DNA of 64,000 bases, taken from the NCBI GenBank assembly GCA_965203475.1, contig OZ241890.1:1873448-1937447 (forward strand), given 5' to 3'. Positions 1 to 64,000 of this stretch are shown one piece after another (positions within the stretch are counted from its first letter, which is position 1; each line of letters begins with the position of its first letter). Both the position numbers and the translations under genes were made by a program. Below the pieces are notes generated by a model. The model was not told the DNA's origin. It ran no database searches and worked only from the letters and a program-made list of their open reading frames with translations. This DNA is from Gammaproteobacteria bacterium (GTDB taxonomy: Bacteria > Pseudomonadota > Gammaproteobacteria > UBA4575).

Positions 1-960
1 TATGGCAACCAAGTGGTTGGCGCCCTAGACAAAGCAAAATCAACTACAGGAACTGCAAACCTGAGAGTATTTAAAAATAAAATTTTGCTATTGGTTGAAA
101 CACTGCAATCCTCTCAAAAAGGAACCAAAAAAGTCAGCAACGATCTTTTCGTTAAACATATCGAAGCAATAAATAATTTGCTTATTGATGTTCGAAGCGA
201 AACCATGAGCTTACATGAGAGCTTGAATATCCTAGAGGATACTACTGCAGCAAATGAAGATGACCAGAAGCGCTTCGATTCATCAATTGAATTATTACGC
301 AAACAAACAACTTCAGTAAATCAGATTTTAGCTGAATATTATATTTTACGATTAAAAGTTTTAGCACGTGCTATACATCAAAAACGTAAGCTTATCGAGA
401 CTAGGGAAGAAACGATTAAAGAAAAACAAATACTGCTTGATGATTATCAAGAGGATTTGAAAAATTCTCAAAATCTTTGGAAGCGCACCATGAAGCGCAA
501 ACAAACCAAAGACGAAACGAAAGAAGCACAACAAAAAATTTATGATTTGGTTAATGAAATTAAGGCTAGTGAAGTAGTAATCGCAGAGAGTGATTTAATC
601 TTATGGTTAGATGCCATTGTAGAAGCCACATTGAATGAAGATTCAAAACAAAGAGTAATTAAGTCTTTACGCCAGGCAAGAATTTCACTTTACTATTTGT
701 TAAATAAGTTTTGCGCATCACAAGAAGCTTCTGCGATTCAAATCGCAAAAAATCCATTTATCCAAGTTGATCCAGAGAAAGCCATTAAGTTTGTGTTAAT
801 GTCTGAACAGTTTATTTTGAATTATTTCACCAAAAAGAAAAATACGGCTACTGCTTGGCTAAGCGGTGCAGCAGAAAATAAAATTGCAGAGCTAGATCAA
901 TTACAAAAAGATATATTGTCTGAACTTAAAAAAGCGAGCAAATCATTTTTTAAAATTTAG
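1..960 (+). CDS. hypothetical coiled-coil protein, probably N-terminally truncated by the window edge
   Basis: The frame is open from nt 1, and the track start at 13 is a GTG. The product is K/E/Q-rich with heptad-like helical sequence. I recognised no family. Confidence 0.45.
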   Translation, partial: YGNQVVGALDKAKSTTGTANLRVFKNKILLLVETLQSSQKGTKKVSNDLFVKHIEAINNLLIDVRSETMSLHESLNILEDTTAANEDDQKRFDSSIELLRKQTTSVNQILAEYYILRLKVLARAIHQKRKLIETREETIKEKQILLDDYQEDLKNSQNLWKRTMKRKQTKDETKEAQQKIYDLVNEIKASEVVIAESDLILWLDAIVEATLNEDSKQRVIKSLRQARISLYYLLNKFCASQEASAIQIAKNPFIQVDPEKAIKFVLMSEQFILNYFTKKKNTATAWLSGAAENKIAELDQLQKDILSELKKASKSFFKI

Positions 961-982
961 AGTGATGTCCTAACTCTTGCTT

Positions 983-1315
983 TTAGTTTAATAAGCTTAA
1001 TTCTTGATTCTGTAACGCTTCTTGGCGTTGCTTTTCGTGTTGTAAAGCAATAATGGATAGTACAGCTGTTGCAATTATCGAAATTGCCAGTGAAATACAC
1101 AAAGAAATGATCCAAACTTTGGTTTTGCGTCTGCGCAAAATCCAATAAAAAATCCAGCTAAATAAGAAAAAAACTAAAAATCCAAAACAGTAGCGTGCTA
1201 CAAATATAGCATCTCTTGCTCCTTCAACATTATTTACAAGCTCAGTGTACAAATGCCAGCCAATAACCGCTAATACCAAAGATAAAATAATATGCAGAAC
1301 AAACCGTGGTTTCAT
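983..1315 (-). CDS. hypothetical small membrane protein (3 predicted TM segments)
   Basis: 110-aa ORF with three hydrophobic stretches. It is preferred over the overlapping 62-aa ORF at 957..1145. Confidence 0.4.
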   Translation of the reverse strand: MKPRFVLHIILSLVLAVIGWHLYTELVNNVEGARDAIFVARYCFGFLVFFLFSWIFYWILRRRKTKVWIISLCISLAISIIATAVLSIIALQHEKQRQEALQNQELSLLN

Positions 1316-1323
1316 GAGTTATT

Positions 1324-1569
1324 TTAGGCAGGTAAATTATTTTGTGGGGGCATTTGTAAATAATAGCCCTGACTTTGTAAACTTTGTACAACTTGCTTTG
1401 CATCCACCATAGCAAGCTTTCGATCTTCTGTAAGTTCAAATTCTAAAGCAAACTGTGGCTTTCCAAATAACTTTAGCAAGGAGTCAGGAACATTATTAAA
1501 TTTATCTTTTTGATCAAGATAAATATAGGTATCAAGTTTCTTTGTACTTTTATAAACAAAACATTTCAT
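1324..1569 (-). CDS. ycgL: YcgL-domain protein
   Basis: 81 aa. The N-terminus CFVYKSTKKLDTYIYL...F..VP..LL..FG and the C-terminus QGYYLQMPP match the YcgL family pattern. Confidence 0.6.
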   Translation of the reverse strand: MKCFVYKSTKKLDTYIYLDQKDKFNNVPDSLLKLFGKPQFALEFELTEDRKLAMVDAKQVVQSLQSQGYYLQMPPQNNLPA

Positions 1570-1606
1570 TTTGCCTATAAAAGCCTAGACAATTGATAAT
1601 GTCAAT

Positions 1607-2488
1607 TTAATTTTCTGTAGGTATGGTTGCAGTATCCGGAATTGTTGAAACTTCTGGCTCAAGCTCTACTTCTGGTTCAGGCTCAACTTCTAGCTCAGGC
1701 TCAGGTTTTGTTTCGTGCACAACTTCTGGATTCAGAATTGCTTCCGTCATCTCTTCTTCTTGAACTACTTCAGGATCTTGAATCTTAACTTCAGGAGGTG
1801 GTGCTGCCGCACTTGGATCAACTAATTTTGATACAGATTTAATTTTGTCATATTTATATTCAAATGATACTTGCCCACCACCGAGAACTTCTTCAACCGA
1901 TATAGATTCTTCCGAATTTGCAATTAGACGCCCTCTTTTAATCACACCATCAACAAATACTACTTCAACATTTGAACCAATTGCAGATCCTACATTCTCG
2001 GCATTTAGTGGTACTTTTCGAATCTTTGGTCTGGCCTGACCCGAAATTGTTTTATCATCTTTAGGTGCCAAGGCTTCAATTTCTTTAGAAGAAAATCGAT
2101 CTTTGTCAGTACTTAAGATTGGATCATAGCTTTCGCCATCGTCCAGTTCGATTTGTGAGGCTAAAGCTTCGTTCGGTAGCGGCTCATCATCGGGTACCGC
2201 AGTGGGAAGATTTTTAACAATTTCTTGCTCGCCAATAAATGGAAGATGTTTGGCGCCACCACCATAGACACCGATTCCAATCAAGACAACCCCAACTAAC
2301 GACATAGCAAAACCATTGCGTGCACTATCTCGTCTCCATTTGACAAAACAATATACTGGGATCAGTGGGGGTACTAGTAATAGAAGTAAGCCCCAAAATG
2401 TACTTTCATTAAATGCATCGAGCAGTACCATGATCATGCCTACTAGTAATAGCAGTAAGGCGAGAATAATAATGATCTGTGCAAACAT
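1607..2488 (-). CDS. hypothetical membrane protein with a Pro/Glu-rich repetitive C-terminus
   Basis: 293 aa with three N-terminal TM segments. The C-terminal tail is PEPELEVEPEPEVELEPEV, encoded by periodic DNA at about 1640-1720. Confidence 0.5.
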   Translation of the reverse strand: MFAQIIIILALLLLLVGMIMVLLDAFNESTFWGLLLLLVPPLIPVYCFVKWRRDSARNGFAMSLVGVVLIGIGVYGGGAKHLPFIGEQEIVKNLPTAVPDDEPLPNEALASQIELDDGESYDPILSTDKDRFSSKEIEALAPKDDKTISGQARPKIRKVPLNAENVGSAIGSNVEVVFVDGVIKRGRLIANSEESISVEEVLGGGQVSFEYKYDKIKSVSKLVDPSAAAPPPEVKIQDPEVVQEEEMTEAILNPEVVHETKPEPELEVEPEPEVELEPEVSTIPDTATIPTEN

Positions 2489-2508
2489 GAATAATCCCTA
2501 GTTCAATC

Positions 2509-4398
2509 CTAATTAAGATAATTTGTAGACTGTAAAATACTTTCCAACTCTTGCAGTAATTCTTCCTTTTTGAGTCCGGGCAGCTCTGCCAGCTGATCAG
2601 ACCATATTTGACGCATATTTGTCATTTCTATATGCACATACGATAATGTCTCTTTTATATTGTCGCCAGGTTCCTCCTCTAAAATTTGATAACTTCCATC
2701 GGGATTTAGTACCACATTAACCGCATTTGTATCCCCAAACAGATTATGCATATCACCGAGTATTTCTTGATAGGCGCCGACTAAAAAAATACCCAGAATA
2801 TAGCCTTGGTCACCATTAATATCATGAAGAGACAAATAGGGCTTAATTGAATTATTTTCTATATAAGATTCAATTTGACCATCGGAATCACATGTCAAAT
2901 CACAAATACGAGCTTTATTACTCGGGTACTTATGCAGTCTATGCAAAGGAACAATGGGAAAGATTTGATCCAGACCCCAAACATCTGGAATAGATTGGAA
3001 CAATGAAAAATTACAAAAATACTTATAAGTTGTTTTATCAAACAAAGCTTCAATTTCTATATTGGCCTCATCCGCAATACTTAATAATTTTCCGTAGCTT
3101 GTGTTAACAAGTTCTTCAGTGTGCGCTATTTCTTTTAGTGAGACTTCTCCATGCATAAATTCATTCTGAATATTATTCGCTAAGAACTTAACTTGATTAA
3201 ATAAATCATAAATTTTTTCACTACTACACAAATTAGCTGAGTGGTTTTTTAACTTCTCGTTAAGATCAATCAAGCTCGAAATATTTTTATTTCCATCGTG
3301 CTGATTAACGTCATCGCAAGTGTAAAAATTTTTAAAAGGCGATTCGATATCGATTACATTAGTCAACAAAACAGCATGATGTGCAACCATTGCACGACCG
3401 TTTTCACTAACAATAATTGGTGATTGTATATGATGCTTTATACAAATTTGATTAACTGTATTTATTACTACTTCTGCATATTCTTCAACTGAATAGTCCA
3501 TCGAAAAGTATGAGCCTGCACTCGAGCCTTCATAATCAACTGCCAAACCACCCCCAATATTCAAATAATTTAAATTAATATTTGCTTGGCTAATTTGCAC
3601 AAAGAATTGCATCGCTTCTTGCACACCTAAATGTATACCTTGCAGGGACGGAATTTGAGAACCCATGTGAAAATGCAACATACATACCCAATCACTCACT
3701 TTGTGTTTAGTTAACAAATTTAAAAGTTGGATAACTTCCCGGGCAGTTAACCCAAATTTTGCATATTCACCTCCACTATTTTGCCAATTGCCCTTTGCAA
3801 TTGACGACAAACGAACACGCAAGCCTAATCTAGGTTGCACACTTAATTGATCTGCTTGATTTAGCACATATTCGAATTCCTGCAGACTCTCTAGCACAAC
3901 AACAATTTCGTATCCGAGTAACTGGCCAATTAAAGCCAAGCGCACGTAACTCTCATCCTTATACCCATTACATATAATCATCTTCTCTGGGGCTTGACTC
4001 ATACACGCCAATAGCTCGGCTTTACTACCTACCTCAAATGCCACCGGCCAATCGGACTGATTGTGAAAATGGCGAAGAATGCACGCCTGTTGATTCACTT
4101 TTACTGGGTATGCAGATAGATATGAATTTGAATAGCAGCTTGTTTTTATCGCTTTGGCAAAAGCTGTATACAAATTATCCAGGGACTGCTGCAAAATTTG
4201 TGGGAAACGAACTAATGTTGGTAATTTTATAGAACTCTCACGAAGCTTTTGACTTAATTTGTGTAAATCAAGCTCTTGCCCAGATATATTTGCTACTACA
4301 TGACCTAAATCATTTACATCAAATTGGCCATTACTCCACTGCTGGATGCGATAATGTTGTCTAGCTGCATCTATTGACCATGAACTACTTAAACCCAT
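2509..4398 (-). CDS. speA: biosynthetic arginine decarboxylase
   Basis: 629 aa. Length and sequence are typical of SpeA (alanine-racemase-fold PLP decarboxylase). It is divergent from speE. Confidence 0.9.
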   Translation of the reverse strand: MGLSSSWSIDAARQHYRIQQWSNGQFDVNDLGHVVANISGQELDLHKLSQKLRESSIKLPTLVRFPQILQQSLDNLYTAFAKAIKTSCYSNSYLSAYPVKVNQQACILRHFHNQSDWPVAFEVGSKAELLACMSQAPEKMIICNGYKDESYVRLALIGQLLGYEIVVVLESLQEFEYVLNQADQLSVQPRLGLRVRLSSIAKGNWQNSGGEYAKFGLTAREVIQLLNLLTKHKVSDWVCMLHFHMGSQIPSLQGIHLGVQEAMQFFVQISQANINLNYLNIGGGLAVDYEGSSAGSYFSMDYSVEEYAEVVINTVNQICIKHHIQSPIIVSENGRAMVAHHAVLLTNVIDIESPFKNFYTCDDVNQHDGNKNISSLIDLNEKLKNHSANLCSSEKIYDLFNQVKFLANNIQNEFMHGEVSLKEIAHTEELVNTSYGKLLSIADEANIEIEALFDKTTYKYFCNFSLFQSIPDVWGLDQIFPIVPLHRLHKYPSNKARICDLTCDSDGQIESYIENNSIKPYLSLHDINGDQGYILGIFLVGAYQEILGDMHNLFGDTNAVNVVLNPDGSYQILEEEPGDNIKETLSYVHIEMTNMRQIWSDQLAELPGLKKEELLQELESILQSTNYLN

Positions 4399-4450
4399 AA
4401 ACGAGAACTATCCAAAAAAATTAGCTGGCTCTACTTAAATTATAATAATA

Positions 4451-5293
4451 ATGCTGAATGAAAATAAAAAATGGTTTACTGAAGAATGTATCGAATGCGG
4501 TAGTGCATATTCGCTTGAGATTAATGAAAAACTACACGAAGAACAAACTCAATTTCAAAAAATTGAAATTTACTCTACCAAAAGCTCCGGAAATTTATTG
4601 GTAATAGATGGTTATATAATGCTATCTGAAAGGGATAACTTCATCTATCATGAAATGTTGGCTCATCCCATAATTTACTGCCACCCCAATCCAAAAAATG
4701 TTGTCATTGTAGGCGGAGGTGACTGCGGCACTCTGCAAGAAGTTGCGAAGCACAAAAAAATTTCATCGATTGTCCAAGTAGAAATTGATCAACGCGTTAC
4801 TGAACTTTCAGAAGAATATTTTCCTCAACTATGTTCAGCAAACAATGACTCAAGAGTTGAATTAATTTTTGAAGATGCGATTGAATGGTTTCAAAAAGCT
4901 GAAATAAACTCAATTGACATCATTATTGTGGATAGCACTGATCCAATAGGTCCCGCGAAAGGTTTATTTTCTACGCCTTTTTATAAGAACTGTTTCCAGG
5001 CACTCAAGCAAGATGGGTTGTTAGTGCAACAAAGCGAGTCTCCATTAATACATTTAGAAAGCATCATTGAACCTATGCATCAATGCATGAATCAAGCGGG
5101 GTTTTCACACACCCAGCTAATCTATTTCCCGCTACCCAGCTACCCTACAGGCTGGTGGAGTGCCACACTCGCAAGCCAAAACAAGATATCACATAGTAAT
5201 TTGATAGATACTAAGGAAATTGCTACCCGTTACTACAATCCAGAAATACATAATGCGTGTTTTGCTACTCCACAATTTTTAATTAACAAATAG
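4451..5293 (+). CDS. speE: polyamine aminopropyltransferase (spermidine synthase)
   Basis: 280 aa with motifs LVIDG, YHEML.H, VVIVGGGDG-like (GGGDCG) and VDSTDP.GPA, which are typical of SpeE. Confidence 0.9.
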   Translation: MLNENKKWFTEECIECGSAYSLEINEKLHEEQTQFQKIEIYSTKSSGNLLVIDGYIMLSERDNFIYHEMLAHPIIYCHPNPKNVVIVGGGDCGTLQEVAKHKKISSIVQVEIDQRVTELSEEYFPQLCSANNDSRVELIFEDAIEWFQKAEINSIDIIIVDSTDPIGPAKGLFSTPFYKNCFQALKQDGLLVQQSESPLIHLESIIEPMHQCMNQAGFSHTQLIYFPLPSYPTGWWSATLASQNKISHSNLIDTKEIATRYYNPEIHNACFATPQFLINK

Positions 5294-5321
5294 CACATGC
5301 ACCCTTTTAAGGGCGCATGTG
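5294..5321. terminator. hairpin between convergent speE and amtB (candidate bidirectional terminator)
   Basis: Arms cacatgcaccc / gggcgcatgtg (11 bp, one mismatch) with loop ttttaa, immediately after the speE stop. Confidence 0.5.
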
Positions 5322-5376
5322 TTGTGATATGTGTAATTCTACTTTGTATTTCAAAGTAATATTTACGGGGGAACAT

Positions 5377-6633
5377 CTACTTAAGCACAAATTCAGGATA
5401 GGCCTCCATTCCACATTCAGAAATATCAACACCATCATATTCATCTTCATCACTAACCCGAATTCCGATGATCATCTTAATAATTATCCAAGCAATTAGA
5501 CTAACTACAAATACCCAAATGAAAATTGTGGCTGCTCCAATTAATTGGCCACTAAAACTAGCTCCACCATCTTCAGTCAAAGGATTTGTAATAGGTACTA
5601 ACAACAATCCTAGCAAACCCACAACACCATGAACTGAAATTGCACCAACAGGATCATCAATTTTCAATTTATCGAACATCAGAATACTGAATACGACTAA
5701 AATACCTCCCGAACCTCCAAACAAAGTAGCTTGCAACGCAGTTGGCGTAGAAGGTTCCGCAGTAATTGCTACTAACCCTGCAAGCGCTCCATTTAATGCC
5801 ATGGTGAGATCAGCCTTACCAAACATTAGTCGAGCTGTAATGAGTGCTACAATTAAACCACCTGCTGCTGCTGCATTTGTATTCATAAATACTACAGCGA
5901 CTGAATTCGCGCTTTCTACGCTAGCAGTTGCTAAAACTGAACCTCCATTGAATCCAAACCAACCAAGCCATAACACAAAGGTACCTAAAGTAGCTAAAGG
6001 CAAATTTGCGCCTGGTATTGCTTGCACAGAATTATCTGGTGCATATTTCCCTTTGCGAGCCCCAAGCAACATCACGCCCGCTAAAGCAGCAGCAGCTCCA
6101 GCCATATGTACAATTCCTGATCCAGCAAAATCAGAAAACCCTAAATCCGCTAAAGTATATATCCCAAATACGGATTCACTTCCCCATGTCCAACTTCCTT
6201 CCATGGGGTAGATGAATCCGGTCATGACTACAGCAAACAATAAAAAGGCCCAAAGTTTCATGCGTTCTGCAACTGCACCAGATACGATAGACATTGCTGT
6301 TGCCACAAATACAACTTGGAAGAAAAAATCTGCGGACGGAGCATAAGTAGCAGGTTCCGATTCACCCGACACACCATCTCCTACGATTCCATCTAAAAAC
6401 CACGTAAACTCATCCCCGCCATACATAATGGAATACCCACAAACCATATACATGGTGCACGCAACAGCATACAAAGAAACATTTTTCGTTAAAATCTCAG
6501 TTGTATTTTTCGCGCGTACAAGACCAGCTTCCAGCATGGAAAAGCCTGCAGCCATCCACATTACCAATGCACCACACACCAAAAAATAAAAAGTGTCCAT
6601 GGCGTATTGCAATTCAAAAATTTGATTTTCCAC
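5377..6633 (-). CDS. amtB: ammonium transporter
   Basis: 418 aa, polytopic, with Amt family motifs (DFAGSG.VH, GFNGGS). It lies downstream of glnK. Confidence 0.92.
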   Translation of the reverse strand: MENQIFELQYAMDTFYFLVCGALVMWMAAGFSMLEAGLVRAKNTTEILTKNVSLYAVACTMYMVCGYSIMYGGDEFTWFLDGIVGDGVSGESEPATYAPSADFFFQVVFVATAMSIVSGAVAERMKLWAFLLFAVVMTGFIYPMEGSWTWGSESVFGIYTLADLGFSDFAGSGIVHMAGAAAALAGVMLLGARKGKYAPDNSVQAIPGANLPLATLGTFVLWLGWFGFNGGSVLATASVESANSVAVVFMNTNAAAAGGLIVALITARLMFGKADLTMALNGALAGLVAITAEPSTPTALQATLFGGSGGILVVFSILMFDKLKIDDPVGAISVHGVVGLLGLLLVPITNPLTEDGGASFSGQLIGAATIFIWVFVVSLIAWIIIKMIIGIRVSDEDEYDGVDISECGMEAYPEFVLK

Positions 6634-6667
6634 AATTCTCTCCTAAACAATTAAATTTGTTTTCCTC

Positions 6668-7072
<405 letters not shown>

Positions 7073-7086
7073 TTATTATTTTGTTT

Positions 7087-7809
7087 CTATTTGCCCCACT
7101 TCATGATGTCGAATGATCGATGGATACCTACATAAGGTTGTGTTTCATCATCATCACCATCAGGTGCTAGCCCTAGCGGATCATTGTCGTAGTCGGTATG
7201 TACAATAGCGGCGGTAACATCAAAGCCTGCTACTTCAAACCCATATCCCGCTTCGATATACTCACCTAACGAATCTTCTGCATCATCACCAAACATTCCG
7301 TAGGTCACATAAACTCTTTTCCAACCACCGGTAATGGCTAAGAAATCATACTCATCACCTTCAACACCTCCATCATCACCAATGAAGTCACCGTTATACT
7401 CTCCAGTTGAATATTCGATATCAAAATTGAAATCATCATTTGACCAACCTGTATAAAAATTCACTTCGTTATATTCCGAATCAAAATTATCAGAATACTG
7501 ATAACTGGTGCCACCAATTCCTAGATAAAATCCATTTAAAAATTCGTGAATGTAGCCAGCATAAATGTCATATTCATTTCCTTGACCCACATCTCCTATC
7601 CAGGTGCCTAAGTAAAAACCGCCAACTTCTAAGTCAAGTCCACCATTTCCAGACGAATCATTTTGGGGAACACCACGAAATATGTATTCTGATAAAATTC
7701 CTGCGTTGCCTGAAAGCGTTGCCTCTACGGCAAATGCATGACTAGTGAACACTGCGATACTGCTTACCAAAAAGCCCGTCATCGCCAAGTGCTGTAATTT
7801 TATATTCAT
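7087..7809 (-). CDS. TorF-family putative outer-membrane porin (TIGR02001-like), first gene of the glnK-amtB operon
   Basis: 240 aa with a signal peptide, an alternating beta-strand pattern and the motif SEYIFRG. It has a GGGAGG SD and, as is common for this family, sits next to amtB. Confidence 0.65.
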   Translation of the reverse strand: MNIKLQHLAMTGFLVSSIAVFTSHAFAVEATLSGNAGILSEYIFRGVPQNDSSGNGGLDLEVGGFYLGTWIGDVGQGNEYDIYAGYIHEFLNGFYLGIGGTSYQYSDNFDSEYNEVNFYTGWSNDDFNFDIEYSTGEYNGDFIGDDGGVEGDEYDFLAITGGWKRVYVTYGMFGDDAEDSLGEYIEAGYGFEVAGFDVTAAIVHTDYDNDPLGLAPDGDDDETQPYVGIHRSFDIMKWGK

Positions 7810-7859
7810 TGATAATCCTCCCTATACATAGGTGTTGTTTATAATTCGCTGTTTCTCTT

Positions 7860-7875
7860 TGCAGATGCCATGCCA
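7860..7875 (-). promoter_or_regulatory. sigma54 (-24/-12) promoter for porin-glnK-amtB
   Basis: The minus strand reads TGGCAT-GGCAT-CTGCA, against the consensus TGGCAC-N5-TTGCA, with correct GG..GC spacing. It lies about 50 nt upstream of the porin ATG. Confidence 0.7.
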
Positions 7876-7944
7876 ACTTTTAAGAATATTTTTTTATTTT
7901 TAATATCAATAACTTATAAAATTTAATACATATTTCTGCATCGA

Positions 7945-7995
7945 TGCACTTCTACCATGCATTGTGAATACACTTGGGTGCACGGCATTAGTGCA
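7945..7995. promoter_or_regulatory. two NtrC-type enhancer sites
   Basis: TGCACttctaccaTGCA (7945-7961) and TGCACggcattaGTGCA (7979-7995) match the 17-bp TGCACC-N5-GGTGCA dyad. They lie about 70-120 nt upstream of the sigma54 promoter. Confidence 0.6.
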
Positions 7996-8050
7996 TGAAT
8001 TAATAATGTTTTCAGTTACACTAAATGCTGATTTTTGGGAGAGATGAAAT

Positions 8051-8314
8051 ATGAAATTTGATACAGAAAAACTGGATCAAGCCATTAATGAAATTGTGCA
8101 AAAAATTTCGGCTGTTGTTCCTGATGATTTAGTCAACGCTAAACAAAGTTTGGAAAAGAATGCGCGAGTAGCGATTGAAAGTGTCTTTCAACGTATGGAT
8201 TTAGTAACTCGTGAAGAATTTGATGTTCAAGTAAACATGTTGCAAAAAAGTCAACAACAAGTAAAAGAACTTGAACAACGCATCAATGAACTAGAGCAAA
8301 AATTTTTAAATTAA
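8051..8314 (+). CDS. ubiK: ubiquinone biosynthesis accessory factor UbiK (YqiC/BMFP family)
   Basis: 87 aa coiled coil. The motif DLVTREEFDVQ..ML is typical of YqiC/UbiK. Confidence 0.7.
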   Translation: MKFDTEKLDQAINEIVQKISAVVPDDLVNAKQSLEKNARVAIESVFQRMDLVTREEFDVQVNMLQKSQQQVKELEQRINELEQKFLN

Positions 8315-8335
8315 AATTCACTTGGGGATTTCAAA

Positions 8336-9847
8336 ATGACTCTAGCAACGATTTATTCCCGAGCACAAACTGGAATGGATGCACCGCTAGTTACTGTTGA
8401 AGTTCATTTGTCCAACGGATTACCTGGCCTATCTATCGTTGGATTACCTGAAGCAGCCGTAAAAGAAAGTAAAGATCGTGTACGTGCTGCACTATTAAAT
8501 TCAGGTTTTCAATTTCCCACGCGAAGAATTACTGTGAATCTGGCGCCTGCTGATTTACCCAAAGAAGGAGGAAGATTTGATTTACCGATTGCATTAGGAA
8601 TTCTTGGAGCATCTGAACAACTCAACCAAGACCACTTACATGAGTATGAGTTTGTTGGTGAGTTAAGTCTTAGTGGAGAATTGCGACCCATACATGGAGT
8701 GTTACCTGCCGCTGTAGCCAGTCATAAACAAAACCGCGCCATTGTGGTGCCGATTGATAATGGCGGCGAAGCTTTGTTAGCCAAACAAACAACCGTACTA
8801 GCGAGCAGCACTTTGCTTGAAATTTGCGCTCATTTAATAGGACAAGAAATGCTAGTTCCACATTCACAGGAACTTGATATTAATTCAACAATGAGCTCTG
8901 TAGATCTAGGCGAGGTACGTGGACAACCGCGGGCTAAACGTGCACTGGAAGTTGCGGCTGCAGGCGGACATAACATGTTAATGGTGGGATCCCCGGGTAG
9001 CGGTAAAACCATGTTAGCCAGTAGACTGCCTGGGATATTGCCACCACTGACTGAAACCGAAGCCATAGAATCTGCCACTATCTATTCAATAAGCCATGGA
9101 GGGTTTAATCATCAACACTGGGGCAAACGACCATTTCGTGCACCACACCACACAGCATCGGGTGTGGCTTTGGTGGGTGGAGGCTCCTATCCCATGCCGG
9201 GTGAAATTTCACTGGCACATCACGGTGTATTGTTTCTGGATGAGCTTACAGAATTTGATCGACGCGTATTAGAAGTGTTACGTGAACCTTTAGAAACCGG
9301 AACTATCGCCATCTCGCGTGCTGCGCGACAGGTAGAGTTTCCGGCTCGCTTTCAATTAGTGGCTGCTATGAACCCCTGTCCCCAGGGTTGTGATATTGAC
9401 GCCAATGGAAATTGTGCATGTACGCCAGAACAGATTCGACGCTATCGTACACGTATCTCTGCACCTTTATTGGATCGTATCGATATTCATATAGATGTAC
9501 CGCGTGTACCTAAAGAAATGATTCGAGAACAAGGAAATAATAACGCAGACACAAGTCATGATGTGCAACAACGTGTATGTGTAGCGCGTACATTGCAAAT
9601 GCAGCGACAACAAACTCCTAATGCCTACATGTCAAACAAAGAGATTGAATCGTTTTGTAGATTAAATTTAGAAAGTGAACAGCTAATTGATAAAGCTTTT
9701 GATCAACTAGGTTTATCTGCACGTGGGTATCACCGCACATTGAAACTTGCACGCACTATTGCCGATCTTGATGCTGCAGAAAATATACAAGCGCAACACA
9801 TCAGTGAAGCGATTAGCTATCGCTACTATGATCGTTTGTTAAATTGA
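8336..9847 (+). CDS. comM: YifB/ComM family Mg-chelatase-like AAA+ ATPase
   Basis: 503 aa. The N-terminal Lon-protease-like domain starts with AxxYSRA, followed by Walker A GSPGSGKTMLA and the motif GEISLAHHGVLFLDE. Confidence 0.9.
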   Translation: MTLATIYSRAQTGMDAPLVTVEVHLSNGLPGLSIVGLPEAAVKESKDRVRAALLNSGFQFPTRRITVNLAPADLPKEGGRFDLPIALGILGASEQLNQDHLHEYEFVGELSLSGELRPIHGVLPAAVASHKQNRAIVVPIDNGGEALLAKQTTVLASSTLLEICAHLIGQEMLVPHSQELDINSTMSSVDLGEVRGQPRAKRALEVAAAGGHNMLMVGSPGSGKTMLASRLPGILPPLTETEAIESATIYSISHGGFNHQHWGKRPFRAPHHTASGVALVGGGSYPMPGEISLAHHGVLFLDELTEFDRRVLEVLREPLETGTIAISRAARQVEFPARFQLVAAMNPCPQGCDIDANGNCACTPEQIRRYRTRISAPLLDRIDIHIDVPRVPKEMIREQGNNNADTSHDVQQRVCVARTLQMQRQQTPNAYMSNKEIESFCRLNLESEQLIDKAFDQLGLSARGYHRTLKLARTIADLDAAENIQAQHISEAISYRYYDRLLN

Positions 9848-9863
9848 AGTGTGAAGTAGAAGA

Positions 9864-10352
9864 TTACTGTACCGACGCAACCATATAGTCAACGAGTTTC
9901 TTAATATCATCATCTGATAAATCCACACGCCCACCCTTAGGAGGCATCCCACCAATTCCATTGATAGCGTTGGTATACATGGTTTCAATGCCCTTAGCGA
10001 GTCTTGGTTCCCACGCAACTTTATCTCCGAGCTTAGGGGCGCTGAGCACACCGGTTGCATGGCAAGCATTACAGGCTTGATACATCTCTTCAACAGAAGC
10101 GCCAGCATTTTGTTCGGCGGCACTAGCATCGCCTGAAGAAGATTCGGCTTCTGCTACCATGGTCGCTTCACCATTGACGGTAACACTACCGACCGGTTCA
10201 ATGCGTTCTGAAATATTACCTTGAATCAATGGATCTACAGTATATTCAGGCTCACCAATGAGCACGTTAGCAAGCGCTAAAACACCTATAGTTGAAGCCA
10301 CTAATACAACGATTATAATCATCAATGTCGATGCAAATTTAGTCGTACTCAC
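9864..10352 (-). CDS. membrane-anchored cytochrome c5-family protein
   Basis: 162 aa with an N-terminal TM anchor, a single CNACH heme site and a distal GGMPPKGG motif. Confidence 0.75.
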   Translation of the reverse strand: MSTTKFASTLMIIIVVLVASTIGVLALANVLIGEPEYTVDPLIQGNISERIEPVGSVTVNGEATMVAEAESSSGDASAAEQNAGASVEEMYQACNACHATGVLSAPKLGDKVAWEPRLAKGIETMYTNAINGIGGMPPKGGRVDLSDDDIKKLVDYMVASVQ

Positions 10353-10507
10353 AAAAACTCCTAATGATAATTCCTAGTTGAGAAGTATCTCTGCCAAATT
10401 CGCTGGGAATTATAGTGAATGATGAATACTAAACCCAATAGCTCTAACGCAGTGGTTATAGAGAATTTTTTGCCGTTCATCCAACTACTCACAGTATCAA
10501 TATTCGC

Positions 10508-12337
10508 ATGAACTTCCCGTCTGCACCGGATCCACATGCGATTTCAGTACTGATTCTTACGATCATCGCATTAATTTTATTTACCCGGGACCGCATTCCC
10601 CTTGAAACATCAAGTTTGCTGGTGATTGCAATACTAGCCGTGGGGTTTGAATTATTTCCTTATGAGTACCGAGGAAAAAATCTACAGTCCATTGAGTTGT
10701 TCTCTGGTTTTGGGCATGAGGCATTGATTGCGGTGTGTGCACTTATGATCGCAGGTCAAGCCTTGGTACGTACGGGTGCGCTTGAGCCAATCGGTCGATC
10801 CTTAGCCAAACTTTGGCGTAAAAATCCTTCCCTGTCTTTGCTGCTTACATTACTCATTGGAGGAGCCTTAAGTGCCTTTATTAATAACACTCCAGTCGTC
10901 GTTTTATTGCTACCTATACTAGTGAGTGTTTCTTTGCGTACTCAACGATCACCTTCTGACGTACTAATGCCCATGGGCTTTGCAACTTTGGTAGGAGGCA
11001 TGTGTACCACCATTGGAACTTCTACAAATTTATTAGTGGTGTCTGTTGCATCCGATTTAGGAGTAGCAAAGTTTTCTATGTTTGACTTTATTCTCCCGGC
11101 GAGTATTGCATCTGTTATCGGAGTAATTTACTTGTGGCTGATTGCACCCAGAATCGTGGCCAAGCGTGAAATTCCTTTAAGCGATTCTTCGCCAAGAGTA
11201 TTTTTAGCTCAATTACATATCCCAGAAAATAGTTCCAGTGTAGGTAAAACACATGCTGAGCTCGTTGAATTAACGCACGGCGCAATGAATGTTGAGCGCA
11301 TTCAACGCGGAGAAAATACCTATCTATCGTTACTTCCTGATGTAGAAATTAAAGCAGGTGATCGATTATTTGTTAGAGATACACCTAAAGAATTAAAAGA
11401 ATATGAAGAAGTACTGCAGGCTACTTTATATTCAAACAATGAGCCCGTAGGTGAGCAAGAATTAGTTTCAACGTCTCAACAACAACTAGCAGAAATTGTT
11501 GTCTCTCAAGGATCTGCCTTAGAAAACACGACTTTATCTCGTATAGGTTTTAGAACTCGCTTTGAGCTAATTCCGCTAGCATTACATCGAGCCGGAAAAG
11601 CGATAGAGAATCTTTATTCTAGTGTGCGCGAAGTGTGGTTGCGAACGGGAGATATATTATTAGTACAAGGAAAGTCAGAAACTATTGCAAATCTAAAAAA
11701 AAGTGGTGATCTGCTGATCTTAGACTCTACTGAAAACTTGCCGCACACTTCAAAAGCCCCTTTAGCACTTTGGATCATGATTGCTATTGTTGGAACGGCC
11801 GCTATTGGTTTACTACCGATTGCCATCAGTGCAGTTTGTGGCGTTTTATTGTTAATCATTACCGGCTGTTTAAATTGGCGTGAAGCCACGCAAGCGTTGA
11901 GTGCTCCCATAATTTTAATTGTAGTTGCAAGCCTTGCTATGGGAGCGGCACTAGTTAAAACCGGAGGGACAGATTATCTCGCAAGTTTATATTTATACTT
12001 TACAGCTGGCGCAAAAGCACCCGTGGTGTTAAGCGGTTTAATATTACTTATGGCTTTACTCACTAACATTGTTTCGAATAATGCAGCAGCGGTCATTGGC
12101 ACACCGGTAGCCGTAAGTATTGCAGATCAATTGGGTCTGCCAGCAGCTCCATTTATTTTAGCAGTACTATTTGGCGCGAATATGAGTTACATCACACCCA
12201 TGGCATATAAAACGAATTTACTGGTAATGAATGCGGGCGGGTATAAGTTTATGGATTTTGTCAAAGTAGGTACGCCATTAACGATCATCATGTGGGCCAG
12301 CTATTCTTGGTTGCTGCCGCTTATCTATAAGCTATAA
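10508..12337 (+). CDS. SLC13/DASS-family anion permease with central TrkA-C domains
   Basis: 609 aa. Two hydrophobic halves flank a soluble region of about 200 aa, which is typical of CitT/SLC13-like permeases with RCK-C domains. Confidence 0.7.
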   Translation: MNFPSAPDPHAISVLILTIIALILFTRDRIPLETSSLLVIAILAVGFELFPYEYRGKNLQSIELFSGFGHEALIAVCALMIAGQALVRTGALEPIGRSLAKLWRKNPSLSLLLTLLIGGALSAFINNTPVVVLLLPILVSVSLRTQRSPSDVLMPMGFATLVGGMCTTIGTSTNLLVVSVASDLGVAKFSMFDFILPASIASVIGVIYLWLIAPRIVAKREIPLSDSSPRVFLAQLHIPENSSSVGKTHAELVELTHGAMNVERIQRGENTYLSLLPDVEIKAGDRLFVRDTPKELKEYEEVLQATLYSNNEPVGEQELVSTSQQQLAEIVVSQGSALENTTLSRIGFRTRFELIPLALHRAGKAIENLYSSVREVWLRTGDILLVQGKSETIANLKKSGDLLILDSTENLPHTSKAPLALWIMIAIVGTAAIGLLPIAISAVCGVLLLIITGCLNWREATQALSAPIILIVVASLAMGAALVKTGGTDYLASLYLYFTAGAKAPVVLSGLILLMALLTNIVSNNAAAVIGTPVAVSIADQLGLPAAPFILAVLFGANMSYITPMAYKTNLLVMNAGGYKFMDFVKVGTPLTIIMWASYSWLLPLIYKL

Positions 12338-12342
12338 GCGGC
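12316..12342 (+). terminator. hairpin overlapping the permease stop codon
   Basis: Arms gccgcttat / ataagcggc (9 bp) with a 9-nt loop. The T-tract is weak. Confidence 0.3.
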
Positions 12343-12394
12343 TATACGTTAAATACAAAATTTAGCTAACTTTTCAAATATTCTGGAGTCATAC

Positions 12395-12919
12395 ATGAAC
12401 ACTACACGGATGGTAGATATGAATCAGTTGAAATTTTTAATTATTGTAATTAGCAGTATGGTGTTTATCGTTGCATGCTCGCATACACCAAATAAACCTC
12501 CTGTTACACAAAACACTAAAAAAGTTTCAACGATCACAAAAATTGCTAATTCTCAAGGTGAACAAATTGCAGGAATTGCGCAATCCATGTTGGGCAAACC
12601 CTACAAATATGGCGGCAAATCACCTAACGGATTTGATTGCAGTGGGCTAGTGTATTACAGCCATAGTAAACTCGGTATCTCAACACCGCGTACCTCCTCA
12701 CAGCAACACAAACACTCCACACCGGTTGCTTTATCTCAATTGCAAACAGGAGACTTAGTGTTTTTCACATTAAATTCTAAAAATATTTCACACGTAGGAA
12801 TTTATGTTGGAGATAATCAATTTATTCATGCGCCAAAATCAGGCAAAAGAGTTTCTGTGAGTTACTTGAATGACCCTTACTGGAAAACACGCGTGGTCGG
12901 TGGTGGGCGTTTTTACTAG
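12395..12919 (+). CDS. NlpC/P60 (C40) family peptidoglycan endopeptidase lipoprotein
   Basis: 174 aa with a lipobox-like IVAC, the catalytic motif GFDCSGLV and the downstream motif HVGIY...FIHAP. Confidence 0.85.
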   Translation: MNTTRMVDMNQLKFLIIVISSMVFIVACSHTPNKPPVTQNTKKVSTITKIANSQGEQIAGIAQSMLGKPYKYGGKSPNGFDCSGLVYYSHSKLGISTPRTSSQQHKHSTPVALSQLQTGDLVFFTLNSKNISHVGIYVGDNQFIHAPKSGKRVSVSYLNDPYWKTRVVGGGRFY

Positions 12920-13067
12920 CTTCTAAAACATGAACTAGGTCTGATTTTCCCTATTTGTAGACCCCAATAATCCTCAACTACTAACCATTTATCTACATTG
13001 ATCCAAGCTAAATTCTTAAATCGATTATTATAAGTATTACCTTACACACGGACGTTAAGGGGATATT

Positions 13068-13229
13068 GTGGACAAGGAAGTTAGACAAAAAGTCTCGCCC
13101 ATTTTTGAGAAATTACGCAAGCCCGACCCATCGGTAAAAACCCGTAAAACTGATCGTTTGAATGTCGAGCAAATGCTGCTTGAGCATGAAGAAAACGAAA
13201 TTGAACATTTAAGAAGAATTACCGAGTAA
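13068..13229 (+). CDS. possible small basic/acidic protein (53 aa, GTG start), absent from the ORF track
   Basis: I read this directly from the DNA. An aagggg SD sits 5 nt before the GTG, and the frame is open to the TAA at 13227-13229. No family recognised. Confidence 0.3.
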   Translation: MDKEVRQKVSPIFEKLRKPDPSVKTRKTDRLNVEQMLLEHEENEIEHLRRITE

Positions 13230-13253
13230 CGACAGCTACAAGTTCTCTAATAG

Positions 13254-13934
13254 TTAATTAGCTTCTTGCTTAGCTAAAATTTCGATCAATTCTAAAACTT
13301 TTTCATAACCACCAGCACTACTGGCATTGGTACGATATTTACCATTGACGATTACGGCAGGCACAGAAGTTGCGCCATATTGTCGAGATAGCTGATCTGC
13401 CCGTTTGATTTTAGTTTCGACATAAAACGAGTCATAGGCTTTTTTAAATTCTTCAGCATCTACCCCGTGTTGGGATAAAAAACGCGACATGGATTCAACA
13501 TCGCGTAAACGTCTTCCTTGGGCATGAATAGCTTCGAAAATAATTGGATGAACGCGTTCTATTTCACCCATGGTCTCTAATGCATAATATGCCCGTGCAT
13601 GCGGCACCCAACTTCGATTCAACACGGCTGGCATTGGTGTAAACAAAATGTTTTCGGCTTTGTTTGGTTTCCAAACTTTTAAATATTTTTCAAATTCATA
13701 ACAGTGGGGACATCCGTACCAAAATAATTCCACCACTTCTACTTGACCTTCTTCTACATCGGTAGCCACTGTTGGAGAAAGTCGGTGAAAATGTTGTCCT
13801 TCAACAAACTGTGTAGATGGCGGTTTGCTTTCTTCTGCACACGCCGTAACAAAACTAATTGCGGTAAATAGAATTACACAAAAGATATATTTTACTTTTA
13901 CTACTTGAGTAGAGTAATTTTTTAATAAGTTCAT
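13254..13934 (-). CDS. dsbA: thiol:disulfide interchange protein DsbA
   Basis: 226 aa with a signal/anchor sequence, the thioredoxin active site CPHC and a DsbA-like C-terminal VPAVIVNGKY. Confidence 0.88.
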   Translation of the reverse strand: MNLLKNYSTQVVKVKYIFCVILFTAISFVTACAEESKPPSTQFVEGQHFHRLSPTVATDVEEGQVEVVELFWYGCPHCYEFEKYLKVWKPNKAENILFTPMPAVLNRSWVPHARAYYALETMGEIERVHPIIFEAIHAQGRRLRDVESMSRFLSQHGVDAEEFKKAYDSFYVETKIKRADQLSRQYGATSVPAVIVNGKYRTNASSAGGYEKVLELIEILAKQEAN

Positions 13935-14022
13935 AATTCTAGTTATTAGGAATAATTAAGCATAAGACCAAAGGTAAAAATAAAAGTTCTAATGCTAATT
14001 TTTTAGCTAGCACATCAGTGGC

Positions 14023-14664
14023 TTAATGCAAGCCTGCAATATATTCAGAAACGGCATCAATTTCGATATCCGTCATATAACTGGTAATTTGTTTCATCAT
14101 ATTCAAATTATCATCGGGCTGATAGCGCGCACCAGAACGATAGGCTCTTAATTGTGCGGCTGTGTAGACTGCATGTTGGCCATCAAGACGTGGAAATTTT
14201 GCGGGCGCATTACCTGCACCATCTGGGCCATGGCATGACATACATGCAGGTACGCCAGTAGCAGGGTTCCCGCCGCGGTAAATTCTTTCACCAATGGTAT
14301 AAAACTTTTCACCTTCAAATTCTTTATCTGGATCTGCAGAGCCGCCAGTTTGTTCTTGTGCCGCATAATAAGCCGCCAAATCTAAAATATCTTGCTCACT
14401 TAAATTGGACGTTTGAGGATTCATTAACGTGTTTACACGAATTTTATCTCTAAATAATCGTAGCTGATCGATAAGATATTTTTCGCCTTGTCCTGCAATT
14501 TTGGGCCAAGCCGGATTTACACTATTTCCATCTACGCCATGACAAGCAACACAGGGTTCAGATTTCTTTTTACCTGCATCTGCATTTCCTTCAGCAAATA
14601 CTTTTCCTGAGAATAGACCAATAAGTGCAGTCGTTAGTAGTAATGACCAAAAGACCTTATTCAT
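14023..14664 (-). CDS. cc4: diheme cytochrome c4
   Basis: 213 aa with a signal peptide and two heme sites, CVACH and CMSCH. It sits next to dsbA and engB, as in Pseudomonas. Confidence 0.88.
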   Translation of the reverse strand: MNKVFWSLLLTTALIGLFSGKVFAEGNADAGKKKSEPCVACHGVDGNSVNPAWPKIAGQGEKYLIDQLRLFRDKIRVNTLMNPQTSNLSEQDILDLAAYYAAQEQTGGSADPDKEFEGEKFYTIGERIYRGGNPATGVPACMSCHGPDGAGNAPAKFPRLDGQHAVYTAAQLRAYRSGARYQPDDNLNMMKQITSYMTDIEIDAVSEYIAGLH

Positions 14665-14909
14665 GCTTATGTAACCTTGTTTTTTATCTGTAGTTATTTA
14701 TTTCGAATATCATCAGAGCTAGGGTTTAAACGGCAGCTTGGTATACCACAATCCCCGCATAGCCGCAAAATACGCCCCTTCTCCTAAACGGGACATCATG
14801 GACTCAATTTTCAAGTACAGTATCGCCGTAGGCGCTAATATCTTACTATCACAGACTTTCGCTGACAGCCATACCAAGGCAACAATTGTACACATTGTTT
14901 GTATCCCCA

Positions 14910-15530
14910 ATGAGTATTCCTTTTACTAAAGCACAATTCTTGCGCAGCGCTTCATCGGCTGGAGATTTTCCAATTGATGCCGGCGCTGAAATTGCATTTT
15001 GTGGTCGATCCAATGCAGGGAAATCAAGTGCTATAAATGCACTTTGTAATCAAAATAATTTAGCTCGCACCAGCAAGACGCCGGGACGTACTCAATTAAT
15101 TAATTTTTTTACACTGGATGGTGATACTCGTTTGGTTGACTTGCCCGGCTATGGTTATGCTAAAGCGCCCGTAAACGTACAGCGACATTGGCATGAGTTA
15201 ATGGAGACCTACTTGGTCAATCGGCAAGTGTTGTACGGGCTCGTTTTGCTTATGGATATACGCCACCCACTCACTGAAATTGATTGGAAAATGATTCATT
15301 GGAGTCAACATTACCAATTACCTTTATATGTATTGCTGACCAAGGCCGATAAAGTAAAACGTGGAAAAATGATGCAAACTGTAACCAAAGTTGCTGCACA
15401 ACTTGAACAAGAGATGCCGGAAACCGCAATTCAGGTGTTTTCCGCTACCAAAAAAATGGGCGTTTCCCAGGCTCAAAATCACCTAGCAAATTGGCTGGAA
15501 TCGGCTCTTACTGAAAAAACGCCCCGGTAA
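14910..15530 (+). CDS. engB: ribosome-biogenesis GTPase EngB/YihA
   Basis: G1 motif GRSNAGKSS, followed by DLPGYGY and TKADK. I prefer the ATG at 14910 to the TTG at 14886 given in the track. Confidence 0.88.
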   Translation: MSIPFTKAQFLRSASSAGDFPIDAGAEIAFCGRSNAGKSSAINALCNQNNLARTSKTPGRTQLINFFTLDGDTRLVDLPGYGYAKAPVNVQRHWHELMETYLVNRQVLYGLVLLMDIRHPLTEIDWKMIHWSQHYQLPLYVLLTKADKVKRGKMMQTVTKVAAQLEQEMPETAIQVFSATKKMGVSQAQNHLANWLESALTEKTPR

Positions 15531-15623
15531 CGATTACCGGGGCCAAGCTTAAGGACTCGGTTGGGGACCCCGAGCCGTTAAATGCCCGCTAAGGGAGGGA
15601 AGCGGGAGCGCATTATCTGCGCT
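15514..15623 (-). ncRNA. candidate sigmaE/AlgU-dependent sRNA (ErsA/Spot 42 locus equivalent)
   Basis: The minus strand reads as follows: a promoter (next feature), hairpin GCGCAgauaaUGCGC, hairpin CCCGCuucccucccuuaGCGGG, hairpin CUCGGgguccccaaCCGAG, then the terminator GCCCCGGUAAucgUUACCGGGGC followed by G and UUUUUU. The stretch is GC-rich in an AT-rich genome. The ends are approximate. Confidence 0.55.
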
Positions 15624-15629
15624 TATTCC

Positions 15630-15656
15630 TTAGAGGATAAAAATAAGAAAAAGTTC
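15630..15656 (-). promoter_or_regulatory. sigmaE/AlgU-type promoter
   Basis: The minus strand reads GAACTT-N16-TCTAA, against the consensus GAACTT-N16/17-TCTGA (AlgU) or TCAAA (RpoE). Confidence 0.55.
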
Positions 15657-15734
15657 GCCTTATATTTCAAGACGATAGAAAAGTTTAGATGCTGTTTGAC
15701 GAATTTGTGGACAATGCTAAATTAAAACGGATAT

Positions 15735-16112
15735 TCAAAACCGCGTTTTGATCGAAATGCCGTAACCGTCTTCGTCCTCATCAGGAATGATGCGATCGTA
15801 GCGATCTTCAGCTCGTATCTGATCTAAATTGTCCCCTTGATACAATTGAAAGGAAAATTTTTTCTGTATAGGAGAATTGGTTTCTAAATCAAGAATGGTA
15901 TTGCTACGCATATTAATATCAAGATTTTGGCTGTTTTTAATAATGGCATTGGGCGACCAGATAAAGGGAAAACTGGTCTCTGAAGTTTCGAAGCCCTCAT
16001 ACTCTAGATCCAATGCCATCGCCACCTGTGCTACAGATGAAGCTGATGTTACTAGCGCGAGAAATAAAGTTACTTTTATGACATTCCTTATCATGCAAAA
16101 GTCCTTGAGCAT
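15735..16112 (-). CDS. hypothetical secreted protein
   Basis: 125 aa with a signal-peptide-like N-terminus. No family recognised. Confidence 0.4.
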   Translation of the reverse strand: MLKDFCMIRNVIKVTLFLALVTSASSVAQVAMALDLEYEGFETSETSFPFIWSPNAIIKNSQNLDINMRSNTILDLETNSPIQKKFSFQLYQGDNLDQIRAEDRYDRIIPDEDEDGYGISIKTRF

Positions 16113-16330
16113 TGTTCACTCTTAATAAAGAGTGTTCTTTAACTTCAGGCAATATATAAGAGTAAAAAGAGTAATTGCTACGACGCGAGATAAAATGTAG
16201 GTCGTAAAAGATAAGTGGGAAATGCTTACAGTACCCAATTTCCTTGAGTGATCAACATTGTTTCATTGTAATGTTTGTAACGTACTAATTTTGGATGAGT
16301 TGCAATTAGTATCTATACATAATCAATAAG

Positions 16331-19063
16331 TTAATGTGCCTCATCCCAATTGTCACCAATAGCAACATCCACCACTAGCGGAACCGATAGTTCTGCAGCT
16401 CCCTGCATGTCTAGAATTACGCGTTGTTGTACCGCTTGCAAATCCTTCTCATTTACTTCAAATACTAATTCATCATGCACCTGCATAATCATCTTGCAAT
16501 CATGTTGCTGCGTTTGCAGCCAAGCATCAATTTGAATCATAGCGCGTTTAATAATATCAGCTGCTGTACCTTGCATTGGGGCATTAATGGCAGTGCGCTC
16601 TGCGTATTGTCGTCGTTGCACATTTTTATTATTTATATCGGGCAAATAAAGTCTTCGACCAAACAGTGTCTCAACATATCCTTGCGAGCGGGCTTGCTCA
16701 CGTATGTTATCCATGTATTTTTTTACGCCTGGATAACGTTGAAAATATAAGCTGACATATTTTTGTGCCTCGGTGCGGGTAGTTCCAAGTTGTCGTGCCA
16801 ATCCAAAAGCTGACATGCCATAAATTAAGCCAAAATTAATTGCTTTGGCTGCTCGGCGTTGCTCTGCTGCAACCTCGCTCAACTTCAAACTAAACACTTC
16901 TGCTGCTGTGGCACGATGAATATCTTCGCCATCTGCAAACGCTTCACAAAGTCGCTCATCATTGGATAAATGCGCCATGATGCGCAATTCAATTTGCGAA
17001 TAATCGGCTGCTAAGATTTTACACTCTGGTGCTGCAATGAATGCTTTACGTATACGGCGTCCTTCTTCATTACGAATGGGTATGTTTTGTAAATTTGGAT
17101 CAGTAGACGACAGTCTTCCAGTAACGGCAACCGCTTGATGATACGAAGTGTGCACTCGATTGGTTTTAGCATTGATTAGCATGGGTAATTTATCCACATA
17201 GGTAGATTTTAATTTGCTCAGCATACGGTGTTCTAACAATAATTTTGGTAGTTCATAATCGTTAGCTAATTCTTGCAAAACATCCTCTGCTGTAGAGGGT
17301 TGACCTTTCGGTGTCTTACGCCGCACAGGTAAGCCCTGTTTCTCAAATAGAATTTCCTGAATCTGTTTAGGAGAACCTAAATTAAATTTCTCGCCTGCAA
17401 CGTCAAAGGCTTGTTTTTCTACGTCGGTTATTCGTTTTGAAAGTTGCTTACTTTGTTGTTGTAGTTGTTTGGCATCGAGCAATACTCCATTTCTTTCTAT
17501 ATTTGAAAGAACCGTTAACATCGGTAATTCAATCGTTGTATAAAGCTCTTTTTGTTTTGATTTATTCTTCTGCTGCAATTCAGACCAAAAAATATTGTGC
17601 AAACGCAGCACCATGTCGGCATCTTCAGCTGCATAGTCCGTAGCCGTTTCAAGATCTACTTGATCAAAAGTAATTTGGTTGCTACCTTTTCCTGCAACAT
17701 CTTCAAAATGAATATTGGTATGGTCTAGATGCTTTTCACATAGGGTGTCTAGATCATGTCGACTAGCTACTGAATTACATACATAGGACTGCAACATTGT
17801 GTCGTGTTGAATTTCATTCAAATGGACATCATGATTTAGTAGTACGCTTCGATCATATTTTAAATTATGGCCTATAAGTTTGGACGGATTCGCATTAAAC
17901 ACAGGTTCCAGTTGTTGTAAAATTTCTTCACGATGTAATTGCTTTGGCGCATCAGGATAGTCATGCACAAAAGGTACATATGCTGCCTCACCAGGTTTAT
18001 CCGAGAAAGAAATTCCCACCACGTTAGCCTGAATATAATCTAAACTGTCTGTTTCGGTATCAAATGCGACAAGCTTTGCTTTTACTAAACGTTTTAACCA
18101 ACGCTGAAAATCTTTTTTAGTAAGAATCAATTCATATTTGCCTTTCCCTGTGACAGGCTTGTCTTTTGTTTGTACTTCATCGTCAATTTCAGACTCATCA
18201 ACATCTAGTGTTTTCAACCAAGACTTAAACTCAAGTGCTTTATATAATTTGTATAGCTGTTTTGAATCTGGCGACTGCACTCGCAAGTCATCAATCGATT
18301 GCTCAAGTGTTACATCACATTTAATGGTCGTTAACTCCGAAGATAGTGGTAGTTGATCGATATGATCACGTAATTTTTCCCCCACCTTACCTTTAATTTG
18401 TTCTGCATTTTTTACCACACCATCTAGCGTTTTATATTCGTTTAACCATTTAGCCGCCGTTTTGGGTCCAACACTGGGCACACCTGGAATGTTGTCTGAC
18501 TTGTCTCCCATCAATGCCAGATAATCAATAATTTGATCCGGAGTTACACCAAATTTTTCTTTCACGCCCACCTCATCCATGCTGGTATTACTCATCGTGT
18601 TTACCAACATGACATCCTTATTTACGAGTTGCGCCATATCCTTATCCCCTGTTGACACTAAAACCTTATGTCCTTTTTCCACTGCAAGTTTGGCAAGTGT
18701 GCCAATTACATCATCTGCTTCCACACCTGGTTCCGAGATTAAAGGCAAGCCTAAGGCTTGCACTAACTCATGTAAGGGCTCTATCTGTGTTTGTAAATCC
18801 TCAGGCATCGAAGGACGATTAGCTTTGTATTCCTTGTATAAATCATGTCGAAATGTTTTACCTTTGGCGTCAAACACAACAGCCATATGTGTAGGATTTT
18901 CATCAGCCTGTAATTTCTTAATCATATTAATCACGCCATACACAGCGCCTGTTGGTTGGCCTGCTGATGTGCTGAGATGTTGCAGGTTCGGCACATGATA
19001 GGCTCGATACAAATAGGATGAGCCATCGACTAAAACCAAAGGCGTTGAATTTTTTTTAGGCAT
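16331..19063 (-). CDS. polA: DNA polymerase I
   Basis: 910 aa with 5'-3' exonuclease, 3'-5' exonuclease and family A polymerase domains. Motifs include DYSQIELR and QVHDELVFE. Confidence 0.97.
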   Translation of the reverse strand: MPKKNSTPLVLVDGSSYLYRAYHVPNLQHLSTSAGQPTGAVYGVINMIKKLQADENPTHMAVVFDAKGKTFRHDLYKEYKANRPSMPEDLQTQIEPLHELVQALGLPLISEPGVEADDVIGTLAKLAVEKGHKVLVSTGDKDMAQLVNKDVMLVNTMSNTSMDEVGVKEKFGVTPDQIIDYLALMGDKSDNIPGVPSVGPKTAAKWLNEYKTLDGVVKNAEQIKGKVGEKLRDHIDQLPLSSELTTIKCDVTLEQSIDDLRVQSPDSKQLYKLYKALEFKSWLKTLDVDESEIDDEVQTKDKPVTGKGKYELILTKKDFQRWLKRLVKAKLVAFDTETDSLDYIQANVVGISFSDKPGEAAYVPFVHDYPDAPKQLHREEILQQLEPVFNANPSKLIGHNLKYDRSVLLNHDVHLNEIQHDTMLQSYVCNSVASRHDLDTLCEKHLDHTNIHFEDVAGKGSNQITFDQVDLETATDYAAEDADMVLRLHNIFWSELQQKNKSKQKELYTTIELPMLTVLSNIERNGVLLDAKQLQQQSKQLSKRITDVEKQAFDVAGEKFNLGSPKQIQEILFEKQGLPVRRKTPKGQPSTAEDVLQELANDYELPKLLLEHRMLSKLKSTYVDKLPMLINAKTNRVHTSYHQAVAVTGRLSSTDPNLQNIPIRNEEGRRIRKAFIAAPECKILAADYSQIELRIMAHLSNDERLCEAFADGEDIHRATAAEVFSLKLSEVAAEQRRAAKAINFGLIYGMSAFGLARQLGTTRTEAQKYVSLYFQRYPGVKKYMDNIREQARSQGYVETLFGRRLYLPDINNKNVQRRQYAERTAINAPMQGTAADIIKRAMIQIDAWLQTQQHDCKMIMQVHDELVFEVNEKDLQAVQQRVILDMQGAAELSVPLVVDVAIGDNWDEAH

Positions 19064-19211
19064 TTATTTGCACAAGAGTTGTATATCGCTAGTGATCAAA
19101 CTGAAGGGGCGCTATTATGTCGCCACATTTTAATCGATCGACGCATTGAAAATTACCACTACATTAGCCCGGTATCTTTTGATTGAAAAATAGTAATACC
19201 CATAAACAAGT

Positions 19212-20153
19212 ATGTCAGTCTATACAATTATCGAGCAAGCCGAGCTTGAAGATTTTCTCAAGAATTATTCTGTTGGGAAATTAATTCATTTTGCTGGAAT
19301 TAATGCTGGCATTGAAAATACAAACTATTTCGTAACTACAGAAAACGGTGAATTTGTACTCACTATTTTTGAAGAAATCGGTTTTGATACCTTACCTTTT
19401 TACTTATCTTTAATGGCACATTTGTCAGATCATGGCATGCCTACTGCGCATCCCATTGCGGATCTATATGACGATTATCTTCGCGTCTTAAAAAATAAAC
19501 CGGCCGCTATTGTACGCAGACTTGAAGGTAGCAATGAATTAAATCCAAATCCGGTGCATTGTGAAGCGATCGGACACGCACTCGCACAAATACACAAACT
19601 TGGTCAGCATTTTACCGATTCTTTAGCAAACCCTCGTGGCGTGGAATGGTCTGAAGAAACGGCGAATCAAGTCATGTCCAAACTTACTGCCGAAGATCAA
19701 GCCTTATTAAGAAATGAAATTGAATACCGCAAGAACATTCCTAATAAACCGCTACCACAAGGGGTAATTCACGCAGACCTATTTCGTGATAACGCAATGT
19801 TTAAAGATAATGCACTGACTGGAATTATTGATTTTTACTATGCATGTAACGATCACCTGCTGTATGACTTAGCCGTTACGATAAATGATTGGTGTAGCCA
19901 GAAAAATGGCGAATTAAACATGGCATTGTACGAATCGTTGATTAATGCATATCGATCTGTAAGAGCATTTGAAATGTATGAGCAAGAAACGTGGCAGTAC
20001 ATGTTACGTGCAGCCGCTTTGCGGTTTTGGCTGTCACGATTGCGCGACAAGATTTTTCCAAAAGATGGAGAAATTACACACGTGAAAGATCCCAATGTTT
20101 TTAAAAACATCTTATTGGCAAGAATAAACCATGCGCCTACATTACATATGTAG
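19212..20153 (+). CDS. thrB: homoserine kinase (ThrB, aminoglycoside-phosphotransferase-fold type)
   Basis: 313 aa. The N-terminal MSVYT...L..FL..Y and the motif GVIHADLFRDN are typical of the Pseudomonas-type ThrB. It is divergent from polA. Confidence 0.85.
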   Translation: MSVYTIIEQAELEDFLKNYSVGKLIHFAGINAGIENTNYFVTTENGEFVLTIFEEIGFDTLPFYLSLMAHLSDHGMPTAHPIADLYDDYLRVLKNKPAAIVRRLEGSNELNPNPVHCEAIGHALAQIHKLGQHFTDSLANPRGVEWSEETANQVMSKLTAEDQALLRNEIEYRKNIPNKPLPQGVIHADLFRDNAMFKDNALTGIIDFYYACNDHLLYDLAVTINDWCSQKNGELNMALYESLINAYRSVRAFEMYEQETWQYMLRAAALRFWLSRLRDKIFPKDGEITHVKDPNVFKNILLARINHAPTLHM

Positions 20154-20170
20154 TCTCTGAAATATATATT

Positions 20171-20677
20171 TTGTATCAATCTTTAGAAAAAATATGTAAT
20201 CGTATCGATACGTTAAATGAACGTGTGGGCCAATTTACTTCATGGCTAGTACTAGCTATGGTGTGCGTGACATTTGCGGTGGTTGTAATGCGTTATGGCT
20301 TTGATTTTGGTCGCATTGCAATGCAAGAATCCATTACTTATTTGCATGCATTTGTGTTTATGTTGGCAGGCGCTTATACCTTAAAACATAACGAACATGT
20401 TCGGGTAGATATATTTTATCAGAGCATGGATTCGAAAAATAAAGCGAGGGTAGATTTTTTTGGAAGTATTTTTTTATTGCTTCCAATTTCAATTTTTATT
20501 CTCTGGATTAGTTTTGATTATGTAAGTAGTTCATGGAAATTACTTGAACAATCACGTGAGGCTGGAGGATTACCATTTGTTTATATTTTAAAAACAGTAA
20601 TCCCAGCAATGGCAATACTTTTACTTCTACAAGCGTTATCTATGTGCGGTAGGGCTTGGTTACGTTTACACAAGTAA
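20171..20677 (+). CDS. TRAP transporter small permease (DctQ-like)
   Basis: 168 aa with 4 TM segments and a TTG start. It lies immediately upstream of the large permease. Confidence 0.75.
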   Translation: MYQSLEKICNRIDTLNERVGQFTSWLVLAMVCVTFAVVVMRYGFDFGRIAMQESITYLHAFVFMLAGAYTLKHNEHVRVDIFYQSMDSKNKARVDFFGSIFLLLPISIFILWISFDYVSSSWKLLEQSREAGGLPFVYILKTVIPAMAILLLLQALSMCGRAWLRLHK

Positions 20678-20684
20678 AAAAGCT

Positions 20685-22064
20685 ATGGAGGTTGTCGCAT
20701 TTATACTTTTCTTGGTCGTAATCTTAGTTTTATTGTTTGGCTATCCTGTGGCTTTTACACTGGGTGGGGTGTCTTTGTTGTTTGCATTTGCGGGAATTGT
20801 TACAGGCACATTTGATCAAGCATTATTGCACGCATTTCCTAGCCGCTTGTTCGGCATTATGACGAATGAAACGCTGATCGCAGTGCCCCTGTTTGTATTT
20901 ATGGGCGTCATGATGGAACGCTCAAAGATCGCAGATGAATTGTTGGACACCATGGCCTCTTTATTCGGCGCTTTACGTGGTGGCCTTGGAATTTCTGTGG
21001 TGCTGGTTGGAATGCTACTCGCCGCCAGTACTGGAATTGTCGGTGCCACAGTAGTCACATTGGGTTTGTTGTCACTTCCCACCATGTTAAAAAAAGGCTA
21101 CCAAGCTGAAATTTCAACCGGGGTAGTTTGTGCTTCTGGCACTCTAGGACAAATCATTCCACCATCCATCATCTTAGTGTTATTAGGTGATGTGCTCTCA
21201 TCAGCTTATCAACAATCTCAGCTAAGCCAAGGCGTCTATTCTCCTGAAACGGTATCGGTGGGTGATTTATTTATTGGTGCAATTATTCCAGGCTTACTGT
21301 TAGTGGCGCTATATCTTTTGTATATCATTTTTGTTGCTTATAGCAAACCCGATACCATGCCGGTGGTGCAGCAAACTACCGAGGTTGATTTTGGCAAATT
21401 AGTGAATCGAATTTTTCGTGCACTGCTACCTCCAGTATTTTTAATAATTGCCGTGTTGGGTTCCATCATTGCTGGAGTGGCTACTCCTACAGAAGCAGCA
21501 TCCGTAGGTGCAATAGGTGCATTGTTATTAGCTTTAATCAATCGCCGGCTTGATCTTCACTGCCTGCGTGATGTGATGCGTAGATCAGTACGTGTTACTT
21601 GCATGGTGTTTATGATTTTTATAGGCGCTTCAATTTTCTCACTCGTGTTTAGAGGTTATGGTGGTGATGATGCTGTACACGAATTTTTAACACAACTTCC
21701 TGGTGGTGTATTTGCAGCCGTATTTATTGTAATGCTACTAATGTTTTTGCTTGGATTTATTTTAGATTTTATTGAAATTACTTTTGTAGTCGTACCAATA
21801 GTTGGACCAGTGCTGTTAAGTTTAGGAGTAGATCCAGTCTGGCTAGGAATAATGATTGCAATAAACTTACAAACTTCTTTTTTAACACCGCCATTTGGTT
21901 TTGCTTTATTTTATTTGCGAGGTGTCGCCCCACAACAAATTCAAACCAAACAAATTTATCGCGGAGTTGCACCTTTTATTGTGATTCAGGTGTTCGCATT
22001 GGCTCTAATTGCTTATTTTCCAGAACTGGCAACCTGGCTGCCGGCAGAAGTGTATACAAAATAA
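20685..22064 (+). CDS. TRAP transporter large permease (DctM-like)
   Basis: 459 aa, polytopic, with DctM family sequence features. Confidence 0.85.
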   Translation: MEVVAFILFLVVILVLLFGYPVAFTLGGVSLLFAFAGIVTGTFDQALLHAFPSRLFGIMTNETLIAVPLFVFMGVMMERSKIADELLDTMASLFGALRGGLGISVVLVGMLLAASTGIVGATVVTLGLLSLPTMLKKGYQAEISTGVVCASGTLGQIIPPSIILVLLGDVLSSAYQQSQLSQGVYSPETVSVGDLFIGAIIPGLLLVALYLLYIIFVAYSKPDTMPVVQQTTEVDFGKLVNRIFRALLPPVFLIIAVLGSIIAGVATPTEAASVGAIGALLLALINRRLDLHCLRDVMRRSVRVTCMVFMIFIGASIFSLVFRGYGGDDAVHEFLTQLPGGVFAAVFIVMLLMFLLGFILDFIEITFVVVPIVGPVLLSLGVDPVWLGIMIAINLQTSFLTPPFGFALFYLRGVAPQQIQTKQIYRGVAPFIVIQVFALALIAYFPELATWLPAEVYTK

Positions 22065-22091
22065 AAAGGCGTTACAGAGAACGCCTTTTTT
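22063..22091. terminator. rho-independent terminator (bidirectional geometry)
   Basis: Arms aaaaaggcgtt / aacgccttttt with loop acagag. An A-run lies before it and a T-run after it. Confidence 0.8.
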
Positions 22092-22115
22092 CTTAAACAA
22101 TATTGTTTTTAAAAA

Positions 22116-22355
22116 TTATTCGTACGGCGAGAAGGTTGGTACCAACTGAAAGTACGCTACTATGGTCATTACTGCATACGCAATACCAAACAGAAACATG
22201 ATGCTTCGATTGAGTGTCGTGGCCCCTTTACCAGCTTCACGCATCGGAATTGAAGTAATCCACAGCGCGATGATTAAATTAACAAGAAAGAATAATTGTG
22301 TTGTGTATTCTTTGGCATCCCACATGGTCCGCCATTTGACGTAAAATTCTTCCAC
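22116..22355 (-). CDS. hypothetical small membrane protein
   Basis: 79 aa with two hydrophobic segments. Confidence 0.35.
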   Translation of the reverse strand: MEEFYVKWRTMWDAKEYTTQLFFLVNLIIALWITSIPMREAGKGATTLNRSIMFLFGIAYAVMTIVAYFQLVPTFSPYE

Positions 22356-22419
22356 TATTCTGCCTCCATTTCTGGACTTTTTTTATGGTTATTCTTAACT
22401 TTAATATGCCAGTTGTATG

Positions 22420-23526
22420 CTATCCAGCACGTAAGTTCAAGTAGGCTCGCTCAGAAATATCCAGCCAGGCCCTAGATTTCTTGAAAAATTCACGGTAAGA
22501 ATCAAATATTCTGCGTGCCAATGGGTCACTATAGCCAAGTTCAGCCGTGGCTTCTTCTGAAAGTTTAGCTAATTTTTGTATCACTTCATTCGGTAATTCA
22601 CGTACATCTACGTTGTGCTCATTCACCAAGGTTTCGAGTGCATCGTTATTGCGAGCGACGTATTCCAACAACATATCTTGATTAGCCACACGACAGGCAT
22701 TCATCACAATACTCTGCAAATCTTCCGGTAACTCATCAAATGCTGTTTTGTTGATAAAGCATTCTAAAGTCGTACCTGGTTCATGCCAGCCTGGATAATA
22801 GTAATACTTGGCTATTTTATGAAAACCAAACGCCAAATCATTGTAGGGCCCCACCCACTCCGTGGCATCGATCGCACCCGATTGTAATGACGTAAATAAC
22901 TCGCCCCCGGGTAAATTCACCGGTGTACCTCCTGCGCGTTTTAAAACTTCTCCCGCTAACCCGGGAATGCGCATTTTTAAACCTTTTAAATCATCCAGCG
23001 TATTTATTTCTTTATTAAACCAACCCGCCATTTGTACTCCAGTATTTCCCGAAGCCGCAGGTACTAAACCAAATTGACTATACGCATCTTTCCATAACCC
23101 CATGCCTCCACCATGGTACAACCAACTATTCATTTCTAAAGCCGTCATACCAAAGGGTGTGGTGGAAAAAAACTGTAATGCAGGATATTTGCCTTTCCAG
23201 TAATAAGCTGAGCCATGACCCATCTGTGCAGAACCATTAGCGACTGCATCAAAAATTTCAAAAGCAGGAACCAACTCACCTGCACCATATACTTTTACAT
23301 GAATACGTCCATTGGACATGGTGTTAATTTGCTCTGCTAAAAATTCAGCACCGGTACCCAAGCCTGGAAAATTTTTAGGCCAGGTCGTAACCATTTTCCA
23401 TTCCCAGGTTTGTGAATTACCACTAGTGACTTCAGAGGTTTCAGAATTAGTTTCTTTTTGACATGCCGCCAATCCACCTAAAGCTGCACTTGCACCGGCA
23501 TACTGTAAAAATTTTCTTCGTTTCAT
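22420..23526 (-). CDS. TRAP transporter substrate-binding protein (DctP family, COG4663-like)
   Basis: 368 aa. The N-terminus RRKFLQYAGASAALGGLAAC is Tat/lipobox-like, followed by a DctP-type solute-binding fold. Confidence 0.8.
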   Translation of the reverse strand: MKRRKFLQYAGASAALGGLAACQKETNSETSEVTSGNSQTWEWKMVTTWPKNFPGLGTGAEFLAEQINTMSNGRIHVKVYGAGELVPAFEIFDAVANGSAQMGHGSAYYWKGKYPALQFFSTTPFGMTALEMNSWLYHGGGMGLWKDAYSQFGLVPAASGNTGVQMAGWFNKEINTLDDLKGLKMRIPGLAGEVLKRAGGTPVNLPGGELFTSLQSGAIDATEWVGPYNDLAFGFHKIAKYYYYPGWHEPGTTLECFINKTAFDELPEDLQSIVMNACRVANQDMLLEYVARNNDALETLVNEHNVDVRELPNEVIQKLAKLSEEATAELGYSDPLARRIFDSYREFFKKSRAWLDISERAYLNLRAG

Positions 23527-23551
23527 AATTGAGATTCTTGTAATTACTTTT

Positions 23552-25720
23552 TTATGCGATCACTTGTAAGTTTGCATAGGCGATTACTAACCATTTACTC
23601 CCTGCTTGCTCAAAGTGCACTTGCACGCGCGCACTGCTACCTTTGCCCTCACAATCTAATACTATACCCTCTCCAAATTTTGCATGGGATACTCGACTGC
23701 CAATTTTTATCCCAATCTCTTCTTCGAAAGTGCTGGTCTCTTTTAAAGAACGCTTCGGTTGTGTAACCATGGCACGCGGTCGTACTTCAGCAATCAATTC
23801 CGCAGGTATTTCACTGATAAACCTTGATGGAGGATTATAACTATCTGACCCATATTGCCGGCGGGATTCTGCATAGGTAATGACGAGTTGTTGACGCGCA
23901 CGTGTGATACCTACATAACAAAGTCGACGCTCTTCTTCTAAACGTCCCGGCTCCTCCATCGACATGCTGGAAGGAAATAGTCCTTCCTCTAACCCCACAA
24001 TAAACACTAGAGGAAACTCTAACCCTTTGGCTGCATGCAGTGTCATCAATTGCACGCAGTCATCCCATTGAGCGCCTTGGCCTTCTCCAGCTTCCAATGC
24101 CGCATGGGTTAAAAAAGCATCTAGAGGCTGCATTTCTGCATACAGTTCGTTATCTAGTTGAAAACCCCGTGCCGCAACCACTAATTCTTCTAAGTTCTCA
24201 ACCCGTGACTTGGCTTTTTCGCTGTTATCACGTCCATGATAGTTCACAAGCCCAGAAGCGTGTATAACATGATCGACCTGTTCGGCTAAACCTAAGGTAT
24301 CAATGTCCTGGGTTAATTTTTGCATCAACTGTAAAAACGTTTGTACAGCATTGCCGGCTCTTGCCGTTAACATATTCGCCTGCAAAATTTTCTCTGATGC
24401 TTGCCATAAAGTAATGGAATGTTGTTTGGCAAAATCACGAATCAAAGCAACAGTTCTTTGCCCAATACCTCGAGTTGGAACATTGATAATGCGCTCAAAC
24501 GATGGATCATCATCTAAATTTTTAGCTAAGCGCAAATAGGCCAGCGCATCTTTTATTTCTGCGCGTTCGAAGAATCGTAAACCTCCGTACACGCGATATG
24601 GAATACTTTGTGCAATAAATACTTCTTCAAACACGCGTGACTGTGCATTGGAACGATACAAAACGGCAACTTCTTCACGCTTACCATTACAAGTTTCTAT
24701 CCAATGTTTTATTTTATCTGCAACAAAACGCGCTTCATCTTGCTCATTAAAGGATGCATATAAATAAATAGGTTCGCCATCATCGCCATCGGTCCATAAC
24801 TTTTTACCCATGCGGCCTTGGTTGTTTCCAATTAAAGAATTGGCGGCTGATAAAATGGTATTGGTCGATCGATAATTTTGTTCAAGCCTAAATATTTCTA
24901 CACTTTTAAAATCTTTTTCAAAGCTATAAATATTTTCAATACGCGCACCTCGCCAACCATAAATCGATTGATCATCATCCCCTACCGCAAAGATTGGGTT
25001 ATTTTGTCCAGCCAAAATTTTTAACCATTGATATTGAATGCTATTAGTGTCTTGAAATTCATCCACCAAAATATGTCTAAATTTGGTTTGATAATGAGTC
25101 AGTAGTTCTGAGTTTTGTTGTAGTAATTCTAGAGAACGTAATAACAACTCAGCAAAATCAACTAGTCCGGTTTGCTCGCATGTTTCTTGGTAGGCTGTAT
25201 AAATTCGTATTAGTTGTCGCTCGGTGATGTCACCATGGTCTTGTAAATCTTTTGGCCGTATACCTTCTTCTTTTTTAGCATTGATATACCAACGTGCATG
25301 TTTTGGTGGCCATTTAGTATCATCTAAACCTAAACCTTGAATAATACGTTTCACTAAGCGTAATTGATCATCGCTATCAAGAATTTGAAAATTTTGCTTA
25401 AGCTTGGCTTCTTGCCAGTGACTGCGTAGTAGACGATGCGAAATACCATGAAAAGTACCAATCCACATGCCACCCAATTGAGAATTCAACAAACTCTCCA
25501 CCCGTGCCCGCATTTCAGAAGCAGCCTTATTAGTAAAGGTGACCGCTAAAATACTAAACGGCGAAATCCCCTCCACATCACAGAGCCATGCCATGCGGTG
25601 CACCAATACCCTTGTTTTACCGCTGCCAGCACCAGCAATGACCAATGCCGGATACATGTCTGAAGTGACCGCTTCACGCTGAGCATCGTTTAGGGGATCA
25701 AGTATTGACGTTACGTCCAT
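23552..25720 (-). CDS. uvrD: DNA helicase II
   Basis: UvrD/Rep SF1 motifs GAGSGKT, DEFQDT and QNYRS. I set the start at MDVTSILDPLNDAQ (ATG at 25720), which removes the overlap with ubiB. Confidence 0.93.
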   Translation of the reverse strand: MDVTSILDPLNDAQREAVTSDMYPALVIAGAGSGKTRVLVHRMAWLCDVEGISPFSILAVTFTNKAASEMRARVESLLNSQLGGMWIGTFHGISHRLLRSHWQEAKLKQNFQILDSDDQLRLVKRIIQGLGLDDTKWPPKHARWYINAKKEEGIRPKDLQDHGDITERQLIRIYTAYQETCEQTGLVDFAELLLRSLELLQQNSELLTHYQTKFRHILVDEFQDTNSIQYQWLKILAGQNNPIFAVGDDDQSIYGWRGARIENIYSFEKDFKSVEIFRLEQNYRSTNTILSAANSLIGNNQGRMGKKLWTDGDDGEPIYLYASFNEQDEARFVADKIKHWIETCNGKREEVAVLYRSNAQSRVFEEVFIAQSIPYRVYGGLRFFERAEIKDALAYLRLAKNLDDDPSFERIINVPTRGIGQRTVALIRDFAKQHSITLWQASEKILQANMLTARAGNAVQTFLQLMQKLTQDIDTLGLAEQVDHVIHASGLVNYHGRDNSEKAKSRVENLEELVVAARGFQLDNELYAEMQPLDAFLTHAALEAGEGQGAQWDDCVQLMTLHAAKGLEFPLVFIVGLEEGLFPSSMSMEEPGRLEEERRLCYVGITRARQQLVITYAESRRQYGSDSYNPPSRFISEIPAELIAEVRPRAMVTQPKRSLKETSTFEEEIGIKIGSRVSHAKFGEGIVLDCEGKGSSARVQVHFEQAGSKWLVIAYANLQVIA

Positions 25721-25730
25721 CTTGGTTAAG

Positions 25731-27293
25731 CTAGAAATACCACATCGATAACAGTACACCAGCCAATGATATCAACACGACAGCAATTAAGTTTCGGTTG
25801 GATTGTTTAATTTCTTTACGAATAGCTTCCAGTTCTTGACTGTGCATTTCTAACCGGGTGTTGCCTTGCTCAATGGTTTTAAGCGTTGAATACACTAGAT
25901 CCGGAATTTCTGGTAAGCGTTCAGCTACTCTTGGTAATTGTTTTTGAAGGCCTGTTACCAATGCACGAACACCAACCTGTTCGCTCATCCAGCGATCTAA
26001 AAAGGGTTTGGCGGTTTTCCACAAATCTAAATCAGGATCTAGTTGCCGACCTAGGCCTTCAATATTTAAAAGTGTTTTTTGTAATAACACCAATTGCGGT
26101 TGTACTTCCATATTAAAGCGTCTTGCCGTTTGGAACAGTCGTAGTAATAAATTACCAAAGGAAATTTGGCTTAATGGACGTTGGAAAATCGGTTCACATA
26201 CGGTTCGAATAGCCGATTCAAATTGATCCACGCGTGTATCAGATGGAACCCAACCAGATTCCAAATGAAGTTCTGCTACGCGATGGTAATCACGATTTAA
26301 AAATGCAAGTAAGTTTTCAGCTAAGTAACGTTGATCAGAAGGTGACAAAGTACCCATAATGCCAAAATCAACGCCTACATATTTTGGATCTTCTGGATTT
26401 TCATACGAAACAAAAATATTTCCAGGATGCATATCGGCATGAAAAAAATTGTGGCTGAACACTTGCGTAAAAAAGATATGACTGCCGCGATCCGATAATT
26501 TTTTAAGATTAACACCATGTTTTCGCAATGCGTCAATATCATTTACCGGAATTCCATGAATACGCTCCTGCACCATGACATTGCGCGTACACAATTCAAA
26601 ATATACTTCAGGTACATACAAATCACTTGAGTTTTCAAAATTTCGACGCAATTGGCTGGCATTGGAAGCTTCACGCATTAAATCCAATTCATCTATAATG
26701 ATTTGTTCATATTCTTGGACCACTTCTTTGGGGCGCAAGCGTCGTCCATCCTCCCAATAGCGATGTGCAATGGCAGCCAAGGCATGCATCAGTTCTAAAT
26801 CTTTTCGCACCTGTTTTTCCACACCAGGCCGTAACACTTTTACTACAACTTCCGTTCCATCATGCAGCTTGGCAGTATGCACCTGAGCAATGGAAGCTGA
26901 AGCTAGAGGTTCTACACTAAATTCAGCAAAGGCTTGAGATACAGGCTGTTTTAAGGATTTTTCAATCAGTTGCTGTGCAATTTCACCAGAGAACGGGGGA
27001 ACCTGGTCTTGCAGTTTCGTGAGCTCATCAGCGATATCTTCTGAGAGCAAATCACGCCTTGTGGATAACGCCTGACCAAACTTAACAAAAATTGGACCTA
27101 AGTCTTCAAGTGCACCTCGAATTCTTGCGCCATCAGAGATTTCAAGTTTTCGAAACCAATGCCAGGGTAGTAAGAACAATAAAAAACGGATGGGCCTGAA
27201 GAAAGGTACTTCAAGTAGCACTTCTTCTAAGCCATGGCGAAACAACACCACATTAATGTGAAAAATTCTAAAGATGAGCCGAAGATAGCGCAT
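25731..27293 (-). CDS. ubiB: ubiquinone biosynthesis regulatory protein kinase UbiB
   Basis: 520 aa, ABC1/ADCK family (ASIAQVH, HADMHPGN), with C-terminal TM segments. It belongs to the ubiE-ubiJ-ubiB operon. Confidence 0.93.
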   Translation of the reverse strand: MRYLRLIFRIFHINVVLFRHGLEEVLLEVPFFRPIRFLLFLLPWHWFRKLEISDGARIRGALEDLGPIFVKFGQALSTRRDLLSEDIADELTKLQDQVPPFSGEIAQQLIEKSLKQPVSQAFAEFSVEPLASASIAQVHTAKLHDGTEVVVKVLRPGVEKQVRKDLELMHALAAIAHRYWEDGRRLRPKEVVQEYEQIIIDELDLMREASNASQLRRNFENSSDLYVPEVYFELCTRNVMVQERIHGIPVNDIDALRKHGVNLKKLSDRGSHIFFTQVFSHNFFHADMHPGNIFVSYENPEDPKYVGVDFGIMGTLSPSDQRYLAENLLAFLNRDYHRVAELHLESGWVPSDTRVDQFESAIRTVCEPIFQRPLSQISFGNLLLRLFQTARRFNMEVQPQLVLLQKTLLNIEGLGRQLDPDLDLWKTAKPFLDRWMSEQVGVRALVTGLQKQLPRVAERLPEIPDLVYSTLKTIEQGNTRLEMHSQELEAIRKEIKQSNRNLIAVVLISLAGVLLSMWYF

Positions 27294-27904
27294 TAGTTAT
27301 TCTGCGCCTGTACCACACGTTCAATTCGTGCCTCTAATCGTTCTACATCGGCACCCAAGTTATCAACATCATTAACGAATTTATTAATTTCAACTCGTGT
27401 AGGCACAATGCGAGATTCTTCCTGTAAATATTCGCTAACATCTAAACGAAAATTCTCTGTAGAACGTTTTCGATACTTATGAAACCGTTTTGCAAAAATA
27501 CCTAATTGATAAGCGATAGGATCACCTACATATTTCGAAGCTATTTCTTCCCAATCAATTTCAACTTCTTTAACAATATTCTGCAGCTCATTGGCAAATT
27601 CGGTATCGCCCTCAATTTTTATCGAATCTGTTTGTAGTAGTGATTGAAAATTAGCACCTAAGCCTAATCGAAGTAAACTTACGATGTTGCTTTGGATGGT
27701 AGTAGTAATATTTTCTGCTTCAATTTGCTCCGTAACTTCTTCCACAACTAATGTTGAATCTTTAGGCGTTATTAAAAAATCTTGTTTTATATCGGTAAGT
27801 TTTAATAATAATGTTTGATCGTTAAATTGGTTTAGCTGAGTTGCAATTTCTGGATCTGCCGCAAAATATTTATTTATGGCTTTGTTAATTACATCTAACA
27901 ACAT
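27293..27904 (-). CDS. ubiJ: ubiquinone biosynthesis accessory factor UbiJ (SCP2 domain)
   Basis: 203 aa, located between ubiE and ubiB, with a start/stop overlap with ubiB. Confidence 0.75.
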   Translation of the reverse strand: MLLDVINKAINKYFAADPEIATQLNQFNDQTLLLKLTDIKQDFLITPKDSTLVVEEVTEQIEAENITTTIQSNIVSLLRLGLGANFQSLLQTDSIKIEGDTEFANELQNIVKEVEIDWEEIASKYVGDPIAYQLGIFAKRFHKYRKRSTENFRLDVSEYLQEESRIVPTRVEINKFVNDVDNLGADVERLEARIERVVQAQNN

Positions 27905-27912
27905 GATGAATA

Positions 27913-28662
27913 CTATGCTGAAAGTTTATGGGCACGGTGAATGCAAACTATTCCACCACTCATGTTTAAATAATCGCATTGCTCAAAACCTACATCTTCT
28001 AACATGTTTTGCAATGTTTGTTGATCAGGGTGTTTGCGAATGGATTCGGCTAGATACTGATAACTAGAAGCATCTTTTGCAATGAGCTCACCCATTTTTG
28101 GTAATACATTAAATGAGTAGGTATCGTATATTTTATGTAACCAAGCCTGTGGTTTTGAAAATTCTAAAATGAGTATCTGTCCACCCGGTTTAACCGTTTT
28201 ATAAATACAACGTAATGCGTTTTCTTTATTGGTAAAATTTCGAAGACCAAATGCAAGTGTGACTCGATCAAAACAATTTTCAGGGAATGGCAAATCCTCC
28301 GCCATCGCCTGTACAAATTTAACTTGTTTAAATAAACCTCGATCAATGAGACGTGCTCGCCCTTCTTCTAACATGGCCCCATTAGAATCGCACATGGTAA
28401 TTAAACCTTGTTCATTCAATTTAGGCGCCAAAAGTGCTGTGATATCACCGGTGCCGGCAGCTAAGTCTAAAATTTGAAAATGTGGTCGAATATTTGCAAT
28501 GTGCACAAAATAACGTTTCCAAATGCGATGCATACCGAATGACATGACATCGTTCATCAAATCATAGTTTTGAGCAACCGAGTCAAACACCGCCCCGACT
28601 TTTTCAGTTTTTTCATTCGGGCTGACATCTTCATAGCCAAAATGTGTGGTTTTTTCAGGCAT
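27913..28662 (-). CDS. ubiE: ubiquinone/menaquinone C-methyltransferase
   Basis: 249 aa with the SAM motif LDLAAGTGD and the motifs FGLRN and GG...ILEFS. Confidence 0.95.
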   Translation of the reverse strand: MPEKTTHFGYEDVSPNEKTEKVGAVFDSVAQNYDLMNDVMSFGMHRIWKRYFVHIANIRPHFQILDLAAGTGDITALLAPKLNEQGLITMCDSNGAMLEEGRARLIDRGLFKQVKFVQAMAEDLPFPENCFDRVTLAFGLRNFTNKENALRCIYKTVKPGGQILILEFSKPQAWLHKIYDTYSFNVLPKMGELIAKDASSYQYLAESIRKHPDQQTLQNMLEDVGFEQCDYLNMSGGIVCIHRAHKLSA

Positions 28663-28809
28663 TTACGATCGATGGAATTATTCTTCTAATGCCTACAGTT
28701 TAAACAAAATATCAGGGCATGGGCATTAGAATTTATGCTGCTAGGATTAGTTGATATTTGCTAGAGTTAATTGCATTGAAACCGGTTGTGGGCATTGGAC
28801 ATTATCAAT

Positions 28810-28995
28810 ATGGAATCATTTATCAACATGAATCTACCCTCATTTTTGATGTTGATATTTTTCATCGGTGTCGTGATTTCTATTTGGAAGGCACTAGACC
28901 CGATTCGACAACAAAACCGAAGGCCAAAATATTTTTTAATCACACTAGTTTGTTTTATAGGATTTTTATTTGTTAGTTATTGGGATAAAACTTAA
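28810..28995 (+). CDS. hypothetical 2-TM small membrane protein (first ORF of accessory island 1)
   Basis: The ATG lies directly after the repeat-end-like 13-mer ggacattatcaat. There are two hydrophobic helices. The ORF ends 5 nt before the acetyltransferase ATG. Confidence 0.35.
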   Translation: MESFINMNLPSFLMLIFFIGVVISIWKALDPIRQQNRRPKYFLITLVCFIGFLFVSYWDKT

Positions 28996-29000
28996 AAATT

Positions 29001-29447
29001 ATGACCAAAGTCAAAGTTCTAGGAAAGGATGACTTTAAATCCTTAAACGAGTTGTTAAGATTATATGAAGACGTCTTTGAAATGAAAGACTTTGTTATGC
29101 CTAGTGATAACTATCTTCAATCATTACTAGTAAAGGAAGGGCTTACTTTTTTAGTTGCGATAATTGATGAAAAAATTGTGGGTGGACTAACGGCACATGA
29201 CTTGCCTTCAACTTATTTTGAAGCTAATGAAGTGTATGTTTACGATTTGGCGGTTGCAAAAAAACACCAATACCAGGGCATTGGGAAATTACTTTTAACT
29301 GAGCTTAAAAAGATATGTCATCAAAAAGGTGAGCGTGAATTCTTTTTACAGGCTGATATCAATGATTCACATGCCATTGACTTTTACCGCTCAACCGGTG
29401 GAATTCCGGAAGAAGTAATTCACTTTTCGTATAATACTACTAAGTAG
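29001..29447 (+). CDS. GNAT N-acetyltransferase of the AAC(3)-I (gentamicin 3-N-acetyltransferase) family
   Basis: 148 aa. It aligns by eye along its whole length with AacC1: P.D.YL..LL, VGGL.A..LP, E.Y.YDLAV...H..QGI, QAD..D..A..FY...G, EV.HF. Confidence 0.75.
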   Translation: MTKVKVLGKDDFKSLNELLRLYEDVFEMKDFVMPSDNYLQSLLVKEGLTFLVAIIDEKIVGGLTAHDLPSTYFEANEVYVYDLAVAKKHQYQGIGKLLLTELKKICHQKGEREFFLQADINDSHAIDFYRSTGGIPEEVIHFSYNTTK

Positions 29448-29474
29448 AATAAATTAGGTTGGTACCAATAAACT

Positions 29475-29595
29475 ACAAACATAAATTGTCGGCTTGCGAC
29501 CCTGAGCGCATGGATGCGCGAATAAGAGTTCCATCAAGGATGATGCAGCAGATTAATATTCTTATAATGCCTGCTAACGACCCAAAGCGGACATT
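29475..29595 (+). repeat. structured 121-nt repeat, copy A1 (full element)
   Basis: Positions 29501-29595 are 95/95 identical to 30202-30296. The ends are imperfectly inverted (aattgtcggcttgcgaccc / gacccaaagcggacatt). Internal hairpins are gcgcat-gg-atgcgc and catca-agga-tgatg. Confidence 0.9.
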
Positions 29596-29622
29596 ATAAA
29601 TTCAAATCAATTTCCTCTAAGA

Positions 29623-30117
29623 ATGCTAAAAAAGATTGAACGATCTAATGCTGACAAAATTTTAAGACGATTTGCTAATCGAATTAAACCAATAGGATTT
29701 ATCAGGACGAAAACAACATTCTTTGTTCGAGATACTGATTTAGTTGCAGAATTTATTCATGTGCATAAATATACTTTTGGACCATACTTCCGCATACATA
29801 CATGTATAAGAGTTCTAAATGATGCGAGAGACTTTATTGCCTTAACTGGCCCAATTGAGAGTGAATTTAAAACAAAGACATATAAATTTGAATTTGATGA
29901 ATCAAAAGAGTCTGTGGAAAATTGTGCTGAGGAAATGGCTAATTTTGTAGAAAATGAATCTGTTCCTTGGTTTAAACGTTGGGAAAATACGAAGTTATTG
30001 CTTGATGATGACTCTCCATTAAATGATCAAGATAAACAGTATTTAACTGATGCGATGCAAGGAAATGTAATAAAAAAATACGTAGAGCAATCAAGAGCAT
30101 TACTGAAACTTCAATGA
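29623..30117 (+). CDS. hypothetical protein (pattern reminiscent of DUF4304)
   Basis: 164-aa ORF lying between repeat copies A1 and A2. Confidence 0.5.
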   Translation: MLKKIERSNADKILRRFANRIKPIGFIRTKTTFFVRDTDLVAEFIHVHKYTFGPYFRIHTCIRVLNDARDFIALTGPIESEFKTKTYKFEFDESKESVENCAEEMANFVENESVPWFKRWENTKLLLDDDSPLNDQDKQYLTDAMQGNVIKKYVEQSRALLKLQ

Positions 30118-30175
30118 TCGCTATTGGCTGAAAGGAGACTTAATTGAGGTTTAAAGAGGTTGGATTCAAAAATTT

Positions 30176-30296
30176 ACAAACTTAAAACGTCAGCTTTCGA
30201 TCCTGAGCGCATGGATGCGCGAATAAGAGTTCCATCAAGGATGATGCAGCAGATTAATATTCTTATAATGCCTGCTAACGACCCAAAGCGGACATT
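30176..30296 (+). repeat. structured 121-nt repeat, copy A2 (full element)
   Basis: See A1. The 5' 26 nt have diverged (acaaac.taaa..gtc.gctt.cga.cc is conserved). The 3' end lies 4 nt before the next ATG. Confidence 0.9.
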
Positions 30297-30300
30297 TTGA

Positions 30301-30672
30301 ATGTTAGACATCTTTTCAAAACCTGTAATCGCATTAATTTTAGTCGCAATAATTTTCATTTTGCTTTTTGGTAAGTATTGGCGAGTACCTATTGATCATG
30401 CGCATTGGAATAAAAATACGAAGCGCGCTACTTACCTCACAATTTTAATAATTCTAACAGGTGTGTTTTTAACTGATATAGATGCAATAAGATCATCAAT
30501 TTACTGTATTGGAGCATTGTCACTATTACTTTATCCATGGTTTAGATGGGATACACCAAGAAGGTATTTTCATGAACTTGCGCCAATAGAATATAATTTA
30601 GTATTTGGTTGGGCTGGGATAATAATTTGTTTATCTTGGGTTATTTTTCGGCTCTACACTGATAATTTTTAG
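30301..30672 (+). CDS. hypothetical membrane protein (4 TM)
   Basis: 123-aa hydrophobic ORF lying between repeat copies A2 and A3. Confidence 0.45.
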   Translation: MLDIFSKPVIALILVAIIFILLFGKYWRVPIDHAHWNKNTKRATYLTILIILTGVFLTDIDAIRSSIYCIGALSLLLYPWFRWDTPRRYFHELAPIEYNLVFGWAGIIICLSWVIFRLYTDNF

Positions 30673-30704
30673 CAAGTATTTCTAGTACAAGAATGGCCAC
30701 TTCT

Positions 30705-30813
30705 GGCCGAAAGTCGACGTTTTAAATTCTTCGAACTTTAACCGGTTGCATCGTCCCTGATGGAACTCTTATTCGCATATCCCTATGCTCACTATTGGCC
30801 GAAAGCAGACATT
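30705..30813 (-). repeat. repeat copy A3: two partial, inverted pieces of the A element
   Basis: 30705-30725 is approximately the reverse complement of the A2 5' end. 30759-30813 is approximately the reverse complement of the A1 left arm (gatggaactcttattcgc is exact), and contains the hairpin gcata-tccc-tatgc. Confidence 0.75.
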
Positions 30814-30831
30814 AGGAATGTAAGCTGTCTA

Positions 30832-31194
30832 CTAATTCTGACTGGGCTCATAGCCCGCTTCTTTCAAACGCTCTTGATATTTTTTCCAATTTGCTTCTTG
30901 ATTAATGCCTAAATCATACAAATGATCCCAGGAAAAAATGCCGGAATCATGATTATCATCAAAGACTAATTGCACGGCGTAGTTCCCCACAGGATTAATG
31001 GCGGTGATATTTACATCTTCCTTGCCTACTTGTAGTACTTCTTGTCCAGGGCCATGGCCTTGTACTTCGGCCGAAGGAGAATGAGTGCGTAAATATTCAC
31101 AAGACAACTCAAAGTGCTGACCATCATCAAATTCAATTTCAAGAAATCTTGATTTTTGGTGTAGTTCAATTTTTGTAGGAACAGCTTTTGCCAA
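30832..31194 (-). CDS. DUF971 (gamma-butyrobetaine hydroxylase-like N-terminal domain) protein
   Basis: 120 aa. The motifs L.I.F.DG....L..EYLR..SPSAE and I.NY A..L.F.D.HDSGI(F/Y)SW..LY are typical of DUF971. Confidence 0.7.
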   Translation of the reverse strand: MAKAVPTKIELHQKSRFLEIEFDDGQHFELSCEYLRTHSPSAEVQGHGPGQEVLQVGKEDVNITAINPVGNYAVQLVFDDNHDSGIFSWDHLYDLGINQEANWKKYQERLKEAGYEPSQN

Positions 31195-31206
31195 TGAAGT
31201 AATCCT

Positions 31207-32535
31207 TTATAGTATATATTTTGAAAGATCTTGGTCTTTAACCAATTCACCAATATTGTCATCTACGTAATTTGCATCCACCATCACTTTGCTGCCACTT
31301 TCATCTGGTGCTGCATAAGAAATATTTTCTAACAAGCGCTCCATTACGGTGTGCAAACGTCGTGCACCAATGTTCTCTGTAGATTCATTTACATCATGTG
31401 CAATTTGCGCCACTTTTCGCACTCCATCTTCCGCAAATGAAAGCGCAACACCTTCCGTTTCCATTAAGGCCGAATATTGTTCGGTTAGTGAAGCATCCGG
31501 TTCTGTCAAAATGCGTACAAAATCATCCGCACTTAAAGCTTTAAGTTCTACCCGAATCGGCAATCGCCCTTGAAGCTCTGGAATTAAATCGGAAGGTTTG
31601 GATACATGAAAGGCACCCGAAGCAATAAATAAAATATGATCGGTTTTCACCATGCCATACTTAGTGTTAATGGTGCAGCCTTCAACCAGCGGTAATAAAT
31701 CACGCTGTACGCCTTCACGTGATACATCCGCACCACTGGTTTCACCGCGTTTTGCGACTTTATCGATTTCATCTAAAAACACGATGCCGTTTTGTTCTAC
31801 ATTATCAAGAGCGGTGGCTTTTAATTCTTCTTCGTTAATTAGCTTATGTGCTTCTTCATCGATTAAAGCTTTCATCGCATCTTCAATACGCATTTTGCGC
31901 GTTTTCTTGCGACCGGGATTCATGTTTTGAAACATGCCCTGTAATTGACTGGCCATATCTTCCATACCAGGGGGCGTCATAATTTCAATTCCGACTGGAG
32001 CCGCAGAAAGCTCAATTTCTATTTCAGTATCGTTTAAATCCCCTTCACGTAACTTTTTACGAAACTTTTGACGAGTCTCACTGGCAAACTCAGGTTTGTC
32101 TTCGCTTAAAGGATCTACACGTGGTGGAACTAAAATATCTAAAATTCGCTCTTCGGCGGCTTCTTCCGCACGAAAACGCACTTTTTCCATTTCGATTTCA
32201 CGCGTCATCTTTACCGAACGATCGACTAAGTCTCGAATAATAGAATCAACTTCTTTACCGACATAACCCACTTCTGTGAATTTTGTCGCTTCAACTTTTA
32301 TAAATGGCGCATTGGCAAGACGCGCAAGACGACGCGCAATTTCTGTTTTTCCTACGCCGGTAGGGCCCATCATTAAAATATTTTTCGGCGTTACTTCTGC
32401 ACGTAATTCTTCAGGCAATTGTTGGCGCCGCCAACGATTTCGCAACGCAATCGCTACCGCACGCTTGGCCTCATCTTGTCCTACGATGTGTTTGTCCAAC
32501 TCTTGGACAATTTCTCTTGGGGTCATGTTTGACAT
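31207..32535 (-). CDS. hslU: ATP-dependent protease ATPase subunit HslU
   Basis: The start is set at [10 protein letters not shown] (E. coli has MSEMTPREIV). Walker A is [13 protein letters not shown]. The 21-aa extension in the track is discarded. Confidence 0.95.
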
Positions 32536-32542
32536 AGAGTCG

Positions 32543-33076
32543 TTACAGCTCTTCGATAGAAATATTTGTATTGGTGTAAATACAAATGTTAGCCGCAATG
32601 TTGAGAGATTTTTCTACAATTTCGTTTGCACTTAACTCTGTGTTATCCAGCATGGCACGTGCGGCTGCTTGGGCAAAAGGTCCGCCCGAACCGATTGCCA
32701 CTAACGAGTCTTCTGGCTCAATTACATCACCATTTCCAGAAATAATAAGTGATGTATCTTCATCCGCTACCGCAAGTAAGGCTTCTAGTCTTCTCAACAT
32801 GCGATCAGTGCGCCAATCTTTCGCCAATTCCACCGCAGCACGCGTCAGTTGGCCATTATGCTGTTCCAGTTTGGTTTCAAAACGTTCAAATAAAGTAAAC
32901 GCATCGGCTGTGCCTCCAGCAAATCCGGCAATCACTTTGTCTTGGTACAGGCGACGAATTTTTCGTGCATTACCTTTCATAATGGTATTACCCAACGAAA
33001 CCTGACCATCGCCGCCGAGCGCTACCTTACCATTGCGTCTTACAGACACAATGGTAGTGCCTTTGAATTGTTCCAT
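32543..33076 (-). CDS. hslV: ATP-dependent protease subunit HslV
   Basis: 177 aa. The N-terminus [11 protein letters not shown] is followed by GGDGQV. Confidence 0.95.
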
Positions 33077-33113
33077 GGATAAAATTGAATTGTTTATTTA
33101 GACATCCTTATTG

Positions 33114-33143
33114 TACATGAGGATGCCCTTACACTTTTTCAAG
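33114..33143 (-). promoter_or_regulatory. sigma32 heat-shock promoter of hslVU
   Basis: The minus strand reads CTTGAAA-N14-CCTCATGTA, against the consensus CTTGAA-N13-17-CCCCATNTA. It lies about 40 nt upstream of the hslV ATG. Confidence 0.7.
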
Positions 33144-33185
33144 TGCAACGAAAAAAGTTTTAGATTCCTTGGAGAAAAGTGAGGT

Positions 33186-34178
33186 TTATGCTTCGTTATT
33201 GTCTTCAGAATTTTCGTCTATGGACAAATGCTCATCTATTTTGTCACTTGACGATGCATCATGTTTTCTAGCACGTGGATGCGCACGATCATACACCTGG
33301 GCCAAATGTTGAAAATCGAGATGGGTATAGATTTGTGTGGTACTGATGTCAGCGTGCCCCAGCATTTCTTGCACCGCACGCAAATCTCCACTGGATTCCA
33401 GTAAATGACTGGCAAAAGAATGGCGCAACATATGCGGATGTACATGTTTATCTAGCCCCTGTTCTCTTCCCATTTGTGCCATGCGTTGTTGCACGGCACG
33501 GGGTGATAATCGATTTCCGCGATTATTTACAAATACAGCCTGTTCATTTTCGGCCACGATGGTCGGTCTTGCATCTAACCATCTGCGCAATGCCTTGCAT
33601 GCCGTAGTACCAATCGGTAGATAACGAGTTTTGCTACCTTTACCTGTAACCTGCACTTGGGCATTAGTCAGATCGACAGTATCCACATTCAAGTTAACAA
33701 GTTCTGCTAAACGCAGGCCTGATGAATACATCAACTCCATCATAGCGTGATCACGCAGCTTTAATGGGCTTTGTGGACCTTCGGTGAGCAAGCGATTTAC
33801 TTCATCCACATCCAGCAGATGCGGAAGTTTTTTCTCAGCACTGGGAGCACGAACATCAGCCACGGGATTATGTTCCACTAAATGCTCACGCATTAAGAAA
33901 TTGTAAAAACCTCGAATGGCGCTTAAAGCGCGTTGCAAACTACGTGCCGATACTCCACGACGTCGGCGTGAGCCTGCAAAGTTTCGCACATGCAAACTAT
34001 CAACTTCACAACAATCAGTTACGTTGATAGCGTTAATAAATTCAATAAATTGCTGAATATCGCGCTGATAATTTTCAATCGTAGCGAAGGAATATCTACG
34101 TTCGTCTTTTAAATAACGTAAATAATTTTGAAGGAGTTCTTCTGTTGTTGCCGGACTGGTAACTATCGCCATAGGCAA
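33186..34178 (-). CDS. xerC: tyrosine recombinase XerC
   Basis: 330 aa with the motifs R..ARSLSA.R.FY, HMLRHSFA.HLL and LGH..I.TTQIYTH. It sits in the conserved dapF-DUF484-xerC context and has an acidic C-terminal extension. Confidence 0.9.
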   Translation of the reverse strand: MPMAIVTSPATTEELLQNYLRYLKDERRYSFATIENYQRDIQQFIEFINAINVTDCCEVDSLHVRNFAGSRRRRGVSARSLQRALSAIRGFYNFLMREHLVEHNPVADVRAPSAEKKLPHLLDVDEVNRLLTEGPQSPLKLRDHAMMELMYSSGLRLAELVNLNVDTVDLTNAQVQVTGKGSKTRYLPIGTTACKALRRWLDARPTIVAENEQAVFVNNRGNRLSPRAVQQRMAQMGREQGLDKHVHPHMLRHSFASHLLESSGDLRAVQEMLGHADISTTQIYTHLDFQHLAQVYDRAHPRARKHDASSSDKIDEHLSIDENSEDNNEA

Positions 34179-34272
34179 TTCATTTCTACAAAAGTTATTA
34201 CTACTTTAACACTTTTTAGAAATTTTTTATTTTTAGAAGTGTTTTAAAAGATAAAAGTATTGTAATTACGTA

Positions 34273-35007
34273 TTAAGTGGCAAATTGTTGTAGTTTTGCA
34301 CTAATAATTTCGCCCAAGTTTCCTAAAAACATTGTTCCCATTCCGCTTTGGAAACGTGCAGCATCTGTACTGCCTAAAAATAATACGCCAAATCTTTCTT
34401 CGCGCTTTAACGCAACCGCTGCAGCCGACCGAATTGGTTTTTTATCGTTATCAATGATGAAAGCACTATCAATTTGGCGTTTGGTCAAAAAAGCAACGCC
34501 ACGACGTCGGCTGGAGAATAAGTCTTGCACTAATTTTGATTTCTGTAATTCTGCACTCATTTTTTTACAATTAGCCATCTTTGTGGTGGGCATAGTGCCA
34601 AATAACTGCATATTCACCAGCGTACCTGGAAAATCTTTGCGCAAAAGCTCTTGTACATTGTTTAGTGTGTCATCAAACCCAACAATAGAAACGATGCCTA
34701 GGGTTAATGCGTGCAATCGACGGTTAACTTTTTCATTATCCTTGGCAACCGTGATGAGTTGATGCAGTTTGTGCTCAATTTCTTTATTCTTTTCCCGAAG
34801 CATTTCCACTTGACGCTCAACCAAAGAAACAGCTTCACCCGTTTCGTGTGGTATAGCGAGTGTTTCAATCAGCTCACTATGGTGGGTAAAGAAGTCACTA
34901 TGCGTACGCAAATATCTTGCAACATCTTCACGCGTTAGTTTGGGAACAGAAACGGCAACATTACTATTGGAAGAAATTTCTGTTTTCGTCTTGGTTTGTG
35001 TGGTCAT
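34273..35007 (-). CDS. DUF484 family protein (YigA-like)
   Basis: 244 aa, located between dapF and xerC, overlapping the dapF stop by 4 nt. Confidence 0.7.
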   Translation of the reverse strand: MTTQTKTKTEISSNSNVAVSVPKLTREDVARYLRTHSDFFTHHSELIETLAIPHETGEAVSLVERQVEMLREKNKEIEHKLHQLITVAKDNEKVNRRLHALTLGIVSIVGFDDTLNNVQELLRKDFPGTLVNMQLFGTMPTTKMANCKKMSAELQKSKLVQDLFSSRRRGVAFLTKRQIDSAFIIDNDKKPIRSAAAVALKREERFGVLFLGSTDAARFQSGMGTMFLGNLGEIISAKLQQFAT

Positions 35008-35834
35008 AGAGTTAGGCTCCCCTCAAAACTTAATTCTGCTGGGCCGGTCATGTATACCGGTACAGCGGATTCGGAACATTCAATGTGTAAATTTCCGCCA
35101 GGTAACTGCACAGTAACTTTCTCCTCTAATAAGCTCTGTGTCTGGCCAACGGCAACTGCAGCACAAGCGCCTGTGCCACATGCGCTAGTTTCACCCACGC
35201 CACGCTCGAAAACGCGTAAAGCAATATGCGCACGATCAAGGATCTGCATAAAACCGACGTTGGCTTTATTAGGAAACATAGAATGTGTTTCGATTAAGGG
35301 GCCTAATGTTGAAACCGGTGCTTGATCAATATCTTCGACTTGTAAAACTGCATGTGGATTGCCCATGGAAACCGCACCAATCTCTATTTTCTGGCCTTCA
35401 ACTTCGAGCATATAGCTCGTAGCTTGATGGGCGACAGAAAATGGGATTTGTTGTGGTTCGAAGACAGCTGGGCCCATGTCCACAGTAACCAAGCCATCAT
35501 CGCGAAGATTAATATGATATACACCACTAATTGTTTTGATATTTATTGATGATTTATCGCTGAGTCCATTTTGTGAAATGAATTTACCAATACAACGTGC
35601 TCCATTTCCACATTGCTCAACTTCCTCACCATTGCTGTTGTAGATTTGATAATTAAAATCAATATCATTTTCTTGTGATGATTTTATGACTAAAATTTGA
35701 TCGCATCCTACACCTAATCTTCGATCTGCAATCCAACGTAATTGTTCAGTTGAAAGCTGAACATTTTGATTAACAGAATCAAAGATAACGAAATCATTAC
35801 CTAATCCGTGCATTTTTGCAAATCGAAATTGCAT
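35004..35834 (-). CDS. dapF: diaminopimelate epimerase
   Basis: 276 aa. The N-terminus F.KMHGLGNDF is followed by the two catalytic Cys motifs GNGARC and ACGTGA. Confidence 0.95.
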   Translation of the reverse strand: MQFRFAKMHGLGNDFVIFDSVNQNVQLSTEQLRWIADRRLGVGCDQILVIKSSQENDIDFNYQIYNSNGEEVEQCGNGARCIGKFISQNGLSDKSSINIKTISGVYHINLRDDGLVTVDMGPAVFEPQQIPFSVAHQATSYMLEVEGQKIEIGAVSMGNPHAVLQVEDIDQAPVSTLGPLIETHSMFPNKANVGFMQILDRAHIALRVFERGVGETSACGTGACAAVAVGQTQSLLEEKVTVQLPGGNLHIECSESAVPVYMTGPAELSFEGSLTL

Positions 35835-35897
35835 AACAGTAATTTGTTTGTGGAATGACTTTACGTGAAGTTTAAATCTTTAGTTTAAGAATATTGT

Positions 35898-36332
35898 TTA
35901 ATTCATTAAACGCACATACTCTTTGTATATGCATCTGTCCATCACAGTAAAAATATTTTCTCGAACTGCAATGTCTGCACTAGCCTGGTCAATTACTCCT
36001 TCTTGTAGCCATATTGCTGGTGCATTTATAGCGATGCATTGTTGTGTGATTACAGGAATAAATTTAGGTGCACGAAAAACATCTACCACATCCACTGCAA
36101 AGGGTATATCAAGTATAGAGGCATAGGCTTTTTCCCCCAATACTTCTTTAACAGCGGGACGTACAGGGATGATTTCATAACCAAAGTCTTGCATGGCTTT
36201 CGCAACTCGATGACTGGGTCGGTTAGATTTTGGGGATAAGCCAATGACTGCTATCTTTTTAACTCGATTGTATAACGCCGTGATATCCTCATCACTTGGC
36301 GGTGTGTAATGTATTTCAGATACAGTGTTCAT
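35898..36332 (-). CDS. CoA-binding domain protein (YccU/YneT-like)
   Basis: 144 aa with the motifs IAVIGLS.K..RPS..V and P.NP. Confidence 0.7.
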   Translation of the reverse strand: MNTVSEIHYTPPSDEDITALYNRVKKIAVIGLSPKSNRPSHRVAKAMQDFGYEIIPVRPAVKEVLGEKAYASILDIPFAVDVVDVFRAPKFIPVITQQCIAINAPAIWLQEGVIDQASADIAVRENIFTVMDRCIYKEYVRLMN

Positions 36333-36340
36333 GACAATAA

Positions 36341-37000
36341 TTACTGATGACCGTAAATTAGCATATGCCGATCACTGATTTGTTCAATTTTAAGTCGATT
36401 AAGGCCTGCTTGGGACAATTGATCTGCAACTTCTTCCAATGTAAAAGCAGCCAATAAGGAATTGTAAAAATCCCGTTGTAAAATTTCGGGCTCATTTGAG
36501 GCGTAATGATTCACCATTTCTTGTGCCTGTTGTTGTGAAGTGGGTCTAAATAAATCAGCAATAAAGATCGCGGTAGATTCTGACGCGAATTTATCAATAC
36601 AGTTCCATAAATCTCCTGGTTCATGCAAATGATGTAGCAGGCTATTTGAAATAATTGCCTGATAAGGTGCATTCAATGCATTACAGTCTTTTAATGTACA
36701 ACAATGCAGGGTGATGACCGATTGCAAATCATACTGCTTAATTTGCAACTGAGCTTGCTTTAACATTTCAGGTGCGGCATCCACTGCATCAATTTGGCTG
36801 TGTGAAAACAATTTAGCAAATCGAATCGAAATATCAGCAGTGCCACAACCTAAATCTACTATCGTACTCGGCTGTACATCTGGAAATACTCTGGAAAAAT
36901 GTTGCACGATTTCACTATGTGCTGCTTCGAAATCAGCATTGGCATAGGCCTGAACCTGTAGTGGATCATTCATTAACTCGGGTTCAGGCTGGCGTTGCAT
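36341..37000 (-). CDS. class I SAM-dependent methyltransferase
   Basis: 219 aa with motif I VDLGCGTAD. Confidence 0.7.
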   Translation of the reverse strand: MQRQPEPELMNDPLQVQAYANADFEAAHSEIVQHFSRVFPDVQPSTIVDLGCGTADISIRFAKLFSHSQIDAVDAAPEMLKQAQLQIKQYDLQSVITLHCCTLKDCNALNAPYQAIISNSLLHHLHEPGDLWNCIDKFASESTAIFIADLFRPTSQQQAQEMVNHYASNEPEILQRDFYNSLLAAFTLEEVADQLSQAGLNRLKIEQISDRHMLIYGHQ

Positions 37001-37004
37001 GAGG

Positions 37005-38249
37005 TTAGGGAATAATTTCGTTTTCCATCAATTGATCGAATGTATCGCGTTTGCGAATCAGATAAGACTGATCTCCATCCACTAATATTTCTGCAGCGCG
37101 CAAACGAGAATTGTAATTACTCGACATCACAGCGCCATAGGCACCTACTGCATATACGGCTAGCAGACTGCCTTCTTGGACCCGAAGCGAACGTAATTGA
37201 CCCAAAAAGTCACCTGTTTCACACACCGGCCCCACCACATCATAGAGATTGGAGTCGATTGGTACTTGCTCCACTTCTCGGATTTCGTGATGTGCAGAAT
37301 AAAGTGATGGACGAATTAAATCATTCATGCCCGCATCAACTAATGCAAAATTTTTGTCTTGTGTAGTTTTTAAATGTTCCACTTTTGTTAATAAAACACC
37401 CGCTTCACCGACAATAGAGCGACCGGGTTCTAAAATGAGTTGCAGATTTCTATTCTGCATAAAGGGCTCAAGCACAGCCGCATACTCTGATTCTGTAGGA
37501 ACTTGATCATTCTCAGAATATTGAATGCCCAAGCCACCGCCAATATCGATATGTTGAATCTGTATGCCCTGTCCTTGCAGTTTATCCACCAATTCAAAAA
37601 TTTTTTCAAAACAACTTTCAAACGGAGACAAATCTAACAATTGCGAACCAATATGGCAGTCCACTCCTATGGCATTTAAATGCGAGCATTGTTCAATGTG
37701 TTGATACAACGCTATGGCCTGCTCAATATCGACACCAAATTTATTTTCTTTCAATCCAGTAGATATATACGGGTGTGTCGTTGCATCCACATCTGGATTT
37801 ACACGCAAAGATACATTGGTCTGCTGATCCATTTCTTTAGTGATTGCATCGATACGCAAAAGCTCGGCTTCGGATTCAATATTGAAACAATGGATGCCCA
37901 TCACCAGTGCGCGCCGAATTTCATCACCGCGCTTGGCTACACCTGAGAACACGACTTTTTTCACATCACCACCGGCACGAATTACGCGCTCTAATTCACC
38001 AATGGAAACAATGTCAAATCCAGCGCCTAAATTGGCCAACATGTTTAGAATGGCGAGATTAGAATTAGCTTTCACCGCATAACAAATTTGAGTTGGCCAT
38101 TTGTTAAATGCTTGGGCTAAATTATTATAGTTGTGTTCAATAAGGCCTTTTGAATATACATAACAAGGTGTGCCGTAAGCATTTGCCAGCTTCAACAAAT
38201 TTACATCTTCTGCATACAACAGATCGTTACGATATTGAAATGGATTCAT
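37005..38249 (-). CDS. lysA: diaminopimelate decarboxylase
   Basis: 414 aa with the motifs YAVKANSN, GGG.G and EPGR typical of LysA. Confidence 0.95.
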   Translation of the reverse strand: MNPFQYRNDLLYAEDVNLLKLANAYGTPCYVYSKGLIEHNYNNLAQAFNKWPTQICYAVKANSNLAILNMLANLGAGFDIVSIGELERVIRAGGDVKKVVFSGVAKRGDEIRRALVMGIHCFNIESEAELLRIDAITKEMDQQTNVSLRVNPDVDATTHPYISTGLKENKFGVDIEQAIALYQHIEQCSHLNAIGVDCHIGSQLLDLSPFESCFEKIFELVDKLQGQGIQIQHIDIGGGLGIQYSENDQVPTESEYAAVLEPFMQNRNLQLILEPGRSIVGEAGVLLTKVEHLKTTQDKNFALVDAGMNDLIRPSLYSAHHEIREVEQVPIDSNLYDVVGPVCETGDFLGQLRSLRVQEGSLLAVYAVGAYGAVMSSNYNSRLRAAEILVDGDQSYLIRKRDTFDQLMENEIIP

Positions 38250-38292
38250 CGTGCTTACATATAACCCAGCTTAGTGCAAAGGTGTTTAGCGC

Positions 38293-38433
38293 TTAAGATT
38301 GGGATTGATCTTTGGATTTTTGTTTAGGATCATCTTCCGGTAAAAATAGGTCACCGGTTTGGCCACAGGAAGCCATAGCGCTAGTACATAGCACTACAAA
38401 AACGAAACTAAAAACATGCATGCGTGTAACCAT
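38293..38433 (-). CDS. lptM: small lipoprotein LptM/YifL-like (46 aa), absent from the ORF track
   Basis: I read this from the DNA as MVTRMHVFSFVFVVLCTSAMASCGQTGDLFLPEDD.... It has a lipobox followed by the CGQ.G.L.LP signature, and sits in the usual position upstream of lysA. Confidence 0.6.
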   Translation of the reverse strand: MVTRMHVFSFVFVVLCTSAMASCGQTGDLFLPEDDPKQKSKDQSQS

Positions 38434-38481
38434 AAGCTAATATTGTATAGAGTTCGCGAACAATAAACTATTCAAAACCTG

Positions 38482-39156
38482 ATGCTGGAATTCATTCAAA
38501 TCGAGACACATGAAAACCCAGATTGTGCTGTCATTTGGCTACATGGATTAGGCGCCAATGGTAATGATTTTGTTCCCATCATTCCTGAGCTAAATTTACC
38601 AAATGATTTTCGTGCCCGATTTATATTTCCTCATGCGCCGATACAGCCAGTGTCTTTAAATAATGGTATGCACATGCCTGCCTGGTATGACTTGTATGGC
38701 CTAGATATGGATAGTAAAGAAGATCGAGTTGGGCTAGAGAAAGTTACGGTCGAGATCGACCAACTCATTGAGCACCAAATAGAGTCTGGCATTGAATCTA
38801 AGCGAATCGTACTGGCAGGATTTTCACAAGGAGGTGCACTTACATTGTATGCAGGACTAAGCTATGCAGGCCGTCATGAAAAACCACTAGCAGGACTGCT
38901 TGCTTTATCTTGCTATCTACCCCTGCACCACGAGCTCAAAAGCTATGCCGCGCATAGTGAGAAATCCTTATCCATTCATTTAGCCCATGGAACTTTTGAT
39001 GATGTAGTGCCCATTGAGTTTTCCAAAATTGCTTACCAGTGTTTACAGCAAATGGATTTTGCCATTGAATGGAAAGAGTATCCCTGTGCACATACCGTTT
39101 GTGCAGAGCAACTAAATGATATTCAAAAATGGTTAATCGCTTGTTTGAAATACTAA
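38482..39156 (+). CDS. alpha/beta-hydrolase carboxylesterase/phospholipase family protein
   Basis: 224 aa with the motifs WLHGLGA and the nucleophile elbow GFSQGG, plus a late His. Confidence 0.8.
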   Translation: MLEFIQIETHENPDCAVIWLHGLGANGNDFVPIIPELNLPNDFRARFIFPHAPIQPVSLNNGMHMPAWYDLYGLDMDSKEDRVGLEKVTVEIDQLIEHQIESGIESKRIVLAGFSQGGALTLYAGLSYAGRHEKPLAGLLALSCYLPLHHELKSYAAHSEKSLSIHLAHGTFDDVVPIEFSKIAYQCLQQMDFAIEWKEYPCAHTVCAEQLNDIQKWLIACLKY

Positions 39157-40550
39157 GCTTTAAAGTTTTTTAAACGCTCTACAGCCAATTTAAGTTGTTT
39201 GGCGACTTGTTTCGGTGAGGTACCCCCATAGGTGTTTTTAGAAGCAACGGAGCCCTGCGGTGATAGCACATCATATACATCATCGTTAATAGAAGGGCTA
39301 AATTTTTGTAATTCATCCAATCTTAATTCATCAAGTTTTTTATTTTGTGCAATGGCATATTGCACAGTCTTGCCAACCACTTCATGTGCATCTCTGAAAG
39401 ATACTTTCTTTTGCACAAGATAATCCGCTAAATCAGTAGCCGTGGCATAACCTAGCTGGGCCGCTGCTAATAATTTTTCTTGATTCACTTGTATATGAGG
39501 AATCATATTGGCAAATGCCAACACGCAATCATGCGTGGTATCAATGCTGTCAAACAATGGCTCCTTATCTTCCTGGTTATCCTTGTTATAGGCCAGAGGC
39601 TGACTTTTCATTAAGGTCAACAGTGCCATTAAGTTCGCATACACACGTGCAGTTTTCCCACGCACCAATTCGGGCACGTCGGGATTTTTTTTCTGCGGCA
39701 TAATGGATGAGCCCGTACAGAATCGATCAGGTAACTCAATAAAATTAAATTGTGCAGAAGTCCAAAACACCATTTCTTCTGCCATGCGCGACAGGTGAGA
39801 AAATAATATTGCTGCAAAAGCACAAAACTCAATCGCAAAATCTCGATCACTCACTGCATCTAAACTGTTATGGCAAAGCTCAGTAAAACCAAGTTCTTTT
39901 GCAACAAAATCTCTATCTAAATCAAAACTACTGCCTGCCAGCGCAGCAGCACCCAATGGCGAAATATTTGTACTGTTTCTACATTGTTGTAAACGTGTTC
40001 GGTCACGATGAATCATCTCAAACCAAGCCAACATGTGATGACCAAAGGTTATCACTTGCGCGGTTTGCAAATGTGTAAACCCCGGCATGATGGTATTTAC
40101 TTCTTTATTCGCAAGCCCAAGAATAGCTTTTTGCAAGGTTTCAAGTTGCGAGTCTAAAGCGTCAATTGCTTCACGCAAATACAAACGCACATCTGTAATG
40201 ACCTGATCATTACGCGATCTTCCGGTATGTATTCGTTTACCAAGATCCCCTACAATTTCGGTTAATCTCGCTTCAATATTCATATGCACATCTTCTAAAG
40301 CCGCATCCCAATTGAACTCTCCATTTTCGATTTCCAATTCAATTTGATTAAGAGCTTTTAATAAGGCTTCACTATCATTACTATTAAGCACACCAATACG
40401 CGCAAGCATTTGAGCATGCACTTTAGAACCTTGTATATCTTGCTTATAAAGGCGTTTATCGAAACCAACAGAGGCATTAAATTGTTCTACGAACTCATCT
40501 GTTGCTTCCGTAAACCGGCCACCCCATAACTTTGAGCTTTTATCTTTCAT
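39153..40550 (-). CDS. argH: argininosuccinate lyase
   Basis: The start is set at MKDKSSKLWGGRF (ATG at 40550). It carries the fumarate-lyase signature GSS.MPQKKNPD. The 34-aa extension in the track is discarded. Confidence 0.95.
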   Translation of the reverse strand: MKDKSSKLWGGRFTEATDEFVEQFNASVGFDKRLYKQDIQGSKVHAQMLARIGVLNSNDSEALLKALNQIELEIENGEFNWDAALEDVHMNIEARLTEIVGDLGKRIHTGRSRNDQVITDVRLYLREAIDALDSQLETLQKAILGLANKEVNTIMPGFTHLQTAQVITFGHHMLAWFEMIHRDRTRLQQCRNSTNISPLGAAALAGSSFDLDRDFVAKELGFTELCHNSLDAVSDRDFAIEFCAFAAILFSHLSRMAEEMVFWTSAQFNFIELPDRFCTGSSIMPQKKNPDVPELVRGKTARVYANLMALLTLMKSQPLAYNKDNQEDKEPLFDSIDTTHDCVLAFANMIPHIQVNQEKLLAAAQLGYATATDLADYLVQKKVSFRDAHEVVGKTVQYAIAQNKKLDELRLDELQKFSPSINDDVYDVLSPQGSVASKNTYGGTSPKQVAKQLKLAVERLKNFKA

Positions 40551-40623
40551 TACTCGAGTACTTAACAACAAAGTAGCAGTATAACACCAGCCTCGAATTA
40601 GACGACGTATAAGCACTGCATAC

Positions 40624-41712
40624 ATGGCGGACCTTAAAGAAGAAAACAACACAAAAAACTCTGAAGCAGAAATTGCGGAACGAACTTTTCTGCCAGATTT
40701 TTGTAACTCGCGAGTTATATTTCTGGTAATTCTGATTGCGCAATTACTAGCATGGATATTAACGCTGGCCGGAGGTACAAGTCGCAGTGACTTTTGGGTG
40801 TATCTTGCTCTTGTCTCACTCTTTATAACCTGGATTGCCTTGGGTAATATTTTGGTTTTATGTGTGAGTCGCCGCTTTTTACAAAAAGCACATCCAATCG
40901 TAACCTCACTCAGTTATTACGTGTTGAGCTTAAGTGTCACATTCATTGTGTCGGTAGTCGCCATTTGGTTCACTCCTTCGGAAAATATTCAGTCCGCATT
41001 ATTACCAAGTTTATTAAGTAGTGACTTCTTAATAAGAAATATGGCCATTAGTGCCATCGTATCTGCCGTGGCATTGCGTTACTTTTATATACAGCACCAA
41101 TGGAAATCAAATATACAGGTGGAGGCCAAGTCCAGAATTCAGGCACTTCAAGCAAGAATACGTCCGCATTTTCTATTTAATAGTATGAATACGATTGCAA
41201 GCCTTACGCATACTCGCCCCGAGTTGGCTGAAAAAGCGGTGGAAGATTTAGCCGACTTATTTCGCGCCTCATTAGGGCACCAAGATAAAGTCACCTTGGA
41301 AGAAGAACTAAATTTCACCAAACGTTATATCAATATGGAGAAGCTGCGTTTGGGTAAACGACTTAAAGTTGAATTAAAAATAGAAGAAGGTATAAGCTTC
41401 AAGACTCAGGTACCAGCCCTTATATTGCAACCGATAGTGGAAAACGCTATTTACCATGGAGTAGAGCCTTTAACACAAGGCGGCACCGTAAATATTGACA
41501 TAACATCCTCAGAACATGACTTATACCTTACTATTAGTAACCCGGTAGGTGATATAAATATTGACCAAAAACGTCCGGGCAATAAAATGGCGCAAGACAA
41601 TATTAAACAACGGTTACAATTAGCGTATGGTGACTTCAGTAAAATGGAAATACGCCATGCACAGGGTTTTTACACGGTTTCATTTAACATTCCTATTGAG
41701 GCAGATGTATGA
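40624..41712 (+). CDS. algZ: LytS/AlgZ(FimS)-type sensor histidine kinase
   Basis: 362 aa with N-terminal TM segments and the His_kinase motif RIRPHFLFNSMNTI. It lies between argH and algR, as in Pseudomonas. Confidence 0.8.
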   Translation: MADLKEENNTKNSEAEIAERTFLPDFCNSRVIFLVILIAQLLAWILTLAGGTSRSDFWVYLALVSLFITWIALGNILVLCVSRRFLQKAHPIVTSLSYYVLSLSVTFIVSVVAIWFTPSENIQSALLPSLLSSDFLIRNMAISAIVSAVALRYFYIQHQWKSNIQVEAKSRIQALQARIRPHFLFNSMNTIASLTHTRPELAEKAVEDLADLFRASLGHQDKVTLEEELNFTKRYINMEKLRLGKRLKVELKIEEGISFKTQVPALILQPIVENAIYHGVEPLTQGGTVNIDITSSEHDLYLTISNPVGDINIDQKRPGNKMAQDNIKQRLQLAYGDFSKMEIRHAQGFYTVSFNIPIEADV

Positions 41713-42440
41713 AAGTATTGATCGTAGATGACGAAGCTCCGGCACGTGATCGTCTAGCACATATGCTCACCAGCATAGATGACGTACAAGCGGCGGGCGA
41801 AGCAAGCAATGGTATTGAGGCTGTAGAAATGGTGCAGTCTGCAAGACCAGATGTAGTACTCATGGATATTCGTATGCCGGGCATGGATGGTTTGGAAGCA
41901 GCCAGACATCTAACAGAAATGGACGAGCCTCCTGCCATTATTTTCACAACTGCCTACAGTGAACATGCATTAGAAGCCTTTGATACTTCAGCCGTAGGTT
42001 ATTTAGTAAAACCTGTACGTCAGGAAAAACTAGAGACATCTATTGCTCGCGCAAAAAAATTAACCAAGGCGCAAATTGCTACTCTTAATCAAGAAACCAA
42101 CACACAAGGTCGTAGTCATATTTGTGCTCGCATTCGTGGAAATCTTGAATTAATTCCCGTCGATGAAATTTTATATTTCCAAGCCGACCAAAAATACATC
42201 ACGGTCCGCCATCTTGGTGGAGAAGTATTGATTGAAGACGCATTGAAAAATCTTGAAAACGAATTTGAAGGCAAATTAATTCGAATTCACCGCAATGCAT
42301 TGGTTAGCACCAGTTTTGTAAGCGGCATGGAAAAAAATCAGGATGGTCGTTTTGTTGTGACTTTCCGGGAAATTGAAGATCGTCTGGAAATTAGCAGAAG
42401 GCATGTTGCGGAAGTACGTAAGTTCTTAAAATCTCGATAA
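41709..42440 (+). CDS. algR: LytTR-family response regulator AlgR
   Basis: 243 aa with a receiver domain (VDDE, DVVLMDIRMPGMDG) and a LytTR DNA-binding domain. Its start overlaps the kinase stop. Confidence 0.85.
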   Translation: MKVLIVDDEAPARDRLAHMLTSIDDVQAAGEASNGIEAVEMVQSARPDVVLMDIRMPGMDGLEAARHLTEMDEPPAIIFTTAYSEHALEAFDTSAVGYLVKPVRQEKLETSIARAKKLTKAQIATLNQETNTQGRSHICARIRGNLELIPVDEILYFQADQKYITVRHLGGEVLIEDALKNLENEFEGKLIRIHRNALVSTSFVSGMEKNQDGRFVVTFREIEDRLEISRRHVAEVRKFLKSR

Positions 42441-42559
42441 CGAATTCTGATTTATAGAGATATGTCGTTAAAGTCGGATTCAGAATGCTCATGTATGCGT
42501 TTATACACTCCGCTTCTTCATCGTCCTTTGCCTAATCTCGCAGATAAATCAGTATTCGT
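42438..42559. repeat. pair of 17-nt inverted repeats spaced about 90 nt apart in the algR-hemC gap
   Basis: aacgaattctgatttat (42438-42454) matches the reverse complement of ataaatcagtattcgtt (42543-42559) at 16 of 17 positions. The interior has weak similarity to the A-repeat core (gctcatgtatgcg versus gcgcatggatgcg). Confidence 0.5.
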
Positions 42560-42623
42560 TTAGTTTCACCATCAATCATAAAATGTCTTTCCTTATTTTT
42601 AGATAAGGAAATTTAAACCGATT

Positions 42624-43538
42624 GTGCATATAAAAATAGCAACACGAAAAAGTGCGCTTGCCCTATGGCAAGCTGAGGAAGTTGCGCACTTACTATGTGC
42701 TGCACATAACGATGTTTCAACTGAATTGGTGAAAATGACCACTACCGGTGATCAACTTTTAAAAGAGTCACTCGCTACCCAAGGGGGGAAAGGTTTATTT
42801 GTTAAAGAGCTAGAACGCGGCCTCATGGACCACAGTGCCGACATCGCCGTACATTCGATGAAAGATGTACCGATCGAGCTACCCAGAGGCTTACACGTAC
42901 CTGTTATTTTAGAGCGAGAAAATCCGTGCGATGCTTTTGTGTCAAATGATTATGCTTCACTGGATGAACTTCCTGAAAATGCCATTATAGGAACTGCAAG
43001 TTCACGGCGCGCATGTCAATTGAAAGCTTGTTACCCGAAACTAGAGATTAAATTATTACGTGGCAATGTAAACACACGTTTAGCGAAACTGGATGCTGGC
43101 GAATATGACGCCATCATTCTTGCGGTAGCCGGATTAAAGCGCTTAGGATTCTCTGATCGCATACGCTCTACAATAAGTACCGAAGATTCACTGCCTGCAA
43201 TTGGGCAGGGTGCAATCGGTATTGAATGTCGTGCGGATGACAGCAGTGTACAAACCCTCATTGAGCCACTTAATCATGTTGATACCAACATTTGTGTTAC
43301 CGCTGAACGTGCCGTAAGTCAAAGCTTACAAGGTGGGTGTCAGTTGCCCATTGCCGGATTTGCCGAACTGGGTACGTCTGATATGCGTTTGCGTGCTTTA
43401 GTGGGAATGCCTGATGGTAGTAAAATTTGTCGTAGCGAACTACAGGGATCAACGTCAAATCCCATTGAATTGGGACAACAAGTCGCTGAAGACTTACGCA
43501 AACAAGGTGCGGAAGAAATTCTAGCGGCCTTACAATAA
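42624..43538 (+). CDS. hemC: hydroxymethylbilane synthase (porphobilinogen deaminase)
   Basis: 304 aa with a GTG start and the motifs IATR.S.LALWQA and RGNV.TRL.KL. Confidence 0.95.
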   Translation: MHIKIATRKSALALWQAEEVAHLLCAAHNDVSTELVKMTTTGDQLLKESLATQGGKGLFVKELERGLMDHSADIAVHSMKDVPIELPRGLHVPVILERENPCDAFVSNDYASLDELPENAIIGTASSRRACQLKACYPKLEIKLLRGNVNTRLAKLDAGEYDAIILAVAGLKRLGFSDRIRSTISTEDSLPAIGQGAIGIECRADDSSVQTLIEPLNHVDTNICVTAERAVSQSLQGGCQLPIAGFAELGTSDMRLRALVGMPDGSKICRSELQGSTSNPIELGQQVAEDLRKQGAEEILAALQ

Positions 43539-43601
43539 TCATACTGTCATCCCGTCGCCTGTAAATTTCTGGCACAATTATTTTTTTTGGCCTAATTTGA
43601 A

Positions 43602-44381
43602 TTGCTCATGTTGTTTGCAGATAAGAATATTGTTGTGACTCGTCCACTGGCGCAGGCACAAAATTTATTTTTACGCTTAGAAAATGATGGGGCAAAGGTA
43701 ATTCATTTTCCCTGCATTGAAATTTCTGCATCAAGCGAGCAGGCAAAAATTCAATCTGTTTTTCAAAGCTTAGAAAAATATAGCTTGGTTATATTTATTA
43801 GTAGTAATGCAGCTTATTATGCACAAGAACTTATTAAACAATTTAAACAGAATTTTTCTAATTGTAATATTGCAGCCATAGGGCCAGCTACTACAAAAAT
43901 GCTAGAAGACTTTGGGTATGAAGTCGCCATTGTTCCATCTGCAAAGTTTTCAAGTGAAGCTTTGTTAGAACTTGAGGCACTGCAAAATGTAAAAGATAAA
44001 AACATTTTAATTGTACGTGGTATGGGTGGGCGCGAGACGTTGCGACAGATTTTGGAAACAAGAGGAGCTAATGTCGAATATGCAGAGGTGTATCAACGTG
44101 AAAAACCTTCCAATCGCAGCCCAGTCAATTTAAGTGACTTATCTGTAAACGAAACGGCTGTACTACTAAACAGTGTAGACACAGCACAAAATCTGTGGAC
44201 ACTTTGCACAACAAATGAACAAAAGTGGTTAGCAGATGTAAAATATGTTGCAGGTAATCAGCGTATTGCAGATGCAGCGATTAAAATTGGGTTCGCAAAT
44301 AACTTTATAATATCGGAAAATCCAAATGATGAATCAATGCTAACGGCATTAAAAAAATGGGTGCAAACAATTGAACGATAA
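43602..44381 (+). CDS. hemD: uroporphyrinogen-III synthase
   Basis: 259 aa, located after hemC, with a HemD-like sequence. The start may instead be the ATG at 43608. Confidence 0.85.
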   Translation: MLMLFADKNIVVTRPLAQAQNLFLRLENDGAKVIHFPCIEISASSEQAKIQSVFQSLEKYSLVIFISSNAAYYAQELIKQFKQNFSNCNIAAIGPATTKMLEDFGYEVAIVPSAKFSSEALLELEALQNVKDKNILIVRGMGGRETLRQILETRGANVEYAEVYQREKPSNRSPVNLSDLSVNETAVLLNSVDTAQNLWTLCTTNEQKWLADVKYVAGNQRIADAAIKIGFANNFIISENPNDESMLTALKKWVQTIER

Positions 44382-45456
44382 AACTACAGACAATCCCCCC
44401 CAGGTATCGAATTCGAATTCATCAAGTGGCTCAGGAAAATTTTTTATTGGCTTGCTTGCTTTATTAGCTTTGGTTATTTCAGCAGCTGGAATCGCTGGAG
44501 GATACTATGGATGGCAACAATTAAACAGACGTATAGATCAGGCGGCGGTAGATCGACAAGCCATTTCACATGAAGTCTCTACGATTGATGAAAATGCAAA
44601 ATTACAAAGTTTTAAAACTCAATTAGAAAAAAATATGACACAACTTGGGCAACAGGTTGAGGGTCTTTCGGTAAAATTGCAACAGCAAGCTGATTTACAA
44701 TCCGAACTCACAGCTTCTGCAGAGGAAACCCTAGCTTATGTAAATCGCAGTCAATTAGAATGGGGTTTAAAAGAAGTCGAACATGTATTACGCATGGCGA
44801 ATCACCGCCTCCATATTGAAGGCGACATTCAAGGCAGCATTGCAGCCCTTAATGCAGCCGATCAACGCTTGTTTGAACTGAATGATCCCAGATTATTACC
44901 GGTAAGAGCTTCTGTTTCAGAGCAGATCGGCAAACTTAAAAACTTTCCCCATCCAGACTGGGCGGGCATCAGCCTACAAATTGATAATGTAATTTCCGGT
45001 CTTAAAGACAAAGTGATTGATGATGCTAAACAACAACAGCAAGAAAATACTGAGGAACAAACGCAAACAGAAACGCAGAACGAGCCAGAATCAAGGTGGG
45101 ATATATTTGTAAATAATATTAAAGACACCATCAATAATTCTGTCACGGTCACTCGTGAAGAACAAAATCTTAAAGTTTTTATTAGCCAACAAGAAAAACA
45201 ACAAGCGTATGAGTTTTTACGCACCAAATTATTAGGTGCTAAATATGCTGTAACTAGTCACGATAATGAAAGTTATCACCGAGAACTAGAAGCTGCTCTT
45301 GCCTGGTTGGAGAATACAAATTCACTAAAAAATCCTGCAAGCCTAAGGCCAGAAATTGAAGCTCTAAATTCCTATGATTTAGAGCCAGAGCTACCAAATA
45401 TTACGGATGCAAACACAGCCTTACAGGAAGTAATTGAGAACATCGAAAATAACTAG
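44371..45456 (+). CDS. hemX: HemX-family membrane protein
   Basis: 361 aa with one TM segment followed by a coiled coil. It occupies the hemX position in hemCDXY. Confidence 0.75.
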   Translation: MNDKTTDNPPQVSNSNSSSGSGKFFIGLLALLALVISAAGIAGGYYGWQQLNRRIDQAAVDRQAISHEVSTIDENAKLQSFKTQLEKNMTQLGQQVEGLSVKLQQQADLQSELTASAEETLAYVNRSQLEWGLKEVEHVLRMANHRLHIEGDIQGSIAALNAADQRLFELNDPRLLPVRASVSEQIGKLKNFPHPDWAGISLQIDNVISGLKDKVIDDAKQQQQENTEEQTQTETQNEPESRWDIFVNNIKDTINNSVTVTREEQNLKVFISQQEKQQAYEFLRTKLLGAKYAVTSHDNESYHRELEAALAWLENTNSLKNPASLRPEIEALNSYDLEPELPNITDANTALQEVIENIENN

Positions 45457-45458
45457 AA

Positions 45459-46634
45459 ATGATGCGCGCCTTATTAATTTTTTTATTTTTTCTTATTCTA
45501 TTCGCTGCCGTCGTTTTATTGGTACTGCAAGCGCCTGGCTTTGCTAGTTTCACTTACGGAAGTACTACAATTGAACTTCCGTTAGTTAAATTTGCGATTG
45601 CATTATTTATTTTATTTACTCTGATTTATTTTGCAATTCGTTTGCTTGGAGTAATTTTTAATGCACCTAAACGCATTCAAAGATCCATCGCTAAAAGAAA
45701 AGTTGCCAAAGCACATGAAGAAACATGTGGTGGTCTTACTAAATTCATTGCTGGTGATTGGAGTAAATCTGAGAAATTATTATTGCGGGGCGTTGAGGAT
45801 GGTGGCTCAGTTGCGATTAATTATATTTGGGCTGCACGCGCTGCTCACCAAAAAGGATTGTTTGATGAACGCGATCAGCATTTGGAGTCTGCAAAAAAGA
45901 GCAGTCCCGATGCACAAGAAGCCATAGCAACACTACAAGCAGAGTTATATCTTGATCAAGATATGCCTGAACAAGCCTTAGCAAGTATTAGTAAACAACG
46001 GGATAAAATTAAAAATAATTCTAAAGTTGCCTGCTTATATGCTGAGTCGTATACAAAACTTGAGGATTGGAAAAACCTTGCGGCAATTTTATCGGATATC
46101 AAAAAATGCAAAGATATTAATCCTGCCATGCTAAGCACCTTTGAACATAGCGCCGTGGCCGGCTTATTAAAATCATCTCAAAGCGAGATAGAAAATATTG
46201 GACGAAAATACCAAGACACCATACAAGTCAATGCAGAATTAAGTAAATTATATGCAGAAGCATTAAGGCGAACTGGCAAACATGAAACTGCGGCAAACTT
46301 TATTAAGAGTGAACTCTCAAAAAATTGGGATTCAGCTTTAGTGTATGAGTATGGATTATTAGAGCATGAAGATGCGAGCCAGGTATTAAACAAAGCTGAA
46401 GACTGGGCAAATGAGCATGATAATGATGCAATTCTTTTTTTAACCTTAGGACGGCTATGTAAAGATGCAAAACTTTGGGGCAAGGCAAAATCTTATTTCG
46501 AATCTAGTATTGCTCGAAAGCCCAGCGCTGAAACCTATGCAGAGCTAGCAGCATTACACGAGCATCTAGATGAAATTGAAGAGGCAAATGAATGTAGAAA
46601 AGAAGGTCTAAAATTAGCAACAAAAATTGGTTAA
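45459..46634 (+). CDS. hemY: HemY-family TPR membrane protein
   Basis: 391 aa with two N-terminal TM segments and TPR-like repeats. It occupies the hemY position. Confidence 0.75.
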   Translation: MMRALLIFLFFLILFAAVVLLVLQAPGFASFTYGSTTIELPLVKFAIALFILFTLIYFAIRLLGVIFNAPKRIQRSIAKRKVAKAHEETCGGLTKFIAGDWSKSEKLLLRGVEDGGSVAINYIWAARAAHQKGLFDERDQHLESAKKSSPDAQEAIATLQAELYLDQDMPEQALASISKQRDKIKNNSKVACLYAESYTKLEDWKNLAAILSDIKKCKDINPAMLSTFEHSAVAGLLKSSQSEIENIGRKYQDTIQVNAELSKLYAEALRRTGKHETAANFIKSELSKNWDSALVYEYGLLEHEDASQVLNKAEDWANEHDNDAILFLTLGRLCKDAKLWGKAKSYFESSIARKPSAETYAELAALHEHLDEIEEANECRKEGLKLATKIG

Positions 46635-46695
46635 ACTCAAACCATCTATATATTATTCGCTTCTTCACACAAATTTTTAGTAAGAACTTTATTAT

Positions 46696-47193
46696 ATGCG
46701 TGGTCTGATTTCAGTCGTTTTACTTTTTATACTATGGCTATTGTTGTCTGGACACTATGATTCGCTCTTGCTGTCACTAGGAATTACAAGTTGTATATTT
46801 ATTACTTGGCTGTCCTTAAAACTGACTCTTTTTAAAGAAGACTACTCAACATTTAAATTTAGTCTTAATCTGCCTAGGTTCTTGCCCTGGTTTTTTATTC
46901 AAGTAATTAAATCAAACATTGATGTAAGCTGGCGGATATTACATCCAAAACTTCCTGTCGATCCTGTGATTACATCTATATCCGTTACTGAGCATAACGA
47001 TATTGGTCGTGCAGTATATGCAAACTGTATTACGCTCACTCCAGGCACATATACCTTAGAAATGGATAAAGAACATATAGAAGTTCACTCGCTAAACAGC
47101 AATTCTGGTGAAGAACTACAAAAAGGTGCTATTAGTAAACGGATTCTGGCACTGGAAGGTAATTCTAATAAATCAACCTCAGAGCAAACGTAA
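46696..47193 (+). CDS. mrpE: Mrp/Mnh antiporter subunit E-like
   Basis: 165 aa. The motif ANCITLTPGT is typical of MrpE/MnhE. Confidence 0.75.
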   Translation: MRGLISVVLLFILWLLLSGHYDSLLLSLGITSCIFITWLSLKLTLFKEDYSTFKFSLNLPRFLPWFFIQVIKSNIDVSWRILHPKLPVDPVITSISVTEHNDIGRAVYANCITLTPGTYTLEMDKEHIEVHSLNSNSGEELQKGAISKRILALEGNSNKSTSEQT

Positions 47194-47201
47194 ATAATCC
47201 C

Positions 47202-47471
47202 ATGTTCATCACTGCAGCTCTTGCAATTATTGTGGTCATGTTAATTGTACTGCTACGTGCAGCATTAGGACCAACCATATTTGATCGAATTTTAGCAATT
47301 AATACGTTTGGCACCACAGCCGTTTTATTAATAGCTCTATTTGGTTTCTTAACCGATCGTCCAGACTTTATGGATATCGCACTGCTGTATGCACTTATTA
47401 ACTTTATTGCAACTATCGCAGTATTAAAAATTTTTCAACACGACAGCCTGGGTAAAAAAATTGATGATTAG
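47202..47471 (+). CDS. mrpF: Mrp/Mnh subunit F-like
   Basis: 89 aa with 3 TM segments and the motif GPT.FDRILA. Confidence 0.75.
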   Translation: MFITAALAIIVVMLIVLLRAALGPTIFDRILAINTFGTTAVLLIALFGFLTDRPDFMDIALLYALINFIATIAVLKIFQHDSLGKKIDD

Positions 47472-47787
47472 TTTAGATACGGTACTACCTTATGTTGGCT
47501 GGACTCTGCTCATGTTAGGAAGTTTCTTTTGTATCGTGGGTTCAATCGGCTTAATTCGTTTAAAAGATTTTTACACACGAGTACATGCTGCTAGTGTTAT
47601 TGATAGCCTAGGTGCTATTTTGATCTTGCTAGGACTAATCACACAAACCCAAGATATTTTAATTTCAATTAAGTTATTTTTAATTCTTCTTTTTATGATG
47701 ATCACCGGACCCACTGCTGTACATGCACTTGCACGTGCAGCTGTTTTAAGTGACAAAGAAGCTGCTCCGAAAGAAAATGAATATTGA
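47461..47787 (+). CDS. mrpG: Mrp/Mnh subunit G-like
   Basis: 108 aa with the motif IGLIRL.DFYTR.HA. Confidence 0.75.
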   Translation: MMISLDTVLPYVGWTLLMLGSFFCIVGSIGLIRLKDFYTRVHAASVIDSLGAILILLGLITQTQDILISIKLFLILLFMMITGPTAVHALARAAVLSDKEAAPKENEY

Positions 47788-48325
47788 AGTTGCTATTGAT
47801 ATTTCACTACTCACATTGCTTGTAGTAACTGCAATTTTATTAATGCGGCTTACAAATCTATTAGCTGTTGTGTTGTTAAGTGCAATTTACAGTTTATTGG
47901 CCGCCGTATTGTTCGTTACATTAGACGCCGTTGATGTAGCATTCACAGAAGCTGCTGTGGGCGCAGGGATCACTACAATTTTTATGCTAGGCGCATTAGC
48001 CATTACGGGACGAGAACAAAGCAGTAACCGACATGGAAAATTACTGCCTATTCTAGTGATTCTAATCACAGCTGGTGCCTTAATATATGGTACTTTTGAT
48101 ATGCCTTCGGTTGGTGACCCAGAAGCCCCCATACACAATTATGTGGCACCACGTTATATCCATGAAAGTAGTCAAGAAATTGGGGTACCAAATATCGTGA
48201 CCTCTGTATTAGCAAGCTATAGAGGGTTTGATACCTTAGGGGAAGTTGCTGTTGTCTTCACTGCTGCAGTTGGCGTGTTGTTATTACTAGGCAAAACACG
48301 AAGAGACAATAAAAATAATGAGTAA
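47777..48325 (+). CDS. DUF4040 (MrpA C-terminal / MbhD-like) membrane protein
   Basis: About 182 aa, hydrophobic. The internal ATG at 47777 is preferred over the start at 47750. Confidence 0.6.
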   Translation: MNIEVAIDISLLTLLVVTAILLMRLTNLLAVVLLSAIYSLLAAVLFVTLDAVDVAFTEAAVGAGITTIFMLGALAITGREQSSNRHGKLLPILVILITAGALIYGTFDMPSVGDPEAPIHNYVAPRYIHESSQEIGVPNIVTSVLASYRGFDTLGEVAVVFTAAVGVLLLLGKTRRDNKNNE

Positions 48326-48746
48326 AAAACAAAACTTAATTCTTCGCGAAGTCAGCAATATTCTCATTCCTGCAATTATGCTGTTTGCTTTATACGTGCA
48401 GTTTCATGGGGACTATGGGCCTGGCGGTGGTTTTCAGGCCGGAGCAATTTTTGCTGCAGCAATATTTCTGTTCGCTTTGGTTTATGGGCGAGACCGAGTA
48501 CAAAAAGTTTTACCCATGAGCATTGTCAGAGTTTTCGTTGCTGTTGGGTTAATTTTATATGTAGGTGTTGGCTACGCAACCATGTTGCTAGGTGAAAATT
48601 ATTTAGACTACAACGCATTATTAACTAATCCATTACACGCACAACATTTAGGTATATTTTTAATCGAATTGGGAGTGGGCATTACTGTAGCTGCAGTAAT
48701 GATAGCCATATTTTACGCGTTGGATGAATTTGCAGAAAAAGAATGA
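48318..48746 (+). CDS. mrpB: MnhB/MrpB-domain subunit
   Basis: 142 aa with the GGGF.GG motif typical of the MnhB domain. Confidence 0.7.
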   Translation: MSKKQNLILREVSNILIPAIMLFALYVQFHGDYGPGGGFQAGAIFAAAIFLFALVYGRDRVQKVLPMSIVRVFVAVGLILYVGVGYATMLLGENYLDYNALLTNPLHAQHLGIFLIELGVGITVAAVMIAIFYALDEFAEKE

Positions 48747-49102
48747 TTTCTGAATTCTACAATTATTGGGTGGTAATCATATTAATGATGATTGGATTCT
48801 ATATCGTGATTTCAGATTCCAACCTCATTAAAAAGTTAATTGGTTTGTCTATTTTTCAATCCTCAGTATTCATTTTATTTATTTCCATGAGCAAGGTCGA
48901 AGGAGGTACAGCTCCGATATTAGTAGAAGGAGTTACTAGCTATTCAAACCCGCTACCACATGTTTTAATTTTAACAGCAATTGTAGTAGGCGTTGCTACA
49001 ATTGCGGTTGGGTTGGCACTCGTTGTACGCATTCAGCGTGCATACGGAAGTATCGATGATGATCTTGTACACAAACAAGATGAGGAGCAGGACGAAGTTT
49101 AG
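48743..49102 (+). CDS. mrpC: Mrp subunit C (NuoK-like)
   Basis: 119 aa with 3 TM segments, NuoK/MnhC-like. Confidence 0.75.
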   Translation: MISEFYNYWVVIILMMIGFYIVISDSNLIKKLIGLSIFQSSVFILFISMSKVEGGTAPILVEGVTSYSNPLPHVLILTAIVVGVATIAVGLALVVRIQRAYGSIDDDLVHKQDEEQDEV

Positions 49103-50586
49103 TGCTCTCACATCAGCTACCGATCTTACAAGTAGTGATTCCGCTATTAGCGGCACCCTTATGCTTTTTACTCTCTAACGGCAGAATCGCCTGGCTTTTT
49201 ACTACACTGGTAAGTGTAATTACATTTGTAGTCTCTATATTATTAGTTGTACAGATTCACAACGTTGGCATTCTTTCTTATGCGCTAGGAGGCTGGCCTC
49301 CACCATGGGGCATTGCATATCACATTGACCACCTAAGTGCTTATGTATTAATTATTGTATCTTTTATCGCCTGTCTCACACTTTTTGCAGGTAGAGAAAG
49401 CATTGAAAACGAAATTCCTTCAGAAAAATTAGGAATTTTTTATTCTGCATTTTTACTATGCATCACAGGTCTGCTTGGAATTGTTGCCACCGGTGACGCA
49501 TTTAATATTTTTGTTTTTCTAGAAATTAGTTCTTTATCATCTTATGCCTTAATCGCTATGGGACAAGACCGAAGAAGTCTAACTGCTTCATATCAATATT
49601 TAATCATGGGCACTATAGGTGCCACCATGATTTTAATCGGTATTGGTTTGTTATATATGCTTACTGGTACTCTAAATATTTTGGATTTACAGTCTAAAGT
49701 TCCTGCGTTAATTGAATCTCGAACCTTACACGCCGCATTTGCCTTTTTTACAGTCGGCATTTCATTAAAAATGGCTTTATTCCCACTGCATTTATGGTTA
49801 CCCAATGCCTACGCATTTGCCCCTTCCATGGTTACTGTATTTTTATCCGCCACCGCGACCAAAGTTTCCTTATATGTATTGTTTAGATTCTTTTTTGGAT
49901 TATTTTCAGATGAAATTTCTTTTGGCCACTTTTTCCTAGATAAAATTTTATTACCACTTTCAGTAATCGCAATTTTAACAGCATCGTTTGTTGCAATTTT
50001 CCAAGACAATATTAAACGCATGTTTGCCTATTCCAGTGTTGCACAAATTGGTTATATGACTTTGGGCATTGGACTAGGCACTAGCAGTGGCAGTGCTGCT
50101 GGATTATTGCATTTATTCAACCATGCCATTATCAAAGGTGGAATTTTCATGGCCATCGCCTGCGTGGTTTTAAAAGTAAAATCCGCTCAATTAGAAGATT
50201 TCACAGGACTAGGCCGTAAAATGCCATGGACCATGGCGGCAATTGTAATGTTAGGACTAGGCCTAATTGGTGTGCCGTTTACAGCAGGCTTTATCAGCAA
50301 ATGGTATTTGCTATTAGCAACCATTGAGCAGCGTCATTGGATTGCGGCTTTCGTGGTTGTAGGGGGTTCGCTGTTGGCGATTTTATATGTTTGGAAAATA
50401 ATTGAGTTTGCCTATTTAAAAACACCCGAACATGAATTCAAAGGTGCGCCCGAAGAAAACATTGAAGCTCCTGTTCAAATTTTAATTCCGTTGTGGATTT
50501 TAGTAACGGCAAGTATCTACTTTGGGCTTGAAACTTCTTTTAGCTATGGGTTTGCCAACACAGCAATTACAAATTTATTTAATTAA
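49102..50586 (+). CDS. mrpD: antiporter-like subunit (MrpD/NuoN family), copy 1
   Basis: 494 aa, Proton_antipo_M-type polytopic protein. Confidence 0.8.
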   Translation: MLSHQLPILQVVIPLLAAPLCFLLSNGRIAWLFTTLVSVITFVVSILLVVQIHNVGILSYALGGWPPPWGIAYHIDHLSAYVLIIVSFIACLTLFAGRESIENEIPSEKLGIFYSAFLLCITGLLGIVATGDAFNIFVFLEISSLSSYALIAMGQDRRSLTASYQYLIMGTIGATMILIGIGLLYMLTGTLNILDLQSKVPALIESRTLHAAFAFFTVGISLKMALFPLHLWLPNAYAFAPSMVTVFLSATATKVSLYVLFRFFFGLFSDEISFGHFFLDKILLPLSVIAILTASFVAIFQDNIKRMFAYSSVAQIGYMTLGIGLGTSSGSAAGLLHLFNHAIIKGGIFMAIACVVLKVKSAQLEDFTGLGRKMPWTMAAIVMLGLGLIGVPFTAGFISKWYLLLATIEQRHWIAAFVVVGGSLLAILYVWKIIEFAYLKTPEHEFKGAPEENIEAPVQILIPLWILVTASIYFGLETSFSYGFANTAITNLFN

Positions 50587-52056
50587 ATGACAACGCAGCT
50601 TCTTCAACACTACGAATTCGCGATTTTAATTCCTATAGTGGCGGGATTATTGATTTTGTTGTTAGACAATGCCCCTACGTTACGTGAAGCTATCTCCATT
50701 ATTGCTGGCATTTGTTTGTTTACTTTTGTTTTACTTTTAGTATTCAATAACGAAACGTTTGAAACTCAAACTCTGTTTCCAATTACGTCAGAACTTACGA
50801 TTGCATTTCACTTAGAACCTTTAGGTGAAGTTTTTGCGCTGCTGGCCTCCGGACTGTGGATTGTCACTACGATTTATTCCATCGGTTACATGCGAGGCAA
50901 TAATGAGAAAAATCAAACACGATTTTATTTATTTTTTGCATTGTCAATTGCATCCACCATGGGAATTGCACTTGCCGCAAACTTGATTACGCTATTTATT
51001 TTTTACGAAGCATTAACCTTATGCACATTCCCATTAGTTACCCACAAACAAAATGCTGATGCAAAGTCCGGTGGGCGTGTGTATTTAGGTATTCTGCTCA
51101 GCACTTCCATACTGTTCTTTTTAACTGCAATTGTGATCACCTGGATTCAAGCTGGCAATTTAGATTTTATTCCCGGCGGCATACTCGACGGTAACATTAC
51201 TCAATTCGGTGCCATATTGCTGTTTACCTTGTTTATGTTTGGCGTAGGTAAAGCGGCTTTAATGCCGTTTCATCGTTGGCTTCCTGCCGCAATGGTGGCG
51301 CCTACACCAGTAAGTGCGTTATTACATGCGGTAGCCGTGGTTAAAGCAGGTGTTTTTTCAGTATTAAAAATTTCGGTGTATGTCTTTGGAATCGATTTTA
51401 TGGCGGAGCAGAATGCTTCACAGTGGATTTTATGGATTGCCGTTGCCACTATGTTAATAGCTTCCATCATTGCGCTTAGTAAAGATAACTTTAAATCAAG
51501 GCTTGCCTATTCCACGATTAGTCAACTCTCGTATATTGTTATTGGAGCCGCCCTTGCTAGTCCCATTGCAGCCCTTGGTGCGGCATTACATATCGTCACC
51601 CATGCCTTTGGAAAAATTACCCTGTTTTTTTGTGCGGGTGCGGTATATACCGCAACAAAATTCACACAGGTAAGTCAATTGGATGGATTGGGTCGGCGTA
51701 TGCCGTTCACCTTCTCGGCATATTTAGTTGGCGCCATCAGTATCATTGGGTTACCACCGCTGGTTGGAAGCTGGAGTAAATGGTTTTTAGTCGAGGGAAG
51801 CATAAGTACAGAACATTATATTGTGTTGCTTGCTTTTGGAATCAGCACACTCCTTAATTGTGCTTATTTGTTGCCGATTGCATTGCGTGCATTTTTCTAC
51901 CCCCCTAAAACGGACATGGATAGCTGGGATCCCAATATTAGAGAAGCACCCATCGCCTGTGTAATTCCTTTATGTTTTACTGCATTTTGTACCTTGCTGT
52001 TATTCTTTTACATTGAACCAATTTATGATTTTTTACAGCCAATCTTTGTACCATAA
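50587..52056 (+). CDS. antiporter-like subunit (MrpD/NuoM/N family), copy 2
   Basis: 489 aa, Proton_antipo_M-type, with the motifs WLP.AM.APTPVSALLHA. Confidence 0.8.
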   Translation: MTTQLLQHYEFAILIPIVAGLLILLLDNAPTLREAISIIAGICLFTFVLLLVFNNETFETQTLFPITSELTIAFHLEPLGEVFALLASGLWIVTTIYSIGYMRGNNEKNQTRFYLFFALSIASTMGIALAANLITLFIFYEALTLCTFPLVTHKQNADAKSGGRVYLGILLSTSILFFLTAIVITWIQAGNLDFIPGGILDGNITQFGAILLFTLFMFGVGKAALMPFHRWLPAAMVAPTPVSALLHAVAVVKAGVFSVLKISVYVFGIDFMAEQNASQWILWIAVATMLIASIIALSKDNFKSRLAYSTISQLSYIVIGAALASPIAALGAALHIVTHAFGKITLFFCAGAVYTATKFTQVSQLDGLGRRMPFTFSAYLVGAISIIGLPPLVGSWSKWFLVEGSISTEHYIVLLAFGISTLLNCAYLLPIALRAFFYPPKTDMDSWDPNIREAPIACVIPLCFTAFCTLLLFFYIEPIYDFLQPIFVP

Positions 52057-52062
52057 CAAATT

Positions 52063-52308
52063 ATGAATGACGAAAAAAAATATTGGTTAGATAAACCTAA
52101 AAATATAAACCTAATTGTTTATACCTTGTACATTGTATGCGCAGCTTTGTTAGTTGCTGATTTTATCTACCACAAACACAGCTATTTTAATTTTGAAAAC
52201 TGGTTTGGGTTTTATGCCTGGTTTGGTTTCCTTGCCTACACTTTCATTGTGATGAGCGCCAAAATGTTACGCAAACTCATTAAACGTAACGAAGACTATT
52301 ATGACTAG
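52063..52308 (+). CDS. small 2-TM protein embedded in the Mrp-like cluster
   Basis: 81 aa. It overlaps the next ORF by 8 nt, so it is translationally coupled. Confidence 0.5.
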   Translation: MNDEKKYWLDKPKNINLIVYTLYIVCAALLVADFIYHKHSYFNFENWFGFYAWFGFLAYTFIVMSAKMLRKLIKRNEDYYD

Positions 52309-53998
52309 CCTGTTATTACATCCCGCATTAGTTTTAATTGCAGGCGGCTTTCTACTACCACTTATTCCAGCATGGTTTAGGAAATTTTATTTATTATTGT
52401 TGCCTATTTTAGGTCTTGCATCGTTACTCAACATAGAGTTTGGAAACTATGGAAACTGGCAATTATTTTCATACCAACTATCACTGATCAGATTAGACTC
52501 TTTAAGTTTTGTATTTGCTTTAATTTTTCATTTAGCTCTAATCATTGTTGCTCTGTACTCATGGCAAGAAGAAGATCGCTTACAACTTGCTAGTATTTTT
52601 GTGTATGCCGGTGGCGCGATCGGTGCAGTACTGTCCGGCGATTTAATTACTTTATTTGTATTTTGGGAAATCACGGCCATTTCCTCCGCCTTATTAATTT
52701 GGGCCAATAAAACTAAGAAAGCTATGCGAGCCGGACAACGCTATTTCATTATTCATGTCACCTCCGGATTATTTTTATTAGCCGGTTGCATACTTCAGGC
52801 ACAGACAACAGGTTCTATTGAATTTAATCACATTGGTATTGATTCTCTGGCCGGCTGGTTAATCTTGATTGCGTTCGGCATCAAGTGTGCGTTTCCGTTT
52901 TTGCACAACTGGCTACAAGACGCCTATCCAGAAGCCAGCGTGATTGGAACGGTTGCATTATCTGTGTACACCACAAAACTTGCGGTATATGCACTGGCTC
53001 GTGGTTATGCCGGTACTGAATTACTGATTTGGGTGGGTGCCATCATGACGGCATTCCCTATCTTCTTTGCAGTGATTGAAAATAATTTACGACGTGTGTT
53101 GTCCTATAGTTTGAACAATCAATTGGGTTTCATGGTGGTGGGTGTAGGCATCGGAACCGAGTTAGCACTAAATGGTACGGCAGCCCATGCTTTTTCACAT
53201 ATTTTATATAAAGCATTGTTGTTTATGTGTATGGGAGCTGTGTTGCATCGTGTCGGCACCATGAAAGCATCTGAACTTGGTGGTTTATATAAATCTATGC
53301 CATGGACCGCGGGCTTTTGCATCATCGGTTCTTTATCCATCTCGGCCTTTCCACTCTTCAGTGGATTCATCTCCAAAGCCATGGTGTTAAGTGCTGCGGC
53401 AGGCGAAGGTTATTGGTTGATTTGGTTGATCTTATTGTTTGCATCCGCCGGTGTGCTAGATCATTCAGGAATTAAAATTCCTTTCTTTACATTTTTTGCA
53501 CACGACAGTGGTAAACGTTGTGATGAAGCACCCTTTAACATGCTATTGGCGATGGGGACCACAGCTGCATTGTGTATCGGTATAGGCATAAACCCGGGAA
53601 TTCTTTATAAAATTTTACCCTACGCGGTGGACTATGCTCCATACACAGCTACTCATGTCATCACGCAACTCCAATTATTAATGTTTTCAGCATTAGCCTT
53701 TGCTGTTTTGTATCGCAGCAAACTTTATCCGCCAGAAATTCCGTCTGTAAATCTGGATTTTGATTGGTTATATCGTAAACCCGGTGCGTATGTGATGCGA
53801 CAATTTGCTTACTTGATTACTCAAAGTGAAAAAATGCTGATTAGCACTTTGAAAAAATTTACCTTCATTACCAGTTCACGATTGCAGAAACATCATGGCC
53901 CTCAAGGTGTATTGGCAAAAACCTGGCCGACGGGAAGCATGGTGTTATGGGTAGCGTTTTTACTGGGTGCATATTTAATTTTTTATTATCTATACTGA
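52301..53998 (+). CDS. antiporter-like subunit (MrpA/D/NuoL-like), copy 3
   Basis: 565 aa, Proton_antipo_M-type polytopic protein with a C-terminal extension. Confidence 0.75.
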   Translation: MTSLLLHPALVLIAGGFLLPLIPAWFRKFYLLLLPILGLASLLNIEFGNYGNWQLFSYQLSLIRLDSLSFVFALIFHLALIIVALYSWQEEDRLQLASIFVYAGGAIGAVLSGDLITLFVFWEITAISSALLIWANKTKKAMRAGQRYFIIHVTSGLFLLAGCILQAQTTGSIEFNHIGIDSLAGWLILIAFGIKCAFPFLHNWLQDAYPEASVIGTVALSVYTTKLAVYALARGYAGTELLIWVGAIMTAFPIFFAVIENNLRRVLSYSLNNQLGFMVVGVGIGTELALNGTAAHAFSHILYKALLFMCMGAVLHRVGTMKASELGGLYKSMPWTAGFCIIGSLSISAFPLFSGFISKAMVLSAAAGEGYWLIWLILLFASAGVLDHSGIKIPFFTFFAHDSGKRCDEAPFNMLLAMGTTAALCIGIGINPGILYKILPYAVDYAPYTATHVITQLQLLMFSALAFAVLYRSKLYPPEIPSVNLDFDWLYRKPGAYVMRQFAYLITQSEKMLISTLKKFTFITSSRLQKHHGPQGVLAKTWPTGSMVLWVAFLLGAYLIFYYLY

Positions 53999-54011
53999 CA
54001 AACTACATTCT

Positions 54012-54452
54012 TTAATGAATGGTTTGTTGAGCACTTTGTTCAGTATCTTTGGTTTGCTCAATACCCGTATGTAATTCTGGGGAAGCATGGTGCAATATCA
54101 TGCGCCAGCCTTGATTTGTATTCGCATATACATTGGTAGCAATAATCTCCGATTGTAATTCGCCATTGATAGATATCGCCTCAATCACATGGTGGATTGC
54201 AAAATCTCCCGCTTCCATGATTTTTATCTGTTTAATCTCAAATTGAATACCGGTTTCGTGCTCAAATATTTGTAACCAGCTTTTGCGTATACGTTCACGA
54301 GTGTCTAATCGCGGTCCGCCAGGGTGAATACAAAAGATTTCTTGATCCTGTGCCCACACATCCATCATCTTATGGATATCCGCACTCTGAAAGGCAATGT
54401 AAAATGCCTCTTCTGCAGAGGAAGAGGATGAAAACGGTTCCGACTCTTTCAT
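54012..54452 (-). CDS. NTF2-fold (SnoaL/DUF4440-like) protein
   Basis: 146 aa with a sequence pattern typical of SnoaL-like domains. Confidence 0.5.
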   Translation of the reverse strand: MKESEPFSSSSSAEEAFYIAFQSADIHKMMDVWAQDQEIFCIHPGGPRLDTRERIRKSWLQIFEHETGIQFEIKQIKIMEAGDFAIHHVIEAISINGELQSEIIATNVYANTNQGWRMILHHASPELHTGIEQTKDTEQSAQQTIH

Positions 54453-54482
54453 AATGATGTTAAATGGTAGCCTGGTAAGTAT

Positions 54483-54824
54483 ATGAGCTTAACTGAAGTA
54501 CAACTCTGTAACCATGATGAAGTACCTGATCCTGGGAGTAAAGGCTTTATTGTCACAGTGAATGAACAAGAGGTACGTTTGTTTATTGTAAAAAGTAAGC
54601 ACAATGTCTATGCCTACATAAATTCCTGTCCCCATACGCTGGGGCCTCTAGACTGGATGCCGGATAATTTTCTCGATGAAGATAAAAAATACATTATGTG
54701 CGCTAATCATGGCGCAATGTTTCAAATTGAAGATGGCTTTTGCATTTATGGCCCCTGTAAAAGCCAAAGCCTAAAGCAATTAGAATGCATTATTAAAGAC
54801 AACAAAATTGTTGTATTGATTTAA
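54483..54824 (+). CDS. Rieske [2Fe-2S] domain protein
   Basis: 113 aa with CPH...(22 aa)...CANH cluster ligands. Confidence 0.8.
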   Translation: MSLTEVQLCNHDEVPDPGSKGFIVTVNEQEVRLFIVKSKHNVYAYINSCPHTLGPLDWMPDNFLDEDKKYIMCANHGAMFQIEDGFCIYGPCKSQSLKQLECIIKDNKIVVLI

Positions 54825-54829
54825 TCTCA

Positions 54830-55765
54830 ATGCTGCATCGCTTTAATACATTTTTCCCGCTATGGGCGATCTTGTTGTCTATTGTTGCTTTTTATTATCC
54901 ACATTTTTTTATTCCTTATAAGCCCACCATTATCTACTTACTTGCACTGGTAATGTTTGGCATGGGGATTACATTACAACCAAAAGATTTTTTAAAACTT
55001 ACACATCTAAAAACAGTAATCATTGTTGGATTATTACTGCAATTTACCGTTATGCCTGCATTGGCATGGCTCATTAGCAAATCATTTAATCTGACGCTAC
55101 CGTTACTTACCGGCATGGTGTTAGTGGGCGCATGCCCTGGAGGTACAGCTTCTAATGTCATTTGTTATTTAGCACGTGGAAATGTAGCTTTGTCCATTGC
55201 CCTTACAACGTTTTCAACATTACTCGCCGTAATTGCCACACCTTTATTAACCTGGCTATATATTGGACAAAAATTAGATGTGCCTGTAACCAATATGATG
55301 CTAAGTGTTTTTAAAGTAGTGATTCTTCCTGTTGCAGCAGGTGTACTTATAAACTATTTTTTTGCCAAAAAAGTAATGCCTATTATTCGAATATTTCCCA
55401 GCATTTCCGTAATTGCGATCTGTATCATCATCGCCATAATTGTGGCTCTATCGCACAATACTCTACAAACGCTAGCCGTTGTAATTATTGCCGCAGTAAT
55501 GCTGCACAATATTCTGGGTTTACTGCTTGGCTATGGCATCAGCTATGTCTTGGGCTATGATGCGCAAATCCAAAAAACACTTGCAATTGAAGTGGGCATG
55601 CAAAATTCGGGCTTAGCAGTGGCGTTGGCGAATGATTTTTTTAAACCAGTGGCCGCACTCCCTGGCGCCGTTTTCTCAATATGGCATAATCTGTCAGGAT
55701 CATTATTATCGGCTTATTGGTCAAACAAAACGAATAACATAGAGAGTACATCCCATGACTGTTAA
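54830..55765 (+). CDS. bile acid:sodium symporter (BASS) family transporter
   Basis: 311 aa, polytopic, with the motif GACPGGTASNV. Confidence 0.85.
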   Translation: MLHRFNTFFPLWAILLSIVAFYYPHFFIPYKPTIIYLLALVMFGMGITLQPKDFLKLTHLKTVIIVGLLLQFTVMPALAWLISKSFNLTLPLLTGMVLVGACPGGTASNVICYLARGNVALSIALTTFSTLLAVIATPLLTWLYIGQKLDVPVTNMMLSVFKVVILPVAAGVLINYFFAKKVMPIIRIFPSISVIAICIIIAIIVALSHNTLQTLAVVIIAAVMLHNILGLLLGYGISYVLGYDAQIQKTLAIEVGMQNSGLAVALANDFFKPVAALPGAVFSIWHNLSGSLLSAYWSNKTNNIESTSHDC

Positions 55766-56048
55766 TACTTCTATTTCACTCATTGCCGCCATTGTTAGTT
55801 GGGCATTAGCTGTTTTTTTAGTAATGACCCTATTGTCAGGCACTTTCGATACGCGTAGCTGTCAGACTACTTGTGTGAGTTACATATTCTGGTCGTCTTT
55901 TGCTATTGCCATTGTCGGTCTTTTGTTTAGTTTGGGAAGTATTTCAGTGGGACAAGGCAGTGTGATTAAAACACTTTCGATGCTGGCCTTGATTGGTTTG
56001 TGTGGTATTTACATTACAACAATGCTAATCGGCACTTTCGGAATTTAG
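55755..56048 (+). CDS. hypothetical 3-TM membrane protein
   Basis: 97 aa, overlapping the BASS stop by 11 nt. Confidence 0.4.
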   Translation: MTVNTSISLIAAIVSWALAVFLVMTLLSGTFDTRSCQTTCVSYIFWSSFAIAIVGLLFSLGSISVGQGSVIKTLSMLALIGLCGIYITTMLIGTFGI

Positions 56049-56084
56049 AAAATCTAAAATCGTCTACATTGAGCAATTCGATTA

Positions 56085-56405
56085 TTATCGGATTCGCGTG
56101 TTTTTAAATTCAATTGAAGTTACTTGGTCACCAGCAAGTGCGAGTTTACAAATGTACTTATTCATTGATCCGCCATGTAAAGTAATCATCTGCTGATTTT
56201 CAACATTTGCTTTAGATACTGTCGTACGCAAATTATATTGCTTTGCATTCGCTAGGACCTTATTTGAAGAATCTCCCGTTTGCATTTGCTTACATGCTTG
56301 CTCAATCCTATCCGGTTCTAATATCCATGAATCGACTAAAATGCTGCCAATAAATACAACTATGAAACCTATTATAACTTTCCATAATATGCTGGGTTGT
56401 TTCAA
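56085..56405 (-). CDS. hypothetical membrane-anchored protein
   Basis: 106 aa with an N-terminal TM segment. It overlaps the upstream DUF1272 ORF by 4 nt. Confidence 0.4.
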   Translation of the reverse strand: MKQPSILWKVIIGFIVVFIGSILVDSWILEPDRIEQACKQMQTGDSSNKVLANAKQYNLRTTVSKANVENQQMITLHGGSMNKYICKLALAGDQVTSIEFKNTRIR

Positions 56406-56644
56406 CGTTTACATCCTTCCGGTTTATATACTCTTTCAGTCGATGCTGGAAACTTTGCAAGAAAATCTCCCGTTCTACTTGGTCTTTTAGTTAATTCGCC
56501 ACCACAATTTGCACACCGATTGTTAAGAATTGTCTTTGCACATGTTGTACACCAAGTACACTCCATTGAACAGATTAAGGCTTCTGTTGAATCTGGTGGC
56601 AAGTCTTTATCACAACATTCGCAATTTGGTTTTAATAGAAGCAT
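56402..56644 (-). CDS. DUF1272 zinc-ribbon-like protein
   Basis: 80 aa with the motifs KPNCE.CDKDLPP, C.ECT.C..C and CP/ANCGG.L..RP. Confidence 0.7.
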   Translation of the reverse strand: MLLLKPNCECCDKDLPPDSTEALICSMECTWCTTCAKTILNNRCANCGGELTKRPSRTGDFLAKFPASTERVYKPEGCKR

Positions 56645-56737
56645 CTTTATTCTCCTTTTATTGATAGATGAATTTGCATTTCAAATAAAATTAATTAGCC
56701 TATCTATTAATTGAGATTTATAGCATACCATGTATAC

Positions 56738-56753
56738 TGTACCGATCGGTACA
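56738..56753. promoter_or_regulatory. perfect 16-bp palindrome, candidate TetR operator
   Basis: TGTACCGATCGGTACA lies 20 nt upstream of the DUF1348 ATG. The operon contains a TetR regulator. Confidence 0.55.
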
Positions 56754-56772
56754 ATCATAATGGAGAATAACA

Positions 56773-57240
56773 ATGTCTGAAAGACCCCCTTTCCCACCTT
56801 TTAGTGAAGAAGATGCAATCCAAAAAGTACGCATGGCCGAAAATGCCTGGAATTTACAAGACCCTGAGAAAATTGCTATGGCCTATACCGAAGATAGCCG
56901 TTGGCGAAATCGGGCAGAATTTTTTAATGGCCGAGAAGAAATCATCGCCTTTTTAAAACGCAAGTGGGCGAGAGAACTTGATTATCGATTGATTAAAGAA
57001 TTATGGACGTATAACGGAAACCGGATTGCGGTGCGTTTTCAATATGAATATCACGATGACTCGGGCAACTGGTTTCGAGCTCACGGAAATGAAAATTGGG
57101 AATTTGATGAACGTGGACTGATGCGAAGAAGAGAAGCCAGCATTAATGATGTTCCGATTCAAGAGAGTGATCGTAAATTTTTATGGGAACAAGGAGCACG
57201 ACCTGATGATTTTCCTGGATTGACTGACTTAGGACTGTAA
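56773..57240 (+). CDS. DUF1348 (NTF2-fold) protein
   Basis: 155 aa with motifs typical of DUF1348: A..KV..AE.AWN..DP..V...YT.DS.WRNR.EF and WEFD..GLM. Confidence 0.7.
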
Positions 57241-57243
57241 TCA

Positions 57244-57798
57244 ATGCCTGCACAAATTTCTGCACGCAGTGAAATAATTCCAAAGCTTGGAGAAATTTTT
57301 AGAGAGTATGGATATGCTGGTACTTCATTGTCAGAAATAACGACTAAAACCAATCTTGGTAAAAGCAGTTTGTATCACTTTTTCCCAAATGGAAAAGCTG
57401 AAATGGCCGAGGCTGTATTAGATGAAATTGATACATGGTTTACACAAAATATATTTACGCCATTACGTAAATCTAAAGATACTAGTACAAGTATTCAAGT
57501 CATGTTTAAAGCAGTGGATGAGTATTTTCAATCAGGAAATCGTATTTGTTTAATTGGTGCATTTGCTTTAGATAATACTCGTGACCAATTCTTACAAATT
57601 GTGAGTTCATATTTTAAAGAATGGATAACTGCATTAGCGGTAGCACTTAAACGCGCTGGTTATAGTTCGCTTGAGGCTAAAGCACTGGCCGAAGAAATTG
57701 TCATAGGTATTCAAGGTGCGTTAGTGCTGGCAAGATCTCAAAATGACCCAAAAACCTTTACACGTGCTTTAAAAAGATTAAAAAATCGATTGATATAA
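57244..57798 (+). CDS. TetR/AcrR family transcriptional regulator
   Basis: 184 aa with the N-terminal HTH F...GY.GTS...I......GK.SLYHFF..K. Confidence 0.85.
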   Translation: MPAQISARSEIIPKLGEIFREYGYAGTSLSEITTKTNLGKSSLYHFFPNGKAEMAEAVLDEIDTWFTQNIFTPLRKSKDTSTSIQVMFKAVDEYFQSGNRICLIGAFALDNTRDQFLQIVSSYFKEWITALAVALKRAGYSSLEAKALAEEIVIGIQGALVLARSQNDPKTFTRALKRLKNRLI

Positions 57799-57804
57799 AC
57801 AATC

Positions 57805-58575
57805 ATGTCTACCTTTGCAGTGAAAGAGAGTAAAGATTTACAGTCTTTAGAAAAGCAATTATTCAATCACATTCTGTATAGTGCAATTCGTACGGAACAG
57901 CACTTGCAAATTTTTATGCAGCACCATGTATTTGCGGTGTGGGATTTTATGTCTCTCATTAAAGCGGTACAAAATTTGATTGCACCTACCTCTATCCCAT
58001 GGGTGCCATCCAAGAATCCGCAGTTTGTTAACTTTATCAATCAACTCGTTATAGAAGAGGAATCTGATGCCTCTTATCCCACTGCTGACAATGTTCCGAA
58101 AAGTCATTTTGAGCGCTACCTTGATGCAATGGATGAGATTGGTGCAAACACCTATATTATTTCACGGTTTATTAACACACTGCGTAATCATGGGCTAGAA
58201 ACAGCGCTTGAAATTCCAAATATCCCCACAGCTTCAAGAGAATTTATGAACTTTACTTTTGAAATAATCAATAGCCAGCAACCACACCTAATTATTGCAG
58301 TACTTGCATTGGGGAGAGAGAATTTGGTACCTCAATTATTTAGAAGTCTACAAAGAAATTTTTTAGTCGATAAAAATAAAACACCAAATTTGTATACGTA
58401 TTTAGATCATCATATACAACTCGATGAACAGCAGCATGGACCCATAGCAACAAAACTGTTAGCCGAAGTTTGTGCAGAATCATCCATTAAACATACTGAA
58501 GCGATCGAGGTCGCTGAAAAAGCGCTTGTAGCTAGACTAAACTTCTGGGACGGCATCCAACAAGCAATTAAATAA
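57805..58575 (+). CDS. DUF3050 (heme-oxygenase-like fold) protein
   Basis: 256 aa with the motif F.M..HVFAVWDFMSL.K.LQ. Confidence 0.65.
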   Translation: MSTFAVKESKDLQSLEKQLFNHILYSAIRTEQHLQIFMQHHVFAVWDFMSLIKAVQNLIAPTSIPWVPSKNPQFVNFINQLVIEEESDASYPTADNVPKSHFERYLDAMDEIGANTYIISRFINTLRNHGLETALEIPNIPTASREFMNFTFEIINSQQPHLIIAVLALGRENLVPQLFRSLQRNFLVDKNKTPNLYTYLDHHIQLDEQQHGPIATKLLAEVCAESSIKHTEAIEVAEKALVARLNFWDGIQQAIK

Positions 58576-58584
58576 CTTAGTGTG

Positions 58585-58706
58585 AATATGGACGAAGTGC
58601 ATGGTTGTGAGCATAGGGAAAAGCGAATATGAGTCGAATCATGAATGATTCGAACAGATTAATCTTTTCTTTATCGAATGTCCGCTAACGATCCAAAGCG
58701 GACATT
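58585..58706 (+). repeat. repeat copy A4 (diverged full element)
   Basis: It aligns with A1 across gagc.cat.gg...gcgaata.gagt..atca.g.atgat...cagattaat...gctaacga.ccaaagcggacatt. It has a local hairpin gaatgtccgc/gcggacattc, and the internal hairpin is replaced by gaatcat-ga-atgattc. Confidence 0.75.
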
Positions 58707-58735
58707 CGTATTCTATACAACAAATTAATATATTT

Positions 58736-59248
58736 TTAATTAATCAAATGTTGATATGAGAACAAATGATTCGTAGTCGTTAATGGTGCATGACATGCTC
58801 GACACTCATTTAAATCTTTCTCAGCCAAAGAACCATCAGGTTTGAAAGCTGCAAAATCCCAATCTTCATTTTTTAAACCATCAGGTAAATTATCGCTGAA
58901 CCCTTTTTCTCGTTGCATTACAGCAATCAATACAAATTTATCTCTGACTCTTCGATTTAAATTACTAGTTATAATTTTGCCTTCTTTATCTTTTTTAGCT
59001 TTATATACTTCAGCTACCAAAACAGAACCATATGGTAGTTTTCCATCTTCACCAGGACCTTGCATAGCTATGTCATTCGCAAATATACGGATAGTCTGAT
59101 CAGGATTCATCAAACGGTCATTACTTACATAGTTAGTAAACGTAGATCTATAATCCACCGGTAGTTGAATATTGTTGTTCCCACTAATTGCCAATGAAAT
59201 TGTAAATGTATAAAAAATTGCAATATAACTAAGTAATCTAATCATCAC
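58736..59248 (-). CDS. cytochrome P460 / c'-beta family periplasmic heme protein
   Basis: 170 aa with a signal peptide and a single C-terminal CRACH. The W.FA.F..DG...C..CH context is typical of the P460 family. Confidence 0.65.
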   Translation of the reverse strand: MMIRLLSYIAIFYTFTISLAISGNNNIQLPVDYRSTFTNYVSNDRLMNPDQTIRIFANDIAMQGPGEDGKLPYGSVLVAEVYKAKKDKEGKIITSNLNRRVRDKFVLIAVMQREKGFSDNLPDGLKNEDWDFAAFKPDGSLAEKDLNECRACHAPLTTTNHLFSYQHLIN

Positions 59249-59341
59249 TCTTCTCCTTTTCTTTCAGTATGGCAGCGACACCTGCACAGTCAGTGGGAAC
59301 AACCGTCTTAGTGCCAAAATTCATAACAGAATAAGTCTATT

Positions 59342-59382
59342 AAAATATGTATAATATATACTTTATATATTATACATATTTT
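59342..59382. promoter_or_regulatory. perfect 41-bp palindrome (19-bp arms, 3-nt spacer) in a divergent promoter region
   Basis: AAAATATGTATAATATATA-ctt-TATATATTATACATATTTT. I verified the arms base by base as exact reverse complements. Confidence 0.7.
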
Positions 59383-59434
59383 TTGATATACTCTAAATGA
59401 CCATTAAAAACATATACATAGCGATTATTGTCTT

Positions 59435-60040
59435 ATGGGCACTCCCAAGAAAATTGTCGACCTTTTAAATCGAAAGGCTTGGACGGTTAATGAGATTGCA
59501 AAAGAGCTTTCCATTTCGAGGAATGCTGCTCATCTTCAAATAAGTAAACTTGAAGCGATGGGTATCGTTGAAAAAAATACACAGCGCCCCCCAAAAGGCG
59601 CTGGAAAACCAGCACATGAATTCCGCACCGTTGCAGGATATGAAGACGCTTTTTCAACAGCGTATAGGCCGTTAATCGATGTGTTAATTCAAACAATGGC
59701 AAATAATTTAAGCACCAATGAGCGTTTAAATTTATTCGAGAAAACTGGTCGAGCGTTAGCTAAAAATGCGGGTTTGCAACCAAGTCATGATGTGCTTAAA
59801 GATATTCAAAATGCGATAATTAAAGTAAATAGCCTTGGCGCAATGGCAGAATTAAATTGCGAAAATGATGAAAACTATATTAGTTGTCATAGTTGTCCTG
59901 TAGCAACATTAGTACATAAAGAACCATTAACGTGTGATTTGGTAGCTTCTTTTTTTTCTGAAGCAACAGGTAATAAAGTCACTGTAAAATGCAATCGCGA
60001 TAAAACTGTTGTTTGTGGATTCCTTGTTGGAAAATCATGA
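59435..60040 (+). CDS. ArsR-like winged-HTH regulator with a Cys-containing C-terminal domain
   Basis: 201 aa with an N-terminal wHTH (I..LL....WTVNEIA.ELSISRNA...H...L...GIV). The C-terminal region carries the Cys residues C..E....SCHSCP...C. Confidence 0.6.
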   Translation: MGTPKKIVDLLNRKAWTVNEIAKELSISRNAAHLQISKLEAMGIVEKNTQRPPKGAGKPAHEFRTVAGYEDAFSTAYRPLIDVLIQTMANNLSTNERLNLFEKTGRALAKNAGLQPSHDVLKDIQNAIIKVNSLGAMAELNCENDENYISCHSCPVATLVHKEPLTCDLVASFFSEATGNKVTVKCNRDKTVVCGFLVGKS

Positions 60041-60133
60041 AAATTTAATTTCAGAATTGTTAACAAATGACCGATAGTGGAAATTAAGATCATCTAACTT
60101 TAATCTGATACAATATCCTTGTTGTAACTCTTA

Positions 60134-60230
60134 TTCGCGCGGTCGCTCCCGACTTCCTGTCTCCCGCGACACTTGTGCGTCCATGCACATCGTCCTGTGC
60201 TCAGGTCGAAAGCAGACATTTTAAAAGAAA
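60134..60230 (-). repeat. repeat copy A5a (inverted left arm of the A element with an insertion of about 35 nt)
   Basis: gtaactcttattcgcgc...gtgcgtccatgcaca...ctcaggtcgaaagcagacatt is approximately the reverse complement of A1 29484-29533. The hairpin is kept as tgtgc-gtccat-gcaca. Confidence 0.7.
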
Positions 60231-60250
60231 AGAATAAACTGCTCGAATCG

Positions 60251-60277
60251 GCAGAAAATTGTTCCTGCATTTTCTGC
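60251..60277 (-). terminator. hairpin downstream of recG
   Basis: Arms gcagaaaat / attttctgc (9 bp) with a 9-nt loop. On the minus strand the T-rich tract begins only after about 12 nt. Confidence 0.35.
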
Positions 60278-60302
60278 ACTTCCCACTTCCATGTAGGTCG
60301 TC

Positions 60303-60325
60303 CATGATTCGACTCATATTCGCTT
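60303..60325 (-). repeat. repeat fragment A5b
   Basis: A 23-nt exact reverse complement of A4 positions 58621-58643 (aagcgaatatgagtcgaatcatg). Confidence 0.8.
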
Positions 60326-60336
60326 AACCCTTACCC

Positions 60337-62439
60337 TCATACCTGCCCAAACTCTATAGATTTTCCTAACCATCGTTCAATAATTGCATCTACTCGTTGT
60401 AGATCATCGTTAAGTAAAGACTTTGCAGTTTGTTGCACTAAGGGAATTAAATCTTGATCACGCATAATGTTGGCAATGCGCAATTGCAACATGCCGGTTT
60501 GGCGTGTACCTAACACTTCTCCAGGCCCACGAATTTCTAAATCCACCCGTGCAATCTTGAAACCATCATTCGTGTTACGCATGGTGTCGATACGTAGTTT
60601 GGCATTTTCGGTAAGTGGTGGATCAAACACTAATACACACGAACTTTCTTCACTGCCTCGCCCTACGCGACCCCGCAATTGGTGCAACTGTGCCAACCCC
60701 AAACGTTCAGCATTTTCGATAATCATTAAACTCGCATTTGGAACATCTACGCCTACTTCAATTACCGTCGTTGCCACTAACAAATCAATTTTTCGGTTCG
60801 AAAACTGCTGCATTACAGCATCTTTTTCTTTACCTTTCATACGGCCATGTACCAGGCCCACTTTCACACCACGTAATAACTGGCTTAATTCACGATAAAC
60901 ATCTTCTGCTGCCTGACATTGCATCGCTTCTGACTCTTCTACCAAGGTGCACACCCAATAGGCCTGTTGTCCATTTCGACAAGCTTTGGCTACACGCTCT
61001 ACTACTTCATTTCTGCGTTCCATAGGAATGGCAATGGTTGTAATGGGTTTGCGCCCGGGAGGCAATTCATCCACCACAGAATAATCAAGATCCGCATAGG
61101 CTGTCATGGCCAAGGTTCTTGGAATAGGTGTTGCCGTCATAATAAGTTGGTGCGGGTGAAATTCATTTTGAATACCTTTTTCACGTAAGGCTAAACGTTG
61201 ATGCACACCAAAACGATGTTGTTCATCGATTACCACTAAAGCTAAATTCTTAAATTCGACACCTTGTTGAAACAAAGCATGGGTGCCAACGATAGCATTC
61301 GCGGTGCCAGTTGCAATGAGCGCTTTCATTTCATTACTTTTGCTTGCCGTAAGCTTGCCGGACAACCAGGCTAGACGAATACCATAGGGTTCTAACCAAT
61401 TCGAAAAATTCCGCAAATGTTGTTCGGCTAAAATTTCAGTAGGTGCCATGACAACAGCCTGATAACCGGCTTCAATCACTTGCATACAAGCGGCAATGGC
61501 AATTAACGTTTTCCCGCTACCTACATCACCTTGCACCAGTCGCAACATGGGATATTCATTTTCTAAATCTTCAAAAATCGTTTGAATTACTCTTTTCTGT
61601 GCACCCGTTAAGTCAAATGCCAAATCATTACCAAGTTGATTAAATAATTTTCCTTCGACTTGTACCTCTACTGCTTGATGTTTTTGTGCTTGCAACCGAA
61701 GTTTGGATAAACTTAATTGTTGAGCTAATAATTCTTCAAAGGCTAAACGACGCTGCATGGCATGTTTGCCTTCCGCCAACGCTTCGGTATCAGCTTCAGG
61801 AGGTGGGCGATGAACAAACTTGAGCGCATCTTTAATAGACACGCGTTGCCCATCAATCTCGGGCGGCATGGGAAGCAAATCCAACTCAGGTATGTTCTCA
61901 CTGTCTACCCACTTCAATGCTTGGGAAGTCAAACGTCGTAAGCTGAGTTGATGCAATCCTTCAGTTGTGGCGTAAATAGGTGTGAGGTGATCTTCAACTT
62001 TGGGAACAGCATCTTTATCTTGTATTTCATATTCAGGATGCACCATTTCAGGCCCTTTAATACCTTGGCGAATTTCACCAAAACATCGAATGGAAACACC
62101 ACGTGCCAGACTTTCACGCTGACTATTATTAAAGTAAAAAAAACGTAACAACACACGGCCGGTTCCATCTTCCACACTTACCAATAGCATACGACGTTTT
62201 CGGTATACCACCTCACTATGTTCCACAGTGCCTATCACTACACATTCATCACCAGGACGTAATGCCGCAACGGAACGTATACGTGTGCGATCCTGATAGC
62301 GAATTGGTAAATGAAAAAGCAAATCCTGCAAGGTGAAAATCTGCAGGCGTTGCAAACGCTCAGCAACTTTCGGCCCAACACCTTTTAAGGTTTCAACCGA
62401 GGGAAAAGCTTTATTTTGCAAAGAAACAGTAGGAACCAC
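60337..62439 (-). CDS. recG: ATP-dependent DNA helicase RecG
   Basis: 700 aa with a wedge domain and SF2 helicase motifs GDVGSGKT, DEQHRFG and TATPIPRT. Confidence 0.95.
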   Translation of the reverse strand: MVPTVSLQNKAFPSVETLKGVGPKVAERLQRLQIFTLQDLLFHLPIRYQDRTRIRSVAALRPGDECVVIGTVEHSEVVYRKRRMLLVSVEDGTGRVLLRFFYFNNSQRESLARGVSIRCFGEIRQGIKGPEMVHPEYEIQDKDAVPKVEDHLTPIYATTEGLHQLSLRRLTSQALKWVDSENIPELDLLPMPPEIDGQRVSIKDALKFVHRPPPEADTEALAEGKHAMQRRLAFEELLAQQLSLSKLRLQAQKHQAVEVQVEGKLFNQLGNDLAFDLTGAQKRVIQTIFEDLENEYPMLRLVQGDVGSGKTLIAIAACMQVIEAGYQAVVMAPTEILAEQHLRNFSNWLEPYGIRLAWLSGKLTASKSNEMKALIATGTANAIVGTHALFQQGVEFKNLALVVIDEQHRFGVHQRLALREKGIQNEFHPHQLIMTATPIPRTLAMTAYADLDYSVVDELPPGRKPITTIAIPMERRNEVVERVAKACRNGQQAYWVCTLVEESEAMQCQAAEDVYRELSQLLRGVKVGLVHGRMKGKEKDAVMQQFSNRKIDLLVATTVIEVGVDVPNASLMIIENAERLGLAQLHQLRGRVGRGSEESSCVLVFDPPLTENAKLRIDTMRNTNDGFKIARVDLEIRGPGEVLGTRQTGMLQLRIANIMRDQDLIPLVQQTAKSLLNDDLQRVDAIIERWLGKSIEFGQV

Positions 62440-62486
62440 TTTGTTTGCGTGGTGTTCTTTAATTGATGTAGTGGGTAGGCTTATGG

Positions 62487-62867
62487 TTAAAGCTCCATAA
62501 TGGCGTCCATTTCCACGCCGACATCTTTGGGCAACGATGCAACACCTATTGCTGCACGCGCTGGATATGGTTGGATAAAATATTCCGCCATAATTTCATT
62601 CACTGTTGGGAAATGCGTTAAGTCTGTTAAAAATATATTGAGTTTTGCAATGTCATTTAGTGTTCCGCCCGCCGCTTGCGCAACTGCTTGCAAATTTCTA
62701 AACACTTGATGAATTTGTGTACCCATATCTCCTGCTACAACTTCCATAGAAGCAGGGTCTAAAGGAATTTGTCCTGACATATATACCGTTGTGCCAACTT
62801 TTACCGCCTGTGAATAGGTGCCAATGGCTTGTGGTGCGTTATCCGTTACAATAATTTCCCTCGACAT
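62487..62867 (-). CDS. ridA: RidA/YjgF family reactive-intermediate deaminase
   Basis: The start is set at [20 protein letters not shown] (ATG at 62867, with an aggagtg SD). The C-terminal motif is PARAAI.V..LP..V.VE. Confidence 0.88.
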
Positions 62868-62891
62868 ATAACACTCCTGGTCAATTTTCAA

Positions 62892-64000
62892 TTAAATTCT
62901 TTTTACTTTATATATCTTTGGCATGTTCCGTATTGCTCGCATAATACGTGCCAGATGCACACGATCCTTAACTGTTAATACAACTGTGATGGTTGTGGTC
63001 GCTCCATATTTTTCATCAAATACAATGTTTTCAATATTTGATTTTTCATCTGAAATTTTTGCCGCTACCTGTGCTAGCACGCCTCGTTCATTTTCTGTAG
63101 TAATGGTAATTTCAGCGGTAAATTCTCCTGCTGAATCACTGGCCCAATACACCTGAATCCATTTGTCTTTACTTTTAGCTTTACTGTTTCTACATTTATT
63201 TTTATGTACAACTAATCCTTTTCCGCTGGTCATAACACCGACCACAGAATCTCCCGGTATTGGGTGACAGCATTTGGCAAAACTCACCACCATGCCTTCT
63301 GTACCACGAATAGCGAGTGGTTTTTTAGAATCAGTTTTGCGTCGCAACTTGATCCAACGTCCACGCAATGAGACCAAATGTTTGGCTACAAATGGAGCCA
63401 TTCGATTTCCCAAACCAATTTCTCGGTAAAGATCTTGTTCAGAATCGACATTCAATTCTTTTAATAATTTCGACATTTCACGACCACTTATATCGGTGAC
63501 ATCTTTTCCATAGGCACTTAGTGCTTGAGTTAATAAACGTTCACCGAGCCCGCAGGCTTCATTTTTTTGTAAATTCTTTAAATAGCTTCGAATATTGGAA
63601 CGCGCTTTTGCAGTAACAATAAAACTTAACCAGGCAGGATTTGGGCGGCCACTTGGAGATGTAACAATTTCTACAGATTGCCCATTGCTCAGCACGGTAC
63701 TCAAAGGTTCTAAACGTCGATTGATTTTAGCCGCCACACAGTGATTTCCAATATCCGTGTGTACAGCATAGGCAAAGTCCACTGCAGTTGCGTTAATAGG
63801 CAGCTCCATAATATCGCCCATGGGGGTGAACACATAAATTTCATCTCGATATAAATCAACTTTTACACTTTCTAAAAATTCTAAAGAACTACCTGAACGA
63901 TGTTGCATTTCTGAAACAGTATTCAACCACTCACGAGTTCTAGCATGTGATGCAGAATGTTCATCGTCACCTTCTTTATACATCCAGTGTGCTGCAATTC
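62892..64000 (-). CDS. spoT: bifunctional (p)ppGpp synthetase/hydrolase SpoT/RelA, C-terminal part (N-terminus lies beyond the window)
   Basis: The frame is open to nt 64000. It contains TGS (VFTP.G....LP.GAT..DFAYAVHT..G), a conserved Cys region and an ACT domain. The spoT-ridA-recG order matches Pseudomonas. Confidence 0.9.
   Translation of the reverse strand, partial: IAAHWMYKEGDDEHSASHARTREWLNTVSEMQHRSGSSLEFLESVKVDLYRDEIYVFTPMGDIMELPINATAVDFAYAVHTDIGNHCVAAKINRRLEPLSTVLSNGQSVEIVTSPSGRPNPAWLSFIVTAKARSNIRSYLKNLQKNEACGLGERLLTQALSAYGKDVTDISGREMSKLLKELNVDSEQDLYREIGLGNRMAPFVAKHLVSLRGRWIKLRRKTDSKKPLAIRGTEGMVVSFAKCCHPIPGDSVVGVMTSGKGLVVHKNKCRNSKAKSKDKWIQVYWASDSAGEFTAEITITTENERGVLAQVAAKISDEKSNIENIVFDEKYGATTTITVVLTVKDRVHLARIMRAIRNMPKIYKVKRI

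Follow-up and report, generated by a model that had tools for sequence, protein, structure and literature searches.

The minus strand of the region between orf125 and engB probably contains the gene of an approximately 110-nt non-coding RNA (15623-15514, minus strand) that belongs to the anti-hemB family, has its own ECF-type promoter and terminator, and would act in trans through its loops. This is the best overall explanation of the results obtained with the window, i.e., the whole stretch of 64,000 nt that was analyzed (contig OZ241890.1 of assembly GCA_965203475.1, Gammaproteobacteria bacterium, lineage UBA4575). The features of the locus are summarized in Table 1. Taken alone, the evidence from this single window was moderate; the comparison with relatives was, at the level of sequence, decisive. 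The comparison set contained 25 further copies of the sRNA out of 28 related loci, 23 sequences were aligned for the analysis of structure and covariation, and 17 homologues were aligned for the analysis of the promoter. Eighteen metagenome loci were retrieved with the 22-nt hairpin-2 pattern alone, a scan of a genome collection with EngB yielded two MAGs only, and protein searches with EngB yielded close relatives only. A model made here (R1) was scored in bits on the window, the relatives, and spf of E. coli. The public runs that contain the window sequence (X1-X4) are DNA metagenome assemblies, in which single contigs span the region at flat depth.

Table 1. Features of the sRNA locus and its neighbours in the window
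Feature	Position	Strand	Basis
engB/yihA, ribosome-biogenesis GTPase	14910..15530	+	ORF; convergent neighbour conserved with the RNA
Terminator tail, G then U6	15520-15514	-	last engB codons under the U-tract
Intrinsic terminator stem, GCCCCGGUAA-ucg-UUACCGGGGC	15543-15521	-	terminator scan; 10-bp GC-rich stem
A/U-rich linker beside hairpin 3	15544-15553	-	
Hairpin 3, GGCUCGG-GGUCCCCAA-CCGAGUC, extended by UUUAA/UUAAG	15554..15576	-	fold and covariation
A/U-rich linker beside hairpin 3	15577-15584	-	
Hairpin 2, CCCGCU-UCCCUCCCUU-AGCGGG, putative anti-Shine-Dalgarno-like seed	15585..15606	-	fold and relatives
Hairpin 1, AGCGCA-gauaa-UGCGCU, structural 5′ stem of variable sequence	15607..15623	-	fold and covariation
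Predicted transcription start A, +/- 2-3 nt	15623	-	inferred from the E. coli micA/rybB rule
-10 element TCTAA, 16-nt spacer after the -35 element	15630..15634	-	sequence and relatives
-35 element GAACTT, ECF sigma-E/AlgU-type	15651..15656	-	read in sequence; same hexamer in E. coli rybB
orf125, small secreted protein gene between polA and the RNA	15735..16112	-	ORF; context only
polA, DNA polymerase I, upstream of and co-oriented with the RNA	16331..19063	-	ORF; context only

The earlier note on this DNA had recognized a promoter for an extracytoplasmic-stress sigma factor (GAACTT-N16-TCTAA, 15656-15630, minus strand). This promoter is present, and it is conserved in the relatives. The window contains the motif GAAC(T)(T/A)-N16-TCnnA, and so do all 25 related copies, where the 16-nt spacing is kept and the motif lies 20-28 nt upstream of hairpin 2. 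In the 17 aligned homologues, GAACT as well as TC and the final A of the -10 element were invariant, while the sequence of the spacer varied. The exact pattern occurs once in the window and once per locus in 16 related loci, there in each case immediately ahead of the homologous RNA. With one mismatch, 3 matches were obtained in the window compared to 1.4 expected, which is not significant on its own. The sequence elements of ECF02-type promoters, i.e., GGAACTT, a spacer of 16-17 nt, and TCnnA, were found, and the predicted start would lie, as in this class, about 7 nt past the -10 element. The geometry is identical to that of two promoters of E. coli, rybB (GAACTT-N16-TCTTA-N6-+1) and micA (GAACTC-N16-TCTGA-N6-+1). 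Because the annotated 5′ ends of micA and rybB are the 7th base past the -10 pentamer, the start was predicted at 15623. Hairpin 1 begins at this position, and a length of 110 nt is predicted for the RNA. Very probably, a promoter of the RpoE/AlgU class drives the RNA, and dependence on sigma-E would be expected from these elements. The same promoter class is also conserved upstream of dsbA in the clade, which is independent evidence that this promoter type is in use in these organisms.

The GC-rich stretch of about 110 nt with three hairpins that had been described before is present as well. Among the 111-nt segments of the window, it has the highest GC content (58.6% versus 39.6%; top 0.04%). 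The fold had a free energy of -51.2 kcal/mol (z = -3.4), and none of 200 shuffled sequences folded as well. In the alignment of 23 sequences, 98.1% of the cells were paired, and compensatory changes were found at 18 of the 26 stem pairs. These values were not reached by any of 500 shuffles, and they collapsed in the controls with slid partners. The loops of the related copies were more conserved than the stems. Both the promoter and the hairpins are conserved in the intergenic regions of the relatives, a comparison that had been proposed in the earlier note.

The degree of covariation differed between the elements. In hairpin 1, compensatory changes were found at all six pairs (23 homologues), in hairpin 3 at five of the seven stem pairs, and in the terminator six of the seven modelled pairs covaried. 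Hairpin 2 is the most conserved part, and its loop core CCUCCCU is almost invariant from gamma- to betaproteobacteria, an invariance that is partly due to ascertainment, as 18 loci were retrieved by that very sequence. Its stem was 100% paired, with one compensatory change from C-G to U-A in the Gallionellaceae locus L031. Hairpin 3 has a second C-rich loop (CCCC), which is kept in the gammaproteobacterial copies. The predicted terminator was also verified at 15543-15514 (minus strand), together with its overlap with the last codons and the stop codon of engB; the engB ORF ends at 15530, and thus its stop codon is located inside the terminator stem of the sRNA. The terminator (15514..15543, minus strand) is likely to form an Hfq-binding 3′ module. 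No ORF was conserved across the 23 copies, and 12 of them did not contain any AUG-initiated ORF. A small protein was considered as a product of the 11-codon ORF in the window copy, but this candidate was rejected, because the ORF is not conserved.

The family relationship of the RNA was not apparent under standard conditions, as a default Rfam scan of the whole window at gathering thresholds did not yield a match. In a permissive scan, anti-hemB (RF02837) was found with 38.4 bits (E = 5e-7), below the cut-off of 49.5. The alignment covered the full length of the model (positions 1-81 of 81), and hairpin 2 formed the core of the match. The scores of the relatives were 36-47 bits, and homologues linked to the window RNA by R1 reached 47.4 (L003), 49.4 (L019), 52.8 (Ectothiorhodospira), 56.1 (Gallionellaceae, L031), and 60.4 (Sideroxydans, L030), so that an unbroken continuum extends from the window to Sideroxydans. 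The high-scoring relatives share the architecture of hairpins 1, 2, and 3 followed by the terminator, and their promoters read GGAACTA-N16-TCTGA. It had previously been stated that sequence homology could not be established; the match to anti-hemB and the continuum of scores do establish it. The window RNA is a divergent, sub-threshold gammaproteobacterial member of the anti-hemB/ncS04 family.

At all loci recovered, the convergent gene engB and the RNA were arranged tail-to-tail, and engB followed directly after the RNA in 18 of 18 loci retrieved by the hairpin-2 pattern. The EngB protein in the database (206 aa) is 100% identical to the product of the window ORF. Four loci retrieved via EngB alone also have the RNA (L001, L021, L025, L028), and three contain a divergent form (L023, L027, L029). 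The canonical form occupies one fixed genomic position in 22 of 22 carrier genomes or contigs. The location between polA and engB, which had been compared with that of Spot 42 and ErsA, was borne out, and the synteny with engB was 100% in the relatives. No homologue of the RNA was found beside the engB genes of N. gonorrhoeae, A. baumannii, and L. adelaidensis, showing that it is not universal beside engB. On the other side, homologues of the orf125 protein (30-49% identity), which had no Pfam match, were encoded at the equivalent position in 14 related loci. As the upstream gene, hemB was confined to three betaproteobacterial loci (L019, L030, and L031), and it was not found at the polA-context gammaproteobacterial loci examined. 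We propose that the convergence with engB, and not the proximity to hemB, may be the truly conserved synteny of the family.

This arrangement is universal, and it would also be compatible with a function mainly in cis on engB, either as an antisense 3′ end or as a shared terminator for the convergent transcripts of engB and polA-orf125. The terminator covers the last 17 nt of engB in the window, and an overlap of 17-18 nt is shared by the window and 7 close relatives. In addition, no separate plus-strand terminator of engB was detected, and read-through RNA would be complementary to the whole sRNA. However, the description of the RNA as antisense to the 3′ end of engB holds true only for this clade. 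Gaps of 10-22 nt separate the two genes in Ectothiorhodospira and Gallionellaceae as well as in L001, L009, L025, L021, and L019, and the gap is 129 nt in L005; the RNA is fully conserved at these six numbered loci. Furthermore, conservation is highest in the promoter boxes and the loops, which are far from engB, no T-run follows the hairpin on the plus strand, and a mere terminator needs neither a sigma-E-type promoter nor two hairpins with invariant loops. A function mainly in cis is thus unlikely.

For the anti-hemB-family RNA acting in trans, we hypothesize that the sigma factor becomes active under envelope stress, leading to accumulation of the RNA. The two exposed C-rich loops, UCCCUCCCUU and CCCC, would pair with G-rich regions around ribosome-binding sites (GGGAGG/GGGG), and this pairing would block translation initiation of a set of mRNAs, as is the case for the C-rich loops of sX13. 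The predicted regulon would consist of mRNAs whose ribosome-binding sites contain GGGAGG or GGGG. Hfq would probably be recruited by the A/U-rich linkers together with the U6 tail, but a dependence on Hfq is uncertain because sX13 acts without Hfq.

A candidate target had been proposed in the earlier note, the leader of a porin-glnK-amtB gene group. A Gcw_chp outer-membrane ORF of 240 aa lies ahead of glnK and amtB, and its leader indeed contains GGGAGG (7822-7817, minus strand) 7 nt before its ATG; this is the sole start-codon match in the window. However, its Shine-Dalgarno match to the hairpin-2 loop comprises only 7 bp (-13.9 kcal/mol, RNAduplex), and GGGAGG shows no enrichment across the window (5 occurrences versus 7.8 expected). 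The best non-self RNAduplex matches of the hairpin-2 loop in the 64-kb window are inside coding regions, and in L028, the leader motif of the Gcw_chp gene close to engB is GGGAG only.

The results on targets also bear on the possibility that a real sigma-E-type sRNA titrates a protein or the ribosome, as a mimic of the 16S anti-Shine-Dalgarno sequence or as a decoy, instead of pairing with mRNAs. The loop CCUCCCUUA resembles the 3′ end of 16S rRNA, invariant loops on stable stems are typical of protein-binding decoy RNAs, and no convincing extended complementarity to an mRNA was found within the window. Nevertheless, the target search covered 64 kb of a genome of about 2.4 Mb, and sX13, the closest characterized analogue, represses mRNAs via pairing of its C-rich loops with G-rich motifs at ribosome-binding sites, as demonstrated by means of compensatory reporters (PMC3771888). 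Titration is therefore regarded as quite unlikely.

It is very unlikely that the RNA is no gene of its own but the structured 3′-UTR of an mRNA of orf125 (or of polA-orf125), from which a 3′-derived sRNA might be processed. It is co-oriented with both genes and lies 111 nt past the orf125 stop codon, and only a weak terminator-like hairpin (15675-15655) is found between orf125 and the RNA. However, every copy has an ECF-type promoter at a fixed distance, and this promoter is kept at loci without orf125 (L003, L017), without polA (L021, L028), and with a divergent upstream hemB (L019, L030, L031). REP-like or otherwise structural repetitive DNA with a coincidental promoter match, which had been named before as the reading that would speak against an sRNA, is highly improbable. 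The consecutive palindromes are GC-rich and intergenic and the genome is AT-rich, as would fit such DNA, but they are single-copy in the window (no other site was found with R1 or in a repeat search), have their fixed position in the 22 genomes or contigs, and are accompanied by conserved promoter boxes and compensated stems.

As a family member with its own promoter, the RNA gene missed by the default Rfam scan can now be annotated with confidence in an uncultured, AT-rich gammaproteobacterial lineage. It represents a known family rather than a new kind of element, and with it the anti-hemB/ncS04 family reaches well into the Gammaproteobacteria. In addition, it offers a sequence bridge among sRNAs of the polA/engB locus that have been described separately, i.e., sX13, ErsA, Spot 42, and anti-hemB; the question of their relation was raised by the authors of the sX13 study. 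We did not find literature linking RpoE, ErsA, sX13, and anti-hemB. Tentatively, all of them might go back to one ancient engB-linked envelope-stress sRNA locus that is older than the split of Beta- and Gammaproteobacteria and diversified in place. If this were true, its forms would be anti-hemB/ncS04 in Burkholderiales and Gallionellaceae, the form of the window in Thiotrichales-like lineages and Ectothiorhodospira, sX13 in Xanthomonadaceae, ErsA in Pseudomonas, and a two-hairpin C-rich form in marine Pseudomonadales-type MAGs, while in enterics the locus would have come under the control of CRP, as Spot 42. In that case, a regulator of envelope stress that acts in trans would have been misnamed as anti-hemB, and the antisense role proposed for it in connection with heme would be a misnomer as well. 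The conserved RpoE/AlgU-type promoter and the convergence with engB argue against the proposed cis or antisense role in heme synthesis and for such a trans-acting regulator.

The comparison with characterized sRNAs did not yield uniform results. In the literature, anti-hemB RNA is viewed as hemB-associated or antisense (PMC1950547; bioRxiv 10.64898/2026.09.01.748597). The family member ncS04 of Burkholderia cenocepacia J2315 is a 105-nt RNA on Northern blots and co-purifies with Hfq (PMC5688073, PMC4603805), and its orientation relative to its neighbours is <- -> <- (PMC4603805). The window RNA shares with anti-hemB the hairpin with the CCUCCCU loop, the second hairpin, the intrinsic terminator, and the convergent engB downstream. 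The betaproteobacterial members that were fetched carry the same ECF-type promoter, with the RNA between hemB and engB. In contrast, the loop of the window RNA is one nucleotide shorter (UUCCCUCCCUUA in the window versus UUCUCCUCCCUGA in anti-hemB), and its upstream neighbours are orf125 and polA, and not hemB on the opposite strand.

Spot 42 shares with the window RNA the gene order of polA, sRNA, and convergent yihA/engB, and a similar 3′ hairpin (GCCCCAGU...ACUGGGGCGUUUUUU versus GCCCCGGU...ACCGGGGCGUUUUUU). However, its CRP-repressed housekeeping promoter, its single-stranded U-rich seeds, and SpfP are all absent from the window RNA. Homology to Spot 42, for which an Rfam scan had been suggested, was rejected: the Spot_42 model (RF00021) scored 21.7 bits compared to a cut-off of 80 bits, essentially via the terminator, and R1 scored only 11.2 bits on E. 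coli spf. Transcription of ErsA of Pseudomonas aeruginosa depends on AlgU/sigma-22, and its promoter is of the same class as that of the window RNA. No ErsA-like family was found in the Rfam scan of the window at E values up to 10. According to PMC8575079, ErsA pairs through a U-rich unstructured domain of 34 nt between SL1 and SL2. Compared with this description, hairpins 1 and 2 of the window RNA abut, its linkers are only 8-10 nt long, and its candidates for pairing are the conserved C-rich loops and not a U-rich domain. MicA and RybB are also short RNAs with an intrinsic terminator and identical promoter geometry, and the expected logic is the same, i.e., the shutdown of envelope-protein synthesis under envelope stress. 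In contrast to the window RNA, however, they have single-stranded 5′ seeds instead of C-rich hairpin loops, and there is no similarity in sequence or structure. The sRNAs with a CCUCCUCCC motif, i.e., Betaproteobacteria toxic sRNA (RF02278; ncS03, ncS05, ncS27) and MmgR/suhB (RF00519), have anti-Shine-Dalgarno-like CU-rich loops as the window RNA does. They matched the same stretch weakly (19.6 and 18.1 bits, compared to cut-offs of 50 and 41), but they are encoded at other loci and have other architectures.

Among the known sRNAs, sX13 (RF02232) most resembles the window RNA in its likely mode of action and appears to be its best functional model. It is an RNA of 115 nt that is encoded downstream of polA, has consecutive stable hairpins with C-rich CCCC apical loops, and accumulates in response to NaCl, to heat (37 C), and to minimal medium (PMC3771888). 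The length of the window RNA fits, and it is linked to polA with orf125 in between. Of its four loops, the two in hairpins 2 and 3 are C-rich, in contrast to the other two, in hairpin 1 and in the terminator. The sequence match to the sX13 model was not significant (17.9 bits, E = 1.4, compared to a cut-off of 50 bits), and the second copy of Ectothiorhodospira scored 24.1 bits. Further differences are that sX13 is Hfq-independent and has been reported in Xanthomonadaceae only.

The promoter, three hairpins and terminator claimed in the earlier note were all found on the minus strand (see table). Of all 111-nt segments in the 64-kb window, the RNA stretch has the highest GC content (58.6% versus 39.6%), and its fold of -51.2 kcal/mol corresponds to z = -3.4 relative to shuffles. 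The gene order is dsbA(-), cytochrome c4(-), engB(+), RNA(-), a 125-aa secreted ORF(-) and polA(-). The plus-strand engB ORF ends at 15530, and thus, its stop codon lies within the terminator stem. The mechanically called engB ORF begins at TTG 14886 (+); the identical database protein has 206 aa, which points to ATG 14910 as the real start. The 125-aa ORF (15735-16112, minus strand), between polA and the sRNA, matches no Pfam family and carries a signal-like hydrophobic segment at its N-terminus; in 14 related loci, homologues with 30–49% identity occupy the same position. Direct and inverted repeats of about 50–146 nt are dispersed in the window; unrelated to the sRNA, they include two 146-nt copies (29456-29601 and 30157-30302; 90% identity, 701 nt apart) and related inverted copies (30726-30791, 58607-58706, 60084-60140, 60298-60331); they could represent MITE- or REP-like elements or the ends of mobile elements.

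Features of the predicted RNA gene in the window and of the tandem sRNA copies in Ectothiorhodospira mobilis
Feature	Position	Strand	Remarks
-35 element GAACTT	15656-15651	-	sequence reading; 16 nt to -10
-10 element TCTAA	15634-15630	-	sequence reading
Hairpin 1	15623-15607	-	sequence reading
Hairpin 2	15606-15585	-	sequence reading; stem CCCGCU/AGCGGG, loop UCCCUCCCUU
Hairpin 3	15576-15554	-	sequence reading; loop GGUCCCCAA
Terminator, 10-bp GC-rich	15543-15521, then G + U6 15520-15514	-	sequence; 3' hairpin detected by terminator scan
E. mobilis tandem sRNA copies	L021 4654-4777 and 4848-4965	-	GCA_900114895.1; each with own GAACTT-N16-TC... promoter

At gathering thresholds, Rfam gave no match in the whole window. 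The earlier note had considered sequence homology at this locus not establishable, but a permissive scan of 14800-16400 revealed a match to anti-hemB (RF02837) at 15514-15607(-), with 38.4 bits against a cut-off of 49.5 and E = 5e-7. The alignment spans the entire model, through hairpin 2 and the terminator. Other matches were Spot_42 (21.7 bits against a cut-off of 80, via the terminator), a Betaproteobacteria toxic sRNA (19.6 bits), mmgR/suhB (18.1 bits) and sX13 (17.9 bits). Anti-hemB was defined as a probable non-coding RNA of betaproteobacteria with a terminator at its end (Weinberg et al. 2007, PMC1950547). Its B. cenocepacia member, ncS04, has 105 nt, is visible on Northern blots, lies between BCAL0264 and BCAL0265 in the orientation <- -> <-, and co-purifies with Hfq (PMC5688073, PMC4603805). 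The window RNA scores below the Rfam cut-off and does not have hemB as a neighbour. Nevertheless, judged by sequence, it is a divergent anti-hemB/ncS04 family member, based on the model match, the common architecture, graded intermediates, the engB synteny and the promoter class.

The intermediates came from several searches. An EngB-based genome scan yielded two uncultured Thiotrichales MAGs; in one (L001, EngB 66% identical), a homologous RNA follows engB; its promoter pattern and hairpin 2 are identical, and both hairpin 1 and the terminator show compensatory changes. When only the 22-nt hairpin-2 sequence was used to scan metagenomes, 18 loci were recovered. The polA–engB synteny noted earlier was borne out: the RNA was tail-to-tail with engB in all 18, and polA, usually with a homologue of the 125-aa ORF, lay upstream in most. 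In L019, hemB lies upstream in place of polA; the EngB of this locus is most similar to that of the betaproteobacterial family Gallionellaceae. Loci fetched via EngB proteins are unbiased as to RNA presence; L025 and L028 carry the RNA, the latter without polA, and E. mobilis has two tandem copies. With 52.8 bits, its engB-proximal copy passes the anti-hemB cut-off; the distal copy has the loop AACCCCCU in place of UCCUCCCU, which suggests duplication followed by seed divergence. In the Sideroxydans and Gallionellaceae genomes, the RNA (60.4 and 56.1 bits) is flanked by engB, with which it converges, and by hemB, from which it diverges. A more divergent RNA occupies the same position in marine Pseudomonadales-type MAGs (L023, L027, L029), with GAACTT-N16-TCATA and two hairpins with CCCC/CCCCCC loops. 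After it, tandem CCCGGGAUUUUUUU-like units (stacked mini-terminators) occur in L023 (4620-4760) and L027 (3640-3740, minus strand), with repeated ctccagcgtttaaat units between these and engB. No homologue was found in the engB regions of N. gonorrhoeae, A. baumannii and L. adelaidensis.

Alignment of relatives, the check proposed in the earlier note, revealed covarying stems (23 sequences) and conserved promoter boxes (17 sequences). A covariance model built from 16 sequences scored the window copy at 95 bits and detected no further one there. In the 23-sequence alignment, which was fitted to the model, 98.1% of cells are paired, and compensatory changes occur in 18 of the 26 pairs; none of 500 shuffles equalled these values, and sliding the partners by 1–3 columns lowered pairing to 22–44%. 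An independent MAFFT/RNAalifold analysis yielded the same four helices. Conservation is highest in hairpin 2, in both stem and loop, and gammaproteobacterial copies also keep the CCCC of loop 3. Most copies lack an AUG-initiated ORF, and therefore, the RNA is regarded as non-coding.

Among the 17 aligned sequences, GAACT and TC..A never vary, and the 16-nt spacer is freely variable. GAAC(T)(T/A)-N16-TCnnA, ending 20–28 nt before hairpin 2, was present in all 25 related-locus copies and the window copy; in 16 loci, the exact window pattern occurred exactly once, always at the RNA. The proposed extracytoplasmic-stress sigma class fits two E. coli sigma-E sRNA genes fetched for comparison, micA (GAACTC-N16-TCTGA-N6-+1) and rybB (GAACTT-N16-TCTTA-N6-+1). 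Their spacing rule predicts an RNA of 110 nt whose first base, A15623, is also that of hairpin 1. No sigma-70-like promoter was found upstream on the same strand. A second motif of this class, GAACTT-N16-TCTTA (13989-13963, minus strand; hexamers as in rybB), precedes the dsbA start (13934) by about 30 nt. It is conserved in class and spacing in eight related loci (L002, L009-L012, L014, L015, L025), as GAACTA/GAACCA-N16-TCTAT/TCTAA/TCCAA, which suggests that these genomes make use of the promoter type; in this lineage, dsbA may be part of the envelope-stress regulon.

The RNA had been described as antisense to the engB 3' end. An overlap of 17–18 nt exists in the window and its closest relatives, but gaps of 10–22 nt (L001, L009, L025, Ectothiorhodospira, L019) or 129 nt (L005) occur elsewhere. 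The conserved feature is convergence with engB, not antisense overlap.

The Xanthomonas RNA sX13, 115 nt long and encoded 175 bp downstream of polA, displays C-rich loops on three stems, accumulates with NaCl, at 37 C and in minimal medium, and represses mRNAs with G-rich motifs at the ribosome-binding site, as revealed by loop and target mutants (PMC3771888). If the window RNA works likewise, its loops UCCCUCCCUU and CCCC would be expected to pair with GGGAGG or GGGG in start regions, and, as for sigma-E sRNAs, the likely purpose would be less envelope-protein synthesis under stress. The porin–glnK–amtB leader proposed as a target does carry GGGAGG, the only such Shine-Dalgarno site in the window, ahead of the Gcw_chp outer-membrane gene. 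However, this candidate is regarded as unproven, because the match spans 7 bp and the window shows no enrichment of GGGAGG. L028 has a Gcw_chp outer-membrane gene (517-1203, minus strand) at a distance of two genes from engB and the sRNA; this gene has the Shine-Dalgarno sequence GGGAG, weaker than GGGAGG in the window.

Taken together, the predicted sRNA gene is well supported, and its expression, sigma dependence and targets are predictions. In a 2026 preprint, anti-hemB is taken to regulate heme synthesis by an antisense mechanism (10.64898/2026.09.01.748597), a reading not favoured by the present data; our literature search found no paper linking anti-hemB with RpoE, engB, ErsA or sX13. 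The window RNA adds a member to, and offers a useful reinterpretation of, the known anti-hemB/ncS04 family. Only the locus and a similar terminator are common to the window RNA and Spot 42, and homology between them was rejected. ErsA shares locus and promoter class, but its U-rich pairing domain is absent from the window RNA (PMC8575079). The best characterised analogue is sX13, whose authors asked whether similar RNAs occur at the polA locus of other bacteria (PMC3771888).

Follow-up and report, generated by a model that had tools for sequence, protein, structure and literature searches.

Repeats punctuating the small genes between ubiE and hslUV in an uncultured gammaproteobacterium most probably belong to a mosaic extragenic family

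We analyzed a 64-kb stretch of gammaproteobacterial DNA, referred to here as the window, in which ubiE and a DUF971 gene border an island of low GC content (31-36%, against 39.6% for the whole window). A sequence-only reading of this DNA had described four small ORFs on one strand between ubiE and the DUF971-hslUV block, and we were able to locate all four (Table 1). The first encodes a 2-TM protein, is preceded by a promoter-like site at 28776-28805 and had been assigned to one of a series of ORF-plus-repeat units; tblastn found it adjoining ubiE in two relatives as well (L047, 65.5% identity; L045, 54%), and it is a conserved ubiE neighbor, not a cassette, standing outside the variable unit. 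The second encodes a GNAT acetyltransferase, and its proposed similarity to AAC(3)-I holds as a likeness: the protein scores 109.8 bits against the NCBIfam model AAC_3_I (NF033083), under the cut-off of 200, it is ~35% identical to AAC(3)-Ia, Ic and Ih, and its best solved relative is the environmental enzyme meta-AAC0020 (5F46, E=1.6e-32). It is thus a predicted relative of the AAC(3)-I aminoglycoside acetyltransferases, and we do not call it a member. The third, ORF164, is treated below, and for the fourth, ORF123, five matches were obtained among 1.84 billion representatives.

The repeat that accompanies these ORFs is built from two modules, a 59-nt core (C) and a 30-nt palindrome (P), which also occur independently. 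Copies A1 and A2 are direct repeats, identical over 95 nt (29501-29595 and 30202-30296), exactly as had been claimed, and their homology extends over ~146 nt at 90% (29456-29601 vs 30157-30302). Likewise confirmed was the position of the next ATG, 27 nt past A1 and 4 nt past A2. Of the proposal that three units are each closed by the same repeat, the three copies stand; the uniform layout does not, as A3, made up of a left half-P (30813-30792), a core (30792-30734) and a degenerate right P (30720-30692), is inverted and lies in the sense orientation to the DUF971-hslUV transcript, and the 2-TM ORF is no member of a unit. The repeat is beyond chance, with no match in 100 shuffles and, from a covariance model, E-values between 1e-21 and 1e-22. 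By the same model the window holds five core copies, two of them outside the island: A4, and the long variant A5, whose hairpin 1 encloses ~50 nt of additional GGA-rich hairpins and which recurs in L003. The gap that holds A4 is convergent with a cytochrome P460 gene. At the left end of the island, a weak remnant matches A1/A2 at 15 of 16 bases, a level reached by 0-1 of 300 shuffles and marginal after multiple comparisons. The solo 13-mer at 28797-28809 that had been read as the island edge did not hold up: all that it has in common with the repeat end is GGACATT, a 7-mer with six occurrences across the window, and the site is unmatched by the P profile. The minimum free energy fold of the A1 core contains both of its hairpins; judged as whole units by thermodynamic z-score, A1-A3 are unremarkable (-0.3 to -0.8), and A4 alone stands out (-4.5).

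Table 1. Genes and repeat elements located in the window (positions are those of the 64-kb stretch)
Feature	Position	Strand	Remarks
ubiE	27913-28662	-	Left neighbor of the island
Weak remnant (TATTCTTCTAATGCCT)	28678-28693	+	A1/A2 spacer and P start; promoter region of the divergent ubiE and 2-TM genes
2-TM protein gene, 61 aa	28810-28995	+	Divergent from ubiE; conserved ubiE neighbor
GNAT acetyltransferase gene, AAC(3)-I-like	29001-29447	+	By NCBIfam, structure and identity comparisons
A1 left part	29456-29501	+	AGGTTGG-type spacer 29456-29484, left half-palindrome 29485-29501
A1 core C	29502-29560	+	74.8 bits, E=2e-21; two stem-loops, TGGA and AGGA loops
A1 right palindrome P (AATGCCTGCTAACGACCCAAAGCGGACATT)	29566-29595	+	By P profile
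ORF164	29623-30117	+	Rare orphan family; homologues in small-ORF arrays of other genomes
Degenerate solo P	30113-30142	-	Overlaps the ORF164 stop codon (AATGA...); inverted; junction also in L048
A2 left part	30157-30202	+	Spacer, then left half-palindrome 30186-30202
A2 core C	30203-30261	+	74.8 bits
A2 right palindrome P	30267-30296	+	Ends 4 nt before the ORF123 ATG
ORF123, predicted membrane protein gene	30301-30672	+	Nearly without homologues
A3	30692-30813	-	76.3 bits; inverted relative to A1/A2
DUF971 / GBBH-like_N gene	30832-31194	-	Conserved right border of the variable slot
XerC tyrosine recombinase gene	33186-34178	-	TIGR02224; syntenic in relatives
A4	58607-58706	+	Core 58607-58665 (63.6 bits), P 58677-58706; after a DUF3050 gene
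A5, long variant	60096-60220	-	52.4 bits; downstream of recG; left half-P 60220-60204
Degenerate partial core	60285-60340	-	17.8 bits, E=0.005; abuts the recG stop codon

Module P has the form AATGTCCGCT-N10-AGCGGACATT, with a long (10-12 nt), conserved loop, and is found within units, alone and as inverted doublets. In 336 kb we detected 60 P loci (E up to 0.01). All of them are outside ORFs, separated from a gene 3′ end by a median of 16.5 nt, and eight overlap a stop codon. Twenty-five are solo elements, several of them in inverted doublets, and inverted pairs occur in L009, L033, L041, L045 and L048. Mosaics of several kinds were seen, including half-P / C / P composites and the AGGTTGG spacer motif. 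Classical REPs carry a 5′ GT[AG]G tetranucleotide beside the hairpin; neither GTAG nor GTGG is present at the foot of P, which starts AATG(T/A)C. No target-site duplication was found in the flanks of 25 well-defined P copies, and a DDE-type MITE, with terminal inverted repeats and target-site duplication, was rejected on the lack of direct duplications in these flanks. A tblastn search with E. coli RayT gave no match in the window and 54 other loci, which amount to <3% of a genome for a family whose members are single-copy and divergent.

Module C consists of two short stem-loops whose stems covary while their loops are kept as CA-N-GGA-N-G. Compensatory changes affect 6 of the 12 stem pairs, and doubly changed cells number 38, against 12.1 +/- 3.1 in shuffled alignments (0/500 reach 38) and 1-3 in slid controls. 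To follow the module beyond the window, we built a covariance model on the 59-nt core and searched ~285 kb of uncultured gammaproteobacterial loci (Thiotrichales-labelled MAGs and relatives), which yielded 44 further cores, 41 in ~240 kb of MAG loci and three in L048 and L053. A genome scan with a 23-nt core pattern gave matches in ~11 Thiotrichales or unclassified gammaproteobacterial MAGs, and the C-P family extends to no fewer than a dozen related genomes. From the 84 kb of loci that had been chosen by protein (L045-L048, L052, L053), which hold four cores and ~23 P, we extrapolate roughly 10^2 cores per genome and several-fold more P; the DNA covered comprised 64 kb of the source genome and, from relatives, loci no longer than 17 kb. 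Cores lie in convergent (18), tandem (21) and divergent (5) gaps, vs a background of 56/248/46, and 12 of 33 begin no more than 5 nt from the stop codon of the gene upstream. In co-directional gaps 15 cores are sense vs 4 to 6 antisense, a suggestive bias (p between 0.02 and 0.08, according to how ORFs are called). Tandem cores occur, as do P doublets that enclose no gene. Rfam searches with the repeats, both at the gathering threshold and at E up to 10, matched no family.

The interval between ubiE and hslU had been described as apparently variable, and comparison with relatives bears this out. Three of them (L047, L046 and L045) have in common with the window the order xerC-hslV-hslU-DUF971-[slot]-ubiE-ubiJ-ubiB-uvrD, and their slots contain 1, 5 or 9 unrelated genes; in P. 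aeruginosa the same interval presumably holds the PHA locus. Six P elements lie in the L045 slot, where P separates most genes, and two P and a core in that of L047, with none in the conserved flanks. Within the window, the unit is found in 3 of 4 island gaps vs 2 of ~57 gaps elsewhere (Fisher p = 0.001). The slot, then, gathers P and C elements together with small, low-GC accessory genes, and the fallback offered by the sequence-only reading, MITE-like elements that punctuate an insertion hotspot, comes essentially to this arrangement. The L046 slot is variable yet carries neither P nor C, so the repeats are not required for gene turnover there.

Most probably, the three island repeats are members of a lineage-wide mosaic family of extragenic repeats, comparable to REP/BIME/REPIN, BOX and NIME. 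The family is dispersed, occurs in both orientations, is strictly extragenic and is concentrated at gene 3′ ends; it is undescribed, lacks a counterpart in Rfam and shows conservation between genera of uncultured Gammaproteobacteria. Like the REP/BIME/REPIN sequences of E. coli and Pseudomonas, whose palindromes measure 20-40 nt, which number hundreds per genome and which are associated with RAYT transposases flanked by REPs, it comprises short imperfect extragenic palindromes in many copies at gene 3′ ends and in convergent gaps, with inverted doublets, mosaics with other motifs, no target-site duplication and a lineage-specific sequence. It differs from them in that P has no 5′ GTAG, its loop is 10-12 nt long and conserved, and no RAYT turned up in the sequence searched. 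Moreover, one motif between the palindromes of BIMEs is an IHF site, whereas the internal module here is a covarying pair of hairpins with conserved GGA loops, which to our knowledge has not been described for BIMEs. The Neisseria NIME/dRS3 and Correia elements and the pneumococcal BOX are also modular intergenic mosaics, which gather in the variable stretches that separate conserved genes ("minimal mobile element" sites), are co-transcribed with their neighbors and form stable stem-loops. Their sequences, however, are unrelated to P and C, and we saw none of the TA duplications, promoters and IHF sites of Correia elements, nor the role of phage integrase target known for dRS3. With PATEs, which derive from IS200/IS605, the family has in common hairpins near both ends, the lack of target duplication and a recurrent left junction: TA|GTGAGC is found in 14 of 49 copies, which might result from insertion on the 3′ side of a short target. 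Unlike in PATEs, no tnpA/tnpB partner was seen, the junction is not constant, and many copies start inside a half-P.

As a member of such a family, P would spread in the manner of a REP or REPIN, and its lack of target duplication suggests an HUH/RAYT-type or a recombinational mechanism. Because no transposase was found and the 5′ GTAG is absent, how P and C are mobilized is something we infer. Units transcribed from the upstream gene would form 3′ stem-loops able to stabilize or terminate the transcript, and similar copies 700 nt apart may provide short homologies that favor local duplication, gene conversion and the gain or loss of small genes.

The conserved loops of C point to a further role, which we regard as possible, if rather less than even in likelihood: that C, carried in the upstream gene's 3′ UTR or in a processed 3′ fragment, is a candidate CsrA/RsmA-binding RNA module. 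Two GGA-loop hairpins ~26 nt apart would bind one CsrA dimer, and the copies would put many transcripts under Csr control or act jointly as a sponge. This role complements the repeat-family explanation; the two do not exclude each other. Loops that are conserved on stems that covary are the pattern expected for sequence-specific recognition of the loop. Both loops read (C/U)A-N-GGA-N-G (e.g., GCACAUGGAUGUGC and GCAACAUGGAUGUUGC). The SELEX consensus for CsrA is RUACARGGAUGU; its ACA and GGA do not vary, and the GGA is presented in a hairpin loop (PMC4347634). C carries several hairpin-loop GGA motifs that fit this consensus, at 9-10 of its 12 positions. The conservation of the hairpin 2 loop is in part imposed by the search pattern that was used; among the 14 copies that this pattern missed and the model alone detected, GGA is present in hairpin 1 in 14/14 and in hairpin 2 in 12/14. 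The long variant (A5 and its counterpart in L003) has a third CAUGGAUG hairpin and further GGA motifs, and the composite downstream of recG has 10 GGA in 261 nt vs ~2.7 expected. A diverged copy 3′ of a bioD-like gene, present in two genomes, has kept the GGA loops on stems that are completely different. The preference of cores for sites downstream of genes, mostly in the sense orientation, is also consistent with an RNA function. Against it, the orientation bias is weak, stem G-U vs A-C pairs number 15 vs 9 and do not clearly favor the sense strand, CsrA usually acts at 5′ UTRs, the Rfam Csr/Rsm families remained unmatched even at E up to 10, and tblastn found no csrA in the window and the relatives' loci examined. 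The Csr/Rsm sponge RNAs (CsrB/C, RsmX/Y/Z) are alike in their repeated A-N-GGA loop hairpins with a spacing that fits a CsrA dimer, and the long variant has 4-6 GGA motifs in ~150 nt. Yet the C unit has two hairpins and is dissimilar to the Rfam models, its binding is predicted from sequence, and the sponges are encoded by one to few dedicated, promoter-bearing genes, whereas C occurs as many dispersed copies downstream of ORFs. A broader version is somewhat less probable still, namely that the C-P unit is a mobile candidate CsrA/RsmA-binding module, a REP-like palindrome that would have spread paired hairpins of predicted high affinity to the 3′ ends of ~100 genes in an uncultured gammaproteobacterial clade, wiring transcripts into the Csr network or titrating the protein. 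Were CsrA to bind, a mobile repeat could rewire post-transcriptional regulation, and dispersed repeats could stand in place of dedicated CsrB/Rsm genes.

It is doubtful that P marks the boundaries of mobile gene modules, in a non-integron cassette system in which small genes would travel with their flanking P, through RecA recombination between P copies or by another recombinase, and accumulate in arrays. What speaks for such modules is chiefly ORF164, which in the window has one P at its stop codon and a second one upstream, and likewise in L048, where the locus is a different one (PhoD ... bioD-like/TetR/MMPL) with seven small co-directional ORFs and a P after almost each. In addition, the Microbulbifer homologue of ORF164 belongs to an array in which 12 or more small ORFs run in the same direction, with an attC-like hairpin 3′ of the homologue, which indicates that ORF164 belongs to a pool of genes that move as cassettes. 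The position of P between most L045 slot genes and the enrichment of P and C in the variable slot agree with this. On the other hand, P and C also lie 3′ of housekeeping genes (recG), in gene-less doublets and as tandem cores; their orientation is mixed; no recombinase is linked to them, and the L046 slot turns over its genes without P; homologues of the GNAT (71-73% identity) are found in unrelated contexts with no shared module; and a REP located 0-20 nt from a stop codon would co-travel under any transfer mechanism. One point favors a surviving part of the cassette idea, namely ORF164, with the same P junction in two genomes at different loci and a Microbulbifer homologue in a cassette-like array. 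The shared junction hints that the palindromes accompany small accessory genes when these move and may assist the movement.

The main proposal of the sequence-only reading, an integron array or CALIN, is refuted, and the island repeats are not integron cassettes. An integron here would have been remarkable. The likeness to chromosomal integron arrays, such as those with the VCRs of Vibrio, lies in a ~120-nt structured repeat after each small, unrelated, co-directional ORF and in near-identical adjacent copies. An attC site, however, is one imperfect hairpin of ~55-145 nt delimited by R'' (..AAC) and R' (GTT..), whereas the repeats have no R''/R' (AAC/GTT) boundaries, do not form a single bulged hairpin and include one inverted copy; both A3 and the additional inverted P at 30113-30142 break the rule of one orientation and one site per cassette. 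Between 28600 and 30900, a scan of both strands for single hairpins ending in AAC...GTT gave no candidate; its calibration used a single positive control, the attC that a class 1 integron carries with aac(6')-Ib3 (L054, 5000-5071), which it recovered. The absence of intI, a gene that a complete integron requires but a CALIN does not, had been noted correctly: near the island, XerC is the one tyrosine recombinase. It scores 376.8 against TIGR02224 (cut-off 335) and 151 against the integron integrase model TIGR02249 (cut-off 265), and its gene is syntenic in relatives (dapF-DUF484-xerC-hslVU). Copies of the repeat, finally, lie in ordinary intergenic regions outside arrays, after recG and the DUF3050 gene and in many other genomes, an outcome that counts against the array. 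An accumulation of REP/BIME-like repeats in a variable slot can mimic arrays of "ORF plus structured repeat", which calls for caution in annotation; orientation and genome-wide distribution quickly tell the two apart. A decayed CALIN whose attC sites have diverged past recognition is very improbable: small, unrelated, co-directional ORFs each followed by a structured repeat, an AAC(3)-I-like lead gene (true aac(3)-I are integron cassettes, e.g., aac(3)-Ic beside intI1 in L054) and the cassette-like Microbulbifer homologue of ORF164 would suit it, but the AAC...GTT hairpin is absent on both strands under a scan that detects the control attC, A3 is inverted, the repeat is a multi-hairpin mosaic spread genome-wide and also at non-array sites in other genomes, XerC is the sole recombinase, and the 2-TM ORF belongs to the conserved core genes.

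The repeats scattered between ubiE and the DUF971 gene, an interval that we call the island, belong to a new REP/BIME-like mosaic family. We aligned the five copies present in the window (A1-A3 in the island, A4 and A5 elsewhere) with copies from other genomes and found that the unit is a mosaic, with a 30-nt palindrome (P) at its right end, a 59-nt core (C) in the middle and often a partial P, namely its first 17-22 nt, at the left end. The consensus of P is AATGTCCGCT-TWCGGCCAAT-AGCGGACATT, and the core comprises, in this order, GTGA, a first hairpin (GC-N-N-A / NGGA / T-N-N-GC), GAATAWGAGTT, a second hairpin (for example, GCAACA / TGGA / TGTTGC) and TCAGATTAAAGTT. Both core hairpins are supported by covariation, with compensatory changes in 6 of the 12 pairs across 26 sequences. 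Doubly changed cells in the stems numbered 38, compared with 12.1 +/- 3.1 in column shuffles (none of 500 reached 38) and only 1-3 when the partners were slid by 1-3 columns, and the paired share of the cells was 88.5%, compared with 13-41% in the slid controls. When the copies were folded singly, both core hairpins and the P hairpin appeared in every one. The folding z-scores of whole units were unremarkable except for that of A4 (-4.5). The core combines variable stems with fixed loops; P shows the reverse, its stem being conserved. A5 and a copy from another genome (L003) share a long variant with about 50 extra nt within hairpin 1, including a third CATGGATG hairpin. Additionally, an AGGTTGG motif followed by an A-rich stretch recurs between palindromes and between the core and the right palindrome, which suggests at least a third module of the mosaic, and in one core subfamily an additional stretch upstream looks like a partly duplicated hairpin 1, such as GTAAGCGCAGGGAG before GTGAGCGCAAGG.

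Locations of the features discussed in the text (coordinates without a locus name refer to the window; L numbers are loci fetched from other genomes)
Feature	Location	Strand	Remarks
ubiE	27913-28662	-	Ubie_methyltran, E=3e-84
61-aa two-TM protein gene	28810-28995; L047 7705-7878; L045 7648-7806	+ (window)	Island ORF, divergent from ubiE; at least three genomes
GNAT gene	29001-29447	+	Island ORF
ORF164	29623-30117	+	Island ORF
ORF123	30301-30672	+	Island ORF
DUF971/GBBH-like_N gene	30832-31194	-	Other border of the island
A4	58607-58706	+	Diverged repeat copy outside the island
A5	60096-60220	-	Diverged repeat copy outside the island
AGGTTGG-type motif	29456-29484; 30157-30185; L048 5934-5962		Longer spacers in L001, L008, L033, L041
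Core subfamily with extra upstream stretch	L047 7685-7705; L043 1216-1235; L012 7612-7630		Adds one GGG/GGA motif
Cores at one orthologous site	L012 5737-5795; L022 3718-3776; L002 about 7650-7830		
Microbulbifer sp. VAAC004 small-ORF run	L049 5300-12492 (CP174314.1) and L050		DUF6882, DUF4240, NADAR, glyoxalase, GNAT, rve fragment, others

To follow the family beyond the window, a first scan of one genome per species was run with a 23-nt core pattern. It returned 44 stretches against approximately 17 expected by chance, leaving about 26 true copies, spread over about 11 MAGs with the labels Thiotrichales, Gammaproteobacteria or Pseudomonadota. When a covariance model of the core was run on the window with filters off, it found exactly the five copies and, in addition, one degenerate fragment that abuts the stop codon of recG; a very weak match at 12157-12219 (+; 11.4 bits, E=0.56) is probably noise. 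Across 238 kb of loci from these MAGs, the same model detected 41 copies; about 15 lack the 23-nt pattern and are therefore independent of it. It found 3 further copies in loci fetched via protein homologues. No Rfam family matched the repeats (the window at the gathering threshold, both repeat regions at E up to 10), the only hits being noise outside them; the plasmid collection held nothing similar to A1, and the viral collection gave a single match to the core pattern. P is itself a REP-like element, independent of the core. Its profile matched 65 loci, 25 of them without a neighboring core and several forming inverted doublets spaced by 40-80 nt. Of the 60 P loci with E up to 0.01, none fell within an ORF and 8 overlapped a stop codon; their median distance from the closest gene 3' end was 16.5 nt. 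No target-site duplication was found at the P flanks, and tblastn detected no RAYT in the window and the fetched loci, which represent a small part of each genome.

Cores are likewise biased towards gene 3' ends, as they occupy 18 convergent, 21 co-directional and 5 divergent gaps, against 56, 248 and 46 in the background of the same sequences. Among the 33 cores with a sense upstream gene, 12 start within 5 nt of its stop codon, and the junction TA|GTGAGC often supplies the TAG or TGA itself. In co-directional gaps 15 cores are sense and 4-6 antisense, a difference that is only suggestive. Three genomes differ in the core that lies downstream of one orthologous gene: the first has it in sense orientation, the second inverted (gene, P, antisense core) and the third in a decayed state, so the elements turn over and flip at this site. 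A core also follows an orthologous bioD-like (AAA_26) gene in two genomes (L016 4994-5052 and L048 6605-6664; proteins 60-78% identical), which reflects either long retention under selection or repeated hits on the same site. At L023 6381-6915, three cores in the same orientation share an 850-nt non-coding stretch without intervening ORFs, so gene-less tandem clusters are possible. In the window, A4 lies 3' of the last gene of a DUF1348-TetR-DUF3050 operon and A5 lies 3' of recG, where the degenerate core on the stop codon and A5 form a tandem composite (60080-60340, -), the second-densest GGA stretch on the minus strand.

Beyond its REP-like character, the core could be predicted from its sequence to act as a CsrA-binding RNA module, a role that we consider rather unlikely. 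Its two GGA are about 26 nt apart, which we take to be within the range bridgeable by one CsrA dimer, the long variant adds further GGA hairpins of the same type, and the composite downstream of recG contains 10 GGA in 261 nt when about 2.7 are expected. Moreover, the cores 3' of the bioD-like gene have entirely different stems and linker in the two genomes and yet the same GGA loops. Each of the two core hairpins displays a (C/U)A-N-GGA-N-G loop, near the CsrA SELEX consensus RUACARGGAUGU, whose ACA and GGA do not vary and whose GGA is presented in a hairpin loop (PMC4347634). Nevertheless, no csrA was detected by tblastn in the window and fetched loci (a small part of each genome), no Csr/Rsm family of Rfam matched the repeats, the wobble counts of the stems (15 G-U and 9 A-C) do not settle which strand folds, and our literature searches returned no precedent for a dispersed CsrA-binding repeat. 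Other roles were discarded. One frame of the repeat is open, giving 46-aa ORFs at 29459-29599 and 30160-30300, but a peptide-coding role was rejected on account of the covarying stems and of the internal ATG (GAATATG), which becomes GAATAAG in many copies. P was dismissed as an intrinsic terminator, having a loop of 10-12 nt and a weak T-run after it, with only the degenerate P of A3 flagged by a consensus scan; by eye, nor does it fit TGTAAG-N6-CTTACA, the GacA-box-like promoter considered upstream of the cores.

The sequence-only reading had seen ORF-plus-repeat modules in the island, an observation that is real but incomplete, and had likened them to an integron cassette array. A1 and A2 are indeed direct repeats (146 nt at 90% identity) with an unbroken identical run of 95 nt (29501-29595 and 30202-30296), followed by an ATG after 27 and 4 nt, respectively; A3, in turn, is their reverse complement, and A4 and A5 occupy ordinary intergenic positions, a finding which that reading had itself held to speak against a cassette array. 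A 39-nt piece of the repeat did not occur in any of 100 window shuffles, and the proposed solo 13-mer at the left edge of the island found no support in the P profile or in local alignment. The perfect run stands beside left parts of only about 70% identity, a pattern that points to a recent event between these two copies, which are 700 nt apart, either a local duplication or a gene conversion. Units are present in 3 of the 4 island gaps and in 2 of about 57 gaps elsewhere in the window (p = 0.001), and the GC content of the island is 31-36%, against 39.6% for the whole window. The sole nearby tyrosine recombinase (33186-34178) is XerC by NCBIfam, falls far short of the cut-off for integron integrases and keeps its synteny in relatives. 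Two attC scans (strict RYYYAAC/GTTRRRY, then 7/7 plus 8/8 pairing) gave no match anywhere and were uninformative, since a cassette-like comparison array from Microbulbifer also gave nothing. A third scan, based on folding, sought single 50-145-nt hairpins with AAC...GTT at their closing ends; calibrated on a class 1 integron, where it recovered the genuine attC of aac(6')-Ib3 (L054 5000-5071), it found nothing on either strand of window 28600-30900. The integron or CALIN reading is thus refuted by the XerC identity of the recombinase, the lack of an attC-type hairpin in that scan, the inversion of A3 and the dispersal of the family.

The fallback of the sequence-only reading, MITE-like elements in an insertion hotspot, proved essentially right, as the repeat is dispersed and the slot variable. 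In three relatives (L045, L046 and L047) fetched via ubiE homologues of 71-78% identity, the order dapF-DUF484-xerC-hslV-hslU-DUF971-[X]-ubiE-ubiJ-ubiB-uvrD-dctP is kept, while X holds nine, five and one genes, respectively, none shared with the window except the two-TM ORF. This ORF, uncalled in the relatives' annotations, directly adjoins ubiE in L047 and L045 too, so it is a core gene and not part of the proposed first module. A core or P follows it directly in these two loci; in the window, the GNAT gene stands between it and A1. X contains six P in L045 and, in L047, two P and one core, the latter immediately 3' of the two-TM gene. No repeats were found in X of L046, which varies all the same, so gene turnover in the slot is independent of them.

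Regarding the remaining island genes, the GNAT reaches 109.8 bits with the AAC(3)-I model, short of the cut-off of 200, and shares about 35% identity with AAC(3)-Ia, Ic and Ih; among solved structures it is closest to meta-AAC0020 (5F46, E=1.6e-32), an environmental enzyme, and homologues at 71-73% identity lie in unrelated chromosomal contexts. ORF123 is nearly without relatives, with 5 matches among 1.84 billion representatives, and the family of ORF164 is rare, with 10 homologues among 5.8 billion clusters. An ORF164 homologue with 66% identity is found at a different locus of a relative carrying the repeat family (L048), where P follows nearly every small ORF. In both the window and L048, the ORF164 TGA stop lies within the first bases of P (AATGA...) and a second P lies upstream; the recurrence of this junction at two separate loci is the strongest indication that a gene and its P can move together. 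Another homologue, in Microbulbifer sp. VAAC004, belongs to a run of at least 12 unrelated small ORFs that all point the same way, and its stop codon marks the start of an attC-like hairpin (GCATAAC...GTTATGT). This hairpin (L049 6487-6538) is one clear case in the run, where many intergenic regions begin with ..TAAC at the stop codon; no intI was found in the 6 kb upstream, and the run is probably a chromosomal integron cassette array. Finally, a cytochrome P460 gene (58736-59248, -) is convergent with the DUF1348-TetR-DUF3050 operon and, together with an SBP56 (methanethiol oxidase-like) gene in the L045 slot, hints at a nitrogen/sulfur lifestyle of this uncultured clade.

Follow-up and report, generated by a model that had tools for sequence, protein, structure and literature searches.

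A repeat whose hairpins change in sequence and keep their pairing raises the question of what reads the structure. For the copy at positions 29475-29595 of the window, as we call the whole 64-kb stretch of DNA analysed here, the first-pass annotation had proposed an element recognised as a folded single strand of DNA, in the manner of attC sites, REP/RAYT substrates and IS200/IS605 ends. Our analysis splits this apparently single element: the repeat is a mosaic of two families, a clade-specific structured core of 60 nt and a separate, far more widespread REP-like palindrome of 30 nt.

The window belongs to an uncultured gammaproteobacterial lineage of low GC content (about 40%) and carries, among other genes, ubiE/ubiB, hslVU, recG and spoT. 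Its HslU is 85-91% identical to that of many MAGs labelled 'Gammaproteobacteria bacterium', and neither tRNA nor tmRNA genes were found in the window. Six copies of the repeat are arranged in two clusters, at 29.5-30.8 kb and 58.6-60.3 kb. Searching the whole 64 kb with a covariance model of the core (R1) returned five matches with E-values from 1e-10 to 2e-19, one weak match and no others. Copies A1 and A2, of which the latter starts 701 bp downstream of the former, are 90% identical across 146 nt. The copies and their parts are as follows.

29484-29595, + strand: copy A1 (the interval named in the first-pass annotation is 29475-29595)
29456-29483, + strand: A1 leader module (AGGTTGG..ACAAACATA); the same leader precedes many solo palindromes in related genomes
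29484-29501, + strand: A1 left half AATTGTCGGCTTGCGACC, what remains of the left arm and loop of an earlier palindrome, from comparison with the sister-strain contig L007
29502-29561, + strand: A1 core (model R1, 74.9 bits, E 5e-19; covariation)
29506-29519, + strand: A1 hairpin 1 with loop UGGA; the linker GAAUAAGAGU stands between hairpins 1 and 2
29532-29545, + strand: A1 hairpin 2 with loop AGGA; the core tail is CAGAUUAA
29566-29595, + strand: A1 right-hand palindrome AATGCCTGCTAACGACCCAAAGCGGACATT, a REP-like hairpin with a 10-nt loop
29499-30832: strain-variable block of 1334 bp, comprising the A1 core, ORF 29623-30117, A2, ORF 30301-30672 and A3
30185-30296, + strand: copy A2
30157-30202, + strand: A2 leader and left half (AACGTCAGCTTTCGATC)
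30203-30262, + strand: A2 core, identical to the A1 core (covariance model)
30267-30296, + strand: A2 right-hand palindrome; TTTTG and the ORF 30301 start codon come next
30692-30813, - strand: copy A3, inverted
30793-30813, - strand: A3 left half AATGTCTGCTTTCGGCCAATA (- strand letters)
30733-30792, - strand: A3 core (76.1 bits in the covariance model); hairpin 1 is GCAUA-GGGA-UAUGC and hairpin 2 is CAUC-AGGGAC-GAUG
30692-30721, - strand: A3 3' palindrome AACGTCGACTTTCGGCCAGAAGTGGCCATT (- strand letters), a loop variant of the same hairpin family with an inner GGCC stem, then ATTCTT
58607-58706, + strand: copy A4
58607-58667, + strand: A4 core, without a left half, 32 nt past the stop codon of a DUF3050 gene; hairpin 2 is UCGAAUCAU-GA-AUGAUUCGA, in which the GGA is lost
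58677-58706, + strand: A4 right-hand palindrome AATGTCCGCTAACGATCCAAAGCGGACATT with a perfect 10-bp stem
60066-60220, - strand: copy A5a, inverted
60204-60220, - strand: A5a left half AATGTCTGCTTTCGACC (- strand letters)
60095-60203, - strand: A5a long core with three extra GGA-bearing hairpins (GCACA-GGACGA-UGUGC, GUGCA-UGGA-CGCAC and GUCGC..GGGAGACAGGAAGUCGGGA..GCGAC), then the linker and hairpin 2 (ACAA-CAAGGAUA-UUGU)
60066-60085, - strand: A5a degenerate right half of a palindrome (..TTTCCACTATCGGTCATT, - strand letters)
60240-60339, - strand: copy A5b, inverted; its core spans the same interval, the first bases TGAGGG include the recG stop codon, and hairpin 2 is expanded by nested GGA-loop hairpins (CCUAC-AUGGAA-GUGGG and CAGAAAAU-GCAGGAACA-AUUUUCUG)

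The A5a core is thus flanked by the left and the right half of a palindrome, and its long form recurs at five further loci (L016, L075, L095, L098, L127). All hairpins that had been named from the letters alone are present, namely GCGCA/TGCGC and CATCA/TGATG in A1 and A2, GCATA/TATGC in A3 and GAATCAT/ATGATTC in A4. The common + strand end that had been described for five copies holds as well: AAAGCRGACATT occurs five times in the window, always on the + strand and at each of these five ends, against a chance expectation of 1.26, and one shuffle in 100 reaches five. Neither ORF 29623-30117 nor ORF 30301-30672 has a Pfam match, and for the former and the P460 gene no record of the exact protein was found.

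To judge the hairpins, we gathered core copies by nhmmer and then with covariance model R1, which detected the core in a subset of the palindrome loci. The total came to 84 copies in 15 assemblies, all belonging to a single clade of low-GC Gammaproteobacteria that is uncultured. Scanning with a core-specific pattern gave 30 loci, every one of them from the same clade as the palindrome-rich low-GC MAGs described below; since this pattern pre-selects loci that contain GGA, the unbiased GGA frequencies given here are quoted from the palindrome-selected set. The core measures about 60 nt, and longer multi-hairpin variants exist. In a MAFFT alignment of 34 copies, the paired columns hold 53 doubly changed cells compared with 20.2±3.2 after shuffling (0 of 500 shuffles reach the observed value), and controls with the pairing slid along the alignment give at most 14. 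With 83 distinct copies the count rises to 120 against 48.9±4.9 (again 0 of 500), with slid controls at 29 or below. Unguided RNAalifold predicts the same two hairpins, '((((......))))', each with 4 bp and a 6-nt loop. An especially clear case is provided by L118 and L139, where the core stands at the same place behind orthologous glcD-like genes whose products are 76% identical: the stems of hairpin 2 are fully different (GCGUC/GACGC versus ACAAC/GUUGU), and the fold is kept. The internal hairpin structure is therefore under selection, and the compensatory changes first noticed among the few window copies persist in the enlarged alignments. With z = -0.31 for the + strand and -0.95 for the - strand (range -0.3 to -1.1), the element as a whole has no unusual stability, so the support for structure is evolutionary and not thermodynamic. 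G·T pairs outnumber A·C mismatches in the core stems by 37 to 25, a weak asymmetry. Linker (GCGAAUAWGAGU) and tail (GAUUARAGU) of the core show conservation too. Protein coding can be dismissed, because the commoner AUAUGAG form of the linker interrupts with a TGA the one reading frame (47 codons) that A1 and A2 leave open.

Both loops of the core read C-A-N-G-G-A-N-G, with A and GGA about 95% conserved and the N positions nearly free. In hairpin 1 the A is found in 63/66 copies and the following G, G and A in 64/66, 64/66 and 63/66; the corresponding values for the GGA of hairpin 2 are 79/81, 78/81 and 78/81. Within the palindrome-selected set, GGA is present in 31 of 34 copies for hairpin 1 and in 30 of 34 for hairpin 2. 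The two GGA motifs are 26 nt apart in 57 of 68 copies, and over all cores GGA occurs 163 times versus 21 for TCC. Long variants (A5a, A5b and those of relatives) add further GGA-loop hairpins. This pattern resembles the binding site of CsrA, for which SELEX gave the consensus RUACARGGAUGU, presented as an ANGGAN hexaloop on stems of at most 4 bp, and one CsrA dimer bridges sites 10-63 nt apart (PMC7652899). Judged by sequence match, loop letters, stem length and spacing of the core correspond to a CsrA/RsmE high-affinity site: the loop GGA fits (A/U)CANGGANG(U/A), and at least two such sites lie at bridging distance. As the covarying hairpins consistently display GGA, the signature of CsrA, the core most likely works as RNA in gene tails. 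Counting against a CsrA reading is hairpin 2 of A4, which has no GGA, and the conserved linker and tail are not explained by CsrA binding alone.

A CsrA partner would be expected in this clade, as csrA is generally present in Gammaproteobacteria. A tblastn search with an E. coli CsrA query detected no csrA in the 64-kb window or in the fetched loci of the clade, its sole match lying in an alphaproteobacterial MAG. The core hairpins are not matched by any Rfam family: at the gathering score no family matches anywhere in the window, and with the limit relaxed to E<=10 for both repeat clusters RsmY, RsmZ, CsrB, CsrC, RsmX and TwoAYGGAY give no match, the only ones being chance matches to snoRNA and miRNA families.

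The position of the core relative to genes fits a role in transcript tails. Core starts cluster 0-60 nt past a co-oriented stop codon, and in at least seven copies, including the one at recG, the core's own TGA serves as the stop codon of the gene. Convergent intergenic regions contain 23 copies and divergent ones 3; of those in tandem regions, 16 share the orientation of the genes and 6 oppose it (p = 0.05, borderline). We found no sigma-70-like promoter, GacA box or LetA box adjoining the window copies and therefore rejected a start signal of the core's own; transcription would have to come from the upstream gene.

How the core came to lie beside the palindrome can be deduced from a sister strain. 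Its contig L007 encodes an identical HslU and is 98-99% identical in the flanking DNA, and it is devoid of the 1334 bp at 29499-30832. In their place are 6 nt, and the leader and an intact short palindrome, AATTGTCGGCTGCGGACAATT, occupy the site; with a coverage of about 1.2x, this contig is reliable for the large deletion and not for single-base details. Because the palindrome is intact there, the 'L terminus' of A1 represents the left arm of a palindrome that existed before. A single order describes the junction in the 84 copies: palindrome sequence from the left arm through the loop, ending in ..CCCAAAG(T) or ..CCAAT(T)A, is followed by GTGAGC with the remainder of the core, a spacer or leader, and a complete palindrome of the same loop type. 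The point of junction between core and palindrome is fixed and immediately precedes the right arm. Apart from the palindrome's own left arm and loop (~21 nt) nothing is duplicated, and in about half of the copies the left half and the right arm are inverted repeats. A DNA-level step in the spread of the core is real.

The same comparison accounts for the paired and bulged termini that had been described as enclosing the two hairpins. These termini are the two halves of the separate REP-like palindrome. As a constant part of the fold the enclosing stem fails: of the 37 copies that could be evaluated, only about 15-20 possess a left arm, and those without a left half, roughly half, start directly behind a stop codon or overlap it. 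Where present, the left half pairs slightly less well with the right arm (8.45/10) than the palindrome's own left arm does (9.15/10), and in the minimum-free-energy fold of A1 the right-hand palindrome folds back on itself. The bulged outer stem is accordingly a by-product of insertion.

The palindrome, previously termed the R module, has about 30 nt, AATGWCYGCT-AACGACCCAA-AGCGGACATT, with a 10-nt loop. A scan of one genome per species located its 24-nt centre at 114 loci or more. One clade of MAGs assigned to low-GC Gammaproteobacteria or 'Thiotrichales' carries many palindromes per genome; at least 17 palindrome loci were counted in the 2.76-Mb chromosome OZ252002.1, and none of the sampled ones has a core. 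Single exact copies of the 24-mer occur in Lysobacter and Polynucleobacter isolates and in MAGs of Caulobacteraceae, Xanthobacteraceae, Woeseiaceae and Nitrospina, so that the identical 24-mer spans DNA of 38-67% GC and includes Alpha-, Beta- and Gammaproteobacteria. Plasmid collections returned weak, unannotated palindrome-like matches on a few proteobacterial plasmids and phage collections none, while a literature search by sequence string found only unrelated primer matches. The palindrome is mostly solitary and situated immediately 3' of a gene; in tandem intergenic regions 51 are co-oriented and 6 anti-oriented. No large IS insertions at the same position of the palindrome were seen in the sampled loci. 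Upstream of palindromes stand 95 genes of many kinds, with housekeeping genes such as groEL, lptF/G and signal peptidase among them, as well as one DDE transposase; we therefore rejected a specific association of the palindrome with cassettes. T-runs are rare behind the right-hand palindromes (10 of 140), on which ground an intrinsic terminator was rejected too, in agreement with the initial view that these are not plain terminators. The foot reads AATG / CATT in 141 copies, and the ends AATGTC...GACATT confirm that integron core sites and a GTAG head are lacking. The palindrome may also be translated as a mini-ORF ending in ..ANDPKRTF.

Taking the observed modular anatomy, covariation, loop consensus and spacing, gene position and orientation, and presence or absence between strains together, we give an even chance to the reading that the core is a 3'-UTR or intercistronic RNA module that docks or titrates CsrA and has spread by inserting at the palindrome. 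Beyond these observations we infer transcription, binding of CsrA, the effect on regulation and the mechanism of insertion, which could act together as follows. The palindrome, found after many kinds of genes, would serve as the landing site. The core would enter it just before the right arm, so that the palindrome's left arm and loop remain as the 'L terminus', and would have a complete palindrome of the same loop type on its 3' side. It would then be transcribed in sense within the 3' UTR or intercistronic RNA of the gene before it, and one CsrA/RsmA dimer would grip both loops, one with each of its two RNA-binding faces. Single modules would bring the mRNA around them under the control of CsrA, by way of stability or termination, and clustered modules would titrate CsrA in the manner of RsmY/RsmZ/CsrB; candidates for the latter are the 10 GGA in 271 nt of A5a and A5b after recG and triple tandems in relatives. 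If this holds, the repeat would show how a global post-transcriptional regulon can grow by transposition-like spread and not by point mutation, and it would offer a testable RNA-protein pair in a clade known only from metagenomes. The covariance model and the junction rule can be applied to whole genomes.

A bolder combination of these ideas is rather unlikely to hold as a whole. According to it, the core would be a mobile post-transcriptional module that copies itself into a REP-like palindrome, regenerates this palindrome on its 3' side and thereby scatters dual CsrA sites. Under the same joint and tentative reading, serial insertion would be possible, so that a Csr regulon could be rewired or a distributed CsrA sponge built up. 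The palindrome, identical in its 24-mer from 38% to 67% GC, would on this account, and with the same reserve, represent an unrecognised element conserved across classes.

The original proposal is a single-stranded DNA substrate for transposition or recombination, whose hairpins with their GGA loops would be read by an HUH enzyme (RAYT or IS200/IS605-type) or an IS110/IS1111-type enzyme encoded elsewhere; this enzyme would carry the module into palindromes. Several observations favour it. Between strains the element has clearly moved or been lost, as shown by the 1334-bp indel that ends inside a palindrome, the junction is fixed with matching loop types on both sides, the element has neither terminal inverted repeats of its own nor a short target duplication, and its 84 copies in 15 assemblies are concentrated in one clade. 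Moreover, the short REP-like forms of the Coxiella QMITE2 are preferred targets of IS1111 (PMC5896051). However, the linked recombinase that such a substrate would call for was looked for and not found: no transposase or recombinase is linked, near the window copies only a xerC-like gene in its housekeeping position was seen, and the DDE transposase is a single case among the 95 upstream genes. About half of the evaluable cores have no upstream palindrome half, and both orientations occur in a uniform GC skew, unlike the lagging-strand-dependent insertion of HUH enzymes. The hairpins themselves also speak against it, as the A-N-GGA-N loops are found on one strand and in gene tails, their conserved letters are exactly those of the CsrA RNA site with the N positions free, and the copy at the orthologous site has kept its fold after long divergence. 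As an account of the whole repeat we thus regard a DNA substrate as unlikely; since a structure-guided insertion of DNA is plausible at the palindrome, the idea may hold for the spread of the element and not for the covariation.

If the hairpins do act as RNA, the unit of leader, core and palindrome could also be an independent small-RNA gene of the RsmY/RsmZ type, with a promoter in the leader and its 3' end at the palindrome. The order of leader, left half, core and palindrome in A1 and A2, the TTTTG after the A2 palindrome and the tandem cores of L118 and L003, which resemble multi-hairpin sponge RNAs, would suit such a gene. It is nevertheless improbable: a consensus scan of A1, A2 and A3 gave no promoter-like site where shuffles lead one to expect 6.8, neither a GacA nor a LetA box is nearby, many cores stand 0-3 nt from the upstream stop codon or overlap it and leave no room for a promoter, and the scarcity of T-runs after the palindromes speaks against a 3' end there. 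A selfish or generic 3'-end repeat, whose hairpins protect mRNA ends or aid propagation and whose GGA was inherited from a founder, seems quite unlikely as well. It would explain the location at gene 3' ends, as known from REP, ERIC and QMITE (PMC5896051), and agrees with the ordinary thermodynamic stability and with the conservation of linker and tail, which suggests recent common descent. On the other hand, stems of 4 bp are poor barriers to exonucleases and the extra hairpins of the long variants present GGA once more. Of the loop letters only A and GGA are constant, while the N positions are nearly free and the stems are fully turned over, which argues for selection on the loop letters and not for shared descent.

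The defining features of attC sites, the GTAG/GTGG head of RAYT-associated REPs and IS200/IS605 ends are absent from the repeat. With attC sites and CALIN arrays it shares imperfect palindromes that follow small co-oriented ORFs in arrays (29.0-30.8 kb of the window; L061) and a gene content of the locus that differs between strains. We rejected an integron, as neither R'' (RYYYAAC) nor R' (GTTRRRY) sites nor an intI gene were seen and the palindromes follow housekeeping genes; the only nearby GTTRRRY is GTTAGAC at 30303, inside the first codons (ATG TTA GAC) of ORF 30301-30672. IS200/IS605 ends or PATEs do not fit, because the hairpins are adjacent and central, not subterminal, and a constant flanking tetranucleotide is missing; Rfam gave no match to IS605-orfB or HEARO RNA, and no linked tnpA or tnpB was seen. 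A Xer/dif-type module was likewise discarded. The dif consensus consists of XerC and XerD arms in an 11-6-11 arrangement, to which by eye the repeat bears no resemblance, and the only nearby tyrosine-recombinase gene, three genes away, is the xerC-like gene in its usual housekeeping position (dapF-DUF484-xerC).

REP and BIME elements of Enterobacteria and Pseudomonas, which are associated with RAYTs, come closer. They, too, are short imperfect palindromes with many extragenic copies at gene 3' ends, form mosaics and are hot-spots of rearrangement and insertion, and the 30-nt hairpin with its at least 114 loci is within their range of size and number (20-40 nt, many extragenic copies). In contrast to them, the palindrome has no GTAG or GTGG head and shows a strong orientation bias; a RAYT gene was seen neither in the 64-kb window nor in the 8-kb pieces of relatives. 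REPs are species-specific, whereas here the same 24-mer extends over three proteobacterial classes. The QMITE2 of Coxiella, which has relatives in Alphaproteobacteria and is a source of small RNAs (PMC5896051), is similar in its full-length and short REP-like forms, its location at gene 3' ends and its role as an insertion hot-spot, a likeness drawn from its published description. Its terminal inverted repeats and 7-9 bp direct repeats were not seen here, and a GGA-loop module is not described for QMITE2 (PMC5896051).

With regard to the core, RsmY, RsmZ, CsrB and the Coxiella CbsR12 also expose ANGGA or AGGA in a varying number of hairpins (bioRxiv 10.1101/679134, PMC7652899). They differ in that for the repeat no promoter of its own, no GacA/LetA box, no intrinsic terminator and no Rfam match was found, and in that dozens of dispersed copies stand against one to eight dedicated genes. 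The nearest architecture is that of TwoAYGGAY (RF01731) and Bacillaceae-1, candidate CsrA-binding small RNAs which form two adjacent hairpins with CsrA-motif GGA loops and are predicted to sequester CsrA (PMC4333381, PMC2864571). The core has the same two adjacent short hairpins with GGA loops; however, the TwoAYGGAY model does not match it at E<=10, and the first N of the loop is U, A or G and not only Y. Moreover, the core is a dispersed repeat of an uncultured gammaproteobacterial clade, with many copies that are joined to a REP-like palindrome and lie in gene tails. Individual genes are the form in which CsrA sponges and CsrA-regulated leaders are known, and a dispersed repeat that carries a complete high-affinity dual site would differ from both.

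The 24-mer YGCTAACGANCCAAAGCRRRCATT at the heart of the palindrome, a REP-like hairpin of about 30 nt that stands alone or 3' of the core (the two-hairpin module of about 60 nt with GGA loops), shows no base differences between genomes of 38% to 67% GC, and isolates carrying it in identical form include Lysobacter niastensis, L. dokdonensis and Polynucleobacter meluiroseus. For a REP-like element, it is unusual to be identical across classes in this way. Weaker, unannotated palindrome copies are also found on plasmids of Bosea, Halomonas, Massilia and Pantoea. The features concerned are:

Window 29566-29595, 30267-30296 and 58677-58706; loci L009-L122 from other genomes: palindrome 24-mer YGCTAACGANCCAAAGCRRRCATT
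Window 29456-29483 and 30157-30184; L010, L034, L037, L061, L070, L085 and others: leader with mini-ORF start
L118 5623-5683 and L139 5183-5242, two different MAGs: core at an orthologous site
Window 60337-60339; L087, L080, L073, L092, L043 and others: TGA of the core or of a palindrome variant as stop codon

At many palindromes, the preceding leader contains a Shine-Dalgarno-like AGGGGA or AGGAGA, followed after a gap of about 7 nt by a TTG, which starts a predicted mini-ORF spanning the palindrome (M-E-S/T-...-M-T/S-A-N-D-P-K-R-T-F/L). This frame is kept in 22 of 25 leaders and is open in all 22 of those, compared with 8/25 and 0/25 for the two alternative frames. In 73% of palindrome copies ACATT is directly followed by C or T, at a synonymous Phe position of the mini-ORF. 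The repeats also supply stop codons to their neighbors: in at least seven core copies, the ORF upstream ends at the TGA in the first bases of the core (G-TGA-GC), and in seven palindrome copies it ends at that of the AATGAC palindrome variant. Therefore, insertion altered protein C-termini.

Concerning the sequence surroundings, a core in MAG CBDCUI01 (L001 3660-3700, - strand) is followed by the palindromic repeat CATTGCGAGGAGCGTAGCGACGAAGCAATCC in place of the AATGTCCGCT-type palindrome and is therefore able to associate with other repeat families. In an isolate and a MAG of P. meluiroseus (L060 644-1575 and L120 7594-7882), the DNA 3' of the palindrome matches and contains the terminator-like hairpin AACCACTCCGCAGAGTGGTT, whereas the upstream DNA, as far as shown, is not alike; L060 additionally carries tandemly repeated units of about 120-300 nt each in that region. 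The L118 and L139 cores each follow a glcD-like gene for an FAD-linked oxidase, and the two gene products share 76% amino-acid identity. The hairpin 2 stems of the two cores are wholly different, and L118 has two more cores in tandem.

Within the window, the 1334-bp block 29499-30832 is missing in a sister strain and contains two co-oriented ORFs of 164 and 123 aa, neither with a Pfam match. A relative (L008, HslU 91% identity) has five different small ORFs at this site, between a GBBH-like gene and ubiE. The site is a strain-variable hot-spot with the repeats as borders.

Window 13029-13090 contains TATAAGTATTACCTTACA, a GacA-box-like palindrome that differs from TGTAAGN6CTTACA at one position. 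Behind it come four GGA within 45 nt and an ORF of about 55 aa with a GTG start; this region may be a Gac/Csr-controlled leader or else have arisen by chance.

Immediately 3' of the recG stop codon (window 60070-60340, - strand), the core copies A5b and A5a together hold 10 GGA triplets in 271 nt, several of them in predicted hairpin loops. Judged by this arrangement, A5b and A5a look like a multi-site RNA of the Rsm/CsrB type, which would be built of nested and tandem repeat modules.
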